DNA of 64,000 nucleotides. Origin: Anaerolineae bacterium. GTDB lineage: Bacteria > Chloroflexota > Anaerolineae > UBA1429. Made by a program: the position numbers and the translations under genes. The stretch lies in contig JAXGON010000006.1 in assembly GCA_040767425.1 (NCBI GenBank), positions 54,595 to 118,594 on the forward strand, in the 5' to 3' direction. Position 1 is the first letter of the stretch. Each line of letters starts with the position of its first letter. Of this stretch, positions 1 through 64,000 are shown in pieces. The notes under the pieces were generated by a model. The model searched no databases and was not told the origin of the DNA. It saw only the letters and a program-made list of their open reading frames with translations.

Positions 1-12
1 TCGATTCGTCAC
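1..12 (-). CDS. possible 5' end of an unidentified CDS running off the left edge
   Basis: GGAGG (rc of 20-24) followed by GTG (12-10) on the minus strand; only 4 codons are visible. Confidence 0.2.
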
Positions 13-68
13 CGTGTTGCCTCCGTTTCTGCGCTAGAGCCAACGATGGCCGAGTGGCCTCGCTGCAT

Positions 69-97
69 TTGCGTCGCCGACGCTCGGGACGTATAAT
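69..97 (+). promoter_or_regulatory. sigma70-type promoter
   Basis: TTGCGT-N17-TATAAT upstream of the FmdB gene. Confidence 0.65.
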
Positions 98-189
98 CGC
101 CCCTTGGTGGCAGGTGCTCACGCCGGATGGCCGCTACGTCAGCCTGAGCCATGCCATGCGAGCGCGAGATCGTTGTTTGGGGGATAGAG

Positions 190-498
190 ATGCCAACGTA
201 CGAGTACCGATGCAAGGAATGCGGTATCGTTTTCGAGCGCTTTCAGCACTTTTCCGAGGAGCCGGTGCGTGTCTGCCCCGAGTGCCAAGGCGCCGTCTAT
301 CGGGTGATTCACCCGGTCGGTATCGTCTTCAAAGGCAAGGGCTTCTATATCACCGACAACCGGGGTGACCGCTCGGCCTTGCTGCCCAAGAATGGGCAGG
401 ACAAGGAAAAGAGCGCATCCAAGGCTGCCGAGCCCGAGAGCGCGACCGCGAGCGATAGCAAGACCAGCACCGCCAAGAACGACACCAAGACTGTCTAG
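190..498 (+). CDS. FmdB-family zinc-ribbon protein
   Basis: MPTYEYRCKECG...CPECQG...GIVFKGKGFYITD signature; low-complexity K/S/T tail. Confidence 0.9.
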   Translation: MPTYEYRCKECGIVFERFQHFSEEPVRVCPECQGAVYRVIHPVGIVFKGKGFYITDNRGDRSALLPKNGQDKEKSASKAAEPESATASDSKTSTAKNDTKTV

Positions 499-538
499 TC
501 CCTCTGCCCGGGCGTATGCCCGCTGGCTTTCCGGGGGG

Positions 539-838
539 CTAGAGCTGGAAACCACCGGTGGACTCGACCACCTTGTAGTCAAAGTCCGTGACGAGGTTGC
601 CCAGCTTGTGGCGGAACTCGGCCCAGGTCTCGGTGCGGAGCGCTTCCTCCATCGACTCGATGTCCTCGGTTACGCCACCAGCCAGGACTTGAGGGCCCTG
701 GCCCCACACAGCGTACCAGGCGTCGGTCGGCTGTATGCCCATCTCCAGCAGGCTCTTCTGAAAGTCGTTCTCCAGAAACTGGAGATACTCGCGTTCCTTG
801 CCCTCTCGGATGTTCCAGGTCATGATCAGCTTGATCAC
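539..838 (-). CDS. hypothetical protein, possible NIPSNAP/dimeric alpha-beta barrel fold
   Basis: GGAGGAG RBS before GTG at 838; TGnTATAGT -10 upstream; coding-like GC3; fold is a guess from the sequence pattern. Confidence 0.7.
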   Translation of the reverse strand: MIKLIMTWNIREGKEREYLQFLENDFQKSLLEMGIQPTDAWYAVWGQGPQVLAGGVTEDIESMEEALRTETWAEFRHKLGNLVTDFDYKVVESTGGFQL

Positions 839-912
839 CGTCTCCTCCATCTGGACAGGACTATAGCAGAGGGCGGCCCAGCCGACAACCAAGCAACACC
901 GGGGGTGGTTCC

Positions 913-1383
913 ATGCGAGCGGTGGTACAGCGGGTGACGCACGGTTCGGTCAGTGTTGATGGCGTCTGTATCGGATCCATCGATCGCGGCCTGGTCATCC
1001 TTCTGGGGGTTGGGCAGGGCGATACCGAGCTAGAGGCCCGCTGGCTGGCGCAAAAGATCGCCAACCTGCGGATCATGGCCGATGATGAGGGGCGCATGAA
1101 CGTCTCGCTGCTGGAGGCCGGTGGTGGCGCCCTGGTGATCTCTCAGTTCACCCTGTACGGTAACGCTCAGCGTGGACGCCGGCCCAGCTACTCGGAGGCC
1201 GCAGCCCCCGAGATCGCCGAGCCACTCGTGAAGCGCTTTTGCGAGCTGCTGGCCGAGGAAGGCGTTGCCCCTGTCGAGACGGGCAGATTCGGCGCCATGA
1301 TGAGGGTGGTCATCCACAACGACGGCCCCGTTACCCTGATCCTCGACACCGATGTCTCGCGCAGTGGGCGCCTCAAGACCTGA
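913..1383 (+). CDS. dtd: D-aminoacyl-tRNA deacylase
   Basis: MRAVVQRV, SQFTL and NDGPVT motifs. Confidence 0.97.
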   Translation: MRAVVQRVTHGSVSVDGVCIGSIDRGLVILLGVGQGDTELEARWLAQKIANLRIMADDEGRMNVSLLEAGGGALVISQFTLYGNAQRGRRPSYSEAAAPEIAEPLVKRFCELLAEEGVAPVETGRFGAMMRVVIHNDGPVTLILDTDVSRSGRLKT

Positions 1384-2275
1384 TCTCCTCGAGGTAGGCC
1401 GCCCAGTGGCTGACGCCCGCCTCGTCGACGGCGCTGCGTAGGCGATCATAGACGGCATCCAGCGAGGCCGGCTCGACCCACAGGATGCTGTCGAGCTCTA
1501 CCGCTGTGGCGCCGCACGCCAACATGGTGAGGACGTCTTGCCACGTCGCGATGCCGCCCCGCCCAATCACGGGTATTCCCGCCGGAACAGCTTCCTGGAC
1601 GGCTTGGGCATAGAGGGGAAGCAGGGCGGGGCTGTGGATCTCGCCCTCTATTAGCCCTCCCGCGGCCGAACGCGCACGACCCCGCGCCGGCGCAGAGACG
1701 ACCAGAGCGTCGGCTCCGGCAGACGCCGCCGCTTCTGCCAGCAGAGCGCCTCTGGTCAGCGGAATGCGCACCAGGCAGGCCTGAAGTGGCGCGCTGGCGA
1801 CTCGTGCGACCATCGCTGCGGCTTCATCGGCCGTTGTGTCAGGTGCAAGGTGCAGCTCGATGCTGGTGAGACCTGTGTCCAGAGCCACCTGGCATAGATG
1901 CTCGCAGTCCTCGGCGCCTTTGGGCGCTATGGACGCGATCAGCGGCAGGTCGCTGTAGGAGCGACAACGGCGTACCAGCCATGCCAGCCGACGCCGCCCG
2001 ATAGCGGCAGAGTGGCTGATCAGGTAGCCCGCGGTGATCGGTTCAACGGTGACCTGGCCGGACCCGTCGACGGCGCCATGTCCTAGGGGCGGCAGCACGA
2101 TGGCTCCCAGCCGCTCGCTGACGCACAGGGCCCGCAAGAGGGCGCCAGAGCCGGCCGCTCCCGCCGCCGCCAGCAGGGGGCTGCGCAGGTGGAGCGGCTC
2201 CTTGCGGCGCGTCCCGAGCTCTAGCGCCAAGGGGTCGGCGCTCCATGGGATCGCATGGTCGCCTGGCGGAGTCAT
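1373..2275 (-). CDS. dihydroorotate dehydrogenase (PyrD)-like FMN barrel, catalytic motifs degenerate
   Basis: LRSPLLAAAG, GAIV, IELHL and IGRGGI...CGATAVE align with the family 1 DHOD layout; NxSCPN is absent. Confidence 0.7.
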   Translation of the reverse strand: MTPPGDHAIPWSADPLALELGTRRKEPLHLRSPLLAAAGAAGSGALLRALCVSERLGAIVLPPLGHGAVDGSGQVTVEPITAGYLISHSAAIGRRRLAWLVRRCRSYSDLPLIASIAPKGAEDCEHLCQVALDTGLTSIELHLAPDTTADEAAAMVARVASAPLQACLVRIPLTRGALLAEAAASAGADALVVSAPARGRARSAAGGLIEGEIHSPALLPLYAQAVQEAVPAGIPVIGRGGIATWQDVLTMLACGATAVELDSILWVEPASLDAVYDRLRSAVDEAGVSHWAAYLEEIRS

Positions 2276-3228
2276 GGCGTCTCGTCGTCCTCAAAGAATC
2301 GGTGGATCGCTCGCGCATAGGCTTCTGCTATGGCGTCCAGAGCCTCTGGGTCCTGCAGCAGCTCGCTCTCACGGTCGTGGGTGAGAAAGAGCGTTTCGCT
2401 GAGCACCCCTGGCATTTCAGAAGGGCGTATGATGCGCTCCGATTCGGGACCGAGCAGGATCAGAAAGCGTCCGCCCTCAGGGGCTGCCTCCAGTTCGTGG
2501 TCCACTTGGATGCCCCGATCGAAGACGTCGTGGCCGATTCCCCTGAGGGCTGCTACCAGCTCTTCCTGGACGAGTGACGCCAGTCGCTTGTTCTGGTCGG
2601 CAAAGGGGCGGTAGGCGTTGTAGAAGGTAACCGTGCCACCAACGTCACCGGCTCGGCTGCCGTCCGGCCAGTAAAAGGCGTTCTGGTGAATGGAAACGAG
2701 GAGATCGGCGCCGGCGGCGTTCACCATGTCGATCCGCGTCTGGAGATCGTCCCGGCTATCGACGATGCCGTCGCCGTTCACGTCCAGGCCTTCTGGATTG
2801 AGGCCATAGTCGCCATCCCTGGTGAGCAGCACCCGGTACCCGAGGTCTGTCAAGGCGTCCCCCACGCGTAAGGCGATGGCGAGGTTGACATCACTCTCGG
2901 TGTAGGCCAGCGATCCATCACTGTGCACGCGCACCGCGCCCAGGTCTGGTCCGCCGTGTCCCGCGTCGATGGCCACCAGCGGCGGGAGTGGCGTCGGATT
3001 GGGCGTCAGCGTGGGGACCGGGGTGGCGGTGGGTGTGGGGGGTAGCAAAGTGGGGGTAGGCGGCATTGGCGTGTGGGTGGCGGTGGCCGTCACGGTGATC
3101 GACACCGTGGTTGTGACCGTCGGCGCATCGGGCGTGTCGAGCGCTCCCCCAGCGACGGGGGCGCACGACACGACTGCCAAGGCGAGTGCAAGCAGTGATG
3201 CAAACAACAGAAGCGATCTCACCAGCAT
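2272..3228 (-). CDS. N-acetylmuramoyl-L-alanine amidase (Amidase_3), lipoprotein
   Basis: lipobox AVVSC; Pro/Thr-rich linker; IDAGHGG, TESDVNL, SIHQNA and terminal E motifs; GAGGAG RBS. Confidence 0.9.
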   Translation of the reverse strand: MLVRSLLLFASLLALALAVVSCAPVAGGALDTPDAPTVTTTVSITVTATATHTPMPPTPTLLPPTPTATPVPTLTPNPTPLPPLVAIDAGHGGPDLGAVRVHSDGSLAYTESDVNLAIALRVGDALTDLGYRVLLTRDGDYGLNPEGLDVNGDGIVDSRDDLQTRIDMVNAAGADLLVSIHQNAFYWPDGSRAGDVGGTVTFYNAYRPFADQNKRLASLVQEELVAALRGIGHDVFDRGIQVDHELEAAPEGGRFLILLGPESERIIRPSEMPGVLSETLFLTHDRESELLQDPEALDAIAEAYARAIHRFFEDDETP

Positions 3229-3235
3229 AGACTCC

Positions 3236-4027
3236 TCAAGCGTAGGCCAAGTCGGCCAAGTCAAAGACGGGCCCGTCGGTGCAGATGCGCCTCCAGCCTC
3301 GGCTCGTCTCCACCAGGCAGGCGTCGCAACAGCCCAGGCCGCAGTGGAGCTCTCCCCACAGCCAGCCTTCGGCTCGTCCCCGGCGGAGGCCCGCGGGGCT
3401 CCGCCGATAGTGCGTGATAGCGGTATGGTAGAGGGCCGGAAGCTCGCCGCCCATGGCCGGCCCAGCCAACGCCACACGGCTGGCCCACGACAGCCCCTCG
3501 GCGACGGCCTCCTCCCAACGAGGGTCCTGTTCGGCGCCGGCAAAGCCCAGGTACTCGATGTCAGCCGGGATCAGCTCTCGGGGAGGTAGCTGACGCTCGG
3601 TGGCCGCCGATACCAGCAGCTGTACGCTGCAGTTCGCTCGGTCCAGCAGAGCGGCCGCGGCTGTCCAGCCCCCGCCCTGGACGATCACCGCCAAGGCATC
3701 CGTGGGATGGGGAAGGGTATAGCCGTTCCCGCAAGGGCCCACCAGGTCGACCTGATCACCTGGGCGCCGCTGCGCGAGCCAGCGCAGGTCGGGGTTATCA
3801 GGGCGCACCAGGAGCCCGATGCCATCCGCCAGCAGGCGATGGATGGGCACGGCCTGGCGCAGATACGGATCCAGGCCGCTGCCGCAACGGGCCATCACGA
3901 ACTGCCCTGGGGTTGCCTGCGAGAGCGACGGCGCATGCAGAAGGAGCAGGCGGCTGCCTGGCAGCGCGTCGCTCACCGCCGCGACCGTCGCCTGATGCTG
4001 CCTGAGGCCGTGCCCGCTAGCCGCCAT
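3236..4027 (-). CDS. PyrK-like FAD/2Fe-2S electron transfer subunit (divergent)
   Basis: PGQFVM, GPCGNG and CGLGCCDAC...CTDGPVF motifs. Confidence 0.8.
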   Translation of the reverse strand: MAASGHGLRQHQATVAAVSDALPGSRLLLLHAPSLSQATPGQFVMARCGSGLDPYLRQAVPIHRLLADGIGLLVRPDNPDLRWLAQRRPGDQVDLVGPCGNGYTLPHPTDALAVIVQGGGWTAAAALLDRANCSVQLLVSAATERQLPPRELIPADIEYLGFAGAEQDPRWEEAVAEGLSWASRVALAGPAMGGELPALYHTAITHYRRSPAGLRRGRAEGWLWGELHCGLGCCDACLVETSRGWRRICTDGPVFDLADLAYA

Positions 4028-4787
4028 GGATCAGCCACACCGAAGCGGCCGCCAACGCGGCGCATACGGGCACCAGCGGCAGCCATTGGCGCCAATCGGA
4101 CCAGCCGATCAGACGGCTGCCAAGCGGCAGCAGGGCAACCATCGCCAGGGTCAGCACCAACCATTGCACGAGGTACAGCCTTTGCCAGGGCCTGCGACGT
4201 GTGGGGGGCACGAGGGCGTGCCAGGCGCGCTGCACCTGGGCCTGGGTAGCATCGAGCGAGCCCGCATTGTCGATGACGACGTCCGCCCGCGCGACCTTGA
4301 GGCTGGGATCGGGCTGGGCGTCAATGCGCTGTGCCGCCTGAGCGCCATTGAGGCCCCGCGTCTCTATCAAGCGTTGCAGTTGGATCTCTCGCGGGCAGGT
4401 GGTCACCCAGATGGCGTCACAGTAGCGATCGAGGCCTGCCTCTAGCAGCTTGATGGCCTCGATCACCACGGCTGGTGCATCGGCCCGCTCCAAGCGACGT
4501 CTGATCTCGGCCTCGACGGCGGGGTGGACGAGGGCCTCTAGATCGGCCAACGCCTTTGGATCGGCAAAGACGATGGCGCCCAGCGCCTTGCGGTCGATGG
4601 CGCCATCAGCTGCCAAGATCGACTCGCCAAAGCGGTCGATGATGGCCCGATGCACATCGCTGCCGTGCGCCTGCACCTCGTGAGCCACGATATCGGCATC
4701 GATGACCTCAGCACCGAGGTCCGCCAGCATGCGCGCGACGGTGCTCTTGCCCGTGGCGATATTCCCCGTGAGGCCAATCACGACCAT
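4017..4787 (-). CDS. coaE: dephospho-CoA kinase with C-terminal hydrophobic extension
   Basis: GLTGNIATGKST P-loop; IDAD, LEALVHP and IDNAGS motifs. Confidence 0.93.
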   Translation of the reverse strand: MVVIGLTGNIATGKSTVARMLADLGAEVIDADIVAHEVQAHGSDVHRAIIDRFGESILAADGAIDRKALGAIVFADPKALADLEALVHPAVEAEIRRRLERADAPAVVIEAIKLLEAGLDRYCDAIWVTTCPREIQLQRLIETRGLNGAQAAQRIDAQPDPSLKVARADVVIDNAGSLDATQAQVQRAWHALVPPTRRRPWQRLYLVQWLVLTLAMVALLPLGSRLIGWSDWRQWLPLVPVCAALAAASVWLIHGG

Positions 4788-4791
4788 GCCG

Positions 4792-6708
4792 CTAGCTTTC
4801 CTGCAGGGCGCTGGCGAGCCGCTCCCATTCGGCCAAGCGTTCGGCCAGCTCGGTCTCTATCTCGGCAAAGGTTCCGCTCAACTCGCGCAAACGCAGCACC
4901 TCCTGGGCCTGGCTAGCTTGCGCGATCTCTTGTTGCAGGGTATCGAGTTGCTGTTCCAGGGCATGGATCTGTTCCTCGATCTCCTGGGTGACACGAGCCT
5001 GACGCTGTTCGGTGCGACGGGGGCGCGGCGCGCTTTGGGGGGCGGTTTGGGTGGCCGTCGTGTCTGCTTGGCTGGCCTCGGCGGCGGCCAGGGCACGGGC
5101 CTCTACATAGGCCGAGTAGCTGCCCTCGAACTGCTCCATGCGGCCGTCGCGCACGACCCAGACGTGGGATGCGACGGCATCGACCAAGTAGCGGTCGTGC
5201 GAGACGAACAACAGCGTGCCGTTATAGCTAGATAATACTTGCTCGAGCACCTCGCGCGAAGTGACGTCGAGGTGGGTGGTCGGCTCGTCCAGGATCAGCC
5301 AGTTGGCGCCGCGGAGGGTCAGGATGGCCAGCCCCAAGCGTGAGCGCTCGCCACCCGAAAGCGTCCCAACGCGCTTGTCCACGGCATCTCGCGCAAAGAG
5401 AAAGCGAGCCAGGTGATGGAGCGCCTGGTCGCGCTTCAAGTTGCTCTCGGCCATGAGCTGCTCGAGCACGGTCAGGTTGGGGTCGAACCAGTCATGCGTC
5501 TGGGGCAGGTAGCCGATGCGAACGCTGGCGCCGCGACGCAGCCTCCCTTCCAGGGGCTCCATCTCGCCCATGAGAGTCCGCAGCAGGGTGGTCTTGCCGC
5601 AGCCGTTGGTCCCCAGTAGGGCGACCCGATCTCCACGCTCGATGCGCAGCTCTCCCGTTTCGAACAGGCGCAGGGGTCGCTCTGTATCAGTCTCGGCAGC
5701 GGGCACGGTGGGATAGCCCACGGTGATGCCATCACTGGTCAGCACCTCGTCCCCAGAGCGCAACGCCGCCCGCATACGCAGGCCCATGGCGTGTCGCTCT
5801 TTGGGCGGCTGGATGCGTTCTAGGTGCTCGAGTTGCTTTTCGCGGCCGCGGGCCTGCTTGCTGCGCTGACCCGCCTTATAGCGTCGGATGAACGCCTCGG
5901 TGCGTTCGATGACCTCTTGCTGTTCCTCATACTCACGGCGTTGCCGCTCGCGCCGATGGGCCCGCTCCACCAGGTAGGCGCTATAGTTGCCGCGATAGGT
6001 CTCCACCGAGCCGCCCTCGAGCTCCCAGATGCGGTTGGCCACCTGGTCGAGAAAGTAGCGGTCGTGGGAGACGATCAGAAGGCTCCGTGACCAGGCCTGG
6101 AGATAGGATTCGAGCCATTCCAGGGCGTCCAGGTCGAGATAGTTGGTGGGCTCGTCGAGCACCAAAAGATCAGGTTCCTGCAGCAGGAGCTTGGCCAGGA
6201 GCGCCCGCGTTACCTGCCCGCCGCTGAGCACGGCGATGGGCCAGGAGAGGGTCTCCTCGGCAAAGCCGATCCCCCCCAAGACGCGGCGGATGCGGCTCTC
6301 GTAGGTATAGCCGCCCGCGCGCTCAAATCGCTCCTCGGCGCGGGCATAGGCGTCCAGCAGCTCCGTGTCGTGGGGTCGTTGGGATAGCTCATCGGCCAAA
6401 GAGAGGAGCTTGGCCTGTTGTGCTCGCAGCGCGTCAAACACGGTCAGCATTTCATCCAGCAGTGTACGGTCACTCTCCAAGGTGGGCACCTGGGGGAGGT
6501 ACGCCATGGCGAGGCCTCTACTGCGTTGTACGGTGCCAGAGGTGGGCTCGAGCTGGCCCAACACAATGCGCAGCAACGTGGTCTTGCCCTCGCCGTTGGG
6601 GCCCACGAGGCCGATCTTGTCGCCGTGGCCAATGCTCAGACTGACGCCCGCGAACACATCTTGGGCGCCATAGTACATGCCGATATTCTGCAGCGTTACG
6701 ATGGACAT
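4792..6708 (-). CDS. ABC-F family ATP-binding protein
   Basis: two NBDs (GPNGEGKT/LSGGQ/LDEPTN and GTNGCGKT/LSGGE/LDEPT), PtIM-like linker, C-terminal coiled coil, no TM segments. Confidence 0.95.
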   Translation of the reverse strand: MSIVTLQNIGMYYGAQDVFAGVSLSIGHGDKIGLVGPNGEGKTTLLRIVLGQLEPTSGTVQRSRGLAMAYLPQVPTLESDRTLLDEMLTVFDALRAQQAKLLSLADELSQRPHDTELLDAYARAEERFERAGGYTYESRIRRVLGGIGFAEETLSWPIAVLSGGQVTRALLAKLLLQEPDLLVLDEPTNYLDLDALEWLESYLQAWSRSLLIVSHDRYFLDQVANRIWELEGGSVETYRGNYSAYLVERAHRRERQRREYEEQQEVIERTEAFIRRYKAGQRSKQARGREKQLEHLERIQPPKERHAMGLRMRAALRSGDEVLTSDGITVGYPTVPAAETDTERPLRLFETGELRIERGDRVALLGTNGCGKTTLLRTLMGEMEPLEGRLRRGASVRIGYLPQTHDWFDPNLTVLEQLMAESNLKRDQALHHLARFLFARDAVDKRVGTLSGGERSRLGLAILTLRGANWLILDEPTTHLDVTSREVLEQVLSSYNGTLLFVSHDRYLVDAVASHVWVVRDGRMEQFEGSYSAYVEARALAAAEASQADTTATQTAPQSAPRPRRTEQRQARVTQEIEEQIHALEQQLDTLQQEIAQASQAQEVLRLRELSGTFAEIETELAERLAEWERLASALQES

Positions 6709-6738
6709 GATGATCTCCGTGCGGATGGAACGAGCTCG

Positions 6739-6767
6739 ATTATAGCATGCTGCGTCAGCCTCACCAA
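6739..6767 (-). promoter_or_regulatory. sigma70-type promoter of the ABC-F/coaE/pyrK-like operon
   Basis: TTGGTG-N17-TATAAT with TG extension. Confidence 0.65.
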
Positions 6768-6798
6768 TGACCCTGGTCGGGCATCCGAGCGCAGCGGG

Positions 6799-6827
6799 TT
6801 GGCTCAAGGCGACCCGCCTCCTATAAT
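6799..6827 (+). promoter_or_regulatory. sigma70-type promoter
   Basis: TTGGCT-N17-TATAAT. Confidence 0.6.
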
Positions 6828-6850
6828 CCAGGCTCAAGGAAGGAGGCGCG

Positions 6851-7219
6851 GTGCGGCGTCGGTGGTTCGCAGTGGTGACGGGGTTCTTGGCAGTGTTGTT
6901 GTGGGTGGCGGTGGGGGCGTTGGTGAACATGCGGCCTCCCACCACGGCCTTTCAGGCGCTGTTTGTGCTCCTTGTGGCCCTGGCCGTTGCCGCCACGGTG
7001 ATGCCGCTCATCTATCTCGTACAAGCACGGCAGCTGGGGGCGCTGTACCTGGCGCCGCCGTGGCGTAACGCGGCCCGTCAGGGCTTGTTGGTGGGAGTGT
7101 TGTGCGGGGCCTTGGTGGCTTTGCGCCTGGTAGGAGCTTTGACCCTTACCAGCGGCCTGTTGGTGGCAGTGCTGCTGGCATCCTTTGAGCTGCTGGTCTG
7201 GCTACGACGTCGCTATTAG
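6851..7219 (+). CDS. small 4-TM membrane protein, unknown function
   Basis: AGGAGG RBS; four hydrophobic segments. Confidence 0.8.
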   Translation: MRRRWFAVVTGFLAVLLWVAVGALVNMRPPTTAFQALFVLLVALAVAATVMPLIYLVQARQLGALYLAPPWRNAARQGLLVGVLCGALVALRLVGALTLTSGLLVAVLLASFELLVWLRRRY

Positions 7220-7255
7220 CCAACAGCATGCTGCCACTGCCAACCGAGGACGTGC

Positions 7256-7286
7256 AAAGGGGATGGCTCATCGAGCCATCCCCTTT
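7256..7286. terminator. bidirectional intrinsic terminator
   Basis: perfect 14-bp stem AAAGGGGATGGCTC-ATC-GAGCCATCCCCTTT between convergent genes. Confidence 0.85.
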
Positions 7287-7309
7287 GTGGTGTGGGGTAA
7301 CGGGGACTA

Positions 7310-8410
7310 CTAGTGAATCGCGAGCTCGGTGTCGCGGTCGAACACGTGCATGTTGTCCATGTTAAAGTAGAGCTCTACTTCCTGGCCAACACGGGCGACG
7401 GTACGCGGGTCCACGCGAGCGATATAGTTCTTGTTCCCAGAGACCATGTAGAGGTAGACCTCGTTGCCCATGAGCTCGGTCACGTCCACCTTGGAGGTCA
7501 CGCTAGCCGCGGTGATGCCAGGAGGCGCGTACTGCGGGTCATGGATGTCCTCGGGGCGGATGCCCAAGACGACCTCTTTGCCGAGATAGTCAAAGAGCGG
7601 GGGCGCCTTTTCCGCGGGAACCTTGACCTTGAAGCTGCCAGCGTCGAGGTACACGTCCTCTTTGGTGCCCGTGACCGTGACATCGAAAAAGTTCATGGCA
7701 GGGCTGCCAATAAAGCCAGCCACAAAGATGTTGGCGGGCGAGTTGTACAGCGTCTGCGGGGTGTCGCACTGCTGGAGGATGCCATCGCGCATCACCGCAA
7801 TGCGGGTGCCCATGGTCATGGCCTCAACCTGGTCATGCGTCACATAGATGAACGTGGTCTCGAGGCGCTGATGCAGCTTGGACAGCTCGGCGCGCGTCGA
7901 CACGCGCAGCTTGGCGTCCAGGTTCGACAGCGGCTCGTCCATGAGGAACACGGCTGGCTCACGCACGATGGCGCGGCCGAGGGCCACACGCTGGCGCTGA
8001 CCACCAGACAGCTGCTTGGGCTTGCGGTCCAGCAGCTCCTCGATGCCCAAGATGCCCGCAGACTCTTTTACGCGGCGGTCGATCTCGGCCTTGGGGGTCT
8101 TGCGAAGTTTGAGGCCAAAGGCCATGTTGTCGTACACGCTCATGTGCGGGTACAGAGCATAGCTCTGGAACACCATGGCGATGTCGCGGTCCTTGGGAGC
8201 CACGTCATTGACCAGACGGTCGCCGATGTAGAGATTGCCCTCGGAGAGCTCCTCCAGGCCAGCCAGGAGGCGCAGGGAGGTCGTCTTGCCGCAACCCGAG
8301 GGGCCTACGAACACGAGAAACTCTTTGTCGGCGATCTCGATGGATAGGTCGTTCACAGCGATGACGTCACCAAAGCGCTTGGTGACATGCTCGTACGTTA
8401 CACTCGCCAT
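7310..8410 (-). CDS. sugar ABC transporter ATPase (MalK/MsiK/UgpC family)
   Basis: GPSGCGKTT, VFQSYALYPH, LSGGQRQRV, DEPLSNLD, THDQVEAM motifs and TOBE domain; AAGGAG RBS; no permease adjacent. Confidence 0.96.
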   Translation of the reverse strand: MASVTYEHVTKRFGDVIAVNDLSIEIADKEFLVFVGPSGCGKTTSLRLLAGLEELSEGNLYIGDRLVNDVAPKDRDIAMVFQSYALYPHMSVYDNMAFGLKLRKTPKAEIDRRVKESAGILGIEELLDRKPKQLSGGQRQRVALGRAIVREPAVFLMDEPLSNLDAKLRVSTRAELSKLHQRLETTFIYVTHDQVEAMTMGTRIAVMRDGILQQCDTPQTLYNSPANIFVAGFIGSPAMNFFDVTVTGTKEDVYLDAGSFKVKVPAEKAPPLFDYLGKEVVLGIRPEDIHDPQYAPPGITAASVTSKVDVTELMGNEVYLYMVSGNKNYIARVDPRTVARVGQEVELYFNMDNMHVFDRDTELAIH

Positions 8411-8693
8411 CAGAAACTCCTTATGGTGTGATGCGACCAGGCTTTTGCCCGTCGCTGTGCCCCCAGAGACAGAGGGGGCGTTCGGGCTCATAGCGATGGC
8501 AGAACTGTTCGGTCAGGCGAACGCCTGGGCACAAGGCCAAAACCGTCCATCGCGGAGCCACCTGGTAAGCGAACGACGCCGCCGGGACCGTTTACGTACC
8601 TCGATAGGCTACCCTCCTGACGCGACTGCGCCCCTGAACTGTCAACGCGAAACGTTGATCGAGCCTTTATCAAAGAGGCTCGCGACGAATGCC

Positions 8694-8722
8694 AGCTTAC
8701 CCAAGGGTAGATGCGCCGTCAA
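8694..8722 (-). promoter_or_regulatory. sigma70-type promoter ~280 nt upstream of the MalK/MsiK-like gene
   Basis: TTGACG-N17-TAAGCT. Confidence 0.55.
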
Positions 8723-8754
8723 CCGCCAGCGGCGGTTTTGGTGCATGCGGCGGT

Positions 8755-9000
8755 TCACTCGGTGCCACCGCGACCCTGCTTGTACCGATAGACGATGCGC
8801 CCACGCGTGAGGTCATACGGCGAGAGCTCTACCCGCACGCGATCCCCCAGCAGGATGCGAATATAGTATTTGCGCATCTTGCCCGAGATGTACGCGAGCA
8901 CCTCGTGCCCGCTGTCCAGCTCGACACGGAACTGCGTGTTAGGCAGCGCCTCTACAATCGTACCTTCGACTTCGACCTTTTGCTTACTCGCCTTGACCAT
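8755..9000 (-). CDS. infA: translation initiation factor IF-1
   Basis: [42 protein letters not shown]; GAGGAG RBS. Confidence 0.97.
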
Positions 9001-9075
9001 TATGCGGTGGGCTGCTCCTCTTATGTGCGTCCATGCCAACAGCCCCCATGCCGTGCCTGGCACGGGAACGCCGCT

Positions 9076-9104
9076 AGTATAACAGGGCCAGAGGGCAGAG
9101 TCAA
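9076..9104 (-). promoter_or_regulatory. infA promoter
   Basis: TTGACT-N17-TATACT with TG extension. Confidence 0.8.
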
Positions 9105-9122
9105 GGTAGAAAACAATGCACC

Positions 9123-9151
9123 TTGACAGTCTCCAGCCCTTGGTGCATAGT
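9123..9151 (+). promoter_or_regulatory. probable promoter of the oxidoreductase/isomerase pair
   Basis: TTGACA-N17-CATAGT. Confidence 0.5.
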
Positions 9152-9205
9152 CCGTGAGGAGGAGATGGGGAGCGCGCGCCCGCGGGGGCGCCTCGAGCAA
9201 CGGAG

Positions 9206-10291
9206 ATGACCATGCTGCATAGCTTTGCCTATCCGACCAGGCTCAAGGTGGGGTGCATCGGCGCTGGTCGGCACGCTTTTCGCGACATCCTGCCCTGCCT
9301 AAGGTACCTGCCCATCGAGCTGGTCGCCCTAGCCGACCATGACCGCGAGCAAGGCATCGCCACAGCGTCGCTTTTCGGGGCCAAGCGGTTCTACCCGAAC
9401 CACAAGGCGCTGCTGGCCAAAGAGACGGCACTGGATGCGGTGCTGATCGTGGTGGGGCCTAACGAGCGGGGGGAGCCCGCTTACCCTGAGCTGGCCGCCG
9501 ACGCCCTCAGGGCGGGGTTTCATGTGTGGATCGAAAGTCCCTCTTGTGCGAATAGGGATGACGTCAAGACGCTGACCAACGCCTCTATGCGGGGCCGCAA
9601 GTTCATCCAGACCAACCTGAATGGCATGTTTATGCCCGCCTACCTCAAGGTGGGCGCGATCATCGAGAACCCCTCCTTTGGCAAGCCCTCTAGCTTTGTA
9701 ATGCGTTATCCCGCGCTGCTGCCGCCCGAGGCCTTTGGCAAGCCCTGCAAGGATGTGGGCTCTCTGCTGAGCGTCGTTCGTCCCTATGCCACCCTGATGC
9801 GCTTGTTCGGCGAGCCACGCGGCATGATGGTGGCCACTAACCCGCTCACGGGCGATGCGTGCATCACCTTTGGGTACCGATCCGAGCTGGTGGGCACCCT
9901 GCACCTCTGTGGCAACCAAGGCATGGGCGGGGCGCGCGAGCGGCTCGAAGTGATCGGGCAGGGGGCGCACGTGGTAGTGGAGAACGCTACCCGCGTGACG
10001 TACCATCGCCCCAGCCGCATCGAGTCCGACCCCGATCATCTGGATGCGACCGACTATTACGGGGCCGAGGCCGAGGCGCCTGTGGTGTGGGAGCCGCAGC
10101 TCTCGCAAGCGGCCGCCTACAACCAGCACTTGGTGATCCAGGGGTATCTGGGCAGTCTGGAACATTTCGCAACGCGGCTCCTGAGCAACGAGCCGCCGAA
10201 ATACGGCAATGTGGTGGACCTGCTGCATATCATGCTGGTCCTGCAAAAGATCCAAGAGGGTGAGCAGCGAACCTGGCTTAACCTCTACTAG
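9206..10291 (+). CDS. Gfo/Idh/MocA family oxidoreductase
   Basis: [10 protein letters not shown] Rossmann start; GFHVWIESP (EKP-like). Confidence 0.85.
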
Positions 10292-10318
10292 TGCCCTGAG
10301 GGGGTTGGAAGGAGCGTT

Positions 10319-11104
10319 GTGACGCAACCCATTCCCATTGGCGTGTGCACGTGCCCGGAGGCGGTTCGAGCCTTGGCCCCCGGCTATGACCATGTGGAGC
10401 TCTCGGCGGCGGCCGTGTTGGCTGGCGACGATCCTGCCAGTGACGCCGTTGACCTCGCCGCGCTGCACGCCCTCTCACCGTCCATCCGAGCGTTCAATTG
10501 CTTTTATCCCGGAAGCATCCGTCTCGTGGGGCCGGATGTGTCGCAAGAGCAGGTGGCAGCCTATGCCGCGACCACCATCGCGCGCGCGGCGGCGGTGGGC
10601 GCCGAGCTGATCGTGTTTGGCAGCGGCGGGTCGCGACGGGTTCCCGAGGGATTCGCGCGATCAGAGGCATGGGATCAGCTGGTCTGGTTTTTGCAGACGT
10701 GCGCCGATTACGCTGGCGAGCATGGCCTTCTGATCGCCATCGAGCCGCTGAACGCCGGCGAGTGCAACATCCTGAACAGCTACCGCGAGGGCGTCGAGAT
10801 GGCGCGCGAGGTCGCTCGCCCCGACGCCATCAAGGTGCTGGCCGATACCTGGCACATGGCCGTGGAGGAGGAGCCGCTGGAGGCCATTCTGGAGGCTCCC
10901 GAGTGGCTGGCGCATGTGCACCTCGCCGATAGCCCCGGCCGTGGGTATCCTGGCTCTGGCGCGTTTCCCTTTGATCGGCTGTTCGCCATCCTGCACGAGC
11001 TCGGGTATGCCGGGCGGGCCTCGATCGAGTGCCGGTGGCCTGATGATCTCACGGCCGCCTCGGCGGAGGCGCTGGCTTTTCTCAGGCCGCTAGCGGCGCG
11101 CTAG
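10319..11104 (+). CDS. sugar phosphate isomerase/epimerase (xylose isomerase-like TIM barrel)
   Basis: IEPLN, DTWH, HVHLAD and SIE metal-binding motifs. Confidence 0.9.
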   Translation: MTQPIPIGVCTCPEAVRALAPGYDHVELSAAAVLAGDDPASDAVDLAALHALSPSIRAFNCFYPGSIRLVGPDVSQEQVAAYAATTIARAAAVGAELIVFGSGGSRRVPEGFARSEAWDQLVWFLQTCADYAGEHGLLIAIEPLNAGECNILNSYREGVEMAREVARPDAIKVLADTWHMAVEEEPLEAILEAPEWLAHVHLADSPGRGYPGSGAFPFDRLFAILHELGYAGRASIECRWPDDLTAASAEALAFLRPLAAR

Positions 11105-11112
11105 AAGCCAAG

Positions 11113-11138
11113 AGGGGGCGCAACAGCGCCCCCCTTTT
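11113..11138 (+). terminator. intrinsic terminator
   Basis: GGGGGCGC-AACA-GCGCCCCC followed by CTTTT. Confidence 0.75.
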
Positions 11139-11153
11139 CGTGTTCGTGTGTCC

Positions 11154-12515
11154 TCAGCCCACTCCGGTGTGGGCAAGCTCATATCGCCCCTGCAGCCCCT
11201 TGACCGATGAGGGAGCCTGAGGAAAGTAGAGGCTCCCAAACATCCTCGCCAGACGTTGTGCCTCTTTCGGATGTAGGTCGATGAGGTTGTCGCGCTCATG
11301 GGGATCGTCCAGCAGATGGTAGAGCTCATCGGGCTGGCCCTCTGGTCGTCGGATGTAGCTCCAGGTGCCATCGCGCACGCAGCGGTCCTCAGCGCCGTGA
11401 TAGCCGGCGATGATGGCTTGCCGGTGCGTGTCGCCCCGGCCCAGCAAGAGGGGCAGTAGGCTCCTCCCCGGCAGAGCATCCAGGTTGTTCCCCATCCCCA
11501 CGATCTCCAGGAGGGTGGGGAGGATGTCGTGGAAAGAAGCCAGCGCCGTGGTACGTCGCCCGGCTCCTGTGCCGCCAGGGAGCTTGATCAGGCATGGGAC
11601 CTTGAGAAGCTCGTTGTAGAGGCGGTCAGGGCCCTTGAGGAACTTGCCGTGATCCGCCAGGGGGTGGCCGTGGTCTGCGATCAGGATGATCAACGCATCA
11701 TCGTACAGGTCGAGCGCCCGGAGCTGGTCTAGAAACCGCCCGATGTAGTGATCAACATAGGCGCATTCGCCGGCGTACAGGCCCCGGATGTAGGCGATCT
11801 CTTCCTCGCTAAAGTGGTCCGAGGCCATGCCACCGGGCGGCAGCACCAGCCGCTTGCCGCGGTAGGTAGGGTCGGTGTAGCGATCAAAGGCGGCCGGTGG
11901 CGTCCATGGCTCGTGTGGATCAAAGGAATCGAGCCACACGAACATGGGGGCTTGCCCGCGGTTGCGCTCGACCCAGGCGCTGGCCGTCTGGGTGAGGCGA
12001 GCGCAATAGTGGTCATCGGCCGTCTCGAACTCTTCTAGGTTCTTGAGCGCCGTCTCGACGATGCGCCGCCACTGAGGCGTATAGCTATCCTTGATATGGT
12101 CTTCCAGCTTGAGCTTGGAGAGTGGCGCGCTGCGGTAGGCATCGAACTCTTGGCCGCGGATCCACTCCCAGGTGCGAAAGCCGCGGTGCAGGTTCATGTC
12201 GGGCTTGAAATAGTGGTAACAATCGGTAAAGCAGGCGGTGAGATAGCCCTCCTGGGCCAGGATCTCGGGCAGAGAGCGGTCTTCCTTGGCGAGCGGCTGC
12301 CATGGGCGATGGACCAGGGTCTGCTCGCCCGTCAGCCAGCAGGTTCTGACGGGAATGGTGGGCAACCCCTCGGGGTAGCAGTTGTCCAGGGCAACGCTAT
12401 CGCGAGCTAGTGCGTCCAGGTTGGGCGTCTCGCATGGGGCCTGTGGGTTGTAAAAGCGCACATGATCCTGCCGAAAAGAGTCCAGAATCAGGAAAAAGAC
12501 GTTCGGAGCAACCAT
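11154..12515 (-). CDS. sulfatase-fold hydrolase (alkaline phosphatase superfamily) with TxPxR motif
   Basis: ILDSFRQD, TIPVRTCWLTG, FDPHEPW, ADHG and ELYHLLDDPHE motifs. Confidence 0.9.
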   Translation of the reverse strand: MVAPNVFFLILDSFRQDHVRFYNPQAPCETPNLDALARDSVALDNCYPEGLPTIPVRTCWLTGEQTLVHRPWQPLAKEDRSLPEILAQEGYLTACFTDCYHYFKPDMNLHRGFRTWEWIRGQEFDAYRSAPLSKLKLEDHIKDSYTPQWRRIVETALKNLEEFETADDHYCARLTQTASAWVERNRGQAPMFVWLDSFDPHEPWTPPAAFDRYTDPTYRGKRLVLPPGGMASDHFSEEEIAYIRGLYAGECAYVDHYIGRFLDQLRALDLYDDALIILIADHGHPLADHGKFLKGPDRLYNELLKVPCLIKLPGGTGAGRRTTALASFHDILPTLLEIVGMGNNLDALPGRSLLPLLLGRGDTHRQAIIAGYHGAEDRCVRDGTWSYIRRPEGQPDELYHLLDDPHERDNLIDLHPKEAQRLARMFGSLYFPQAPSSVKGLQGRYELAHTGVG

Positions 12516-12670
12516 GGGCAGAACCTCCTCTGGCGCGTGCCACCTCCCGATCGACCGTAACGCGATTCTAGCATGGCCTTTGGCCTGGCGTCCACCAGGC
12601 GCGAGCGCGCCCTGGACAGGACACCCGCGTGGCATAGAATGGCCTCAAGGCTCACGGCAAGGAGGCGGCC

Positions 12671-13747
12671 ATGGATCATACCCTGACTCCCCAGCGGATC
12701 ATCAACAGCGTGGCACCCATCCGCATCTGCGACAATGGCGGCTGGACCGACACCTGGTTCGCCGAGCGGGGACGCATCTTTAACATCGGTGTCTATCCCT
12801 ATGTCGAGGTTCAGATCCAGGTGTTTGCGCGAGCGGAGCGCGAGCATCGCGTGGTGCTGCATGCCGAGAACTTTGGCGACCGTTACGCCGTGATGCCCCG
12901 CCACGAAAAGCACGAATGGATCCACCATCCGCTGCTAGAGGCGGCCATCGACCATATGGGGGTTCCGGAGAATCTGGCGGTGCAGATCTCGATCTACTCG
13001 GAGGCGCCGGCTGGCTGCTCGACGGGAACGTCGGCCGCCGTGACGGTGGCTCTGGTGGGGGCGCTAGATCGCCTCACGCCAGGAGGGATGACGCCTTCCC
13101 AGGTAGCGTACACCGCTCACCATATCGAGACGCAGATGCTCCATCAACAGTCGGGCATCCAGGATCAGCTCTGCTCGGCCTTTGGGGGCGTGAACTATAT
13201 CGAGATGTACGCCTATCCGTACGCCTCAGTCTCGCCCATCTTTGTCTCCAACAGCGTCTGGTGGGAGCTTGAGCGTCGCTTGGCGCTGATCTTTTTGGGG
13301 AGGTCTCACAGCTCCAGCCAGGTCCATGAGATGGTCATCCGTGACCTGGAGGATGCCGGCCCCGACAACCCCAAGCTGGAGGCGTTGCGGCAGTGCGCGG
13401 ATCGATCACGCGACGCCCTGTATGCTGGGGATCTCGACGCGCTAGGGCAGGCGATGGTCGCCAATACCGACGCGCAGCGCAACCTGCATCCGCAGCTCAT
13501 TAGCGGCGAGGCCGACCAGATCATTGCCATCGCGCGCGAGTACGGGGCTCTGGGCTGGAAGGTGAACGGCGCGGGGGGCGAGGGCGGATCAATCACGTTG
13601 CTCTCGGGTGCCCTCATGAGCCAGAAGCGAGCGATGCTGCGGGCCATCGAGGAGACGAATCCGCTGTTTCAGCCGATCCCCATCTACCTGAGCAGGTTTG
13701 GCCTGCGGGTATGGAGCCGACAACCGGACAACTGTCACTCAGAGTAA
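12671..13747 (+). CDS. GHMP-family sugar kinase (HddA/fucokinase-like)
   Basis: APIRICDNGGWTD, PAGCSTGTSAA and KVNGAGGEGG motifs. Confidence 0.9.
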   Translation: MDHTLTPQRIINSVAPIRICDNGGWTDTWFAERGRIFNIGVYPYVEVQIQVFARAEREHRVVLHAENFGDRYAVMPRHEKHEWIHHPLLEAAIDHMGVPENLAVQISIYSEAPAGCSTGTSAAVTVALVGALDRLTPGGMTPSQVAYTAHHIETQMLHQQSGIQDQLCSAFGGVNYIEMYAYPYASVSPIFVSNSVWWELERRLALIFLGRSHSSSQVHEMVIRDLEDAGPDNPKLEALRQCADRSRDALYAGDLDALGQAMVANTDAQRNLHPQLISGEADQIIAIAREYGALGWKVNGAGGEGGSITLLSGALMSQKRAMLRAIEETNPLFQPIPIYLSRFGLRVWSRQPDNCHSE

Positions 13748-13771
13748 AGCCCTGGGGGATGCCCAGGGCTT
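13747..13771. terminator. bidirectional hairpin terminator
   Basis: AAGCCCTGGG-GGATG-CCCAGGGCTT between convergent genes. Confidence 0.7.
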
Positions 13772-13798
13772 GCGGGGTCTCGGGTTGTACGGCCAGAC

Positions 13799-14941
13799 TT
13801 AGCGGTGGAAATGGTCCGTCTCGCGGCGGTCAGGGCCGTCGACCTCCTTGGGCTTGGACTCTTCCACACGCTCGGCCAAGAAGGCGTCATAGCGAGCACG
13901 GTCTACGGGTATGCTGACGGGCTCACCCAGATGGCCCGAGAGGATCATGGCATTGATCAGCTCAACCGAGTTGATCCCCTCGACGCCGGGCGTCAATAGC
14001 TCATCGCCGCGCAAGAGGTGGTTGGCCATATTGCGGAGCACGGCGACGTGACCGCTGTCGCATTCGGGCAGCTCGATCTCGACCTCGTGAGCGGGCGGCG
14101 CGCCCCACATCTGGTCCGTCGAGTCGCTCCAGGCGCGCACTCCATCGGGGATCTCCCAGAAGGTGAGCTGGGAGCCCAGCACTCGCAGCTTGCCATGTTC
14201 GCCGGATAGTTCCATCAAGTTGGTGCCGGGCGCTTCGGTGGTGGAGCAGTAGATATAGCCTGTGGCGCCATTGGGGTAAGTGAGAATGGCCGAGGCGACG
14301 TCCTCCACCTCGATCTGGTGCATCTTGGTGGCGGTGTAGGCGGTGACCTTGTCGGGGAGGCCGCCCAGCCAGGTGAAGCGATCCAGGGAGTGGGGCGCCT
14401 GGTTCATCAGAACCCCGCCGCCCTCGCCCGCCCAGGTGGCGCGCCAGCCGGCCGAGTTATAGTAGGCCTGGCTGCGGAAATCCGCATAGACGAGCATGGT
14501 GCGATAGATCTCGCCCAGGCGGCCGCTCTTGACCAGCTCATGGGCTGCTCGCCACACGGGCTCGGTGCGGCTCTGATACATGACCGCAAAGGGCGTGCCG
14601 GTGCGCTTGGCCGCAGCCACCATGGCATCGGCTGCCGAGACGGTGACGGCGATGGGCTTTTCCGAGATGACCGGCTTGCCCTGTTCCATGGCATAGATGG
14701 CGATCTCGGGGTGGAAATAGTGCGGCGTCGCCACAACGACGACGTCCACGTCCGGGCGATCGATCAGTTCCTGGTAGGCGGTGCAGAACGGCACGCCGAA
14801 TTCTTCGCCAACGGCGTTGGCGACGTCGGGGACGATATCACAGACGGCGGTGAGCACGCCCTCGGGCATCCCCTGAAGGGTGCGCGCGTGTCCGGTTCCC
14901 ATCCCACCGGTGCCGACGATGCCAAAGCGTACCTGATCCAT
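13799..14941 (-). CDS. Gfo/Idh/MocA family oxidoreductase
   Basis: GIVGTGGMG, ATPHYFH, SEKPI and GGGVLMNQAPHSLD motifs. Confidence 0.95.
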   Translation of the reverse strand: MDQVRFGIVGTGGMGTGHARTLQGMPEGVLTAVCDIVPDVANAVGEEFGVPFCTAYQELIDRPDVDVVVVATPHYFHPEIAIYAMEQGKPVISEKPIAVTVSAADAMVAAAKRTGTPFAVMYQSRTEPVWRAAHELVKSGRLGEIYRTMLVYADFRSQAYYNSAGWRATWAGEGGGVLMNQAPHSLDRFTWLGGLPDKVTAYTATKMHQIEVEDVASAILTYPNGATGYIYCSTTEAPGTNLMELSGEHGKLRVLGSQLTFWEIPDGVRAWSDSTDQMWGAPPAHEVEIELPECDSGHVAVLRNMANHLLRGDELLTPGVEGINSVELINAMILSGHLGEPVSIPVDRARYDAFLAERVEESKPKEVDGPDRRETDHFHR

Positions 14942-14983
14942 GAGGTGTCCCCCTTTGTAGCACATAGGTCGATCCACGAGGGC

Positions 14984-15011
14984 ATTATAGCGCCCGGCCT
15001 GGCCCAGGCAA
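14984..15011 (-). promoter_or_regulatory. sigma70-type promoter
   Basis: TTGCCT-N16-TATAAT. Confidence 0.55.
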
Positions 15012-15081
15012 CCCCGCGGGGAGACTCGGCCTGGAGGAGCCGCACCCGATCCCGCCGTGGATCGCCGCTTGAGAACAGGAG

Positions 15082-16380
15082 GTGATGATGAACCTTCAAG
15101 TAGCCAGCGCACTGGAGAGCTCTCTCCGACGAGGCACCATCGCCGGCGTCTCGGATGCCTTGGGCGCGGGTAGCTTTCTGATGCCTAGCTATGGCGGGTG
15201 CTCTCTGGCTAACGTGCCGGCGACGGCGGCCGGGCTGTTAGGGGTGTCGACGCCTGGCGTGCAGCCGCCCGCAGCCCCCTACTACTGGGAGCATCTAGGG
15301 GCTCCGGTGCGCCGAGTGGTGTTGGTGCTGGTGGACGCTCTCGGCTATCTCTACTTGCGGCCGATGCTGGACGACAGCCGCGCGGGTATCTGGCGCCAAC
15401 TGGCCGACAGGGGTGTGTTTCTGCCGATGACCGCCATCTGTCCCAGCACGACGATCACCTCACTGGCTACCCTGATGACGGGCGCCTCGCCCGCCCAGCA
15501 CGGCCTACTGGGCTATGAGCTCTGGCTGCGAGAGCTGGGCGTGTTGGCGGAGATGCTCTCGCTCAAACCGGTCTATGGGGCGGGCCACGATACGCTGGTG
15601 TCATGGGGCCTGGACCCCGCGCGATTGCTGCCGGTCCCAACGTTAGCCGAGCGCCTGGCGGCCGAGGGCGTGGCGACCGTAGGGCTGGTGGCTGGCGCGC
15701 ATCTTGACAGCCCGCTGAGCCAAGCCCTCTACCGCGGTACGGGGCGCTTGATGGGGTACGACGAGGTGGGAGGTCTATGGAGACAGCTCGCGACCCTGTT
15801 GGAGACGCCACCAACGTGCCCCGAGCTGATCATGGCCTACTGGGGTGGCCTTGACACCTCGATCCACCTCCATGGAACCAGAGACGGCGCCTGGCAGGCG
15901 GCCTGGGCCGCCTTTACCCAGGCGATGACAAAAGGGCTGGAGACGCTTTCCAGCCGTGCGCGGGAGGATACCGCCCTGATCATCTTGGCGGATCATGGCT
16001 TTGTGGACTCGCCCGAGGATGCCGCCCACGATCTGGACAGCGAAGGCAGCCTGCGCTCCGCTTGCTTGGTGCCGCCGTCGGGCGAGGCGCGGTTGGCCTT
16101 TTTGCATGCCATGGGTGCCGAGGGGGCGGTGCAGCTGCGCCGCCTGCTGGAGGCCGATTTCGCCATGCTGGATGCGCCCGTCGCCCTCAGGGCGGGTCTC
16201 TTTGGCCCTGGGAGCCCCGCTGACGAGACGCCAGCGCGATTGGGGGATCTCTTGGCGATTGCGCGCGCCGATCACTATCTGGATCGGCTCGAACGGCGCA
16301 AGCGCCTGCGCGGCAGGCATGGTGGCCTTAGCCCCGAGGAGATGCTGATCCCGTGGCTGGCCGTCAGGTTGGACGCCTAG
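15082..16380 (+). CDS. alkaline phosphatase family phosphodiesterase (NPP/PglZ-like)
   Basis: LVDALG, CPSTTITSLATLMTG (Thr nucleophile), DTSIH, ADHG and HGGLSPEEM motifs. Confidence 0.88.
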   Translation: MMMNLQVASALESSLRRGTIAGVSDALGAGSFLMPSYGGCSLANVPATAAGLLGVSTPGVQPPAAPYYWEHLGAPVRRVVLVLVDALGYLYLRPMLDDSRAGIWRQLADRGVFLPMTAICPSTTITSLATLMTGASPAQHGLLGYELWLRELGVLAEMLSLKPVYGAGHDTLVSWGLDPARLLPVPTLAERLAAEGVATVGLVAGAHLDSPLSQALYRGTGRLMGYDEVGGLWRQLATLLETPPTCPELIMAYWGGLDTSIHLHGTRDGAWQAAWAAFTQAMTKGLETLSSRAREDTALIILADHGFVDSPEDAAHDLDSEGSLRSACLVPPSGEARLAFLHAMGAEGAVQLRRLLEADFAMLDAPVALRAGLFGPGSPADETPARLGDLLAIARADHYLDRLERRKRLRGRHGGLSPEEMLIPWLAVRLDA

Positions 16381-17441
16381 TCTGGCTGCGCTCGCCGCCC
16401 GATCACGGCAAGGCCGTTCTGCGGCAGGGCTTGCTGGATGGCGTCCACCTCCTCGGCAGAGAGGAACCCGTCCAGGAGCAGCGGCTTGTGGTCGAGCATC
16501 TTGGCAAAGGTGGGCAACAATTCGCGCCAATGCGGGGCGCTGGGCGGCGGATCCAACGACACCTGCAGGGCGGTGGGATAGGGTCCTTGCAGCAGCGTGT
16601 CGATCACGTGGAGCGATCCCGAATGCAGGTGCATGATGCTGTACTGGGCCACCTGGGCGGTGCGCAGATCCCACGGGGCCAGGCGATCGGCGTACAACCT
16701 GGACGAGGTGAGGGCAGAGGCATCGCATTGGGTGCGGACGGTGGTTCCTGGCGCCCAGATGCCGTACCAGTTCACCGAACCCCCGGCCAGGCGCGGGATG
16801 AGCGCTGCCTGCTTGCGCCATACCTCCTCAAAGAGCTCCGTGGTGTAGGCCAGCAGGGCCGAGAGCTCCTCGGGCTGATCATAGATGGCCAGGCACAACC
16901 GTTCGGCGCCCACCATCGCTTCGGCGATGTCGGCGGGGCCACGCATCAGCGTGTGGGCCACCGCCTCTCCTTCCGGGGCTGCCGCCACCATGCGCCGAAT
17001 GAGGTCGAGCAGCGCGTCTAGCCAGCCGTTCTGGCGCCACTCGGGTAGGCGTTCCAGGTCGCTCCAGTCGGAGAGCAGGGGGCGCGTGCGCATGGATCCG
17101 GCCCGGATCAGGGCGCGAATCTGGCAGCCCGCGATGGCCTCCATCCAAGGCAAACGGATGTAGGGGAGACGGGCTGGCACCAGATCACCACCGGTGGCGG
17201 TTGCCAGGCTGTCGCGGGGTGGATCTGCCAACCTGTCCAGGTCCAGCGACTCGGGCGTCAGGTCGATGTCCGCCTGAGCGAGGGAGCCGTCGGCCAGCGG
17301 CAACCAGAGGCTGGCCAGCTCGGGCTCGTAGGGGCGGGCGAACAGGCGGGCTCGGCCCTCCCACCATGCGGCGTGTTGCGCCAGGAGCTCAGGCCGATAG
17401 GGCGCTGCCGACTTTTGGGCGGACGACACGGGCTCCATCAT
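16377..17441 (-). CDS. UroD/MtaA-like TIM-barrel protein, function unknown
   Basis: RGPADIAEAMVG, LAIYDQPEE, QCDASAL and MHLH layout typical of the UroD/methyltransferase superfamily. Confidence 0.7.
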   Translation of the reverse strand: MMEPVSSAQKSAAPYRPELLAQHAAWWEGRARLFARPYEPELASLWLPLADGSLAQADIDLTPESLDLDRLADPPRDSLATATGGDLVPARLPYIRLPWMEAIAGCQIRALIRAGSMRTRPLLSDWSDLERLPEWRQNGWLDALLDLIRRMVAAAPEGEAVAHTLMRGPADIAEAMVGAERLCLAIYDQPEELSALLAYTTELFEEVWRKQAALIPRLAGGSVNWYGIWAPGTTVRTQCDASALTSSRLYADRLAPWDLRTAQVAQYSIMHLHSGSLHVIDTLLQGPYPTALQVSLDPPPSAPHWRELLPTFAKMLDHKPLLLDGFLSAEEVDAIQQALPQNGLAVIGRRAQPD

Positions 17442-18514
17442 GGCACATCCTCCCAGTCGGTCTCTTCCAGGCGGCGTCGCAGCTGTTCGGGCACCTGGCC
17501 CGTCTCCGAGAGGCGCTGGATGGCGTCGTCGGCGTCTCGGAAGCGGATCGGCTCGACGCCAAAGGCCTCGGCTTTGTCCAAGGGGATGGCCTCAATGGCC
17601 TCATCCTCGACGGGGCTGACGAGCTCGGCCAAGTACGCCTGGGCGCCGTCCAGGTCATCGACCAGCTGCGCGCCGGATTGGGTCCACGCCTGGATCTGGG
17701 CCTGGTCGCCGCGGCGCCAAACGGCCATGGGCACCCGTCCCCGCGCTAGCGCATCGTGGCCGGGCCAGTCCTCGGGCCCCGAGGGCGGCTCGATCAGCAA
17801 CCCGACTCCCGTCAGCGCCGCGACGATCTCGCGCCTGGCCTGGGCGCGTAGGTCCGAGAGCTCGGCATCGGGGGCATAGGGGCTGAGCACCAGCAGGCGT
17901 CCCTCCCGGAGCGGTACCTGGAAGCTGGTCAGCGCGGCAGCAAAGCGCTCGATGCCCAAAGGGAGTACAAACACGGCCGACCCGCCGGCGGCCAACGAAG
18001 CATTCATGGTCAGTCGCTCGACCCCCTCTTCGTAGCCGCCCACCAAGGCGGCCTCGAGGGGAGCGGTCCCCTGTCCTAACGCTTGCGCCAGCGCCTGCGC
18101 GGCGCCACTGGGCGAGGGGGCGCCCGTGATCCAGACGGCGGGCTCTGCGAGGAGCTCCAGCTCGCCTCGGTAAAAGAGATAGTAGGGCTGGTGTGTGGCG
18201 TCCAGTCGCGCAGCGAGGCGGTGAGGATAGGCGGCATCCTGTCTCAGGATGACGTGTACATCCTGCTTGGCCAGGGAGACGAGGCGCTGTTCCCAAGATG
18301 CCACCCGTTCGGCCTTTGCTAGCATTCTGGCCAGGACCGCTGGCGCCAGATCGAGGTGCTCGGTCAGATCGTCCACGCTCAAGCCCATGAACTCGCGCAT
18401 GGATCGCGCGTCCTCCAGGCACCAGCGCTGGAGCACGCGCTTGGCCGCTTTGCGTGGGATATCGTCCGCCTCGAGGATCGCTAGCCAGCTTGCCGCTTCG
18501 GTATGGTCGGCCAC
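17438..18514 (-). CDS. divergent DprA/Smf (SLOG)-like protein
   Basis: AAGGGGAG RBS plus GTG; YPHRL, LFYRGELELL, GGYEEGVE, VLPLGI and LIEP follow the DprA layout. Confidence 0.75.
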   Translation of the reverse strand: MADHTEAASWLAILEADDIPRKAAKRVLQRWCLEDARSMREFMGLSVDDLTEHLDLAPAVLARMLAKAERVASWEQRLVSLAKQDVHVILRQDAAYPHRLAARLDATHQPYYLFYRGELELLAEPAVWITGAPSPSGAAQALAQALGQGTAPLEAALVGGYEEGVERLTMNASLAAGGSAVFVLPLGIERFAAALTSFQVPLREGRLLVLSPYAPDAELSDLRAQARREIVAALTGVGLLIEPPSGPEDWPGHDALARGRVPMAVWRRGDQAQIQAWTQSGAQLVDDLDGAQAYLAELVSPVEDEAIEAIPLDKAEAFGVEPIRFRDADDAIQRLSETGQVPEQLRRRLEETDWEDVP

Positions 18515-18619
18515 AGCTCCCCCTTGTCTCCGAACACCACTGATCATTCTAGGGGCAGAGATTTCCGTGTCAACGCGTTCGGCCGTCGGCGCTCGGGCAT
18601 GGCCTCGGCAGCCAGAAGG

Positions 18620-18628
18620 TGGTATACT
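18620..18628 (+). promoter_or_regulatory. extended -10 promoter of the five-gene catabolic operon
   Basis: TGgTATACT ~50 nt upstream of the SDR start. Confidence 0.5.
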
Positions 18629-18679
18629 CGCGAACGGTGGCTCTAAGGCATCACGGAGCATGATGGGAGGTTGGTTGGG

Positions 18680-19423
18680 ATGCAAATAGATCTGAGCGGC
18701 AAGGGCGCCGTGGTCACGGGCGGCGCAGGGGGGATCGGAGAGGCCTGCGCGCGGATGCTGGCCGATGCTGGTGCCCGCGTCGTCGTGCTGGATATCAACG
18801 CCGAGGGGGCGCAAAGAGTGGCAGAATCGCTGCCTGGCGGCCTGGCCATCGCATGCGACCTGGGGGACGAGGCCTCGGTCAGGGCTTCTTGCGCCGCGGC
18901 TGTTTCGGCGCTGGGCGGAGTCGATATCCTGATCAACAACGCTGGCATCATCTCGTACCGTCAGGGTGTGCGGGCCGTCAGCCCAGACGAATGGGACCAG
19001 GTGCTGGATGTGAACCTGCGCGGCACCTTTTTGATGTGCCGAGAGCTGATCGATAGCATGAAGGAGCGCGGCTGGGGCAAGGTGGTGAACTTTTCCTCGT
19101 TGGCGGCGCGCGTGGGCGGCATCGAGGTGGGCATTCACTATGCCGCCTCCAAGGCGGGGTTGCTCGGCCTCACGCGGACGCTGGCCAAGGAGGGGGCGCC
19201 GCACGGCATCACGGTGAATGCGGTGGCTCCTGGCGTCATCGCCACGGGGCCCGTGCTGCGCCAGGTGGCCGACCACGAGGACGCCTATCGGCAGACCATC
19301 CCCATGGGCAGGCTGGGGCAGCCCGAGGATGTGGCTAGGGTGGTGCTGTTCCTATCGTCGCCGCTCTCGGATTATGTGACGGGGATCGTGATCGACGTCA
19401 ACGGTGGCATGTACATGGGGTAG
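18680..19423 (+). CDS. SDR family NAD(P)-dependent oxidoreductase
   Basis: TGGAGGIG, NNAG and YAASK motifs. Confidence 0.95.
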   Translation: MQIDLSGKGAVVTGGAGGIGEACARMLADAGARVVVLDINAEGAQRVAESLPGGLAIACDLGDEASVRASCAAAVSALGGVDILINNAGIISYRQGVRAVSPDEWDQVLDVNLRGTFLMCRELIDSMKERGWGKVVNFSSLAARVGGIEVGIHYAASKAGLLGLTRTLAKEGAPHGITVNAVAPGVIATGPVLRQVADHEDAYRQTIPMGRLGQPEDVARVVLFLSSPLSDYVTGIVIDVNGGMYMG

Positions 19424-19427
19424 GGGT

Positions 19428-20474
19428 ATGAACAACGCAACGATTCGCGTGGACGCAGAGGCCCTGAGGACGTTCGTGTCCAACGTTCTGCAAGCGGTTA
19501 AAGTGCCAGCGGCCGACGCTGATATCGTGGCCGACTGTCTGCTCACGGCAAACCTGTCGGGCATCGATTCGCATGGTGTGATTCGACTGGCTCATTATGT
19601 TCGGAGGCTCGAGAACGGCACCATTCGCACGCAGCCGCAGATCGACGTGCAGCGCACGGCGCCCTCGGTGGCGGTGGTCGACGGGGGGCATGGCCTGGGA
19701 CACGTGGTGACCCACCGCGCCTGTACCGAAGGGATGGCCTTGGCTCGCGAGACGGGCAGCGCTATGGTGTCCGTTCGCAACTCGAGCCACTTTGGCATGA
19801 CGGGATTCTATATCCTGCGAATGGTGGCTGAAGGGTTCATCAGCATGATGATGACGGCCACCGACGCTTTTCTGATTCCGTTCGGGGCCCGCAAGCCGTT
19901 CCTGGGCACGAACCCCATCGCTTTCGGCTTTCCCACGCCAGGCATCCCGCTGGTGCTGGACATGGCGACTACATCCATCCCCTACGGCAAGGTGGCCTTG
20001 GCCAAGACGGAGGGGCGCGAGATCCCCTCAGACTGGGGCCTGGACGAGGATGGCAACCCCACCACGGATCCCAACCGCATCGTGGGCCTGCACCCGATCG
20101 CGGGGCCCAAAGGCAGCGGCCTGGCTATGGTGATCGATATCCTCTGCAGCGTGCTCTCTGGGATGCCGTTTGGCCCCCACATCAACAAGATGTATGGTGA
20201 GATGGACCAGCCACGTCGGCTGGGGCACTTTATCTGTGTTTGGGATGTGCGCCGCATCATGCCGTTGGAGCGATTCATCGAGCGGATGGGTGAGGTCACG
20301 ACAGAGTTCCACGCGCTGCCGCCTGCCGAGGGGTTCGATCGGGTCTACTATCCAGGCGAGCTCGAGGGGCTGCGCCGTGAGGAGCGTCGGCGGCAGGGCG
20401 TGCCGTTGGATCCTGGGTTGCGCGACGAGCTGATCGAGCTTGGAAAGCGATTTGATATCGACTTTCCTGCCTAA
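19428..20474 (+). CDS. Ldh_2 family 2-hydroxyacid dehydrogenase (AllD/ComC-like)
   Basis: DSHG, SHFG, GTNPIAF, DMATT, AGPKGSGLA and VYYPG motifs. Confidence 0.93.
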   Translation: MNNATIRVDAEALRTFVSNVLQAVKVPAADADIVADCLLTANLSGIDSHGVIRLAHYVRRLENGTIRTQPQIDVQRTAPSVAVVDGGHGLGHVVTHRACTEGMALARETGSAMVSVRNSSHFGMTGFYILRMVAEGFISMMMTATDAFLIPFGARKPFLGTNPIAFGFPTPGIPLVLDMATTSIPYGKVALAKTEGREIPSDWGLDEDGNPTTDPNRIVGLHPIAGPKGSGLAMVIDILCSVLSGMPFGPHINKMYGEMDQPRRLGHFICVWDVRRIMPLERFIERMGEVTTEFHALPPAEGFDRVYYPGELEGLRREERRRQGVPLDPGLRDELIELGKRFDIDFPA

Positions 20475-20491
20475 TGAGAGGAGTCTCTGGG

Positions 20492-21544
20492 ATGCAACGC
20501 ACCATGCGGGCGTTGGTCAAGACCGCCCCTGGCGTCGGCAACGTGGCCATTCGCGAGGTCCCCGTGCGGGAGCCCAAGCGCGACGAGATCCTGATCAAGA
20601 TCAAGTACTGCGGTGTGTGCGGAACTGATCTGCATATCTATGCCGACGAGTTCCCCAACGATCCTCCTGTCATCATGGGACACGAATACTGCGGCACCAT
20701 CGTTCAAGTGGGCAGCGAGGCGGCCGACCGGTGGGCCGTGGGTGATCGGGTGGTGGGCGAGCTGCACACGGGTGCCTGCGGCACCTGCGAGCTCTGCTTG
20801 GCGGGCAAGCCCCATATCTGTGATAGCAAGCTGGCACTGGGCAGCCGCTACGATGGCGCCTTTGCCGAGTACCTCACGCTGCCAGCCTGGCTGGCTCACC
20901 GCATCCCCGAGGGCGTTCCATGGGAGATCGCTGGCATCACCGAGCCGTTCGCCATCACGGCCCACTGCCTGCTAGAGCGCGGTGGCATCGAGGGCGCGCG
21001 GAACGTGCTCATCAGTGGATCGGGGACCATGGGCCTGCTGGCGACCATCTGGTGCAGCCGCTTGGGGATCGAGACGATCATCATCTCGGGCACTGACCAA
21101 GATGTCCCTCGACGGTTCCCGCTGGCCAAAGCTATGGGGGCGACGCATGTGGTGAACGTCCAGCGTGAGAGCGTGGACGATGTGGTTAGGGGGATCGTGG
21201 GAACGCGAGGGGTGGATGCCTGGATCGAGTGTTCTGGTTCGTCAGCCGCCATCGCCGCAGGTATCCGCCTGACGAAAAAGACGGGCACCTGCGTGCTGAT
21301 CGGCCTGGTGGGCCCCGAGACCATCGCGGTCCCCTGGAATCAGATGCTCTACAAGGAGCTGGACCTGTTCGGATGCTTTAGCTCGCCGCCCAGCAGTTGG
21401 GAAAAGGCCTTGGCTGCAGAGCGCGAAGAGGCGCCCAAACTAGCCCAGTTGGTGCAGGTGCAGCCTCTTGACCGATGGGAACAGGCTTTTGACCAGTTGC
21501 GCCGTGGCGAGGTGGTCAAGACATTGCTCGACATGGAGGCCTAG
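20492..21544 (+). CDS. Zn-dependent medium-chain dehydrogenase (sorbitol/threonine DH-like)
   Basis: CGTDLH, GHE, structural Zn CxxCxxC...C and GSGTMG motifs. Confidence 0.93.
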   Translation: MQRTMRALVKTAPGVGNVAIREVPVREPKRDEILIKIKYCGVCGTDLHIYADEFPNDPPVIMGHEYCGTIVQVGSEAADRWAVGDRVVGELHTGACGTCELCLAGKPHICDSKLALGSRYDGAFAEYLTLPAWLAHRIPEGVPWEIAGITEPFAITAHCLLERGGIEGARNVLISGSGTMGLLATIWCSRLGIETIIISGTDQDVPRRFPLAKAMGATHVVNVQRESVDDVVRGIVGTRGVDAWIECSGSSAAIAAGIRLTKKTGTCVLIGLVGPETIAVPWNQMLYKELDLFGCFSSPPSSWEKALAAEREEAPKLAQLVQVQPLDRWEQAFDQLRRGEVVKTLLDMEA

Positions 21545-21997
21545 ATGTTCACTCGCATGGACCACGTCGCCATGAGCGTTCGCGACATGGAGGGCGCCAT
21601 CGCGTTCTACGAGGACGTGGTGGGCATGGAAAAGGTGTTCGATCGCACCTTTGACGAGCCCATGGCGCGGTTGATCGGCGTGCCTGGGACGGTGGTGCGG
21701 ATCGTGCACATGCGGTTTCATGACACTGTGCTGGAGCTGTTTCACTACGAGTACCCGCAGGGCCGTGAGCCGCGCCCCGATGCGTTGCAGAGCGACCTGG
21801 GTCTGATCCATATCGGCTTTATGGTGGAGGATTTCCACGGCACTTACCAGAATCTGGTCGATCGCGGGATCAGCTTTTTGGGCGAGCCCGTGGAGATTCG
21901 GCCAGGCGTGTGGGTGGCCTATTTCCGTGGCGTCGAATACGAGGTGTGCGAGATTCGCGAGATTCAGGCCCAGCCGACTGCATCGATTTCTCGATAG
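21545..21997 (+). CDS. VOC (glyoxalase/epimerase) family protein
   Basis: DHVA, LELF, IHIGF and CEIRE give H-E-H-E metal ligands. Confidence 0.88.
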   Translation: MFTRMDHVAMSVRDMEGAIAFYEDVVGMEKVFDRTFDEPMARLIGVPGTVVRIVHMRFHDTVLELFHYEYPQGREPRPDALQSDLGLIHIGFMVEDFHGTYQNLVDRGISFLGEPVEIRPGVWVAYFRGVEYEVCEIREIQAQPTASISR

Positions 21998-22029
21998 CGG
22001 GCAACGGCAACAGAAACGAGAGGTATCTC

Positions 22030-24207
22030 ATGCCTAGACTGGTCGAACGGGCGCTGACTGCCCGCTGCCAAAGCTTTGAGGCGACGCCAGATGATCTGGC
22101 GCGTATCCCCAAGCGGGACCTGGCCCGTATGCTCATGCTCCTCTATCTGGTGCGCGAGTTCGAGACGACGGTGCTGGATCTGAAAGAGCGCGATCTGGTG
22201 CACGGTCCCGCTCACACCAGCGTCGGGCAAGAGGCGATCGCAGCGGCGACGGCTACCGTCCTTCGCAAGAGCGATATGGTGGGCTCCACCCATCGCGCCC
22301 ATGGGCACTTTTGCTCCAAGGCCGTGCTCTACTATGCGCCCGATGCCTATGACCCCCTGAGCGACCCCTTTACCGACGACATGCAGCGGGCCGTCACCAA
22401 GACCCTGGCTGAGATCATGGGGCTGCGCGAGGGCTGGTGCGGTGGACGCGGCGGTTCCATGCACCTGTACGATGGTCGCTCGGGCAACCTGGGCAGCAAC
22501 GCCATCGTGGGCGGCGGCATCCCGCTGGCCACGGGCGCGGCCTGGGCCGAGAGGCTCCGCCAGCGCGATACGGTGGTGGTCTCGTTCTTTGGCGACGGAG
22601 CCATCAACCAGGGATGCTTCCACGAGGTTGCCAACATGGCGCGGCTATGGGACGTGCCGATCCTCTACTTTGTGGAGAACAACCGCTATGCCGTCGGCAC
22701 CAGCACCAAGGAGGCCTCCTGCCTGGAGGACCTCGGGCTGCGCAGCCTGAGCTATTGTATTCCTAGCTATATCGTCGATGGGATGGACCCCGTGGCGCTC
22801 TACTGGGCGATGCAGGACGTGACCGCGCGCATGCGCCAGGAGCCTGGCCCATTTTTCATCGAGGCCAAGACGTGGCGGCACTATCATCACGCGGGGCGCA
22901 TCCCTGGTAGCGCCTATGGCTATCGCACCAAAGCAGATGAGGCTGCGTGGTGGGAGCGTGACCCGCTGGCGCGCCTGCCGCGTGCGGCCATCGAGGCAGG
23001 GCTGCTCACCGAGCAGGAGGATGCTCGAATCCGCGAGGCGGCCGTCGCAGCGGTGGAGGTGGCTCGGCGGGCCTGTACAGTGGAAGCGGGCGATGTATGG
23101 AGCATCCCCGCGTCGGCTTGGCCCGATCCGTCCACCGTGGAGCAGGATGTGCGTGGCGCCGATACCTTGCCAGAGAGCGCGCGCGTGCTCGAGCGTGAGG
23201 CGATGGGGGCGTCGCGCACCGTCAGCTATGTCGAGGCCATCGCCGCTGTCACCGGTCGCGCCATGGAGCGAGACGAACGCGTGATCGTGCTGGGCGAAGA
23301 GGTGGCCAATCTGGGCGGCGGCGCTTACCAGGCCACCAAAGGCCTGGCGGAGGTCTTTCCTGGCCGAGTGATCAACACGCCGATCTCGGAAGCGGGCTTT
23401 GTGGGGATGGCTGGCGGCGCCGCCTCGGTCGGCCTGCGCCCCGTCGTCGAGATCATGTTTCCAGATTTTGCTCTCGTGGCCGCTGATCAGCTGTTCAACC
23501 AGATCGGCAAGCTGCGACATATGTATGGCGGGCGGGTGTCTTTTCCGCTGGTGCTGCGCACCCGCGTGGCTATCGGCTTTGGCTATGGCGGGCAGCATTC
23601 TTCGGATCCTGCGGCGCTGTTCGCCTTGTTCGCGGGATGGCGGGTTGTGGCTCCGTCCACGGCCTTTGACTATGTGGGGCTGTTCAATACCGCCATGCAT
23701 CTGGATGACCCCGTGCTGGTGCTGGAGCATGGGCAGTTGTACGCGCTCAAGTCCGAGATCCCCGTCGACGATCTCGACTACTATATCCCCTACGGCAGCG
23801 CCAAGGTGGTGCGCCCTGGCAAGGACGTGACGGTGCTGACCTACCTCACGGGCGTGCAGGATTGCGTTACCGCGGCAGAGGCGCTGGCCGCCGAGGGCCT
23901 GGAGGCCGAGGTGATCGACCTGCGCACGTTGGATTTCGGCGGCATGGACTGGGCGCTTATCGGCGCATCGGTAGCCAAGACGGGCAGCGTGTTGGTGGTG
24001 GAGCAGAACCCCCGCAGCATGTGCCTGGGAGACCGCATCGCGGGCGAGATCCAGCGGCGGTTCTTTGATGAGCTGGACTGCCCCGTGGCGACGGTCTCGG
24101 CGCCCGACGCACCCTATCCCGTGTCCAGGGCGCTCGAAACGGGCATGATTCCCTCAGTGGAGCGCATCCAGGATGCGATGGACCAGAGCGCCCGCCACCT
24201 GACCTAG
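22030..24207 (+). CDS. fused alpha/beta E1 subunit of a TPP-dependent 2-oxoacid/acetoin dehydrogenase
   Basis: HTSVGQEA, GDGAINQG...N TPP motif; beta half with NTPISE, GGQHS and VIDLRTL. Confidence 0.93.
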   Translation: MPRLVERALTARCQSFEATPDDLARIPKRDLARMLMLLYLVREFETTVLDLKERDLVHGPAHTSVGQEAIAAATATVLRKSDMVGSTHRAHGHFCSKAVLYYAPDAYDPLSDPFTDDMQRAVTKTLAEIMGLREGWCGGRGGSMHLYDGRSGNLGSNAIVGGGIPLATGAAWAERLRQRDTVVVSFFGDGAINQGCFHEVANMARLWDVPILYFVENNRYAVGTSTKEASCLEDLGLRSLSYCIPSYIVDGMDPVALYWAMQDVTARMRQEPGPFFIEAKTWRHYHHAGRIPGSAYGYRTKADEAAWWERDPLARLPRAAIEAGLLTEQEDARIREAAVAAVEVARRACTVEAGDVWSIPASAWPDPSTVEQDVRGADTLPESARVLEREAMGASRTVSYVEAIAAVTGRAMERDERVIVLGEEVANLGGGAYQATKGLAEVFPGRVINTPISEAGFVGMAGGAASVGLRPVVEIMFPDFALVAADQLFNQIGKLRHMYGGRVSFPLVLRTRVAIGFGYGGQHSSDPAALFALFAGWRVVAPSTAFDYVGLFNTAMHLDDPVLVLEHGQLYALKSEIPVDDLDYYIPYGSAKVVRPGKDVTVLTYLTGVQDCVTAAEALAAEGLEAEVIDLRTLDFGGMDWALIGASVAKTGSVLVVEQNPRSMCLGDRIAGEIQRRFFDELDCPVATVSAPDAPYPVSRALETGMIPSVERIQDAMDQSARHLT

Positions 24208-24235
24208 GGGAGCGCACCAGGCCAGAGCCGCCGCT

Positions 24236-24264
24236 TTGACAGGGGAGCGGGTCACGCTTATAAT
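24236..24264 (+). promoter_or_regulatory. perfect-consensus promoter of the rplU operon
   Basis: TTGACA-N17-TATAAT. Confidence 0.9.
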
Positions 24265-24339
24265 GGCTCTTTGGCAGGGTCAAGGGGCGCGTGTGACGGC
24301 CCTCTGGAGATCCCCGTGTTGTAGCGTCGGAGGTGGCGT

Positions 24340-24654
24340 GTGTACGCTGTGATCGAGACCGGCGGCCGGCAGTATCGCGTGGCCGTTGGAGATACCATTG
24401 ACGTAGAGCTGCTCGATGCCCAGGTGGGCGATAGCCTGGATATCGAAAAGGTGCTTCTGGTTTCGGACGACGAGGCTGTGCGGGTGGGGCAGCCGCTGAT
24501 CGAGGGTGCTTGTGTCCGCGCGACGGTGCTCGAGCATGGCAAGGGCCCCAAGGTGGTTGCCTTCAAGTATCGCCCCAAGCAGCGCTATCGGCGGACGCTG
24601 GGGCATCGGCAGCCGTACACTCGTCTGCGCATCGATACGATTGTGGCGGCCTGA
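24340..24654 (+). CDS. rplU: 50S ribosomal protein L21
   Basis: [12 protein letters not shown]...[11 protein letters not shown]. Confidence 0.98.
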
Positions 24655-24677
24655 GCGCTTTTCTAGGAGCTGGTAGC

Positions 24678-24947
24678 ATGGCACACAAAAAGGGCGGCGG
24701 CAGTACCGCCAACAACAGGGACAGCGCCGGAAAAAGGTTGGGCGTCAAACGCTTTGATGGCGAGGCCGTTAGCGCCGGGTCCATCATCGTTCGGCAGCGC
24801 GGCACGCGCATTCATCCCGGAACCAACGTGGGTGTCGGCCGCGACTTTACCTTGTTCGCTACCGTTGACGGCTATGTCAAGTTCGAGTGGCACCGCCGCG
24901 GCAAAAAGCGCGTCTCGGTGTATCCGGAAAAGGTGGTGGTAGCGTGA
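24678..24947 (+). CDS. rpmA: 50S ribosomal protein L27
   Basis: [29 protein letters not shown]. Confidence 0.98.
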
Positions 24948-25297
24948 AAAAAGGCATTCACCCCACCTGGTATCCCGAGGCCAAGGTCGCATGCGCCTGC
25001 GGCAACACCTGGACGACCGGCTCCACTGTGGAAGAGATTCGCGTTGACGTCTGCAGCCAGTGTCATCCCTACTTTACCGGGCAGCAGCGTATCGTCGATA
25101 CGGCTGGCCAGGTGGAGCGCTTTACGCGCAAGGTAGAGACGGCCGAAAAGCTTCGCGCCGAGGCCCAGGCGCGCGACAAGGCCCGCCGCGAGCGTGCCAA
25201 AGCCCGCCAACTGGTCGAGCTGGTTGACGAGGACGAAGAAGTCTCCTCGCTCGAGGGCCTTCTGGACGGGCAGGACGAGGGTGACACCGAGGCGTAG
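24944..25297 (+). CDS. rpmE: 50S ribosomal protein L31, Zn-binding form, with C-terminal extension
   Basis: GTG start; [20 protein letters not shown] and DTAGQVERF. Confidence 0.97.
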
Positions 25298-25375
25298 GTC
25301 GCGGCTTTTACTCGCACGTGCGGGGCAGAGTGGCGACACTCTGCCCTTTTTGCCATCAAGGGGCGGGGGGATCGG

Positions 25376-25951
25376 ATGAGCTTCTATTGGTACAATGGCG
25401 GCTGGATCGAGGTGATCTGTGGGTGCATGTTCAGCGGCAAGAGCGAGGAGCTGATCCGGCGCGTCAAGCGCGCCGAGATCGCCCGTCAGCGCATCCAGGT
25501 CTTTCAGCATGGCATCGATCAACGCTATGGCGACCACAAGGTGGCGTCTCATTCGGGGGCATCGCTGGACGCGGTGACGGTTGGCACGGCCAGCGAGGTG
25601 CTCCACGCGGTGGCGGCCGACACCGAGGTGGTGGCGATCGATGAGGTGCAGTTCTTTGACGAGGCGATCGCTGACGTGGCCGAGACCCTGGCCGATCGTG
25701 GGTTGCGGGTTATCGTGGCTGGGCTGGACCTCGATTTCCGCGGCCAGCCCTTTGCTGCTGTGCCGACCCTCATGGCGCGGGCCGAGTTCGTCACCAAGCT
25801 ACAAGCGATCTGTATGCGGTGTGGGGCGCCGGCGACGCGCACCCAGCGGTTGATCAACGGCCAGCCAGCCCGTTTCGAGGATCCGATCATCCTGGTGGGG
25901 GCCAGCGAGGTCTATGAGGCCCGTTGCCGCAAGTGCCATGAGGTCGCGTAA
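25376..25951 (+). CDS. tdk: thymidine kinase
   Basis: [25 protein letters not shown] and YEARCRKC. Confidence 0.97.
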
Positions 25952-25961
25952 AAGGAGCGCT

Positions 25962-26906
25962 ATGCCCAGTTTCAACTATGGCGGGCAGGCCGTCCTCGAA
26001 GGCGTCATGATGCGCGGCGAGCATGACTGGGCGGTGGCCGTTCGCGATCCCGAGGGCAAGATCGTGGTTCGGCGCGAGCCGCTGACCGCCGCCGTCTACC
26101 GTAGCCGTCTGCTCAAGCTGCCGTTTGTGCGCGGCCTCTCCTCACTGTGGGACTCGCTGGGCCTGGGCCTGAGCGCGCTGCTCTGGTCGGCTGACGTCTC
26201 GCTCGAGGAGGAAGGGGAGAGCCTCAGCGGGCCGGTTGCGTGGGGTACCATGGCGGTGTCGCTGGCTATGGGTCTGGGGCTGTTCATGCTGCTCCCCGCC
26301 TTTCTTTCTGGTCTGGCAGACGAGCATATCGCTTCCGACTTGATGAGCAATCTGCTGGAGGGGGGGATCCGTCTGGCCTTGCTGGTGGGCTATATGGCCG
26401 TCATCGGCAGGATGCCCGAGATCAGGCGGGTCTTTGCCTACCATGGCGCCGAGCACAAGACCATCAACGCCTACGAGGCTGGTGCCGATCTGACGCCCGA
26501 CGCGGTCAAGGCCTATCCGCGCGCGCATACCCGTTGCGGCACCGGCTTCCTGTTGGGCGTGGTGGTGATCATGGTGTTGCTGACGACGCTGTTGGGGCGC
26601 CCCCCGCTGCTCGTCAGGCTGGCCACGCGGCTGCTGCTGATCCCCGTGGTGGCGGGCATCGCCTATGAGCTGCTCAAGCTGGGGGCTCGGCTCTATGACC
26701 GGAGCGCCCTGGTGCGCGTGCTCACGGCGCCGGGCCTGGCCCTCCAACGGCTTACCACGCGAGAGCCCGACGAGCCGATGCTCGAGGTCGCCATCACCGC
26801 CTTGAAGGCTGTGTTGGTGTCCGAGGGGCTGTTGACTGAGGAAGAGACTGAGCTCCAGGCTGTCGCCCAACTCGAGGCCGCCCCTGTCCTTGCAAAGGAG
26901 TGCTAG
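25962..26906 (+). CDS. DUF1385 (YqhQ-like) membrane protein
   Basis: GGQAVLEGVMM, YHGAEHKTI, HTRCGTGF and TTREP. Confidence 0.93.
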   Translation: MPSFNYGGQAVLEGVMMRGEHDWAVAVRDPEGKIVVRREPLTAAVYRSRLLKLPFVRGLSSLWDSLGLGLSALLWSADVSLEEEGESLSGPVAWGTMAVSLAMGLGLFMLLPAFLSGLADEHIASDLMSNLLEGGIRLALLVGYMAVIGRMPEIRRVFAYHGAEHKTINAYEAGADLTPDAVKAYPRAHTRCGTGFLLGVVVIMVLLTTLLGRPPLLVRLATRLLLIPVVAGIAYELLKLGARLYDRSALVRVLTAPGLALQRLTTREPDEPMLEVAITALKAVLVSEGLLTEEETELQAVAQLEAAPVLAKEC

Positions 26907-28280
26907 ATGAACCCCGAAAAAGACCTGACGCCAGAAGAGTTGTTAGCCCGCGCCAATGCCCCCGCTGCCGAGGCGATGCGGCTGCATCCATTCTATAGGG
27001 GCAAGATCCAGGCGGTGCCCAAATGCCCCGTGCGCAGCCTGGACGATTTCTCCATCTGGTACACTCCTGGCGTGGCGGCGCCTTGTCGCGCTATTGAGGC
27101 GGATCCCGAGCAAGTGTTCGAGCACACCAATCGCGGCAACAGCGTGGCCATCGTCACCGACGGGACCCGCGTGTTGGGCTTGGGCAACATCGGCCCCAAG
27201 GCGGGCATGCCCGTCATGGAGGGCAAGGCGCTCCTGTTCAAGTATCTCGGCGGCGTCGATGCGGTTCCCCTTTGCCTCAAGACCGAGTCTGCCGAGGACA
27301 TCATCCAGACGGTGCGGCTGATCCAGCCCACCTTTGGCGGCATCAACCTTGAGGACATTGCCCAGCCCAAGTGCTTTACCGTGCTGGATACGCTCCGCGC
27401 CGATCCGTCGGTCGAGATCCCCGTCTTTCACGATGACCAGCAGGGGACGGCCACGGTGATCCTGGCGGGATTGCTCAATGCGCTCAAGCTCACGGGCCGC
27501 GAGCTGTCCGAGACGCGGTTCGCCTTTGTGGGGATGGGCGCTGCCAATGTGGCCACCCTGCGCCTGCTGCGGGCCAGCGGCGTGCAATGGGAGCAGGTCA
27601 TCGCGACCGATAGCCGCGGCATCCTTCACCGTGATCGCGACGACGTGCAAGCGCAGCGTGACGACTTTCCTGACAAGTGGATGCTCTGCCAGCATAGTAA
27701 CGTCGAGAATCGGCGGGGCGGCATCGAGGAGGCTCTCCGCGGCGCTGACGTGTGCATCGCGTTGGCCAAGCCTGGCCCTGGGACGCTGTCCGCGGAGGCG
27801 GTCCACGGCATGGCGCCTGATAGCATCGTCTTTGCCTGCGCCAATCCCGTACCCGAGATCTGGCCCTGGGAGGCCAAGGATGCGGGGGCTTGCATCGTGG
27901 CCACGGGGCGCTCCGATTTCCCCAACCAGCTCAACAACTCGCTGGGGTTCCCTGGCATCTTTCGCGGCGCGCTAGACGTGCGGGCGCGCACCATCTCGGA
28001 CGAGATGTGCCTCGCGGCGGCGGCCGAACTGGCGGCCTTTGCCGAGGCCAAGGGCCTGGACCCAGACCACATCGCGCCCGACATGGAGGATCGCGAGATC
28101 TTTGAGAGGGTAGCTGTAGCCGTGGGCATGAGGGCACAGGAGCAAGGGTTGGCGCGGCTCGCCATCGCCCGTGATGATCTCCTGGCCATGGCCCATAGCC
28201 GCATCGCCGAGTCGCGCGAGATGATCGATCTGCTCATGCGCGAGGGGGCCATTGCGCCCGTGCCCGAGGTCGAGAGCTAG
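26907..28280 (+). CDS. NAD(P)-dependent malic enzyme
   Basis: YTPGVA, PVMEGK, NLEDI, HDDQQGTA, FACANPVPEI, TGRSDFPNQ. Confidence 0.96.
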   Translation: MNPEKDLTPEELLARANAPAAEAMRLHPFYRGKIQAVPKCPVRSLDDFSIWYTPGVAAPCRAIEADPEQVFEHTNRGNSVAIVTDGTRVLGLGNIGPKAGMPVMEGKALLFKYLGGVDAVPLCLKTESAEDIIQTVRLIQPTFGGINLEDIAQPKCFTVLDTLRADPSVEIPVFHDDQQGTATVILAGLLNALKLTGRELSETRFAFVGMGAANVATLRLLRASGVQWEQVIATDSRGILHRDRDDVQAQRDDFPDKWMLCQHSNVENRRGGIEEALRGADVCIALAKPGPGTLSAEAVHGMAPDSIVFACANPVPEIWPWEAKDAGACIVATGRSDFPNQLNNSLGFPGIFRGALDVRARTISDEMCLAAAAELAAFAEAKGLDPDHIAPDMEDREIFERVAVAVGMRAQEQGLARLAIARDDLLAMAHSRIAESREMIDLLMREGAIAPVPEVES

Positions 28281-28301
28281 CCGTCGGCGGGAGGACGATC
28301 C

Positions 28302-28499
28302 ATGGCGGAAGCCACCATCCTGTATCACGATCAGCGTTGGCGTGTCCGTAGCGGCATGACCGTGCGTGACGCCATCATCAAGCTGGAGCTAGATCCGCAG
28401 ACCGTGCTGGCGGTGCGCGACAAGCGGCTGATCAACGAGGAGACCCTCATCCAGCCCGAGGACGAGATTCGCCTGGTCAATGTGATCTCGGGTGGCTAG
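28302..28499 (+). CDS. MoaD/ThiS-like sulfur carrier (TtuB-like)
   Basis: 65-aa ubiquitin-like protein ending in VISGG, adjacent to ttuA. Confidence 0.88.
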   Translation: MAEATILYHDQRWRVRSGMTVRDAIIKLELDPQTVLAVRDKRLINEETLIQPEDEIRLVNVISGG

Positions 28500-28514
28500 G
28501 CGGCGGGGGATCCG

Positions 28515-29441
28515 ATGACCCACGTGATGCGATGCACCCAATGCGGGGCAGAGGCGGTCATCAACATGCCGCAGCACCGCCTCAAGCTGTGTGGCGAGCA
28601 TTTGGTGGCTTGGGCCGCCAAGATGACACAAAAGGCCATCGATCGCTACGGGTTGTTCACGCGGGACGAGCGGATCTTGGTGGCGGTCTCGGGGGGCAAG
28701 GATAGCCTCGCGCTTTGGGATATCCTGCAGCAGCTCGACTATGCGAGCGAGGGCCTCTATATCCACCTGGGCATCGATCAGCAGAGGTACTCGGACGTCT
28801 CGCAGGAGGCGGCCCAGCGGTTCGCCGATGAGCGTGGTCTCACCTTGCACGTCGTAGATGTGCGGGCAACCTATGGCAAGAGCGTCATCGAGGTAGCCCG
28901 TCGCCGACGGGGCGGACGTACCTGTTCCGTATGTGGCCTGGTCAAGCGGCACATCATGAACCGCATGGCCTACGAAGGCGGCTTTGCGGCCATCGCCACG
29001 GGGCATAACCTCGATGACGAGGCCGCCGTCCTGCTGATGAACACGCTCCATTGGGAGGGGCGCTATCTCTCCCGCCAGGCCCCGCTGCTGCCGGCCATCC
29101 ATCCTCGGTTGGCGCGCAAGGTCAAGCCGCTGGTCTTGCTCTATGAGCGCGAGATGGCCGCCTATGCGCTGGTGCGGGAGATCGACTATGTGATGCAGGA
29201 ATGCCCCTATGCCCAAGGCGCTAGCTCGATCTACGCCAAGGGCATCCTCAACCAGATCGAGAGCCAGTCGCCAGGGAGCAAGCACCAGTTCTACCTGGGG
29301 TTCCTGCGGGCGCGCGAAAGCGGCCTGATCGCCAGCGATGGAGCGGCCGACGTTCCCTCGGATACCTGTGCCCAGTGCGGGCAGCCGACCACGGCGGGCG
29401 GCCTGTGTGCCTTTTGTCGGTTGTGGGAGGCGGCCGAGTGA
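28515..29441 (+). CDS. ttuA: tRNA 2-thiolation ATP pyrophosphatase (TtuA/Ncs6 type)
   Basis: N-terminal CxxC/CxxH, SGGKDS, CSVC, TGHNLDDE, CPY and C-terminal CxxC..CxxC zinc finger. Confidence 0.85.
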   Translation: MTHVMRCTQCGAEAVINMPQHRLKLCGEHLVAWAAKMTQKAIDRYGLFTRDERILVAVSGGKDSLALWDILQQLDYASEGLYIHLGIDQQRYSDVSQEAAQRFADERGLTLHVVDVRATYGKSVIEVARRRRGGRTCSVCGLVKRHIMNRMAYEGGFAAIATGHNLDDEAAVLLMNTLHWEGRYLSRQAPLLPAIHPRLARKVKPLVLLYEREMAAYALVREIDYVMQECPYAQGASSIYAKGILNQIESQSPGSKHQFYLGFLRARESGLIASDGAADVPSDTCAQCGQPTTAGGLCAFCRLWEAAE

Positions 29442-30124
29442 GCGAGATCGACCGCGCGGGCTATCGGTACCTCGATCTGATCACGGTGGGCTTTGTAGCC
29501 GTTCTGATGATCAGCAACATCGCTTCCACCAAGTTTGTGGCCATCGGACCGCTCTCCTTTGACGGGGGTACGCTGCTGTTCCCCGTGGCCTACATCCTGG
29601 GCGATGTGGTGACAGAGGTGTACGGCTTCCAGAGGGCTCGTCGGGTGATCTGGATGGGGTTTGGCGCCACTGCGCTGATGGCGGCTACCTTGGCGTTGGT
29701 GGGGGCGTTGCCCTCGGCTGAGGGCTGGGAGCACCAGTCGGCCTATCGGGCCATCCTCGGGGCGACGCCTCGCATCGTGTTGGGCAGCTTGGTGGCCTAC
29801 TGGGTGGGCAGCTTTGCCAATGCCTGGCTGATGGCCAAGCTCAAGATCGCCACCGAGGGGCGTTTCCTCTGGGTGCGCACCATCGCCAGCACCCTGGTGG
29901 GCGAGGGGGTGGACACGGTGCTGTTTGTGCTGGTGGCCTTTGCGGGGGCGTGGCCCGCGGCGCTCTTGTGGTCGGTGATCGCATCCAACTATGTCTTCAA
30001 GTGCTCGCTAGAGATCGCCGTCACCCCACTGACCTATGGGGTGGTGAACGGCATCAAGCGAGCCGAGGGTGAGGACTTTTTCGACCATGATACACAGTTC
30101 ACGCTCTTCAGACTGGGGTCTTGA
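29438..30124 (+). CDS. yhhQ: queuosine precursor transporter (YhhQ/VUT family)
   Basis: SNIASTK, FPVAYILGDVVTEVYG, PRIVLGSLVAY, STLVGEGVDT. Confidence 0.92.
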   Translation: MSEIDRAGYRYLDLITVGFVAVLMISNIASTKFVAIGPLSFDGGTLLFPVAYILGDVVTEVYGFQRARRVIWMGFGATALMAATLALVGALPSAEGWEHQSAYRAILGATPRIVLGSLVAYWVGSFANAWLMAKLKIATEGRFLWVRTIASTLVGEGVDTVLFVLVAFAGAWPAALLWSVIASNYVFKCSLEIAVTPLTYGVVNGIKRAEGEDFFDHDTQFTLFRLGS

Positions 30125-30126
30125 CC

Positions 30127-31104
30127 ATGGATGATCTCTCTTTGCTTCTCAACCCCGAGGGTGATCCCACGGACCTGATACTCAACGAGGATCTACCGTC
30201 GGAGCATCGCAGCGGCTTTGTGGCGTTGGTGGGCAAGCCCAACGTGGGCAAGTCGACCTTATTGAACACCTGGCTGGGCACCAAACTGGCCCCCGTCTCG
30301 CCCAAGCCGCAGACCACGCGTAGCCGCCTGCTGGGCATTCTCACCCGTGACGACGCGCAGGTGATCTTTGTGGATACGCCTGGCATTCACGAACCCCGAC
30401 ACAAGCTGGGCGAGCTGATGGTGGCCACCGCCAAGAACTCTCTCTCCGAGGCCGATGTGATCCTGTTCCTGGTGGACGGCGCTTTTCCTCCCACCCAAGG
30501 CGACGAGCGCGTGGCCGAGCTGATGGACGCCGCACAGGGCGCTCCTGTTTTCCTGGTGATCAACAAGCGCGATCTGGTCACAAGGGGGCAACTCCATGAT
30601 AACTGGGCCGCCTTTGTAGCCGATCACAGTTATATTCAGTCGTTTTCTATCAGTGCGCTGGAGGGTGATGGCTGTGAGGAGCTGCTCGACGCGGTGATCG
30701 AGGCGCTGCCGTTTGGGCCGCGATTCTTTCCCGCCAACCAAATCTCGGATATCAAAGAGCGCGTCATTGCGGCCGAGCTGGTCCGAGAGCAGCTCATGCG
30801 GCACCTGGATGAGGAAGTGCCGCACGCCACCGCCGTGGTGGTGGACGAGTACAAGCGTCGGGCCGATGACAAGCTATTCATCGCGGCCACCATCTATGTG
30901 GAAAAGGACTCGCAAAAGGGGATCGTGATCGGCAGCGGGGGCCGCATGATCAAACGCATCGGCAGCGAGGCTCGGCGCGAGTTGGAGCGATTCACTGGGC
31001 AGCATGTCTTCCTGGAGCTGTGGGTCAAAGTGCGCAAGAACTGGCGCCGCAACGAGCGGTTCTTGCGCCAGCTAGGCTATGACCCTGCTGCTGGAAAAAG
31101 CTAG
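30127..31104 (+). CDS. era: GTPase Era
   Basis: GKPNVGKST, PQTTR, DTPG, NKRD and KH domain (EVPH, GIVIGSGG). Confidence 0.97.
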   Translation: MDDLSLLLNPEGDPTDLILNEDLPSEHRSGFVALVGKPNVGKSTLLNTWLGTKLAPVSPKPQTTRSRLLGILTRDDAQVIFVDTPGIHEPRHKLGELMVATAKNSLSEADVILFLVDGAFPPTQGDERVAELMDAAQGAPVFLVINKRDLVTRGQLHDNWAAFVADHSYIQSFSISALEGDGCEELLDAVIEALPFGPRFFPANQISDIKERVIAAELVREQLMRHLDEEVPHATAVVVDEYKRRADDKLFIAATIYVEKDSQKGIVIGSGGRMIKRIGSEARRELERFTGQHVFLELWVKVRKNWRRNERFLRQLGYDPAAGKS

Positions 31105-31110
31105 GATTCC

Positions 31111-31139
31111 TGGACGGGTCGATGGCTGCCGGCTATAAT
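31111..31139 (+). promoter_or_regulatory. sigma70-type promoter
   Basis: TGGACG-N17-TATAAT. Confidence 0.7.
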
Positions 31140-31226
31140 GCAGCCAGATGGATGTCGGCTGATCGCTAGAGTAGAGCGACGCGAGATCGCGGGCAACCAC
31201 GCCTCGCCCGAGAGTAGGAGGAACCC

Positions 31227-31871
31227 ATGTTGGTCCGTGAGCGCATGACAGCCCATCCCGTCACGGTGACGCCAGAGACTTCGTTACACGATGCCTTGCG
31301 CGCCATGCGAGAGGCCAAGGTGAGACGTCTGCCCGTGCTCAATAAGGCGGGCAAGCTGGCTGGCATCGTGCTGGAAAAGGACCTGCTCTACGCTTCGCCC
31401 TCTCCCGCCACCAGCCTTAGCATCTATGAGCTGAACTATCTCGTCTCCAAGATCACAGTGGGCGAGCTGATGACCCGCGATGTGGTGACGGTGAGCGAGG
31501 ATTGCCCGCTGGAAGAGGCGGCGCGCATCATGGTGGATAATAACATCAGCGGCCTGCCCGTGATGCGCGGCGAGACCCTGGTGGGCATGATTACCGAGAG
31601 CGACCTGTTCAAGATCTTTTTGGAGCTGTTCGGTGCGCGCACCATGGGAATGCGGGTGACCATCAAGGTCCCCGAGGGCAAGGGCGTCCTGGCCAAGTTG
31701 ACAGAGGTGCTGGCCGACAATAGCGCCAACATTATCTCGCTGGGGACCTTTTTCGGGGACGACCTCTCCAACCGAACCATCGTCTTCAAGGTGCAGGGGA
31801 TCGATGAGGAGACCATGCGTGACGCCGTCAAACAGGTTGGGGCCGAGTTGGTCGACCTGCGCGTCACCTAG
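31227..31871 (+). CDS. CBS-pair plus ACT domain protein (AcuB-like)
   Basis: two CBS repeats (RRLPV, SGLPV) and a C-terminal ACT-like domain. Confidence 0.9.
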   Translation: MLVRERMTAHPVTVTPETSLHDALRAMREAKVRRLPVLNKAGKLAGIVLEKDLLYASPSPATSLSIYELNYLVSKITVGELMTRDVVTVSEDCPLEEAARIMVDNNISGLPVMRGETLVGMITESDLFKIFLELFGARTMGMRVTIKVPEGKGVLAKLTEVLADNSANIISLGTFFGDDLSNRTIVFKVQGIDEETMRDAVKQVGAELVDLRVT

Positions 31872-31892
31872 TGACGGCTGTGGAGAGTGACG

Positions 31893-31927
31893 GCGGGCGG
31901 GGGTGTATCCTCCGCCCGCTTCTGTTT
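31893..31927 (+). terminator. intrinsic terminator
   Basis: GCGGGCGGGGG-TGTAT-CCTCCGCCCGC then TTCTGTTT, between convergent genes. Confidence 0.7.
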
Positions 31928-31945
31928 ACGTGGACGGTACGCCGA

Positions 31946-32539
31946 TCAGCCGCGCGGCGCCAAGAGACAGGCTCGCGCCTGGGCCGCCGCGCGTGCTCGA
32001 TGGCTGATGCGGTTCTTTTCCTCGGCCGAGAGCTCTGCCATGGTGCGGGAATCGCCCGCTATGAGGAATATCGGGTCATAGCCGAAACCCCGGCTGCCGC
32101 GCGGCTCCTCTACGATGATCCCCTCGCAGGTGCCCTCTACCAGCTCCTCGCGCCCCTCTGGCCACACCAGAGCGATCACGCAGCGAAAGCGGGCGGTGCG
32201 CTCGTCTAGCGGCACGTCACGCAAGCGCTGCAAGAGGTACTGGACTCGGTCAGCATCATTGGCATGATCGCCAGCGTAGCGGGCTGACCGCACCCCTGGC
32301 GCACCCTCCAGGGCGTCCACCTCCAGGCCCGAGTCGTCGGCCAGGGTGAGCAGGCCGCTCTGTTGGGCATAGGCGCGGGCCTTGAGCAGGGCGTTCTCCT
32401 CATAGGTGGTGCCCGTCTCGGGGACGTCATCAGCGATGCCCACATCATCCAAAGAGAGCAACTGGTGGGGCAACCCATGGAGGAGCTGGCGGTATTCGCG
32501 CACCTTGCCGGGATTGTGGGTGGCGATGAGCAGGCGCAT
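31946..32539 (-). CDS. rdgB: non-canonical purine NTP pyrophosphatase (RdgB/HAM1)
   Basis: ATHNPGKV, ENALLKA, DDSGL, GFGYDPIF and SHRARA. Confidence 0.96.
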   Translation of the reverse strand: MRLLIATHNPGKVREYRQLLHGLPHQLLSLDDVGIADDVPETGTTYEENALLKARAYAQQSGLLTLADDSGLEVDALEGAPGVRSARYAGDHANDADRVQYLLQRLRDVPLDERTARFRCVIALVWPEGREELVEGTCEGIIVEEPRGSRGFGYDPIFLIAGDSRTMAELSAEEKNRISHRARAAAQARACLLAPRG

Positions 32540-32543
32540 GGGG

Positions 32544-33308
32544 CTATTCCTTCGCTTGGGATTGTTTGCGGCTGGCAGGCAGATCGGTCGCGCGAGCGAG
32601 GGTCAAGGCGCCAACGGTGCTGGCGCCGGCGCGGCGCAGGCTCTCGGCGCAGGCGCCCAATGTGGCGCCCGTCGTGCAGACGTCATCGATTATCAGGACG
32701 CGTTGCCCAACCACAGCGGCGTCGGTGACGGCAAAGGCGCCGTGGACGTTGGCTAGCCGTTCGGCGCGGTTCAGCCCAACCTGTGCGGGCGTGTCTCGCA
32801 GACGGGAGATGGCCTCGACGACGGGCCAACCCAGCCGCGATGACATCTCGGATGCCAGAAGGCGCGATTGGTTGTACCCGCGCTCGCGCTCCCTAGCACG
32901 ATGGAGCGGCACCGGTACGAGCAGATCGACATCGAGTCGTAGGTCGACGGCATAGGCTGCCATCAATGCCCCCAGGGGCGCGGCCAGCACACGCACCCCA
33001 TCGTACTTGAGCGCGTGAATGGCCTTGCTCAACGGATACTTGTGAAGCGCCACGCTGCGCAAGCTATCGACCGGCGGAGGATGGTGACGGCAGCGAGCGC
33101 AAAGCGCCCCACTCGTGATCGGACGCCCGCAGCGCTGGCAGAGCGGCGGGGCCTGGATCGCGATCTGGTCATGGCAGTTCTGGCAGAACCAAGAGCCGAG
33201 AGCCCCGCACGCAACGCAGTGCGGTGGGAACACGAGATCCAGGATCGACGTAAGCAAGCGCAGACTGGCCGACGCTAGCGTGCCGGGGCGCGTGGTCTGC
33301 TGAGCCAC
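32544..33308 (-). CDS. comF: ComF family protein (zinc ribbon plus PRTase)
   Basis: FPPHCVAC, four CxxC, VPVPLH, RGYNQS and IDDVCTTGAT. Confidence 0.93.
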   Translation of the reverse strand: MAQQTTRPGTLASASLRLLTSILDLVFPPHCVACGALGSWFCQNCHDQIAIQAPPLCQRCGRPITSGALCARCRHHPPPVDSLRSVALHKYPLSKAIHALKYDGVRVLAAPLGALMAAYAVDLRLDVDLLVPVPLHRARERERGYNQSRLLASEMSSRLGWPVVEAISRLRDTPAQVGLNRAERLANVHGAFAVTDAAVVGQRVLIIDDVCTTGATLGACAESLRRAGASTVGALTLARATDLPASRKQSQAKE

Positions 33309-33317
33309 CTATGGCCC

Positions 33318-33509
33318 CTAGGGCAACACCAGGGCTAGCGTCGCCAGGACGGCGAACATGGCCGCGGCCAGGATGCCCACGTGCTTGAGATCCTGGAGCA
33401 CATAGCGGTACTCGCTGGCAAAATCGACGGTGCGGTCCTTGGTCTCTTGGGAGCGTTGGCTGCGGGCTCGCCTCGCGGCCGCCGAGCGCGCCTTTTTGCT
33501 TCTGGCCAT
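33318..33509 (-). CDS. small single-TM protein, unknown function
   Basis: GAGGAG RBS; basic N-terminus and hydrophobic C-terminus. Confidence 0.75.
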   Translation of the reverse strand: MARSKKARSAAARRARSQRSQETKDRTVDFASEYRYVLQDLKHVGILAAAMFAVLATLALVLP

Positions 33510-33553
33510 GGTCTCCTCGCGTTCGCGGCGCTAGTCCATACGTGTATAGCGCG

Positions 33554-33582
33554 ATTATACGATGAGCCGTCGCGGTCACCAA
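33554..33582 (-). promoter_or_regulatory. promoter of the hypothetical-comF-rdgB unit
   Basis: TTGGTG-N17-TATAAT. Confidence 0.6.
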
Positions 33583-33596
33583 GCAGCGGCCTGCAG

Positions 33597-35048
33597 TTAC
33601 CCCTTGATCACCCCGATGGGCACGGTTCGAGCCACCTTGCGGGCTAGGCCGACCCCCTCCACCACGGTGACGACGTCGTCAACCGTCTTGTAGGCCTCGG
33701 GGGCCTCTTCGGCCAGGCCGCGCAGGCTGTCGGTGCGGATCGAGATGCCGCGCTCTTGGAGGTCTCGCCGGACTTGGTCACCACGCACGTCGCGGCGAGA
33801 TTGCGTACGGCTCTTGACCCGGCCGGCGCCGTGGCAGCACGAGCCAAACGACTCTCGCATGGCGCGGGTGGTGCCCAGCATGATATAAGAGCAGGTGCCC
33901 ATGCTGCCCGGGACCAGCACGGGCTGGCCCAGGTCCCTGAGCGTCGTTGGCACCTCAGGCAGGCCGGGCCCAAAGGCGCGGGTGGCGCCTTTGCGGTGGA
34001 CGCAGAGCTCTTGCCGGCGGCCGTCCACCTCGTGAGTTTCGATCTTGGCGATGTTGTGACAGACATCATAGACCAAGCGCAGGTCGTCCTTGTCCAGGTC
34101 GCTCCCCAACACTTGGGAGAAGGCCTCGCGCACCCGGTGGGTGATGGTCTGGCGGTTGGCCCAGGCATAGTTGGCGGCGCACGCCATGGCCGCCAGGTAC
34201 TGGCGCCCTTCGGGCGAGCTGAGGGGGGCGCAGGCCAGCTCGCGGTCGGGCAGATCGATGCGATAGCGAGAGACCGCCTGTTGCATGCTCCGCACGGCAT
34301 CGGTGCATACCTGGTGGCCGAGACCACGCGAGCCGCAGTGGATCCACACGGCCACGCATCCCTGGTGCAGCCCCAAGGCCGCGGCGGCGTCCTCGTCAAA
34401 GATCTCGGTGATGGCGTCGACCTCGAGAAAGTGGTTGCCCGATCCCAACGTACCGATTTGATCCAGTCCCCGCTCCTTGGCGCGTGCGCTGAGGGCGGCG
34501 GGGTCGGCCTGTGGCATCTCGCCGCGATCCTCGGTGTGCTCCAGGTCCTCGGGGCGACCCCATCCGCGGGAAAGGGCCCACCGCGAGCCTTGCTCGAGGA
34601 CCCGATCCAGCTCCCGGGCGGAGAGCGCCCGATCACGAGAGGAGCCTACGCCTGAGGGTACGGCCTGAAAGAGCGCCGCCAGCAGCGTGTCCATCCGGGG
34701 CCGGATGGCATCCGCATCGAGGCGCGTCGTCAGAACACGTACCCCGCAGTTGATGTCATAGCCCACGCCACCGGGAGAGATGACGCCATCGGGCGTTGCT
34801 GTGGCCGCCACTCCGCCGATGGGAAACCCATACCCCTGGTGTATATCGGGCATGGCCAGGGCGTGGCCAACAATGCCCGGCAGGGTGGTAGTGTTCTGCA
34901 GCTGATCGATCGACCGGTCCTCGAGGGCATTGGCCAGGATGCTTTCGTTGGCATAGAGCCGCCCGGGCACCCGCATGTCTGGTCGCAACGATGTGGGTAG
35001 GTCGTAGGTCCAACGGTCTCTGCGTACGAGATCGCTTCTGGTGACCAT
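33597..35048 (-). CDS. rtcB: RtcB RNA 3'-phosphate/5'-OH ligase, archaeal-like long form
   Basis: MPDIHQGYGFPIGG, DINCG, GSGNHF, HCGSRG, CHN, HRKGAT, PGSMG, HGAGR and EEAPEAYK. Confidence 0.97.
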   Translation of the reverse strand: MVTRSDLVRRDRWTYDLPTSLRPDMRVPGRLYANESILANALEDRSIDQLQNTTTLPGIVGHALAMPDIHQGYGFPIGGVAATATPDGVISPGGVGYDINCGVRVLTTRLDADAIRPRMDTLLAALFQAVPSGVGSSRDRALSARELDRVLEQGSRWALSRGWGRPEDLEHTEDRGEMPQADPAALSARAKERGLDQIGTLGSGNHFLEVDAITEIFDEDAAAALGLHQGCVAVWIHCGSRGLGHQVCTDAVRSMQQAVSRYRIDLPDRELACAPLSSPEGRQYLAAMACAANYAWANRQTITHRVREAFSQVLGSDLDKDDLRLVYDVCHNIAKIETHEVDGRRQELCVHRKGATRAFGPGLPEVPTTLRDLGQPVLVPGSMGTCSYIMLGTTRAMRESFGSCCHGAGRVKSRTQSRRDVRGDQVRRDLQERGISIRTDSLRGLAEEAPEAYKTVDDVVTVVEGVGLARKVARTVPIGVIKG

Positions 35049-35089
35049 ATCACTTGCCTCCCCAAACTACCGTTCGTTCATGCTATCGC

Positions 35090-36442
35090 CTACACATCAA
35101 AAGTGATGCTCGCCTCCCACTCTGAGCCATGCTGGACTATCGCTAGCTCGTGAAAGGTCGCTGCCTTGATCTCGCGTTGCGGGACCCAACCGGCACAGCC
35201 GCGCAGCGTGGCGGTAAGCGAGGTGTCGTCGGCCGTGAGCGTCAGGTCAGTGTAGCACTCATGATGCTTGGCCGAGAGATAGAGCAGCTCGTTGAGCCAA
35301 TCAACCATCAGGGCCTCGCGGTCGGCGGCGTGAAGGTGCACGGTGCGCGTGACGCAGCTTTGGGTGCCGGTTTGGGCGGTCTGCATCAACGCAAACATGC
35401 CCGTGGCCGCCTTTTGTAGGAGCTCTGGCATGCTACTGGCTTGCACCCGCAGTCTCAGATCGGCGGTATGCTCCAGCTCGGTGATGCCTTCGGCCTGCTG
35501 TTCGTTGGTACGAGGGGCGGCGACGCCCTGCAGCAGCGTGCGGGTGGTCTCTACGTCTTGCGCGATCTGCGCGATGAGCGCGTTCACATCGGCAAAGCGC
35601 ATCTCGGGGCGAAGATGCTGGACCAGGTGCAGCTCGAGTTCCTTGCCGTAGAGGCTCCCCTCATAGTCTAGGACGTGGACTTCGAGCAAATAGTCGTGTC
35701 CCTCAAAGCTGGGACGATGGCCGATATTGAGCACCGACGGGCGACAGCTCCCTCCCCAGGCCGCCCAGGCCGCATACACACCGTCGGCGGGCAGCACGCG
35801 CATGGGATCGGGCCGCAGGTTGGCCGTGGGAAACCCGAGCTTGTGACCACGATGGTCGCCCGAGATCACCGGGCCCGAGAGCCGATAGCAGCGCCCGAGG
35901 AGCTGGTTGGCGGCGGCGATGTCACCCCGGCGGATGAGCTGCCGAATGCGGGTGCTGGAAATGGGGGCACCATTGTCGTATATGGGGCTGACGCTCTGCA
36001 CTGAGAAGCCCAGCTCGCGGCCCAACTGGGCGAGTCGGGCTGGGTTCCCCTCACGGCCGCGGCCCAGCGAAAAGCCGGCTCCCACCCAGAGCTCGACCAT
36101 CCGCAGCCGTTCGCGCAAGAGCCGCACAAAGGCGTCGGCGGGCATGTTGGCCAGCTGTTGATCAAAGGGAGCCACGATGACCATGTCGGGCCCCAGGTCT
36201 CGCAAGAGATCGATTCGCTCTTGCAGCGTAGAAAGGTATCCGGGGCTGTCATCGGGATAGAGCACCGCGCGGGGATGCGGGTCAAAGGTCAGCACCGCCG
36301 ACAACCGCCCAGAGTCCTGGGCATGGCTTACCAGGCGGGCCACTAGCGATTGGTGTCCCCGGTGAACGCCGTCAAAGGTGCCGATGGTCACACAGGTGTC
36401 GGCCGGGGCCTGCATCGTGTCAAAGTTATGATACAGTTCCAT
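35090..36442 (-). CDS. ribF: riboflavin kinase/FAD synthetase fused in frame to a C-terminal archease domain
   Basis: RibF motifs GTFDGVHRGH, ISSTRIR, GFPTAN and EVH; archease motifs EHTAD, DWLNELLY and IKAATFH...FDV-stop, all in one 450-aa ORF. Confidence 0.93.
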   Translation of the reverse strand: MELYHNFDTMQAPADTCVTIGTFDGVHRGHQSLVARLVSHAQDSGRLSAVLTFDPHPRAVLYPDDSPGYLSTLQERIDLLRDLGPDMVIVAPFDQQLANMPADAFVRLLRERLRMVELWVGAGFSLGRGREGNPARLAQLGRELGFSVQSVSPIYDNGAPISSTRIRQLIRRGDIAAANQLLGRCYRLSGPVISGDHRGHKLGFPTANLRPDPMRVLPADGVYAAWAAWGGSCRPSVLNIGHRPSFEGHDYLLEVHVLDYEGSLYGKELELHLVQHLRPEMRFADVNALIAQIAQDVETTRTLLQGVAAPRTNEQQAEGITELEHTADLRLRVQASSMPELLQKAATGMFALMQTAQTGTQSCVTRTVHLHAADREALMVDWLNELLYLSAKHHECYTDLTLTADDTSLTATLRGCAGWVPQREIKAATFHELAIVQHGSEWEASITFDV

Positions 36443-36478
36443 GGTTCCTACGGTCTCGCTCCACGGCCATGGCTTGGC

Positions 36479-37375
36479 CTATGGGTTGGGTGCCAGCACC
36501 TTGGTGGGATGCCACTGGTTGCCGCTGTCTCGCACCAGGACGGCGATGACGGTGCCGCGCTCATCGAGGGCCAGTGCAGGCTCGCGCGGCGGCGCCGGGT
36601 CGAGCTCCAGCGAACGGCCCTGCCGCAGCGCTGCGGATTCCTCGTCGGTGGCAGCGATGGAAGGAAGATGCGCCAGCGCCTGGCCGATGCTGAGCACCAT
36701 CTTTATGGCATCGTCACGGCCGCCGGTCTCTAGCGCGCTCAGGCTGATCGATGTGCACAGCGAATGGTCTCCGATAGCCGTGCGGGTCAACGAGGCCAGA
36801 TGCGCCCCGGTGCCCAGGGCCTCGCCGAGGTCTCGTGCCAGGGCGCGGATGTAGGTCCCCTGCGAGCACACGACGTCGAGATCCAGATAGGGGGGAACCC
36901 ACGCCAAGGCTTTTAGCGAATAGATGCGCACCGGCCGCGCCTCGCGGGGCACGATGATCCCCTGCCGAGCCAGCTCGTGAAGCGGCTGGCCATTGCGCTT
37001 GATGGCGGCATACATGGGCGGCACTTGGAGGATCTCGCCCCGAAAGCGGTCCAGCACTGACGAGACGTCCTCCCAGCGGACATGTTCCCACGCTGCCCGG
37101 CCCGTCACCGCTCCCTCGGCGTCCAACGTGTCGGTAGTGGTGCCCAATACCACGCGGGCCCGGTACGTCTTGGGCAGCTCCCCCAGGTATTCGAGCACGC
37201 GGGTGGCCTTGCCCAGGCCGACCAACAGCACGCCGCGCGCCGCCGGATCCAGTGTGCCTGCATGGCCGATCCGCCGCTGATGAAACACCCGCCGCACGCG
37301 GCTGACCACATCGTGCGACGTGATGCCCGCCGGCTTGTGGATGTTGAGCACGCCGTCGATCTGGCTAGTAGCCAT
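36479..37375 (-). CDS. truB: tRNA pseudouridine(55) synthase
   Basis: KPAGITSHD, GHAGTLDP, VPPMYAAIK and CSQGTYIRAL. Confidence 0.97.
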   Translation of the reverse strand: MATSQIDGVLNIHKPAGITSHDVVSRVRRVFHQRRIGHAGTLDPAARGVLLVGLGKATRVLEYLGELPKTYRARVVLGTTTDTLDAEGAVTGRAAWEHVRWEDVSSVLDRFRGEILQVPPMYAAIKRNGQPLHELARQGIIVPREARPVRIYSLKALAWVPPYLDLDVVCSQGTYIRALARDLGEALGTGAHLASLTRTAIGDHSLCTSISLSALETGGRDDAIKMVLSIGQALAHLPSIAATDEESAALRQGRSLELDPAPPREPALALDERGTVIAVLVRDSGNQWHPTKVLAPNP

Positions 37376-37406
37376 GGTCGTCGCTGTATTTCGCCTCGGG
37401 TATCCC

Positions 37407-37814
37407 CTAGGCCAGCTCGTCGACGGTGTCATCCGACTCGTCGTCGACCTGGTCGCTCTCATCGTCGTCATGCTCCTGCGCGATCTGCTCCAGCAGCGCG
37501 TCGATTCGTGCGCCCTGCTCCCACGAGTGGTCGGCCCGAAATTCGATATCGGGGGTAAAGCGCCAGTGGAGGTGCTGGGCCAGATGACTTCGGAGGAACC
37601 CCTTGGCGGCCTCTAGCGCGACGAGGCCCTCTTCGAGCGCCGCATCGCCGCTATAGCAGGCCACATAAACGCGCGCCATGCGCCGGTCGGCTGTCAGGCG
37701 CACCTCGGTCAACGTGAGCGGCTCGACGCGCGGATCGCGCGCCTGATTGCGCAATGCCAGCGTCAGTTCCTGCAGGATGAACGAGTTCGCCCGTTCGATG
37801 CGATGGCTTGTCAT
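37407..37814 (-). CDS. rbfA: ribosome-binding factor A
   Basis: DPR, TEVRLTAD and FTPDIEFRAD; operon position. Confidence 0.95.
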   Translation of the reverse strand: MTSHRIERANSFILQELTLALRNQARDPRVEPLTLTEVRLTADRRMARVYVACYSGDAALEEGLVALEAAKGFLRSHLAQHLHWRFTPDIEFRADHSWEQGARIDALLEQIAQEHDDDESDQVDDESDDTVDELA

Positions 37815-37830
37815 GGTGCGAATCCTACCG

Positions 37831-39843
37831 CTATGCCGTCCGCTCGACCGTTTCGATCACAAAGAACTCGAGAATATCGTCGGCCTGAAAGTCGTCGAAC
37901 CCGTCGACGCCCACGCCGCACTCCATGCCGGCGGACACCTCGCGAACGTCCTCGGTGTAGCGCTTGAGCGAACTCACAGCGCCTTCGTGGAGTTCCTTCT
38001 CGCCGCGTAGAACGCGCACGCGGGCATTGCGCAAGGCCTTGCCCTCTCTCACCTGCACGCCAGCGATCTTGCCAGCACGGGGGATCGAGAACACCTGGCG
38101 GACCACCGCCCGTCCCTGCACCACCTCGCGCTTTTCAGGCTCGAGCATACCCGTGAGCGCCTTTTGTATGTCCTCAATCAGGCGATAGATGATGTCATAG
38201 GTGCGGATCTCGATGCCCTCGGCTTCGGCCATCCGCTGGGCCGAGGCGTCGACGCTGACGTTGAATCCGATCACGATGGCCTCGGAGGCCACCGCCAGGT
38301 TGACGTCGGACTCGGCAATGTTGCCAACGCCCTCGTGGATAAAGTTCACCGATAGGTTTCCGACCTTGAGCTGCTCAAGAGACGAGCGGATCGGGTCGAT
38401 GCTACCTTGCACGTCGGCCTTGAGGATCACGTTGAGGGACTTGGCCCCGTCCTGAGCGCGGGCATAGATGTCATCGAGCGAGAAGGCCTCGGGGCGCCGG
38501 TTGGCGGCCTCGGTGGCTTGCCGGGTGCGCTCCTCGGCGATCTGTCGGGCGATCCGCTCGCTACCGACCTTTTCAAAGCGGTCGCCGGCTTGGGGCACGT
38601 CACGCAGGCCCATGATGACCACAGGTTGCGAAGGGGTGGCCTTGTCGATGGGCTGGCCGCGATAGTCAAACATGGCGCGGATGCGCGCCGAGGTGTTTCC
38701 GATGACCAGCGCGTCGCCCACCTCCAGGATGCCGTCGTGCACCAGGAGCGTGGCGATGGGGCCCCGCGCCCGGTCCAAGCGGCCCTCGATGACCGTGCCC
38801 TGCGGGTTGCGTCGCGGGTTGGCCTTGAAATCGGCCATCTCGGCGACGAGGAGGATCATGTCCAGCAGCGTGTCAATGCCCTGCTTGGTCTTGGCAGAGA
38901 CGGGCACGACGATGGTGTCGCCGCCCCAATCCTCGGGAACCAAGCCAACATCAGCCAACTGCTGCTTGACGTGGTCCGGGTTGGCGCTGGGGAGATCCAT
39001 CTTGTTGAGCGCGACAATGATCGGAACGTGGGCCGCCCGCGCGTGGTTGATCGCCTCGCGCGTCTGCGGTTGTACGCCGTCGTCGGCGGCCACCACCAGA
39101 ATGGCAATGTCCGTGACGCTCGCGCCACGGGCCCGCATCTCGGTAAAGGCCTCGTGGCCGGGCGTATCGAGAAAGGTGATCTGTTTGCCCTGCGCTGTGA
39201 CCTGGTAGGCGCCGATATGCTGCGTGATGCCGCCAGCCTCTGTGACCTGCACGCTAGCCTCGCGGATCACATCCAGGAGAGAGGTCTTGCCGTGGTCCAC
39301 ATGCCCCATGATGGTGATGACTGGGGGGCGACTGGTCAGATACCGCTGTTCGTCCTCGGTATAGACCGTGCGCCGAACGTTGGTGTCGATCTCGGCTTCT
39401 TCCTCGGTCTCGGCTTTGGCCTCGGCCTCTGCCTCCGGCTGTACCTCCGAGACCTTGAACCCCAGCTCTTCCGACGCGATGGCCGCCGTCTCATAGTCAA
39501 TGAGCTGGTTGATGTTGGCCATCACGCCGAGATTCATGAGCTGCTTGATCAGCTCGATGGGGCTGGTTCCGAGTGTCTCGGCCAGCTCACGAACGGTGAT
39601 CTGCTCTGGGAGCTGGATGGGCTCGGTGGACTGGGGCTTGGGCTCGGGCGCCGCCGGGGCGGGCGTGCGCGGTGTGGCTGGAGCCTCGCCGCCTCGGCTT
39701 CGCGGGGCTGACGAGCCCGATCGCCGTGAACGAGCTTGCTGCGGTTGGGCCTGGCTCGGGGGATCTCCAATGGCGTCGCGCCGCGACCCCATGGATGCCT
39801 CTCCCGTGCGGCGCTGTGTTGGGTTGCTGTCTCTCTTGTTCAT
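37831..39843 (-). CDS. infB: translation initiation factor IF-2
   Basis: RPPVITIMGHVDHGKT, GGITQHIG, DTPGH, NKMD and ECG. Confidence 0.98.
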   Translation of the reverse strand: MNKRDSNPTQRRTGEASMGSRRDAIGDPPSQAQPQQARSRRSGSSAPRSRGGEAPATPRTPAPAAPEPKPQSTEPIQLPEQITVRELAETLGTSPIELIKQLMNLGVMANINQLIDYETAAIASEELGFKVSEVQPEAEAEAKAETEEEAEIDTNVRRTVYTEDEQRYLTSRPPVITIMGHVDHGKTSLLDVIREASVQVTEAGGITQHIGAYQVTAQGKQITFLDTPGHEAFTEMRARGASVTDIAILVVAADDGVQPQTREAINHARAAHVPIIVALNKMDLPSANPDHVKQQLADVGLVPEDWGGDTIVVPVSAKTKQGIDTLLDMILLVAEMADFKANPRRNPQGTVIEGRLDRARGPIATLLVHDGILEVGDALVIGNTSARIRAMFDYRGQPIDKATPSQPVVIMGLRDVPQAGDRFEKVGSERIARQIAEERTRQATEAANRRPEAFSLDDIYARAQDGAKSLNVILKADVQGSIDPIRSSLEQLKVGNLSVNFIHEGVGNIAESDVNLAVASEAIVIGFNVSVDASAQRMAEAEGIEIRTYDIIYRLIEDIQKALTGMLEPEKREVVQGRAVVRQVFSIPRAGKIAGVQVREGKALRNARVRVLRGEKELHEGAVSSLKRYTEDVREVSAGMECGVGVDGFDDFQADDILEFFVIETVERTA

Positions 39844-40084
39844 GGCATATCCCCCTCTGTGGTCTGGTAGGCGCCAGCTGTGCCCCCATCGGCGCGCCAA
39901 CGGCAAAGCGCCGTGACCGCGAGCACGCGGGGGCCTTGGCTGTCCGTGAGTAACTGTCGAGAGTGCGAGTTCCGGTTTCCGGGGAGGCGTCGAGGGGATC
40001 GAGCGGGGCTGCGAGCGTTTGTATCACGCAGCCATAGGCTCTTCCCTCAAGGCATCCCGCGCCGAGGCGCCCCTCATGCCTACC

Positions 40085-40113
40085 ATCCTAGTTCGCAAGA
40101 TATTGGCATTGAA
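40085..40113 (-). promoter_or_regulatory. possible internal promoter for infB
   Basis: TTCAAT-N17-TAGGAT in the 325-bp ylxR-infB gap. Confidence 0.4.
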
Positions 40114-40168
40114 CCTGCTCGTATCGACTCTGGCATGGTCGACCGGATCCACGAAACCTGCATCTAAC

Positions 40169-40459
40169 CTAGATTTTGTCACTCAACTGCTCGCCATACT
40201 CGGCGAGCATCTGTCGTTGTTCGGCGGTCAAGGTCGTTCGCAAGGCTTGGCCGAGACGGTTGCCTCGTAAGGCCTGCTCCCAGCAATCGCGCGCCGGACA
40301 GATATAGGCACCGCGCCCCGGCCCCTTGCCGCTAGGGTCGATCTGGATCTCGCCTTGGTCGCTGCAGCTGACGCGTATCATCTCTCGCTTGGGCCGAGTG
40401 GTTCGGCAGCCAACGCAGGTTCGTTGCGGCTGCCGACGAACGCGCGGACTCGCCATCAT
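40169..40459 (-). CDS. ylxR: YlxR (DUF448) RNA-binding protein
   Basis: PQRTCVGCR and GRGAYIC; position between nusA and infB. Confidence 0.93.
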   Translation of the reverse strand: MMASPRVRRQPQRTCVGCRTTRPKREMIRVSCSDQGEIQIDPSGKGPGRGAYICPARDCWEQALRGNRLGQALRTTLTAEQRQMLAEYGEQLSDKI

Positions 40460-40493
40460 GGACCTCCCGCAAGTCCCAGCCAGCAGAGCTGGC

Positions 40494-42083
40494 CTAGAGG
40501 ACCTCGTCGTCGTCCCAGTCTCCCCAATCGCGATTACGCTTGTGGCGTTTGCGCGCCACCACCTTGCCAAGGCGCTCGTCATAGACCAAGCGTCGTTTGC
40601 GGTCCTTGGCTCGGCTCTTGCGCTCATCATCGTCGAGATCGTCGTCGTCCTCGGCCCATTCCTCGGGCTCTTCCTGGACGGTCTCCAGCTCCTCGGTCGG
40701 CATCTCTTGCTCCTCGATCACGGGCTCGAGAGGCTCCTCTTCCTGGAGGGCCTCATCCAGGGGCTCGGGCTCAGTCTCCGCCTCAGCCTCGGCCCCGAAC
40801 TCTTCCTCCGGCTCCGGAGTATCTGGCCCCTCGGCGACTAGCGTCTCATCAGCCAGCGCTAGCTCCTCGGCGGGCTCGATCTCTTCCGCGAGCTCTTCGA
40901 TCAGCCCGGCCTGCTCATCGTCGAGGCTCTCTAGGCCCTCCTCGGCTTTGGCCAGGAGGGCGGCGGCAGCTTCGCGAGCGGCCTTGAGTTCGGCAGCCTT
41001 GGCGGCGGCCTCCTCAGCCTCGGCGGCCAGGCGCTCGGCGTCCTCGGCAGCTTCCGTCTCGCTGCGGATATCGATGCGCCAGCCCGTCAGCTTGGCGGCG
41101 AGGCGGGCATTCTGCCCCTCCTTGCCGATGGCTAGCGATAGTGCCTGGTCGGGCACGATGACGGTGGCCGACTCGGTAACCGGGTTCAGAATGACGTTGG
41201 TCACCTTGGCTGGGCTCAGGGCGTTGGCGATGTAGGTGCGCTCGTCCTTGGACCACTCGACCACATCGATCTTTTCGCCGTTCAGCTCGTTGACGATGTT
41301 CTGAATGCGGACGCCGCGCATCCCGACGCAAGAGCCTACGGGATCTACCCCTGCCTGGAGTGCGGCGACGGCGACTTTGGAGCGGGATCCAGCCTCGCGA
41401 GCGATCGACTTGATCTCGACCGCTCCGTTAAAGATCTCGGGTACCTCGAGCTCTAGCAAGCGTCGCAAGAGGCCCTTGTCTCGTCGCGAGACGATGATCT
41501 GAGGGCCGTGGCCAGAGCGATCGACGGCCATGAGATAGACCTTGAGGCGCTGGTTGAAGCGATAGTACTCGCCCGGAATCTGCTCGGCGCGGGGGAGAAG
41601 GCCCTCGGCCTTGCCCAGCCCCAAGGTCACGTTTTGCGAGCGTCCATCCACATTCCGCACGACGCCGTTGACGATCTCGCCGACGCGGTCGACATACTCG
41701 ACATAGACCGAGTCACGCTCGGCCTCGCGGATGCGCTGCATGATGACCTGCTTGGCCGTCTGGGCGGCGATGCGGCCAAAGTTGCGCGGTCGCAGCTCGA
41801 TCTGCACCGTGGATCCGATGGTAGCGCCCGGATCATGCTGGCGCGCCTCGTCCAGCGTCATCTGCTCTTGGTCGTCCTCGACGGTTTCTACCACCTCTTT
41901 GAGGACAAAGACCTTGGCCTGACCTGTGTGAGGATCCACCGTGACGCTGACGTTCTCGCCGGAACCATAGTTGCGCTTGTATGCGGAAACCAAAGCAGCC
42001 TCGATCGCCTCCAAGATGATCTCGGGCGAGAGGTTGCGGTCGGCGCTCAGTTGGGTAATCGCGATTTCGAACTCGCTCTTCAT
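40494..42083 (-). CDS. nusA: transcription factor NusA with long acidic C-terminal tail
   Basis: [12 protein letters not shown]1 domain, [19 protein letters not shown] and [18 protein letters not shown]. Confidence 0.97.
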
Positions 42084-42123
42084 GGCGCTGTGCACCTCCA
42101 GGCATGCGTGGCTCGGCGCCACA

Positions 42124-42152
42124 ACAGAAAAAGTGGGAACACGCCCACTTCT
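42124..42152 (-). terminator. premature terminator in the nusA 5' leader (rimP-leader-like attenuator)
   Basis: minus strand AAGUGGG-CGUGUU-CCCACUU-UUUCUGUU between the promoter and the nusA RBS. Confidence 0.75.
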
Positions 42153-42174
42153 AGTCGCGCAGTGTCTTTATGTT

Positions 42175-42203
42175 AGTATATCATGCGCGATGGTGGGACG
42201 CAA
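42175..42203 (-). promoter_or_regulatory. nusA operon promoter
   Basis: TTGCGT-N17-TATACT with TG extension. Confidence 0.8.
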
Positions 42204-42216
42204 ATAGCAGGGCGCT

Positions 42217-43944
42217 CTAGCCCGCGGCCAGTCCGCCCTTTTGCGCCAACAGAGCGTCGATGGCGCCTTCGAGATCTGCGTTGGGCACCATCTCGCGGTC
42301 TCGGGCCCAGCGCGCTTTGATCTCGACGCTATCCTGGGCCAACGTCTTGGCGCTGACCGTCAAGCGGACCGGAATGCCGATCAGGTCAGCGTCGTTGAAC
42401 TTGACGCCAGCGCTCTCCTCGCGGTCATCGTACAGCACGTCATAGCCAGCCGACTTTAGGCGGGCGTAGAGGGCATCCGCCGCGGCCACGATCTCGGGCC
42501 GGTTGGTGCCGATCGACACCAGGTGCACTTGGAAGGGGGCCACGCTGACCGGCCAGACGATGCCATAGTCGTCGTGGTGCTGCTCGATGATGCAACTTAG
42601 GAGGCGGCCCGTGCCGATGCCATAGCATCCCATCACCAGCGGCTTGGCGACGCCGTCCTGATCGAGAAAGGTTGCATCCATGGCGGCAGAGTACTTGGTT
42701 CCGAGTTTGAACACGTGCCCAGCCTCGATGCCGCGCACGCTCTGGAGCGTGCCGCCGCAGTGGGCGCAGCGGTCTCCCTCACGGGCCAGCGCGATATCGG
42801 CGGTCTGATCCACGCAAAAGTCCCGCGGATAGTTCGCGTTGATCCAGTGGTAGCCTTCCTTGTTGGCGCCCGTGACCATGTTGACGCCCGATGTGATCGA
42901 GTCGTCGGCCACCACGTGCACGCCGTCCAGGCCGATGGGCGAGGCATAGCCGGGCACCGCCCCGACGGCTCGGATCTCTTTATCGGTGGCGGGACGGAGC
43001 TCGGCGACGCCAACCAGGTTGGCCAGCTTGACCTCGTTCACGTCCAGGTCGCCCCGGATCATGGCAAAGACGAGCTTGCCCTCGGGCGTGGCGTAAAAGA
43101 CCGCCTTGAGCGTCTGCGCCGGCGATACGCCGAGCAGCTCTGATAGGGCGGCGATGGTGGTCGTCTGGGGCGTGGGGACCATCTCTAGTGGGAGGGGCTC
43201 GCCAGTCACCCCCTCCGGCTTGGCCAGCTCGGCCGTCTCGGCATTGGCGGCATAGCGGCACTCGGGGCAAAGGATCAAGGTGTCCTCGCCGGCCTCGCTG
43301 ACGACCATAAACTCGTGCGAGGCGGCGCCGCCCATCATGCCGGTGTCAGCTTCTACGGGCAGCGCTTCCACCCCGCAGCGCGCAAAGATGCGCTGGTAGG
43401 CGTTATAGACCTCTGGGTAGTAGCGATCGAGACACTCGGGCGTGGCGTGAAAGCTATAGCCGTCCTTCATGGTGAACTCGCGCACCCGGATGAGCCCGCC
43501 ACGCGAACGGGGCTCGTCGCGGAACTTGGTCTGAATCTGATAGACCATCAAGGGGAGCTGCCGGTAAGAGCGGATCTCTTGCCGGGCCAGGTCGGTCACG
43601 GCCTCCTCGTGGGTCATGGCCAGCACCATGTCATGCGCGCCGCGATCCTGAAAGCGCACCAGGGCTGGTCCTGGCGCGGGGGCATCATAGCGGCCCGAAG
43701 CCTTCCAAAGCTCGGCTGGCTGAACGACGGGCATACGGATCTCTTGCCCGCCAATGCCATCCATTTCCTCACGGAGGATTCCCTCGATCTTGTGTAGCAC
43801 GCGCCAGCCCAGGGGCAGGTACGAGTAGATGCCCGCGGCCAGCTGCCGGATCAGGCCGGCACGGAGCGAGAGCTGGTGGCTGGCGAGCTCGGCATCGGCC
43901 GGCACTTCGCGCTGCGTACGTCCAAACAAGGCACTGAAACGCAT
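42217..43944 (-). CDS. proS: proline-tRNA ligase, bacterial type with INS editing domain
   Basis: FRDEPRSRGGLIRVREFTMKDGYSF, GHVFKLG and MGCYGIG. Confidence 0.97.
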   Translation of the reverse strand: MRFSALFGRTQREVPADAELASHQLSLRAGLIRQLAAGIYSYLPLGWRVLHKIEGILREEMDGIGGQEIRMPVVQPAELWKASGRYDAPAPGPALVRFQDRGAHDMVLAMTHEEAVTDLARQEIRSYRQLPLMVYQIQTKFRDEPRSRGGLIRVREFTMKDGYSFHATPECLDRYYPEVYNAYQRIFARCGVEALPVEADTGMMGGAASHEFMVVSEAGEDTLILCPECRYAANAETAELAKPEGVTGEPLPLEMVPTPQTTTIAALSELLGVSPAQTLKAVFYATPEGKLVFAMIRGDLDVNEVKLANLVGVAELRPATDKEIRAVGAVPGYASPIGLDGVHVVADDSITSGVNMVTGANKEGYHWINANYPRDFCVDQTADIALAREGDRCAHCGGTLQSVRGIEAGHVFKLGTKYSAAMDATFLDQDGVAKPLVMGCYGIGTGRLLSCIIEQHHDDYGIVWPVSVAPFQVHLVSIGTNRPEIVAAADALYARLKSAGYDVLYDDREESAGVKFNDADLIGIPVRLTVSAKTLAQDSVEIKARWARDREMVPNADLEGAIDALLAQKGGLAAG

Positions 43945-43973
43945 AGATCCTCCCCCCGAGATACACCCATCAG

Positions 43974-44030
43974 AGTATAGCGGATTGGCCCCTTGCGGCA
44001 ACTTGACGCTGCGCCAGCCATCGTTAGGAT
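43974..44030. promoter_or_regulatory. divergent promoter pair for proS and the MBL hydrolase
   Basis: minus TTGCCG-N16-TATACT (44001-43974); plus TTGACG-N16-TAGGAT (44003-44030). Confidence 0.55.
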
Positions 44031-44062
44031 CAGGCGATGGCCGCTGGGGAGAGGAGGACAGG

Positions 44063-44689
44063 GTGATCGTCGAGACGCTGGTGGTGGGCGATCTGCAGGC
44101 CAACTGCTACCTGGTAAAGGATCCGGCCACGGGCCAGGGGCTGGTGATCGATCCGGGCGATGAGGCGGAGCGCATCCTGGGGCGGGTGGCCGATCTAGGC
44201 ATTGAGGTGGTGGCAGTGGTGCTGACCCACTTTCACTTTGACCACGCTCTGGCGGCCGAGGAGGTCGCCAGAAGCGTTCAGGCGCCGGTTGCCATCCACC
44301 GGGCCGATTCACGCTGGCTGGAGGAGACTCCGGCGCTGTTCAGGCAGTTTATTCCGCAGCCGCCCAGTCTCCGAGCGGGCCTCCTGTTGGAGGATAACCA
44401 GTTGCTGGCCTTTGGTACGCTAGAGCTCCAGGTGTTGCATACGCCTGGGCACTCGCCGGGCGGCATCTCGCTCTGGTGTGAGGCGGCCGCGACCGTCTTT
44501 ACGGGGGATACGCTCTTTGCCGGTAGCGTGGGGCGCTCTGATCTCCCCGGGGGCGATCACGACGCGCTGATTCGAGGCATTCGCGAGCGGCTGCTGGTGC
44601 TGCCAGATGAGACCCTCGTCTACCCGGGGCACGGCCCGTCAACGACGGTGAGGGCGGAACGCGAGGGCAACCCGTGGCTGCAAGCGTGA
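44063..44689 (+). CDS. MBL-fold metallo-hydrolase (YcbL/glyoxalase II-like)
   Basis: THFHFDH, TPGHSPG, FTGDTLF and PGHG; GAGGAGG RBS plus GTG. Confidence 0.93.
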   Translation: MIVETLVVGDLQANCYLVKDPATGQGLVIDPGDEAERILGRVADLGIEVVAVVLTHFHFDHALAAEEVARSVQAPVAIHRADSRWLEETPALFRQFIPQPPSLRAGLLLEDNQLLAFGTLELQVLHTPGHSPGGISLWCEAAATVFTGDTLFAGSVGRSDLPGGDHDALIRGIRERLLVLPDETLVYPGHGPSTTVRAEREGNPWLQA

Positions 44690-44710
44690 GCTGACGGCCA
44701 ACTGCGCGCG

Positions 44711-45574
44711 CTAAGAGGCCGGGGTGTAGCGTCGCCCCACCACCCGCTGGCCTGGGGCTGAGGCGGCCCAGCGGGCCAACGCGCGAGCCTCGGGGGGAGC
44801 GTGTGGGCCAACCACCATGACCACGGCCAGACGCGCCCCGTAAGCGCCCGTCTGTACCGCCTGCGCCGTGGGCTGGATAGAGTCCAGCGACAGCGGGTGG
44901 CATCTGTCGGTGAGCGCCGACTGACCGATCCACCCCAAGGACAGTGGCCGAGAGGCCACTTGGCGACAGATCTCGGCGTCGTTGGGCCAGAGCTCCAGCC
45001 GCGAGCTGAGGCTGTCCAGGCTGAGCGATCCCATCAGCGCCTCGCGGGAAGGCGCGCCCTCTCCCCGGCCAAGCAGCTCGATGCTCCCCTGACCCGAGCC
45101 GAGCTCTTCCCAGGTCTGGATCTCGCCGCTTAGGACCTGGGCGACGGTGTCGCTATCCAGGCCCGGCATCTGGCGGAGGGGATGCGTCACCAAGACCACC
45201 GCCTCCCACCCGATCAGGATCGCCTCGGCCTCTCCCCAGGCCGGCGGTGGGTTGAACGCTTTGCTGGGCTGGATGGACAGCAACACGATACCCAGGTCGG
45301 CCTGAGACGTCAGCACCGCGTCAGCGACCTGAGCCGAGTCCATGAGCGTGATCTCGGGCGTCAAGGGGCGCACTGCTGCGGCGTAGGCGTCCGCGAGCTC
45401 GTGAGCCAGGCTCTGCGCATCCAGGGGCGTCGCGATCCGGGCGACTTTGTCAGTTGGCGCCGGGGCAACTGCTGCGCGCTCTAGAGAGGGAGGCGGTGAC
45501 TCTTGGGCCAGCATGCCAGCGGCGGCGATCAGGAGAGCCGCCGCTAGCACAGAATCCCACCCAGAGCGCGACAT
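44711..45574 (-). CDS. PstS-like periplasmic-binding-protein fold, divergent
   Basis: N-terminal hydrophobic segment; IGWEAVVLVTHP, LSGEIQTWEELG and SLGWIG resemble the PBP_like_2 family. Confidence 0.65.
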   Translation of the reverse strand: MSRSGWDSVLAAALLIAAAGMLAQESPPPSLERAAVAPAPTDKVARIATPLDAQSLAHELADAYAAAVRPLTPEITLMDSAQVADAVLTSQADLGIVLLSIQPSKAFNPPPAWGEAEAILIGWEAVVLVTHPLRQMPGLDSDTVAQVLSGEIQTWEELGSGQGSIELLGRGEGAPSREALMGSLSLDSLSSRLELWPNDAEICRQVASRPLSLGWIGQSALTDRCHPLSLDSIQPTAQAVQTGAYGARLAVVMVVGPHAPPEARALARWAASAPGQRVVGRRYTPAS

Positions 45575-45579
45575 ATGAC

Positions 45580-46386
45580 CTAGCTGACCAGTGCGAGAAC
45601 TAGCCCTGCCAGGCCTACCGCCCAGCAATAGTAGGCAAATGGTTTGAGGCTGTGTTGCTTCACGAGGCGCATCAACAGGCCGATGGCTAGCAGCCCGCTG
45701 ACTGTTGCTGCCACAAAGCCAAGACCCAGCTCCAGCGAGGCGCCTTGCAGGCTGCCGGCACTTGCGGCTTTGAACACCTGCAGCGCGCCCGCGCCCAGGA
45801 TGATGGGCACCGACATGAGGAACGCGAATCGCGCCGCGGCCTCGCCCTTGAGCCCACGAAAAAGGCCGGCGGACATGGTGGTGCCTGAGCGTGACAGGCC
45901 CGGGGCAATGGCCGCCGCCTGCGCCAGGCCGATCCACAGCGCATCGGGCCAGCGGATGCTATCCATGGTGCGCTCACGGCGGCCCACGCGATCGCTGATG
46001 TATAGCAGAGCGCCCGTGACGAGCAAGAACCCGGCGGCGTATGGGGGTTTGGCGAACAAGGACTCGAACAGATCCTCGAGCAGGAACCCGATGATGGCGC
46101 CCGGCACCGCGCTCAGGATCAACAGCCAGGCTAGATCATCCTCAGGTCCCCGGCGTTTGCGGGTGAGTCCGCGCCAGGCGCCGCGCACCAGCTCCACCAG
46201 GTCTCGCCAAAAGTAGACCACCACGGCGATGCAGGTGGCCAAATGCACCATCGTGTCATAGAGCAACGAGGTGTCTGGCCAGCCCAGGGCCCACGGCACC
46301 AGAACGAGGTGCCCTGAACTGCTTACGGGTAGAAACTCGGTTGCTCCCTGAAGGATGCCCAGCAGTACCGCGTGCCAAGGCGACAT
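45580..46386 (-). CDS. uppP: undecaprenyl-diphosphate phosphatase
   Basis: QGATEFLPVSSSGH and PGLSRSGTT. Confidence 0.96.
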   Translation of the reverse strand: MSPWHAVLLGILQGATEFLPVSSSGHLVLVPWALGWPDTSLLYDTMVHLATCIAVVVYFWRDLVELVRGAWRGLTRKRRGPEDDLAWLLILSAVPGAIIGFLLEDLFESLFAKPPYAAGFLLVTGALLYISDRVGRRERTMDSIRWPDALWIGLAQAAAIAPGLSRSGTTMSAGLFRGLKGEAAARFAFLMSVPIILGAGALQVFKAASAGSLQGASLELGLGFVAATVSGLLAIGLLMRLVKQHSLKPFAYYCWAVGLAGLVLALVS

Positions 46387-46397
46387 TTCCGATACTC

Positions 46398-47600
46398 CTA
46401 TGCGTCGGTGTTGCGGCTTGCTCGGAACGCGTCGCGATTGGCGCGGCGGGCATGAGCGTCGGCGGTCTGGTAGGTGGCGAGAAAGGTATCGTGAAAGGCG
46501 CTGAAACGGTCCTCCAGGATGGCCTGACGCACGTCTCGGGCCAGCCTGAGCATAAAGGCCAGGTTGTGAATGGTGTTCAGCCTGGCGGCCAGGATCTCTT
46601 GGGCGATGATGAGATGCCGCAGGTAGGCGCGGGAAAAGCTGCGGCAGGTGTAGCAGTCGCAATCCGCCTGAATCGGCCTGGGATCCTCACGGAACTGGGC
46701 GTTACGCAGGTTCACGCGTCCCTCTGGCGTGAACACCGCGCCGTTGCGCGCGAGGCGGGTGGCCAAGACGCAGTCAAACATGTCGACGCCGAGGGCCACG
46801 CACTGGACGATATCCTCGGGCGAGCCGACGCCCATCAGATAACGCGGCTTGGCGGCGGGCATGATGGGGTTCAGCACGCGCAGGATGCGGTGCATGTCGG
46901 CCTTGCTTTCGCCCACGCTGAGCCCACCGATGGCATAGCCTGGAAAGCCCAGCGAGGCTAGATGGGCGGCGCTTTGGGCCCGCAGGTCGGCATGGATGCC
47001 CCCCTGCACGATGCCGAACAGCGCTTGGTCGGGCCGCTGGTGGGCCTGGAGGCAGCGTTCGGCCCACAGGTGGGTGCGGCGCAGGGCCTCGCGGTTGTAG
47101 GCATGGTCCTCGGGCTCGGCGCACTCGTCGAGCACCATGGCGATATCCGATCCCAACTGCTCCTGGATGCGCACCACGCTTTCGGGCGTAAAGCGATGGG
47201 TGGAGCCGTCGATATGCGAGCGAAAGGTGACGCCGTCGTCGTCAACCTGGCGCAGGTCGCGCAGGCTAAAGACCTGGTATCCCCCGCTGTCGGTGAGGAT
47301 GGGGCGGTGCCACCCCATGAAAGCATGGAGGCCGCCCATGCGCTCGACCAGATCGGCCCCTGGGCGCAGATAGAGGTGGTAGGTGTTGCCAAGGATCATG
47401 GGCGTGTCCAGCTCGGCTAGGTCGCGCGGATCCAGCGACTTGACCGTGGCTTGGGTGCCCACAGGACAGTAGACGGGCGTGGGTACGTCACCATGCGCCG
47501 TGTGCAGAATCCCTGCACGGGCGCCCGTCTGTCGATCAGTGTGGATCAGCTCAAAGCTGAAAGGCGTCGAGCCCCTATGAGTCAAGTGATCTGGTTGCAT
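46398..47600 (-). CDS. tgt: tRNA-guanine(34) transglycosylase
   Basis: NTYHL, TDSGGYQ, DEC, GGLSVGE, YLMGVG, DMFDC and Zn CDCYTC. Confidence 0.97.
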   Translation of the reverse strand: MQPDHLTHRGSTPFSFELIHTDRQTGARAGILHTAHGDVPTPVYCPVGTQATVKSLDPRDLAELDTPMILGNTYHLYLRPGADLVERMGGLHAFMGWHRPILTDSGGYQVFSLRDLRQVDDDGVTFRSHIDGSTHRFTPESVVRIQEQLGSDIAMVLDECAEPEDHAYNREALRRTHLWAERCLQAHQRPDQALFGIVQGGIHADLRAQSAAHLASLGFPGYAIGGLSVGESKADMHRILRVLNPIMPAAKPRYLMGVGSPEDIVQCVALGVDMFDCVLATRLARNGAVFTPEGRVNLRNAQFREDPRPIQADCDCYTCRSFSRAYLRHLIIAQEILAARLNTIHNLAFMLRLARDVRQAILEDRFSAFHDTFLATYQTADAHARRANRDAFRASRNTDA

Positions 47601-47606
47601 GCGGCG

Positions 47607-47615
47607 ATTATAGCA
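47607..47615 (-). promoter_or_regulatory. extended -10 giving a probably leaderless tgt mRNA
   Basis: TGCTATAAT-cgccgc-ATG with no SD. Confidence 0.6.
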
Positions 47616-47649
47616 CGGCGAGGATGGCTGCTGAAACGTGCCTGGTCGG

Positions 47650-47874
47650 CTATCGGCGGCAGCCAGCGCAACTGGAGGCCGCGCAGCCCGCGCACCCGCC
47701 GCCCGAGCCAGCCGAGGAGCGCTCTCCGCCCGTGCAGGCAAAGGTGGAGAGAAGGCGCTTTGAGCGAGTGCTTTCGCAGGCCGGGCAGGGCGTGGGATCA
47801 TCAGCCTCGGCAAAGGGACGACGACGATCGTGGCGGTGTCCACAGTCCTGGCAACGGTATTCATAGAGTGGCAT
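47650..47874 (-). CDS. FmdB-family zinc-ribbon protein with Cys-rich tail
   Basis: MPLYEYRCQDCG...CPACES; AAGGAG RBS. Confidence 0.88.
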   Translation of the reverse strand: MPLYEYRCQDCGHRHDRRRPFAEADDPTPCPACESTRSKRLLSTFACTGGERSSAGSGGGCAGCAASSCAGCRR

Positions 47875-47917
47875 GGTATCGGCTCCTTGCTGGATGCATT
47901 CGGGTCCGGGCCGAGCA

Positions 47918-49120
47918 TCACGTCGCGGCTAGGGCGTGGCGGATCACGCTGCCCAGGGCGCGAACCCCCTCGCCGATGCGCTCTGGCGTCAACGTGGCAA
48001 AGGTCAGTCGCAGGCAGTTGCCGCCGCGGCCATCGACGTGAAAGGGCGCACCAGGCACAAAGACGACCTTGTGTTCCACCGCCTTGGCGAGCAGCGCGGT
48101 GGTGTCTACCTGCTCGGGCAATCGCAGCCACAGGAACAGCCCCCCTTGTGGGACGGCAAAGGTGACGCCGGCGGGCAGTTCTTGGTGCAGGGCGGCCACC
48201 ATGGCGTCGCGGCGTTGCTGGTAGGTTGCGCGGATGCGGTCGATCTGCTCGTCGAGCCAACCGCGTTCCATGAACCCGATGGCGATGGCTTGTGAGAGGC
48301 TGCTGCTGTGCAGATCGGCGCCCTGCTTGGCCATCACCATCTGCTGCGCTACGCCGGGTGGGCACACGGCCCAGGCCAACCGCAGCCCTGGGGCCAAGGT
48401 CTTGGAAAAGGTTCCCAGGTAGATCACCGCATTGCGGGTCGGGTCGAGGGCCGCCAGAGGCGTGGCCGTCGCGCCCTCGTAGGCTAGCTCGCCATAGGGA
48501 TCGTCCTCGACGATCGGCGTGCCCGCCTCGGCCAACACTTGGAGCACCTCGTGGCGGCGGTCCAGCGGCATGGTCGCGCCAGTGGGATTCTGAAAGGTGG
48601 GGATCAGGTAGGCGCACTTGGCTCTCGCATCCCTGGCGGCAGTCGCCAAGGCATCGGGCTGGACGCCATCGTCGTCCATCGGCACGCCGGTGAACTCGGC
48701 CCCATAGGCTCGAAACGATTGAAGCGCGCCCACAAAGGTGGGGTTCTCGACCAGCACGCGGTCGCCAGAGTCCAGCAGAATGCGCCCGACCAGATCCAGG
48801 GCTTGTTGTGATCCCGTGGTGATGACGATATCGTCGGCGCTGCAGGCGATCCCCTTGGCGCGCATGCGTTCCGCCAGCAAGGTGCGCAACTCGACCAACC
48901 CTTGGGTGGGCCCGTACTGCAACGCTAGCTGCGGGCGCTCCGCCAATGCCTCCTCGACAATGATGGCCATGCGCTCGGTAGGGAACAGCGCCGCGTCGGG
49001 CCACCCGCCGGACATGGAGATGGCATCGGGCGACTGCGCCGTCTTGAGAATGTCGCGGATCACCGACGTGGTCATGCCGGCCAGTCGGGTGGCGTAACGT
49101 GTGTTCCAATTCATGCTCAT
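47918..49120 (-). CDS. PLP-dependent class I aminotransferase (LysN/ARO8-like)
   Basis: YGPTQG, GSQQALD, PTFQNPTG, EDDPY and TFSKTLAPGLR. Confidence 0.95.
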   Translation of the reverse strand: MSMNWNTRYATRLAGMTTSVIRDILKTAQSPDAISMSGGWPDAALFPTERMAIIVEEALAERPQLALQYGPTQGLVELRTLLAERMRAKGIACSADDIVITTGSQQALDLVGRILLDSGDRVLVENPTFVGALQSFRAYGAEFTGVPMDDDGVQPDALATAARDARAKCAYLIPTFQNPTGATMPLDRRHEVLQVLAEAGTPIVEDDPYGELAYEGATATPLAALDPTRNAVIYLGTFSKTLAPGLRLAWAVCPPGVAQQMVMAKQGADLHSSSLSQAIAIGFMERGWLDEQIDRIRATYQQRRDAMVAALHQELPAGVTFAVPQGGLFLWLRLPEQVDTTALLAKAVEHKVVFVPGAPFHVDGRGGNCLRLTFATLTPERIGEGVRALGSVIRHALAAT

Positions 49121-50052
49121 GGTGTGGGTGTGCTCCTTGGTGCGGATCGGCGCAGGCTCTTGGTGATGTGGGGCGACGCAATGGCCATGCCGGCCAGGAT
49201 CAGCAGGCCGCCAACGACGGCCAGGGCGCCGGGGCGTTCTCCCAGCACGGCCCAGGCCAGCAGCGTCGCCCCGATGGGCTCGCCCAGCATGGCGACCGCC
49301 ACCAAGACCGGCGTCACGTGTCGCACCGCCCAGTTGAACGACGAATGGCCGACGATCTGTGGCAGCAGCGCCAAGGCGACCAACCACAGGTAGGTCTCGC
49401 GCGAGTACCCGAACAGCGGCTGTCGCGCCACGAGGCAGACGACGACGAGCGCGACGCCTGCGATGCTATAGCAGGGCCACACATAGGCCCACGTTGATAA
49501 ACGCTGGCGTAGGCGACGGCCGATCAGCAGATAGACCGAGACGGCCGCCGCGCCCGTGAGCGCCAACAGATTGCCCCACAAGGCTCTGCCGGCCAGGGCT
49601 AGGTCGCCGTATCCCACCACGGCGCTGCCGACGACGGCTAGGGCGATGGCAGCCACCGTTACACCGCTGATGCGCTCATCCAGCAGCCAGTGCGACGCCG
49701 CCGCCAGGATGATGGGGCTGCTGCTGACCAGGATGACCGAGCTGGCCACCGTGGTATACGACAGCGATGTGATCCAGGCGGCGAAATGGGCCGCCAGCGC
49801 CAATCCGGAGGCGACCAAAAGCCAGCGGTCGCCGCGTGAGAGGTCGCGCCAGCCCTGCACACTCGCCTGCCAGGCGAACGGGGCCAACAGCGCGCCAGCC
49901 AGCCCCAGCCGCCACGCACCGATGGCCAGTGGCGGGGCCTGGGCGAGGCGAATCAGCACCGAGGCCGACGAGGCCGCGAGGATCCCCACGGCCAGAATCG
50001 CCCATCCGTACGTCTGGTGCCCGCGCTCGGCTGGTCCTGTTGTTGGTACCAT
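49117..50052 (-). CDS. DMT/EamA family transporter
   Basis: two EamA repeats, about 10 TM segments, GEPIGA motif. Confidence 0.92.
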   Translation of the reverse strand: MVPTTGPAERGHQTYGWAILAVGILAASSASVLIRLAQAPPLAIGAWRLGLAGALLAPFAWQASVQGWRDLSRGDRWLLVASGLALAAHFAAWITSLSYTTVASSVILVSSSPIILAAASHWLLDERISGVTVAAIALAVVGSAVVGYGDLALAGRALWGNLLALTGAAAVSVYLLIGRRLRQRLSTWAYVWPCYSIAGVALVVVCLVARQPLFGYSRETYLWLVALALLPQIVGHSSFNWAVRHVTPVLVAVAMLGEPIGATLLAWAVLGERPGALAVVGGLLILAGMAIASPHITKSLRRSAPRSTPTP

Positions 50053-50058
50053 GGGGCG

Positions 50059-50108
50059 ATTCTACGCCCGTCGCCCATGATGGGCAAAAGCAGCGTCCAT
50101 GGTACAAT
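50059..50108. promoter_or_regulatory. divergent -10 elements for the DMT gene (leaderless) and mutL
   Basis: minus TAGAAT-cgcccc-ATG (50064-50050); plus TGgTACAAT (50100-50108). Confidence 0.5.
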
Positions 50109-50146
50109 GCCAGCGAATCCTCTGAACAAGATCAAGGAGCCCATCG

Positions 50147-51877
50147 GTGCCCATTCGCCTGCTCCCGCCCGAGATAGCCAGCAAGATCGCCGCTGGCGAG
50201 GTGATCGAACGTCCCGTGTCGGTGGTCAAGGAGCTGATCGAAAACGCCATCGACGCCGAGGCCACTCGCATCGACGTGAGCATTGAGCAGGGCGGCCGGC
50301 GGTTGATCCGCGTGGAGGACGATGGCGTAGGCATCCCAGCCGATGAGGTGGGGCTGGCGTTCCGTCGCCATGCCACCAGCAAGCTGGCCTCAGCCGACGA
50401 TCTCTATGACATCAGAACCTTGGGCTTCCGTGGTGAGGCGCTGGCCAGTATCGCGGCTGTTTCACACGTGACCCTCTCGACCAAGTCGGCCGGCGATGCC
50501 GCCGGCACGCGCGTCCGCGTGGAAGGTGGCAGGGTCGCGCGCAGCGAGGCTGTGGGGCGCCCCAGCGGTACCAGCGTCACCGTGGAGCACCTCTTTTTCA
50601 ACACGCCTCCCCGGCTCAAGTTCCTGCGAACCGACGCGACCGAGGCCGGCCATGTGGCCCGCCTGGTCAGCGCCTATGCCCTGGCGTTCCCGTCCTTGCG
50701 GTTCAGCCTGACGCACCAGGGGCGTTCGGTGATCTCGACGACCGGCACGGGAGCGCTCTATGATGCCATCGTGGCCGTGTATGGGCTGGACGTGGCCGAG
50801 GCGATGCTGGAGATCCCCGCCGATGACCGTCACGAGATCGCCGTGTGGGGCTATGTCAGCGGACCCTCCATCCATCGCTCAAGCCGGCAGGATATCACCC
50901 TGTTGGTGAACCGTCGCTGGATTCAGGACAACTCACTTTCCTATGCGATCAGCGAGGCCTATCAGTCACTGTTGCCCCAACGGCGGCATCCGGTGGTGGT
51001 CCTGAACATTACCTTGCCGCCTCGCGATGTGGACGTCAACGTGCACCCGACCAAGCGTGAGGTCCGGTTCCAACGGCCGCGAGACGTGTTCGTGGCGGTG
51101 CAGCGGGCCGTGCGGACCACGCTGATGGCGCAGGGCAATGTGCCGATCATCGCGCACATTGGCGGGCGCGGCGACTGGCCCTCTCCCCGCGATGGCGCTG
51201 ATCGATCGCCAACGCTGTTGCTGCCCGATGAAGGACGCGCCGGCGATGTGACGCGTGGGTCTTGGGAGGCACCGAACACCCCAGGTGAGCTGGTGGGCGG
51301 CGAACGGCTGCCCATGCTGCGGGTCATCGGGCAGTTGGCCCAGACCTATGTGTTGGCCGAAGGTCCCGGCGGGCTCTATCTGATCGATCAGCACGCCGCG
51401 CATGAGCGTATTCGCTACGAGGAGCTATCCAAACAGGCCGAGCGTGCCGCGGTCGTGTCGCAGGATCTCCTGGAGCCACGCGTTGTCGAGCTCGCTCCCC
51501 GGTTGGCCGAGTTGGTCGAGGAGCATCTGGACGAGCTAGCTCGCGTCGGGCTGATCCTTGCGCCTTTTGGCAGCGGCACCGTGTTGGTTCGTGCCGTGCC
51601 TCCACACCTAGTTAGCGGCGACGTGGTCGCTGCTCTGACCGAGCTGGTGGAGGCGGCTGAGGAGGGCGGCGAGGCCTTTTCCTGGCTGGATCAGGCCCTG
51701 GTGACGCTCTCTTGTCACACGGCTATCCGGGCTGGGCAGACCCTCTCTCTGGACGAGATGCGCGATCTGGTACGCAGCTTGGAGCGATGCGATCTTCCTC
51801 ACACCTGCCCGCACGGGAGACCGACCTTGGTCCAGATGACCCGCGCCCAACTGGAGCGCGAGTTTGCCCGGCGGTGA
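50147..51877 (+). CDS. mutL: DNA mismatch repair endonuclease MutL
   Basis: IAAGEVIERP, GFRGEAL, DVNVHPTKREV, DQHAAHERIRYE and CPHGRP. Confidence 0.98.
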   Translation: MPIRLLPPEIASKIAAGEVIERPVSVVKELIENAIDAEATRIDVSIEQGGRRLIRVEDDGVGIPADEVGLAFRRHATSKLASADDLYDIRTLGFRGEALASIAAVSHVTLSTKSAGDAAGTRVRVEGGRVARSEAVGRPSGTSVTVEHLFFNTPPRLKFLRTDATEAGHVARLVSAYALAFPSLRFSLTHQGRSVISTTGTGALYDAIVAVYGLDVAEAMLEIPADDRHEIAVWGYVSGPSIHRSSRQDITLLVNRRWIQDNSLSYAISEAYQSLLPQRRHPVVVLNITLPPRDVDVNVHPTKREVRFQRPRDVFVAVQRAVRTTLMAQGNVPIIAHIGGRGDWPSPRDGADRSPTLLLPDEGRAGDVTRGSWEAPNTPGELVGGERLPMLRVIGQLAQTYVLAEGPGGLYLIDQHAAHERIRYEELSKQAERAAVVSQDLLEPRVVELAPRLAELVEEHLDELARVGLILAPFGSGTVLVRAVPPHLVSGDVVAALTELVEAAEEGGEAFSWLDQALVTLSCHTAIRAGQTLSLDEMRDLVRSLERCDLPHTCPHGRPTLVQMTRAQLEREFARR

Positions 51878-51969
51878 GAGCGAAACCTCCCCATCAGCGC
51901 CGCGTATAGGGGCTGAGGAATGGCAAGGCGGCTAGCATCTGAGGTGCCGCTGGTGAGTGAGGTGACGCG

Positions 51970-52383
51970 ATGAGACTGACCCGAAGTAGCGACGACAAGA
52001 TCCTCGGCGGCGTGTGCGGCGGCATCGCCCGCTATCTGGGGGTGGACCCCCTGCTGATTCGCATCCTGTTTGTGCTCCTGGCCCTGGCCAATGGTCTAGG
52101 GGTGCTGCCCTACTTTGTCCTGTGGGTGGTGCTGCCCGTCGGCGAGCCGAGTGAAAAGGCCCCCGCGATGGATCCGTTTGGCCGTCGCGAGCCTGTGAAC
52201 ACCGTCGCCCAGCCCGCCAATCGGGCCATGGTCGGTGGAGCCGTCCTGGTGGTCGTGGGCTTGCTCCTGCTGCTCAAGAACCTGGGCGCGCTGTGGTGGT
52301 TCCGCTGGGACATGGTGGCGCCGCTGATGCTGATCGTGGTGGGCGCGATTGTGGTGATGGGTGCGTTGCGAGACGACGACTAG
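51970..52383 (+). CDS. PspC-domain membrane protein
   Basis: RLTRS.DDKILGGVCGGIARYLG; C-terminal LiaF-like TM pair. Confidence 0.9.
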   Translation: MRLTRSSDDKILGGVCGGIARYLGVDPLLIRILFVLLALANGLGVLPYFVLWVVLPVGEPSEKAPAMDPFGRREPVNTVAQPANRAMVGGAVLVVVGLLLLLKNLGALWWFRWDMVAPLMLIVVGAIVVMGALRDDD

Positions 52384-52401
52384 GCCACGGCCCGACCGGA
52401 G

Positions 52402-52432
52402 AGCGGCGCTCATACGAGCGCCGCTTTATGTT
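52402..52432 (+). terminator. intrinsic terminator
   Basis: AGCGGCGCTC-ATAC-GAGCGCCGCT then TTATGTTT. Confidence 0.8.
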
Positions 52433-52448
52433 TGTGCCCCAGGTTGCG

Positions 52449-52477
52449 TTGACGATCGGCGGGGCCTGGGCTAGACT
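52449..52477 (+). promoter_or_regulatory. sigma70-type promoter
   Basis: TTGACG-N17-TAGACT. Confidence 0.65.
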
Positions 52478-52518
52478 CTGGTCACGGGTTGGTGTGTATG
52501 AGGGGATAGGCGGTAAGT

Positions 52519-52791
52519 GTGGAAGAGACGCGTGAACAGCTACGCGCCCAGATCCAGGCCAGGCTACGCCGGGTTGAGGGCCAGATCCGTGGGATCCAGA
52601 AAATGGTCGATGAGGGGCGCGAGTGCGAGGCGGTGGTCACCCAGTTGATGGCCGCCCGTGCTGCGCTGGACAAGGCCAGCCTGTTGATCCTCAAGCACCA
52701 GATCGTCTACTGCCTCAAAGAGGCGCCCGACCAGGAGGCCGACCTCGACCGGCTACTGGAGTTCCTGCTGCATCTCACCTCCGAGGGCTAG
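52519..52791 (+). CDS. CsoR/RcnR/CstR family transcriptional repressor
   Basis: RLRRVEGQIRGIQKM...C..V.TQL.A. Confidence 0.92.
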   Translation: MEETREQLRAQIQARLRRVEGQIRGIQKMVDEGRECEAVVTQLMAARAALDKASLLILKHQIVYCLKEAPDQEADLDRLLEFLLHLTSEG

Positions 52792-53180
52792 AGCAGGGTG
52801 GGTTGACCTTTGCGATGGTCGCTGGGGTCGATGATCTCGCCCAGCAGCGGCATCCCCCGCTGGAGCGCCAGGCGGGCGACCTCGTGCCGGGCACGGTACC
52901 TGGCGTCGGGCGCAAGGTTGGCGGGGAGAGCGAGGCTGGCGTGCAGACAGCGGGGCGAGAGGCCGTGGGCGGGGAGCTGATGTGCCAGGATGGCATAGAG
53001 CAAGCTGGCGAGATCAGCGTCGCTGAGCCAGGCTAGGGGATGGCGCCGGCAGTGCTGGGGCAGCTCGTGCACGCAGGCTTCGAACAGGGCTCGAAGGCCC
53101 TCGGGTCCCGGCCAGGAGCGGGTCGTCGGCGGCGGATCAAAGCGGGCGATGGTAGAGTCGAACCGGCTGAGGCTTGCCAT
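52788..53180 (-). CDS. hypothetical protein
   Basis: GGAGG RBS, high GC3 and its own promoter; no recognisable motif. Confidence 0.7.
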   Translation of the reverse strand: MASLSRFDSTIARFDPPPTTRSWPGPEGLRALFEACVHELPQHCRRHPLAWLSDADLASLLYAILAHQLPAHGLSPRCLHASLALPANLAPDARYRARHEVARLALQRGMPLLGEIIDPSDHRKGQPTLL

Positions 53181-53242
53181 GGTCGCGCACCGCCTCCCGG
53201 CTTGGGCCGGGGCCGCGCTGCAGGGGATCTGCGGACAGGCCG

Positions 53243-53272
53243 GTTATAGGCAACGCTTGGCTGGCTTGTCAA
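53243..53272 (-). promoter_or_regulatory. sigma70-type promoter
   Basis: TTGACA-N18-TATAAC. Confidence 0.6.
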
Positions 53273-53288
53273 TGGCTAGCAGGCGGGT

Positions 53289-54095
53289 TCAGCCGGGGGC
53301 GACGGCCTCGCCATACTCAGCCAGGTCCAGTGGGGGGATGTCGGCGTCTGGATCTGGCTCTCGGGCCTCCAGATGGATCTCTCCAAAGGGGCTGTCTTGC
53401 GCCACGCGCAGGCGCTGCCGACGAATCATCTCGAGCATGGCCAGAAAGGTCACGATGATCTCCAGCCGCGACCGAGCGCGCCGCATCAGGGTGGAAAAGC
53501 GCAATCGCCGATAGCGAGCCAACAGGCGCTCGATGGTGTCGATGCAGTCCTGAATGCGCACGGGGGCAGGCGCCACGACCTCGTCCACCACGGGAAGGGG
53601 TGGGTGGGCCTCTAGCGCCTGGGCAAAAGCCATGAGCAGGTCGGTCAGGGTGGCATCTCCCGGATGGAGGCGCGGCTCGATCCGGGGCGGGGGCGCCAGT
53701 CGCGGATAGACCCGCTGGCCGCGTTCCTCGATCTCGCGGAGCTCGCTGGCGACCTCTTTGAAGCGCTTGTACTCCAAGAGCTGCTGGGCCAGCTCTTCAC
53801 CGAGGTCCTCTTGCTCCTCAGCCGGCTCGTCCTCTGGCTGCGGCAGCAGCGAGCGCGACTTGATGACCAGGAGTTTGGCAGCGATCACCATGAATCCGGC
53901 CAGATCGCCGGCGGTTACCTCGCGCAGGGCGGCGATGTGGGCCAGGTACTGGTCCGTCACCAGGGCCAGCGAGACCTTGGTGATCTCGAGTTCCTCGCGC
54001 TCGATCAGGCGCAAGAGGAGTTCCAGCGGCCCCTCGAACACCTCCAGGTTGACCCGATAGGCCTGCAGCGCTGCGCCGCGTAGGGTTGCCATCAT
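53289..54095 (-). CDS. scpA: segregation and condensation protein A (kleisin)
   Basis: FEGPLELLLRLI, KSRSLLP, LLEYKRFKE and VTFLAMLEM. Confidence 0.95.
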   Translation of the reverse strand: MMATLRGAALQAYRVNLEVFEGPLELLLRLIEREELEITKVSLALVTDQYLAHIAALREVTAGDLAGFMVIAAKLLVIKSRSLLPQPEDEPAEEQEDLGEELAQQLLEYKRFKEVASELREIEERGQRVYPRLAPPPRIEPRLHPGDATLTDLLMAFAQALEAHPPLPVVDEVVAPAPVRIQDCIDTIERLLARYRRLRFSTLMRRARSRLEIIVTFLAMLEMIRRQRLRVAQDSPFGEIHLEAREPDPDADIPPLDLAEYGEAVAPG

Positions 54096-55327
54096 CGCGT
54101 CGCGCCCGCACGTTCGCCGTGGACCACCGGCAGGCCCAGCAGATGCCGCCGTACCAGATCGAGGGCCGTGTGTACCAGCCAACCCTGGGCGGCGGGGCCA
54201 GAGCGCCACGCTGTGGGCGCGGCCGCGGTGGATCCTCCCTCCCATGCCAGAGCAAAGTGAACCTGACGTTGCTCCTCGGGTGAGTTCCCCAGGCCGTCGA
54301 TGGTTGCCAGGCCCAGACTGGCTCCATGGCGCTGGCGCGTCAGCTCGGCCAGTACGTCCGCTGACGGTGCCGAGCTCTCAGCGCCGAGCAGGGCCGCCAG
54401 CGCCGGCGCGGAGCGAACGCTGCAGCCCCCTGCCAAGCTCTCGGCATGGCTTTCCTCGGCCAGGAGCGCGTTCGCAATGCCGGCCTGGGTGGCGGTCTCC
54501 GCGACGGCCAACGTCAAACCCTCTTTCGCCAAGAGCTCTAGCACGATCCCGGCCAGTGTGTCGTGATCCACCCCAAAGATAAACTCGCCCAGGCGCGCGC
54601 GGATCTCTTTTTCTACCGGTGCGATGAGCTCGTCGGCGGCCTGGCGGGTGGATGCCTTGGTAGTGATCCGAATGTCGACCTGGCCCGGGTGGGCGGCGGT
54701 GCCCACGGTGGGATTGCTCATCTCCATCAGGTCTGGGATCACGGCTCCAAGGGTGCTCTCGCCGATGCCGCAGGTCCGCAGGGTGCGGCTAGCGATGACG
54801 GCCTGTAGGCCGTAGCGTTCTTGAAGGAGGGGCAGGACCGCGTGTTCCATCAGGTAGCGCATCTCGTGGGGCACCCCGGGCAAGGCGATCACCAGGCTGC
54901 CCTGGTGCTCAACGGCGAACGCGGGGGCGGTGCCCACCGGGTTGCGGATTACCTCGGCGCCGGACGGGATGGTGGCCTGCTTGCGGTTGCTGTCGGTCAT
55001 CACGCGACCTCGGCCAGCGAAAAAGGCGGCGATCTCCTCGAGCAAGCCTTCGTCAAGCACGATGGCCCGCCCTGTGGCGCGCGCGATGCCCTCACGCGTC
55101 ATGTCGTCCACCGTGGGGCCGAGGCCGCCTGTAGTGATGACGAGATCGGCATTGGCCAGGCCGTCGCGCACGGCGTTGCCGATGCGATCGAGGTTGTCTC
55201 CCACGGTGACGGTCCGATAGACGTCTAGGCCGATATAGGCCAGCTGCTGCGCGATCCAGGCCGAGTTGGTGTCGACAATCTCGCCAAGGAGGAGCTCGGT
55301 GCCGATGGTGATGATCTCTGCTTGCAT
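54092..55327 (-). CDS. cinA: CinA (MocF-like plus degenerate PncC domain)
   Basis: IGTELLLGEIVDTNS, GGLGPTVDDMT, NPVGTAP and LPGVP.E. Confidence 0.92.
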   Translation of the reverse strand: MQAEIITIGTELLLGEIVDTNSAWIAQQLAYIGLDVYRTVTVGDNLDRIGNAVRDGLANADLVITTGGLGPTVDDMTREGIARATGRAIVLDEGLLEEIAAFFAGRGRVMTDSNRKQATIPSGAEVIRNPVGTAPAFAVEHQGSLVIALPGVPHEMRYLMEHAVLPLLQERYGLQAVIASRTLRTCGIGESTLGAVIPDLMEMSNPTVGTAAHPGQVDIRITTKASTRQAADELIAPVEKEIRARLGEFIFGVDHDTLAGIVLELLAKEGLTLAVAETATQAGIANALLAEESHAESLAGGCSVRSAPALAALLGAESSAPSADVLAELTRQRHGASLGLATIDGLGNSPEEQRQVHFALAWEGGSTAAAPTAWRSGPAAQGWLVHTALDLVRRHLLGLPVVHGERAGATR

Positions 55328-55338
55328 GTTGCCTCGCT

Positions 55339-56442
55339 CTAGAGCTGCTCTTGGTGGCCGCGGGCGCGCAAGAGCTTGACTAGCTCGCTGACCTGCTGAG
55401 CGCGGTCGCGCGGCATGATCAGGAGCGCATCGGGGGTGTCGACGATAACGAGATCATGGATGCCGATGGTGGCCACCAGCTTGCCGTCGGCGTGTATCAG
55501 GTTACCGGCGCTGTCGATGGGCACAAGCCCCTTGCAGGCCATGACGGCGGTCGCGTCCCCGTCGTGGGCCAACATGCCATAGACGGCTGCCCAGCTGCCT
55601 ACGTCATTCCAGCCCATGTCGCAGGGCACCACGGCCACATCAGTGGCTTGTTCCATGATGCCCACGTCGATGGTGACGGGCACGATGCCGTTCCACGCCT
55701 CGGCGATGGCATCGGTATCCTCCGTGGGCGATGAGACGATCGCCTCTAGGGCCTGGTACGTCGCCGGCAGGTGCTTACCAAAGGCCCCCAGGATGGCGTC
55801 CAGCGTCCAGGCAAAATAGCCCGCGTTCCAGTAGTAGCGTCCCGCGGCGACGAATGCGCGGGCATCGTCAAGGGGGGGCTTTTCCACAAAACGCGCGACG
55901 GCATAGGCTGGTGGATCGGTGGGCGGGTCGATCTGCGCGCCTCGCTCGATATAGCCGAAACCGGTCTCGGGCTGGCTGGGGACGATCCCAACCGTGACCA
56001 GATGGCCCTGGCGTGCGGTGGCGATGGCCGCCTGTAGCCCGCGGCGAAAGGCATCGGCGTCGGCGACGACATGGTCGGCGTGAAGCGAGACCATCACATC
56101 GCTTCCAGAGTGGGCGTTGCGCAGGCGCATGGCCGCCAGCCCTAGGCACGGCGCCGTGCCGCGGGGGCTGGGCTCGACGAATAGGTTCCCGTCTGGCAGT
56201 TCGGGGAGATGGTCCCGGATCAGCGCGGCGTGGTCGGGTCCCGTCAGGATATAGATGCGTTCCCAGGGCGCCAATGGCAGCACACGCTCGATGGTGTTTC
56301 GCAACAGAGATCCATCGCCAAAGAGATCCAGGAGCTGCTTGGGCGAGCTGGTGCGGCTAAGGGGCCAGAGCCGGGTGCCGCTGCCACCGGCCAGAATGGT
56401 GATGTGAACATCCTCGCAGGTCTCGGGCGATCGCGACGGCAT
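55339..56442 (-). CDS. mannose-1-phosphate guanylyltransferase
   Basis: ILAGGSGTRLWPLSR..PKQ, EP..RGTAP, ADH, ETGFGYI, FVEKP, WNAG and WNDVGSW. Confidence 0.93.
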   Translation of the reverse strand: MPSRSPETCEDVHITILAGGSGTRLWPLSRTSSPKQLLDLFGDGSLLRNTIERVLPLAPWERIYILTGPDHAALIRDHLPELPDGNLFVEPSPRGTAPCLGLAAMRLRNAHSGSDVMVSLHADHVVADADAFRRGLQAAIATARQGHLVTVGIVPSQPETGFGYIERGAQIDPPTDPPAYAVARFVEKPPLDDARAFVAAGRYYWNAGYFAWTLDAILGAFGKHLPATYQALEAIVSSPTEDTDAIAEAWNGIVPVTIDVGIMEQATDVAVVPCDMGWNDVGSWAAVYGMLAHDGDATAVMACKGLVPIDSAGNLIHADGKLVATIGIHDLVIVDTPDALLIMPRDRAQQVSELVKLLRARGHQEQL

Positions 56443-56461
56443 GGTGGCCTCCTCCCCAGCC

Positions 56462-57547
56462 CTAGCGGGCCAGCACATAGCAGGTGTTGTCGACGCGACG
56501 CACCACGCCACGCAGCTCCATCATGGCCAGGGTGCTCGATACCGCGGCCGTGGGGAGGCCCGTTCGCCGAACCAGCTCGTCCCCGTGGCGAGGCTCGCGG
56601 CCCAGGTGGGCGAGACGGTCCTTTTCCGCAGGTGTGGCCGGAATGATCCGCCGGGTCTCTTGCTGCTGGGGCGCCATCGTCAGATGGAGCTCCTCCAGGA
56701 TGTCCTCAACGTCGGTGACCAGCTTGGCCTCGCCACGCTTGATGGCTGCGTTGGTGCCCTCGCTGGCCTTGCTGTGGACGCTCCCGGGCACGGCAAAGGT
56801 CTCTCGACCTTGTTCCAGGGCATAGCGCAGGGTGATCAGGGCGCCGCTGCGCAAGCCTGCCTCGACGACGATCGTTCCCAACGAGAGCCCGCTGATGATC
56901 CGGTTGCGGGGCGGAAAGTTGCGCGCCTCGGGCTGGGTGCCCAGCGAATAGTCGCTCACCAAGGCGCCATGCTGAACAAGGCGTTCGGCCATGTCGCGGT
57001 GGCGGGCTGGGTAGACGTGATCGAGTCCGCAGGCCAGCACCGCGACGGTGCGGCCGCCGGCATCGAGGGCCGCGCGATGGGCGATGCCATCAATGCCCAG
57101 TGCCAAGCCGCTGACTATGGTGACGCCACTCTGCGCCAGGCCGGTCGCGAGCTTGCGGGCCAGTTCCTTGCCATAAGTAGAGGCATGGCGAGTGCCCACC
57201 ATGGCGACGGCAAAAGAGTCGGCCTCGGTAAAGGAGCCGCGCACATACAACACTGGCGGAGCGTCGTCGATCTCTTTGAGGAGCTGGGGATAATCGTCGC
57301 TCTCCCATGTGAGGACGGTCACGCCTGCTTCCTGGAGGCGGGTGACCTCGGCGTCGAGATCAATGCGTTGGCGGTGATACAGCAGGCTCTCGACAGCGGG
57401 TCGTGGCAAGCCGATGGCGCGCAGGTTGGCGGGAGGGGCGTGCCAGGCTTGGTCCAGCGAGCCAAAGCCGTCGAGGAGCTGGCGCAGACGGGCGGGGCCG
57501 ATCTGGGGCACGCGGTTGAACCCGATCCAGTATCGCAGGTCGCTCAT
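56462..57547 (-). CDS. dprA: DNA-processing protein DprA
   Basis: VGTR, SGLALGIDGIAH, FPPRNRIISGLS, VEAGLRSG and C-terminal winged helix. Confidence 0.97.
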   Translation of the reverse strand: MSDLRYWIGFNRVPQIGPARLRQLLDGFGSLDQAWHAPPANLRAIGLPRPAVESLLYHRQRIDLDAEVTRLQEAGVTVLTWESDDYPQLLKEIDDAPPVLYVRGSFTEADSFAVAMVGTRHASTYGKELARKLATGLAQSGVTIVSGLALGIDGIAHRAALDAGGRTVAVLACGLDHVYPARHRDMAERLVQHGALVSDYSLGTQPEARNFPPRNRIISGLSLGTIVVEAGLRSGALITLRYALEQGRETFAVPGSVHSKASEGTNAAIKRGEAKLVTDVEDILEELHLTMAPQQQETRRIIPATPAEKDRLAHLGREPRHGDELVRRTGLPTAAVSSTLAMMELRGVVRRVDNTCYVLAR

Positions 57548-57571
57548 CGGCTGATCCGTGTATCCCGTTCG

Positions 57572-58144
57572 CTAGCGGAGGCCGTCTGGCACCCGCACCC
57601 GAAGAACTCCAGCGTCCATGTCGACGGCCAGCACCACGTCGTGGATGGCTGGCAGAAGCAGTTCGCCCTCGGCGGTGCGGATCACATACACATCGTTGGC
57701 GCCCGTGGAGATCACCTCGACAACGCGGCCGAGCGTCTCGCCCGACTCGACCTGCGCCAATAGCCCCACGATGTCGCAGATAAAGTACTCGTGCTCTGCC
57801 AGCAGAACGGCCTCATCACGCGTTACCCACAGCCACTGGCCGCGGAGCGCCTCGGCAGCGTCACGGTCGTTCACGCCCTCCAGCTGGAGGAGCGCCCATT
57901 GCTGGTGCAAGCGAGCTCGCTGCACGGCGTAGGGTGAATGCTCGGGCCCGACCAAGACGCGATCTAGATCTAGGAACCGCTCGGGTAGGTCGCTCTCGAT
58001 GCGCACACGGAGCTCGCCGCGCACGCCGCGCGGACCCACGATCTGCCCGATGACTAGGTGGGTTCGCTGCTGGCTCGTATGCAAAGGGGCGACGTCCTCA
58101 CTGCGGGGGCGTCGCCCTCGAGGGTCTTGGCTGGATCGAGGCAT
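57572..58144 (-). CDS. rimM: ribosome maturation factor RimM
   Basis: GQIVGPRGVRGE, EYFICDIVG, TGANDVY and LLPAI. Confidence 0.96.
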   Translation of the reverse strand: MPRSSQDPRGRRPRSEDVAPLHTSQQRTHLVIGQIVGPRGVRGELRVRIESDLPERFLDLDRVLVGPEHSPYAVQRARLHQQWALLQLEGVNDRDAAEALRGQWLWVTRDEAVLLAEHEYFICDIVGLLAQVESGETLGRVVEVISTGANDVYVIRTAEGELLLPAIHDVVLAVDMDAGVLRVRVPDGLR

Positions 58145-58405
58145 CTAGACGATTTCGAGGGTGGTGCGCGGAGCCTCGCGTGTGCAGGATGCCACGCGCA
58201 ACATGGACCGCATGGCGTTGGCCACACGACCACGCTTGCCGATCACCCAGCCCTTGTCCTCGGGGGCCACCGTGAGCTGATAGATGAGGGTGCGGCCGCT
58301 ACGTATTTCGGTTACGCTCACGGCCTCGGGATTGTCCACCAATGAGCGGGCCATGTACTCGACCAGGCCCTTCATGGATGTCTGCAGCTCATCCTGCGTT
58401 GACAT
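58145..58405 (-). CDS. khpA: KH-domain RNA-binding protein
   Basis: LVDNPEAV and GWVIGKRG; position between rpsP and rimM. Confidence 0.92.
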
Positions 58406-58688
58406 GCTCTTCCTCTGCGTTAATCTGCTCTGCCTCGCCCTGGAACTTGGCCATGATGCCCAGGTTACGCAGCATGCGCGCCACCGCTTCGGTGGGCTGG
58501 GCGCCTACGCCGAGCCAGTAGAGGGCTCGCTCTTGGTCGATTACAACCGTGGGCGGATCCGTCCGCGGGTTATAGTGACCGATGATCTCGATAAAGCGGC
58601 CGTCGCGCGGCGCTTCCGAGTTGGCCACTACCACGCGGTAGGTTGCCTGCTTTTTCGCTCCCCGTCTTGCCAATCGGATCTTGACCAT
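58389..58688 (-). CDS. rpsP: 30S ribosomal protein S16
   Basis: [24 protein letters not shown] and GAQPT. Confidence 0.98.
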
Positions 58689-58737
58689 GCTCTAAACTCA
58701 TCCCATCTAGTTGATTGCGCTTGCGAACCGATAATCG

Positions 58738-58766
58738 ATTATACACCAGAGTGTCGCCGATGGCTA
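58738..58766 (-). promoter_or_regulatory. rpsP operon promoter
   Basis: TAGCCA-N17-TATAAT. Confidence 0.65.
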
Positions 58767-60089
58767 ACCGAACATCGAGAGCAGCCCCTTCATGCCGCGT
58801 CCTTTTTGCAGGTGTTTCATCAAGCGCTGCATCTCGTCAAACTGGCGCAAGAGCTGGTTGACATCCTGCACCGTGGTGCCGCTTCCCCGCGCGATCCGAC
58901 GCTTGCGGCTGGCGTTGATGATCTTGGGATTGCGACGTTCCTGCGCGGTCATCGATCGCACAATGGCCTCGCTGCGGCGCATGCTGGCGTCCGTCTCTTC
59001 TGAGGGGAGTTGCTTGGCCAGGCGGTTCATGCCAGGCACCATGCCAAGCACTTCGCTGAGCGGCCCCATCTGCTTGAGGGTCTGGAGCTGCTCCAGGAAA
59101 TCCTGAAGTGTAAAGCTGCTGGCGCGCAACTTGGCTTCCATGGAGCGCGCCTGATCGGCCGAGACGGCCGTCTCGGCCCGCTCGATGAGCGAGAGCACAT
59201 CCCCCATCCCCAGGATGCGGGAGGCCAGGCGATCGGGATAGAACGGCTCCAGATCGGACGGGCGCTCACCGACGCCCAGGAACTTGATGGGAACGCCTGT
59301 GACCTCGCGGACGGAGAGCGCAGCGCCGCCGCGGGCATCACCGTCGATCTTGGTCATAGCCAAGCCCGTGACGTTGACGCGCTGGTGAAAGCTATCAGCT
59401 ACCGACACGGCCTCCTGGCCCGTCATGGCATCCACCACCAACAGCACTTCTTGTGGCTCGGTCTGGCGGCGAATCTCCTGCAGCTCGGCCATCATCGGCT
59501 CATCGATCTGCAGGCGGCCAGCCGTATCCAGCAGCACCACCGTAAAGCCTTCGCGTCGAGCGCGGCGTACCGCATTGGCGCAGATGGTCACGGGCGGCGT
59601 GCCCTCGGGTTCGGCGTGCACGGCCATGTCCAGTTGGCGGCCCAACGTCTGGAGCTGGTTGATGGCAGCGGGGCGGTAGATGTCGGCGGCCACCAGCAGC
59701 GGGTGTTCGCCCTTGTTGCGCAGGTGCAGGGCCAGCTTGGCGGCCATGGTCGTCTTGCCAGAACCCTGGAGGCCCACCAGCATGATGACCGAGGGGGGCT
59801 TGTCGGCCAGGTTGAGCTCCTTGGCCTCGCCCAGGAGGGTGATCAACTCCTGATGGACGATCTTGATGACGCTCTGGGCGGGGGTGAGGGAGCGGGCTAC
59901 GTCGGCCCCCACGGCGCGCTCGGCGATGCGCTGGGTAAAGTTCTTGACGACGCGATAGTTGACGTCCGCCTCGAGCAGTGCCAAGCGGACCTCGCGCAGC
60001 GCCTGCGAGACGTCATCCTCGGAGAGGCGTCCCTTGCGTGCCAACTGATCAAAGGTCTGTTGCAGTTTTTCGCCCAGCGATTCGAACAT
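58764..60089 (-). CDS. ffh: signal recognition particle protein
   Basis: GLQGSGKTT, DTAGR, TKIDGDARGG and M domain SMT..ER, SRKRRIARGSG. Confidence 0.98.
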   Translation of the reverse strand: MFESLGEKLQQTFDQLARKGRLSEDDVSQALREVRLALLEADVNYRVVKNFTQRIAERAVGADVARSLTPAQSVIKIVHQELITLLGEAKELNLADKPPSVIMLVGLQGSGKTTMAAKLALHLRNKGEHPLLVAADIYRPAAINQLQTLGRQLDMAVHAEPEGTPPVTICANAVRRARREGFTVVLLDTAGRLQIDEPMMAELQEIRRQTEPQEVLLVVDAMTGQEAVSVADSFHQRVNVTGLAMTKIDGDARGGAALSVREVTGVPIKFLGVGERPSDLEPFYPDRLASRILGMGDVLSLIERAETAVSADQARSMEAKLRASSFTLQDFLEQLQTLKQMGPLSEVLGMVPGMNRLAKQLPSEETDASMRRSEAIVRSMTAQERRNPKIINASRKRRIARGSGTTVQDVNQLLRQFDEMQRLMKHLQKGRGMKGLLSMFG

Positions 60090-60133
60090 TCACCCTCGTC
60101 CTACGGTGCATGCCAACGTATCTTCAGGATGTG

Positions 60134-60162
60134 ATTCTAGGGGCGAAGGGGGCTTCCGTCAA
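60134..60162 (-). promoter_or_regulatory. ffh promoter
   Basis: TTGACG-N17-TAGAAT. Confidence 0.8.
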
Positions 60163-60164
60163 AG

Positions 60165-61481
60165 CTAGGCGTCGGCCTGGGCCTTGGAGGGGAGCAGGTC
60201 CTCGGGAGGGATATCCTTGTCGACGCGGCCCCCGATGCTGGCGTGGGGCTGGGCGTCCTGCATCACCACCGAGAGCTCGGGCGCGCTGGTGTGCACAAAG
60301 AGCTCGTGGGAGGCCTGTAGATCGCCGCCACCGTTGCGGTGGATGACCGCGGCCAGGCGCCAAGAGACGCGCCCGCCAGGCAGCTGCATGGTGGGACGGA
60401 ACCGCTCGGGGATGGTGACGGTGAGCTCGTGGTTGGCTACGCGGTCTGGCAAGAAGGTGGTCTTGCCCAGCAGCGCGATCTCGTCCTCCAGCCAGACGTA
60501 GGTGGTGCCCTTGCCGCCAGACTCGCGCTTGCCGCGGAACGTGCCCTCATCCAGGTTCCACTCGGCGATATAGACCGTGTCGCCCGTGGTGCCCTGGGGC
60601 GTGTGCTCGATGCGCAGCAGGACCGCCCGCACCTCGTCGGCCTCCAGACGTTCCAGGGGGCGGATGCGCAGGTTGGCATGAATGGTCTGCCCCTCGGCCA
60701 CCACCACCTCGGGAAGCTGCAGGCTCAGTTGAACGGTGGCGTTGGCATTGATGGCCACGAACTCGCGGCGCTGGCGCTCCATGGCGACAGGATGTCCCCG
60801 CACCGTGATCTCGGCTGTGGCGGTGACGTCCTCGCGTCCAGCGATCTCCAGCCGACCGTGCAGGGTCCACATGACGGCGCAGATGTACCCACGATGGCAG
60901 GCGGGAGCGTCCTCGGGGATGCGAAAGCTAAAAGGGATGCTCAGCGTCTTTCCACGGCGCAGCACGCTAGGAGGCACGATCTCATCGGCTTGGCTCAGAT
61001 AGACATGGGTATCGCGGACGAGGCTCAGTTGGGGTGGGTCTGTGCGATGAAGCATCTCATGGGCAAACATGCCTCGGCAAAGAAGCGTTACCTGGCCCGA
61101 GAGGATCTCGGCGCGCGAAGGTGCCGTAATGCGAAGCAATCCTGTGATCCGTTCGCCAGGCGAGTAGGTGGCCTCGGGGTGATCGAGCTCAAACGTCATG
61201 GTGGGCGGCGGTCCCGCAGGTAGGGCCAAGGTTCCGATGACAGCTCCGCAAGCTCCCCCCACCAATACACCCAGGACCAAGCCGACGGGAGCTCCAATCA
61301 GGGCGCCCAGGAAGCCGCGCCCCACGGCGCCGAGCACGATGCCGAGCACTAACCCTGCGGCTCCGCCTTCGAGCCCGCCCCAGATCAGCCCATGGCGGGT
61401 AATCGGCTCCAGCCGCTCGAGGCGCGACCAGGCCTCAATGCGGGCGACGAGCTGGCGAATCTTTTCCCCTAGTGCGGCCAT
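60165..61481 (-). CDS. glycine-zipper membrane protein with two arrestin/Spo0M-like beta-sandwich domains
   Basis: GxxxG-repeat hydrophobic N-terminus; YSPGERITG, PFSFRIPEDAP, W.L.GRLEI.G.ED; a second repeat GQTIHANL, TIPERFRPT, SWRLAA.I.R. Confidence 0.7.
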   Translation of the reverse strand: MAALGEKIRQLVARIEAWSRLERLEPITRHGLIWGGLEGGAAGLVLGIVLGAVGRGFLGALIGAPVGLVLGVLVGGACGAVIGTLALPAGPPPTMTFELDHPEATYSPGERITGLLRITAPSRAEILSGQVTLLCRGMFAHEMLHRTDPPQLSLVRDTHVYLSQADEIVPPSVLRRGKTLSIPFSFRIPEDAPACHRGYICAVMWTLHGRLEIAGREDVTATAEITVRGHPVAMERQRREFVAINANATVQLSLQLPEVVVAEGQTIHANLRIRPLERLEADEVRAVLLRIEHTPQGTTGDTVYIAEWNLDEGTFRGKRESGGKGTTYVWLEDEIALLGKTTFLPDRVANHELTVTIPERFRPTMQLPGGRVSWRLAAVIHRNGGGDLQASHELFVHTSAPELSVVMQDAQPHASIGGRVDKDIPPEDLLPSKAQADA

Positions 61482-61530
61482 CGGCTGCCTCTACCTGAAC
61501 TCGTGGTTTCGACTCTGAACCGCTGGACCG

Positions 61531-61539
61531 ATTATAGCA
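61531..61539 (-). promoter_or_regulatory. extended -10 for the arrestin-like gene
   Basis: TGCTATAAT ~50 nt upstream of the start. Confidence 0.55.
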
Positions 61540-61588
61540 CGCCGTCAACGGCACGGAAAGGCACCCAGCCGATTCCCTGGGCGGGCAT

Positions 61589-61617
61589 TTGCCACAGCCG
61601 TGTGGCGGTGCTATACT
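61589..61617 (+). promoter_or_regulatory. tRNA promoter
   Basis: TTGCCA-N17-TATACT with TG extension, 12 nt before the tRNA. Confidence 0.8.
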
Positions 61618-61629
61618 GCGCGCCGTGTT

Positions 61630-61703
61630 CGGGGCGTAGCGCAGCCAGGTAGCGCACTTGAATGGGGTTCAAGTGGTCGGACGTTCAAATCGTCTCGCCC
61701 CGA
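61630..61703 (+). tRNA. tRNA-Pro(GGG); CCA not encoded
   Basis: acceptor stem CGGGGCG/CGCCCCG; D stem GCGC; anticodon stem CTTGA/TCAAG with loop ATGGGGT; T loop TTCAAAT. Confidence 0.97.
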
Positions 61704-61707
61704 CACC

Positions 61708-61737
61708 GAACGGCCAGCCAATGGAGGCTGGCCGTTC
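61708..61737. terminator. 12-bp hairpin after the tRNA (no U tract)
   Basis: GAACGGCCAGCC-AATGGA-GGCTGGCCGTTC. Confidence 0.55.
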
Positions 61738-61776
61738 ATCGTGTGCTGCCCCCGCTGCTCGCCCGAATCTGCCATC

Positions 61777-61962
61777 CTAGGCCTCATGATCCCACCGCGA
61801 GTCGTCCTCGAGATGGTCCCACTGGATCTTGGCGTGCCCCTCAAGCTGGGCGATGGTGCCGTCACGCTGGAGGGTTGCCTCGACCAACGCTAGCTGACCT
61901 CCGTCGTCGGTGCCGTTGTGCGGGTTGCGGCCCAGGCGAATGGCGATGCCTTTCTCATACAC
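61777..61962 (-). CDS. possible 61-aa small protein (start uncertain)
   Basis: coding-like GC3 from GTG at 61962 and a CTAG stop; no clear RBS. Confidence 0.3.
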
Positions 61963-62054
61963 ACGAGTGAGCCGCAAGGTATCGCGTAGGAACCAAACTC
62001 GGTTGGGAGAAGGGCGAGGCGGCCATGGGTTGTGCTTTTGCGCCAAATGAGCAT

Positions 62055-62083
62055 TGGTCAGAGGGCCGGGATCGTGGTATAAT
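62055..62083 (+). promoter_or_regulatory. promoter ~215 nt upstream of the carD-like gene
   Basis: TGGTCA-N17-TATAAT with TG extension. Confidence 0.65.
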
Positions 62084-62304
62084 AAGGGGTACCATCGGGC
62101 GTGCATGCTACCTCGACTCGGTAAGGCGAGAGGATGAGCGGGTCAGGCGTTCCTGTTGGGAAACCTAGTGGGCCGGGTATGTTGGGCGGTTAGCGGTATT
62201 CTAGGCGGAATGCCACGCGGCGCCCGTTTTTCTTTTGGGCGAGCGCGTCGGCATGGAGTGACGCGGGTTCGGGATTGCCAGACTAGGCAAAGGTAGGGGC
62301 TGCG

Positions 62305-62814
62305 ATGTTTGCCGAAGGAAGCAAGGTTGTGCATCCGTGCTATGGCGCTGGAACGGTGGTGCGTGTCCAGAAAAAGAGCATCGGAGATGATGCGCGGCGC
62401 TACTATGTGATCGAGGCTGTCTGCAAATCGATGCAGGTGATGGTGCCAGTGAATCGCGCCGATGACCTGGGGCTGCGAGAGGTGGGCCGCAGCCAGTATC
62501 TCCTCAAGGTGCTGCAGTCGTGCGCCGTTCCGCCCACCGATGGCGAGATCGGGTCGGATCTACGGGCTCGTCAGCAAGAGATGCGTGACCAGCTCAAGTC
62601 GGGGTCGTTCACGTCGGTGGCGGACGTTGTGCGCAAGCTCTATTTCCTCTCTGAAAAGCGCCCGCTTGGCACGGTGGATCGTCAGCTCTTTGACCGAGGC
62701 AAGGACCTCTTGGCTAGCGAGCTAGCTCTGGCCACCAACCAGGCGCTGGATGATGCCATGCAGATGGTGGAGGAGACGCTCGGCAGTATGGTCGCCGCCC
62801 TCGAACAGGAGTGA
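62305..62814 (+). CDS. CarD/CdnL family transcriptional regulator
   Basis: F..G.KVVHP.YGAG.V, VMVPV...D.LGLR, LKSG...VA.VVR.L and ELALA. Confidence 0.9.
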   Translation: MFAEGSKVVHPCYGAGTVVRVQKKSIGDDARRYYVIEAVCKSMQVMVPVNRADDLGLREVGRSQYLLKVLQSCAVPPTDGEIGSDLRARQQEMRDQLKSGSFTSVADVVRKLYFLSEKRPLGTVDRQLFDRGKDLLASELALATNQALDDAMQMVEETLGSMVAALEQE

Positions 62815-62842
62815 CGGCGCGCGAGCGGTGCTCGTACATGCG

Positions 62843-62871
62843 AACCGGCGGCCATTGGCCGCCGGTTTTTT
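62843..62871 (+). terminator. intrinsic terminator
   Basis: AACCGGCGGCC-ATT-GGCCGCCGGTT-TTTT. Confidence 0.85.
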
Positions 62872-62885
62872 GCGTCACGTTCACC

Positions 62886-64000
62886 CTAGGGGCGCAGAGA
62901 GGGGGGCGCCTCGATGGGGTCCTCCAGGAGGCGCTCGGCCAGGGCGCGATAGCTCTGCGAGATCTCGGCCTCGGGATCGGCCAGCAGGATCAGCTCCTGG
63001 CGGCTGTGGGTGTGATAGAGCAGGCCCGGGGCCGATGGTATCACCTCGAGGATCCCGAGGTTGATCTCGCTGGCGATCTGCGTGGCCGGCTTTTGCAAAG
63101 CGCCGGCATAGCGCTGCACCAGCACGAACCCAGGAACTTGGGTTCCGTAACGGCCGCCCTCGAGCCAGGCCAACAGCGTGCCCAGGTGCCACTCGGACAA
63201 GGGGTCATGCTCGCAGACGGGCAGGATGACGCTGGCTTGTGACAGCACCTCGGCTGTGTGTGACATGTTGGCGATGCCGAGATCGATGATGATGAGGCCG
63301 TACCTGTGCTGAAGCATGGTCAGCGCCTCGGTCAGGATGCCAGGGCGCAGCGGCTTGGGCGCGATGGCGTTAGAGAGCCCGGGGAGATAGTCAAAGCCGG
63401 CATGGGTCTCCAAGATGCAGCCCATGAGGCCTGCCATGGTCAGGCGCGTGCCCTCGGGGGCTAGCATCTCTTGTAGGCTCTGCCCCGTGTGGGTGTCCAG
63501 GAGCCAGGGGGCAGAGGCGCCATGTCCCTGGAGCTCGACGTACAGGATCTTGCGTTCGCCATCGACCAACGCGGCGGCCACGTTCAGAGCGGTGGTGGTG
63601 GTGCCCACGCCGCCCTTGGCGCCGACAAAGGCCAACACCCGGCTGGTGGGGCTAGGCGGCCGTTTGGCGCGGGCCAGCAGCGCCTTGAGGCGAGCCATCA
63701 CCTCTTTGGGGTCGGCCGGCTTGGCCAAATAGTCGTCGGCTCCAGACTCAAAGCCGTTGAGCTTGTCGGTGACCTGGGTGCGCGCGCTCAGCATCAGGAT
63801 CGGGACGTCGCGGATGGTCGGTATGCTGCGGATCTGGCGGCAGGTCTCAAAGCCGTCCATGTCCGGGAGCATGACGTCCAGAATCACAATGTCCACCGTC
63901 TCGGACATGAGCAGCTGGATGCCGTCGGCGCCGTTATAGGCCGACATGGTGCGGAATCCTCCGCGCTCAAGGACATAGCCGAGCATCTCCACAAAGACCG
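62886..64000 (-). CDS. receiver domain plus MinD/CpaE-like ATPase (5'-truncated by the window edge)
   Basis: ILDVMLP...DGFE, GADDYLAKP and deviant P-loop GAKGGVGTTT; the frame stays open to the window end. Confidence 0.88.
   Translation of the reverse strand, partial: VFVEMLGYVLERGGFRTMSAYNGADGIQLLMSETVDIVILDVMLPDMDGFETCRQIRSIPTIRDVPILMLSARTQVTDKLNGFESGADDYLAKPADPKEVMARLKALLARAKRPPSPTSRVLAFVGAKGGVGTTTTALNVAAALVDGERKILYVELQGHGASAPWLLDTHTGQSLQEMLAPEGTRLTMAGLMGCILETHAGFDYLPGLSNAIAPKPLRPGILTEALTMLQHRYGLIIIDLGIANMSHTAEVLSQASVILPVCEHDPLSEWHLGTLLAWLEGGRYGTQVPGFVLVQRYAGALQKPATQIASEINLGILEVIPSAPGLLYHTHSRQELILLADPEAEISQSYRALAERLLEDPIEAPPSLRP

Follow-up and report, generated by a model that had tools for sequence, protein, structure and literature searches.

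Judging by its sequence and its predicted structure, the protein studied here (P0001) is a membrane-anchored, two-lobed member of the arrestin clan, encoded by an uncultured wastewater bacterium (Anaerolineae, Chloroflexota) that occurs in samples from anaerobic digesters. Its gene is a complete open reading frame of 438 amino acids plus the stop codon, occupying exactly 60165..61481 on the (-) strand of the window (i.e., the whole 64,000-nucleotide stretch of DNA that was analysed). Orthologues occur in 31 genome loci at 28-95% identity, all known carriers being uncultured MAGs, and comparison with four of them reveals strong purifying selection (dN/dS 0.06-0.14). There are weak hints of expression, as four metatranscriptome-like runs yielded contigs, few and short, lying inside the gene at 100% identity, together with one 93%-identical relative. 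The gene has no paralogue within the window, its product falls in no NCBIfam family, and neither Pfam, NCBIfam nor PADLOC finds an enzyme signature in it. A reading as part of a defence system was dropped after PADLOC gave no defence family.

Two homologous arrestin-like lobes

The sequence-only reading had noticed two beta-rich repeats with shared motifs and had assigned them to the arrestin fold by eye. The first repeat corresponds to an N lobe (residues 94-230; 60792..61202, (-)), recognised by Pfam Arrestin_N and by the family profile, and the second to a C lobe (residues 241-399; 60285..60761, (-)), recognised by its homology to the N lobe and by Foldseek. The two are clearly homologous to each other, since hhalign aligns residues 92-232 with 238-400 over 133 columns (96.9% probability, E 1.6e-10), pairing the very motifs that had been listed: PGERITGLL with EGQTIHANL, FSFRIPEDAP with LTVTIPERFRP, and WTLHGRLEI with WRLAAVIHR.

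Pfam Arrestin_N matches residues 96-227 of P0001 with 30 bits against a cut-off of 24.9 (E 6e-7), and the isolated N lobe with 33.2 bits; this score above the curated cut-off places the protein, as far as its sequence goes, within the Arrestin N-like clan (Pfam CL0135). The same model is matched by all 14 of the first homologues (best E 2e-21), and Arrestin_C by 11 of the 14 at E <=1 (best 9e-5). In P0001 itself Arrestin_C covers residues 248-292 only and stays under its cut-off (15.7 vs 27.7 bits), and C lobes taken in isolation from four members reach at most 15.2 bits with Arrestin_C and at most 23.9 bits with Arrestin_N, both under the Pfam cut-offs, the isolated C lobes of the anchored family scoring higher with the latter model than with the former. 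Pfam Spo0M, too, remains under its cut-off.

In the AlphaFold (AF2) model of P0001 (pLDDT 89, pTM 0.75) the two tandem sandwiches are predicted to be arranged as in arrestin and Vps26. Every one of the best 50 Foldseek matches is a chain of the arrestin clan with two lobes; the lowest E is 1.9e-17, the alignments span both lobes (332-345 columns), and an earlier model gave the same picture. Chains matched over both lobes include ARRD-6, Vps26A/B/C, TXNIP and the beta-arrestins, the highest TM, 0.73, being that of Vps26B (332 columns). No generic Ig-like fold is found among these best 50 matches, nor is the likeness confined to one sandwich; the pair superposes as a unit on Vps26 and on alpha- and beta-arrestins, and the fold proposed by eye stands.

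The model has no helix within residues 94-400. Beyond the C lobe comes a C-terminal tail (residues 400-438; 60168..60284, (-)) made of a short helix and a low-confidence, poorly conserved stretch, where pLDDT drops from 65 to 42-48 and the alignment is variable. Within the C lobe, residues 301-338 (60468..60581, (-)) form a beta-hairpin that only the anchored family has. Its motif, G-T-T-Y-V-W-L-E, does not vary among the anchored members, and the soluble relatives have gaps or other residues there; this hairpin is a candidate partner-binding element.

A glycine-zipper membrane hairpin

Hydropathy, glycine periodicity and AF2 all point to a transmembrane helical hairpin at residues 31-88 (61218..61391, (-)), with a 19-residue Kyte-Doolittle mean of 1.4-2.2 and modelled helices at 26-55 and 57-86 (pLDDT 93-97). 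The GxxxG zipper of about 55 residues seen earlier turns out to be two in-register ladders of five and seven glycines, each perfectly spaced at i+4 (G35/39/43/47/51 and G59/63/67/71/75/79/83) and separated by a conserved N-R-G turn; G51, G59, G63, G67, G71, G75 and G79 are invariant in the family alignment. If a transmembrane glycine zipper is taken as at least three glycines at i+4 spacing in a hydrophobic helix, residues 31-88 form one, even though the Pfam Gly-zipper models are far under cut-off for this protein. The membrane tether proposed earlier is borne out by these predictions and is conserved in the family.

Ahead of the hairpin lie charged N-terminal helices (residues 1-30; 61392..61481, (-)), modelled at 2-16 and 19-22, with 6 K/R and 4 D/E; members with a complete N-terminus have 3-7 K/R in this tail. 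In several family members the flank that follows TM2 is positive as well, that of P0001 being acidic (0 K/R, 4 D/E). Under the positive-inside rule, residues 1-30 would be cytoplasmic and the hairpin would have an N-in/C-in topology. Other relatives (P0085, P0093, P0132) have unrelated N-terminal TM anchors, and membrane association is thus recurrent among them.

Relatives and known systems

The anchored family comprises about 32 clusters at 50% identity and is found in Anaerolineae only, among the genome loci and metagenome ffh loci compared. Sequence comparison makes it a side branch of a more numerous group of soluble, two-lobed proteins of about 295 amino acids, which come from Chloroflexota or Rubrobacteraceae wherever the source names them and are often labelled Spo0M, 'sporulation protein' or hypothetical. 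They align with the anchored family from end to end of the two lobes and in the same order (E between 1e-17 and 1e-39 for the family profile), and they share with it the fold-defining residues G109, F184, P189, G198, W205, G264, E283, R285, R290, E292, W374 and D387, five of which (E283, R285, R290, E292 and D387) are conserved charged residues. Arrestin_N and Arrestin_C are both detected in them by Pfam, but each model matches both lobes, and the two models do not tell N-type from C-type lobes. Unlike P0001, they have neither the glycine-zipper hairpin nor the GTTYVWLE hairpin and do not adjoin ffh; zinc ribbons or TM anchors of other kinds occur in some of them.

Relatives of solved structure had to be sought with the family profile, as a single-sequence search of the PDB gave insignificant glycine-zipper matches only. 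The profile finds TXNIP (3.7e-11), ARRDC3 (1.7e-9), ARRD-6 (7.9e-9), VPS26C (1e-6) and Spo0M (1.5e-5), and also beta-arrestin-1, with the ARRD-6, VPS26C and beta-arrestin alignments crossing the lobe junction. The best of these sequence relatives are alpha-arrestins (TXNIP, ARRDC3 and C. elegans ARRD-6), to which P0001 is closer in sequence than to Spo0M. ARRD-6, solved in complex with the TMC-1 membrane channel according to its entry title, is also the best Foldseek match (7usy_J, 1.9e-17). P0001 and the alpha-arrestins have in common the two tandem sandwiches and an N lobe with no helix I, at an identity of 10-14% only. P0001 differs in having an N-terminal transmembrane hairpin of its own, the alpha-arrestins being peripheral, and in a C lobe that is under the Arrestin_C cut-off, unlike the arrestin family proper, where Arrestin_N and Arrestin_C go together. 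Alpha-arrestins (ARTs/ARRDC) recruit Nedd4-type ubiquitin ligases through PPxY motifs; P0001 has no PPxY in its 438 residues, its PP sites being PPPT, PPQL, PPSV and PPED, and no ubiquitin-ligase system to recruit. Visual and beta-arrestins are distinguished by an N-lobe helix I, a polar-core phosphate sensor and a regulatory C-tail, the first of which is absent from residues 94-400 of the P0001 model.

The best global superposition is on Vps26A/B/C of retromer and retriever (TM 0.68-0.73 over about 335 columns and both lobes), and two members of the family bear the NCBI name 'vacuolar protein sorting-associated family 26 protein'. This name overstates the evidence: Pfam Vps26 does not match P0001 at E <=10 and at its best in the family gives 24.2 vs 27 bits, and P0001 is membrane-integral, unlike Vps26. 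We know of no Vps35 or Vps29 partner in bacteria, and the neighbourhood of the gene contains neither.

Spo0M (Pfam PF07070; PDB 5cl2), placed in the arrestin clan by Alvarez (2008, PMC2515105), is prokaryotic like P0001, and its N domain has the same opening motif (PGE...G.v.l). Its one arrestin-like domain precedes a C-terminal domain of another kind, where P0001 has its second arrestin lobe. The contrast of one domain with two that had been drawn earlier is confirmed by the solved chain, which aligns to the first sandwich only (residues 98-229 of the P0001 family with 17-134 of Spo0M). SlyB and other glycine-zipper proteins resemble P0001 in joining a helical hairpin of repeated GxxxG to a non-helical domain, which is an analogy rather than membership, the profile match (E 0.008) not being significant; the charged, helical N-terminus of P0001, MAALGEKIRQLVARIEAWSRLERLE, has no lipobox and its topology is probably cytoplasmic, unlike those of SlyB-type lipoproteins. 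In Asgard archaea, separate arrestin N- and C-domain proteins are encoded with one gene between them and are counted among the 'eukaryotic signature proteins' (10.1101/2021.04.02.438162), whereas P0001 has both lobes in one bacterial chain, together with a membrane anchor.

Genomic neighbourhood

The gene downstream on the same strand, 75 nt away, is ffh (58764..60089, (-)), a GTPase of SRP54 type identified by Pfam SRP54, SRP_SPB and SRP54_N and the first gene of ffh-rpsP-khpA-rimM-dprA. Amongst the 31 genome loci, 26 have enough downstream sequence, and in 23 of these the arrestin-like gene lies directly upstream of the same gene run, with protein identity down to 28%, so that the position just upstream of ffh, already pointed out by the sequence-only reading, is a conserved one. 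In one of the exceptions ffh is found 5.6 kb away, behind inserted genes, and another has recombinase and restriction-modification-like genes after the arrestin-like one. In 80 further Chloroflexota-like ffh loci from metagenomes, the gene is present in three only.

Transcription signals predicted from the DNA separate the two genes. A sigma70-type promoter-like site for the ffh operon, TTGACG-N17-TAGAAT (60134..60162, (-)), begins 2 nt after the arrestin-like stop codon; sites with at least 9 of 12 consensus positions are found in 22 of 24 intergenic regions, mostly 35-49 nt before the ffh ATG, and several regions have a GC-rich hairpin ahead of them. The gaps measure 70-320 nt, with no translational coupling, and the gap in this window contains no predicted terminator. 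As a conserved predicted promoter separates the two genes, an operon with ffh was rejected as the default. The arrestin-like gene itself has a predicted extended -10 element, TGCTATAAT (61531..61539, (-)), about 50 nt before its ATG, and TGnTATAAT is found also upstream of the orthologues in L001-L005, L011, L018/19 and L029/30. Its divergent upstream neighbour is tRNA-Pro(GGG) (61630..61704, (+)), which is upstream in 13 related loci too; Rfam finds tRNA only over 55000-64000. Apart from the ffh operon, no conserved partner gene lies beside the arrestin-like gene among the compared loci, and there is neither a conserved upstream partner nor a small ATPase, the upstream genes differing between subclades and being divergently oriented.

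Proposed role and its alternatives

Starting from what was established in silico, namely the hairpin, the homology of the two sandwiches, the way they are arranged as in arrestins, and the purifying selection, we propose, at about even odds, that P0001 is a cytoplasm-facing, membrane-tethered scaffold that binds proteins. The glycine-zipper hairpin would anchor an arrestin/Vps26-type module of two lobes in the cytoplasmic membrane. The linker between anchor and module is predicted to be only about 8 residues long (LPAGPPPT), which would hold the elongated module flat against the inner membrane face. From there, by analogy with the characterised members of the arrestin clan, it may serve as a scaffold without enzymatic activity, taking hold of one or several integral membrane proteins by their cytoplasmic portions, with the zippers serving self-association or lateral docking onto the transmembrane helices of the client, and the GTTYVWLE hairpin of the C lobe as the likeliest family-specific contact site. 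The gene would be transcribed from its own predicted promoter; read-through into ffh is possible with no predicted terminator in between, yet ffh has a conserved promoter of its own. Lipids, nucleic acids or further copies of the protein itself would be equally possible ligands for a scaffold of beta-sandwiches, and the scaffold reading does not require the possible tie to SRP-dependent biogenesis of membrane proteins.

Such a tie is the essence of a rather unlikely alternative, in which the gene is kept beside ffh because its product works with Ffh/FtsY and with the machinery of insertion or quality control (SecYEG, YidC, FtsH), e.g., by marking or holding membrane proteins during their biogenesis. 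The same-strand adjacency in 23 of 26 loci, the nature of the exceptions (inserts, or recombinase and restriction-modification-like genes) and the lack of a predicted terminator in this window are what one would expect of it. Moreover, the gene upstream of ffh varies widely in Chloroflexota-like loci without the arrestin-like gene and with a similar divergence of Ffh, which makes the adjacency unusually stable. Against this, synteny extends to the tRNA-Pro(GGG) upstream (13 loci), and part of the conservation is therefore plain inherited gene order; the gaps measure 70-320 nt, and there is no translational coupling; and with 3 of 80 metagenome ffh loci carrying the gene, SRP evidently works without it in related bacteria. 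For that last reason, and because of the ffh promoter in 22 of 24 intergenic regions, preceded in several by a GC-rich hairpin, and the lack of a conserved partner gene, the SRP-linked sorting role suggested earlier has to be treated as conjecture. Slightly less probable still is a self-assembling membrane organiser, in which zipper-driven homo-oligomers form rings or palisades in the manner of SlyB or of proteolipid c-rings, with the arrestin lobes as a cytoplasmic collar; it would serve to organise a membrane domain rather than as a client adaptor. The in-register ladders with invariant glycines fit this, and the sole non-arrestin PDB matches (that of the profile to the SlyB zipper, E 0.008, and one to V-ATPase subunit c'', E 0.2) and the matches of several members to Gly-zipper Pfam families lean the same way, but none of these matches reaches significance, the zipper faces may simply pack the two helices of the hairpin against each other, as they do in the high-confidence monomer model, and P0001 has no lipobox or signal peptide, unlike SlyB.

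The sandwiches could also be extracytoplasmic, forming a module of the cell surface or envelope, if the hairpin were N-out/C-out or only one helix spanned the membrane. Most Pfam families of glycine zippers are envelope lipoproteins, P0001 has an acidic flank after TM2, and beta-sandwiches are common outside cells. We find this quite improbable, as there is no signal peptide, translocation of a 30-residue N-tail with 6 K/R and 4 D/E is unlikely, both hydrophobic helices are of bilayer-spanning length and confidently modelled as a hairpin, and the characterised proteins of the arrestin clan are all cytosolic (Alvarez 2008, PMC2515105). A divergent member of the Spo0M branch, with a regulatory role in development, division or FtsH-linked turnover, is the least probable of the alternatives, at a little under one chance in ten in our estimate. 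Such roles are reported for Spo0M of Bacillus. Pfam Spo0M comes close to its 23-bit cut-off (19.1-22 bits), the profile matches 5cl2 (E 1.5e-5), and several relatives have been labelled 'Spo0M' or 'sporulation protein' by their sources. The match to Spo0M, however, is limited to the first sandwich and far inferior to that of the alpha-arrestins (3.7e-11), Spo0M has neither a second arrestin lobe nor a membrane hairpin, and Anaerolineae are not, to our knowledge, spore formers.

Significance

The prokaryotic side of the arrestin clan has been described as Spo0M, with one arrestin-like lobe (PMC2515105, PMC9105457). In the searchable literature we found nothing specific on bacterial two-lobed arrestins, and no description of a glycine-zipper hairpin combined with a two-lobed arrestin/Vps26-type fold. 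What is new here is both lobes in one bacterial chain, fused to a membrane hairpin and belonging to a wider bacterial set of two-lobed proteins. It is tempting to speculate that complete two-lobed arrestin adaptors existed in bacteria without being derived from eukaryotes or Asgard archaea, and that the version of the Anaerolineae is a membrane-integral cargo adaptor cooperating with the adjacent route of SRP, insertion and quality control. We regard this as a long shot; if true, it would be a prokaryotic counterpart of the arrestin/Vps26-mediated selection of membrane proteins. The origin of the two-lobed arrestin architecture becomes testable with bacterial sequences, and arrestin domains should be taken with some caution as signs of trafficking of the eukaryotic kind. 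With its anchor and its arrestin module, P0001 may offer a compact model of what the arrestin fold does in a cell that has no GPCR kinases, ubiquitin ligases or endosomes.

Results

The arrestin-like gene is an uninterrupted open reading frame of 438 codons, read from the sequence on the minus strand (61481 to 60165), whose product is here called P0001. It is a real gene under constraint, with a dN/dS of 0.06-0.14 against four orthologues, and the region around it has a G+C content of ~65% without compositional break. In public databases the nearest relatives come from MAGs that bear the label Chloroflexota, Anaerolineae or Anaerolineales, and metagenomes from wastewater, anaerobic digesters and oil fields contain nearly identical DNA. 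Within the gene there are matches of 100% identity to a few metatranscriptome contigs, but since libraries of this type may also contain DNA they support expression only weakly. A contig of the RNA-labelled run X25 is 100% identical over 61343-61610, reaching from the gene interior to a point ~70 nt before the predicted -10; either transcription begins further upstream than the prediction places it, or DNA was present in the library. At 62886-63992 (minus strand) lies a gene whose product joins a response-regulator receiver with a P-loop ATPase of the ParA/MinD type (Response_reg, AAA_31 and ParA in Pfam), kept solely in the closest relatives (loci L001 and L004).

Residues 31-88 of P0001 form a strongly hydrophobic stretch (Kyte-Doolittle means of 1.4-2.2 over 19 residues), and within it glycines at 35/39/43/47/51 and 59/63/67/71/75/79/83 form two perfect i+4 ladders, which is the glycine zipper that the sequence-only reading had described. 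The ladders are separated by a short turn (N-R-G in most relatives), and a linker of 8 residues joins this hairpin anchor to the arrestin lobes. The N-tail carries 3-7 K/R in members with a complete N-terminus, and the flank after TM2 is positive in several members.

The two repeats that follow (92-232 and 238-400) are mutually homologous (hhalign probability 96.9%, E 1.6e-10, 133 columns), and hhalign pairs exactly the short motifs by which they had been recognized from the sequence alone. Pfam Arrestin_N passes its cut-off of 24.9 bits on residues 96-227 (30 bits), with Spo0M (19.1 vs 23) and Arrestin_C (15.7 vs 27.7) both below theirs. Arrestin_N is matched by all 14 first-round homologues (best 2e-21), and Arrestin_C by 11 of the 14 at E up to 1 (best 9e-5). 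When a profile from 52 relatives was run against all PDB chain sequences, the TXNIP N domain (3.7e-11), ARRDC3 (1.7e-9) and C. elegans ARRD-6 (7.9e-9) ranked highest, followed by VPS26C (1e-6), Spo0M 5cl2 (1.5e-5) and beta-arrestin-1 (2.7e-5). The alignments to ARRD-6, VPS26C and beta-arrestin span the lobe junction; that to Spo0M is confined to the first lobe.

AlphaFold2 gave the same topology from 14 sequences (pLDDT 73) and from 52 (pLDDT 89, pTM 0.75), with helices at 2-16, 19-22, 26-55 and 57-86, all-beta domains at 94-227 and 241-397, and a low-confidence tail. For both models the top 50 Foldseek matches in the PDB are two-lobed arrestin-clan chains only (ARRD-6, Vps26A/B/C, TXNIP, visual and beta-arrestins, Rgp1), with E down to 1.9e-17, 332-345 aligned columns and TM up to 0.73 on Vps26. 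The predicted structure has two arrestin lobes in the canonical mutual arrangement. The arrestin-like fold proposed by eye is thereby upheld, the top 50 being all of the arrestin clan rather than generic Ig-like, and so are its two sandwiches rather than one, given the columns covered.

When 1.84 billion representatives were searched exhaustively with a profile, 1014 proteins had an E of 1e-3 or lower, and 32 had one of 1e-30 or lower. Full-length members of the top group have both the glycine-zipper hairpin and an invariant G-T-T-Y-V-W-L-E; at residues 301-338, which contain this motif, the members of the next tier show gaps or a different sequence (52-sequence alignment). The hairpin with GTTYVWLE on the C lobe is conserved and specific to the anchored family. 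The relatives of this next tier are numerous, soluble and two-lobed, with ~295 aa; they match both Arrestin_N and Arrestin_C in Pfam and come, where the source names an organism, from Thermoflexia, Chloroflexi or Rubrobacteraceae. Soluble two-lobed P0039, P0058 and P0110 carry a C-terminal zinc ribbon (Zn_Ribbon_1, DZR, DUF7577, DUF7575). The N-terminal TM segments of P0085, P0093 and P0132 are unrelated and are not glycine zippers, and membrane attachment of the module therefore arose more than once. All 31 genome loci with the anchored form are from Anaerolineae-type MAGs and none from a named isolate, in a scan by two family-specific peptide patterns that may miss divergent members.

Downstream on the same strand lies ffh (58764-60089, minus, by Pfam), the first gene of the operon ffh-rpsP-khpA-rimM-dprA (56462-60089, minus), in which rpsP, the KhpA-type KH gene, rimM and dprA are likewise supported by Pfam. 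The order with dprA after rimM is kept across related Anaerolineae loci; in many bacteria trmD-rplS is in that place. The position just upstream of ffh, already seen in the window, recurs in 23 of 26 related loci whose sequence extends far enough downstream, and in these 23 the operon directly follows the arrestin-like gene, down to a protein identity of only 28-38%. As for the exceptions, L007 has unrelated downstream genes, L008 has 5.6 kb of inserted unrelated genes before ffh (L008:7225-12700), and L020 has recombinase-fragment-, helicase- and methylase-like genes of restriction-modification type (L020:7371-13058) and no ffh within 6 kb of the arrestin-like gene; the blocks in L020 and L008 look like insertions into the arrestin-ffh intergenic region. 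In a set of 80 ffh loci from metagenomes, with Ffh identities of 55-98%, the arrestin-like gene is confined to the three in which Ffh identity is 66% or more. Upstream of ffh, ~55 other metagenome loci have a gene that varies by lineage, so the arrestin-ffh adjacency is more stable than background.

The arrestin-ffh gaps measure 70-320 nt, without start/stop overlap, and 22 of 24 contain a sigma70-type promoter, typically TTGACG-N17-TAGAAT (60134-60162, minus, in the window), placed 35-49 nt before the ffh ATG in most loci and preceded in L023-L025, L028 and L031 by a GC-rich hairpin and then TTGTTT. In many loci the arrestin-like gene has a predicted extended -10 of its own (TGnTATAAT). Divergent and upstream of it are a CarD-like gene and tRNA-Pro(GGG) (61630-61704, plus). 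The tRNA gene is also syntenic in 13 related loci, including two with the ffh adjacency broken; part of the conservation is therefore inherited order. The neighbourhoods of related loci contain no other conserved partner gene, notably no small ATPase.

Discussion

P0001 belongs to the arrestin N-like clan, and by their specific tests it is a member of none of the named families. As regards arrestins proper, its isolated C lobe reaches no Pfam cut-off. The three best PDB profile matches are alpha-arrestins; the PPxY motif of that family is missing; helix I of beta-arrestins is absent from the model; and Pfam Vps26 yields no match. The region past the first lobe differs from Spo0M. The NCBI name ‘vacuolar protein sorting-associated family 26 protein’, given to two relatives, overstates the evidence, as do the ‘Spo0M’ labels on others. 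Pfam, NCBIfam and PADLOC found no enzymatic signature in P0001.

Both termini probably face the cytoplasm, because the N-tail carries several K/R, the turn is minimal, the post-TM2 flank is positive in several members and characterised arrestin-clan members are all cytosolic (PMC2515105); the N-tail charge and the cytosolic clan also argue against the rival in which the lobes are extracytoplasmic. The two-lobed module would then lie along the inner membrane face and may bind cytoplasmic parts of membrane proteins, whilst the glycine zippers could mediate self-association or docking onto client helices. ARRD-6, the top structural match, was solved in complex with the TMC-1 channel (PDB entry title), which is a precedent for an alpha-arrestin within a membrane-protein complex.

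A rival to such an adaptor is a self-assembling organiser of the SlyB kind. Another is a Spo0M-like regulator, with which the first-lobe alignment agrees, but that alignment ends there and the Pfam Spo0M score is below cut-off. An adaptor coupled to SRP would account for the steady ffh adjacency; the separate ffh promoter, the inherited order on the tRNA side and the lack of another conserved partner in the neighbourhoods speak against such coupling, and we regard a functional SRP link as rather unlikely.

The 2008 clan definition has Spo0M as the prokaryotic branch of the arrestin clan (PMC2515105), which later reviews restate, and in Asgard archaea separate arrestin N- and C-domain proteins are counted as eukaryotic signature proteins (10.1101/2021.04.02.438162). 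Full-text searches of the literature turned up no account of a bacterial arrestin with two lobes in a single chain, or of a glycine-zipper and arrestin fusion, although the Arrestin_N domain is picked up by automatic annotation. The fold of P0001 is thus known, and its architecture and family are undescribed. As to origins, independent duplication of the lobe is possible, because the N-to-C self-similarity is unusually strong and the isolated C lobe of one relative prefers the Arrestin_N model (23.9 bits). Since the profile aligns collinearly with three eukaryotic subfamilies across the junction between the lobes, however, the sequence comparisons favour a two-lobed ancestor common to the bacterial and eukaryotic proteins.
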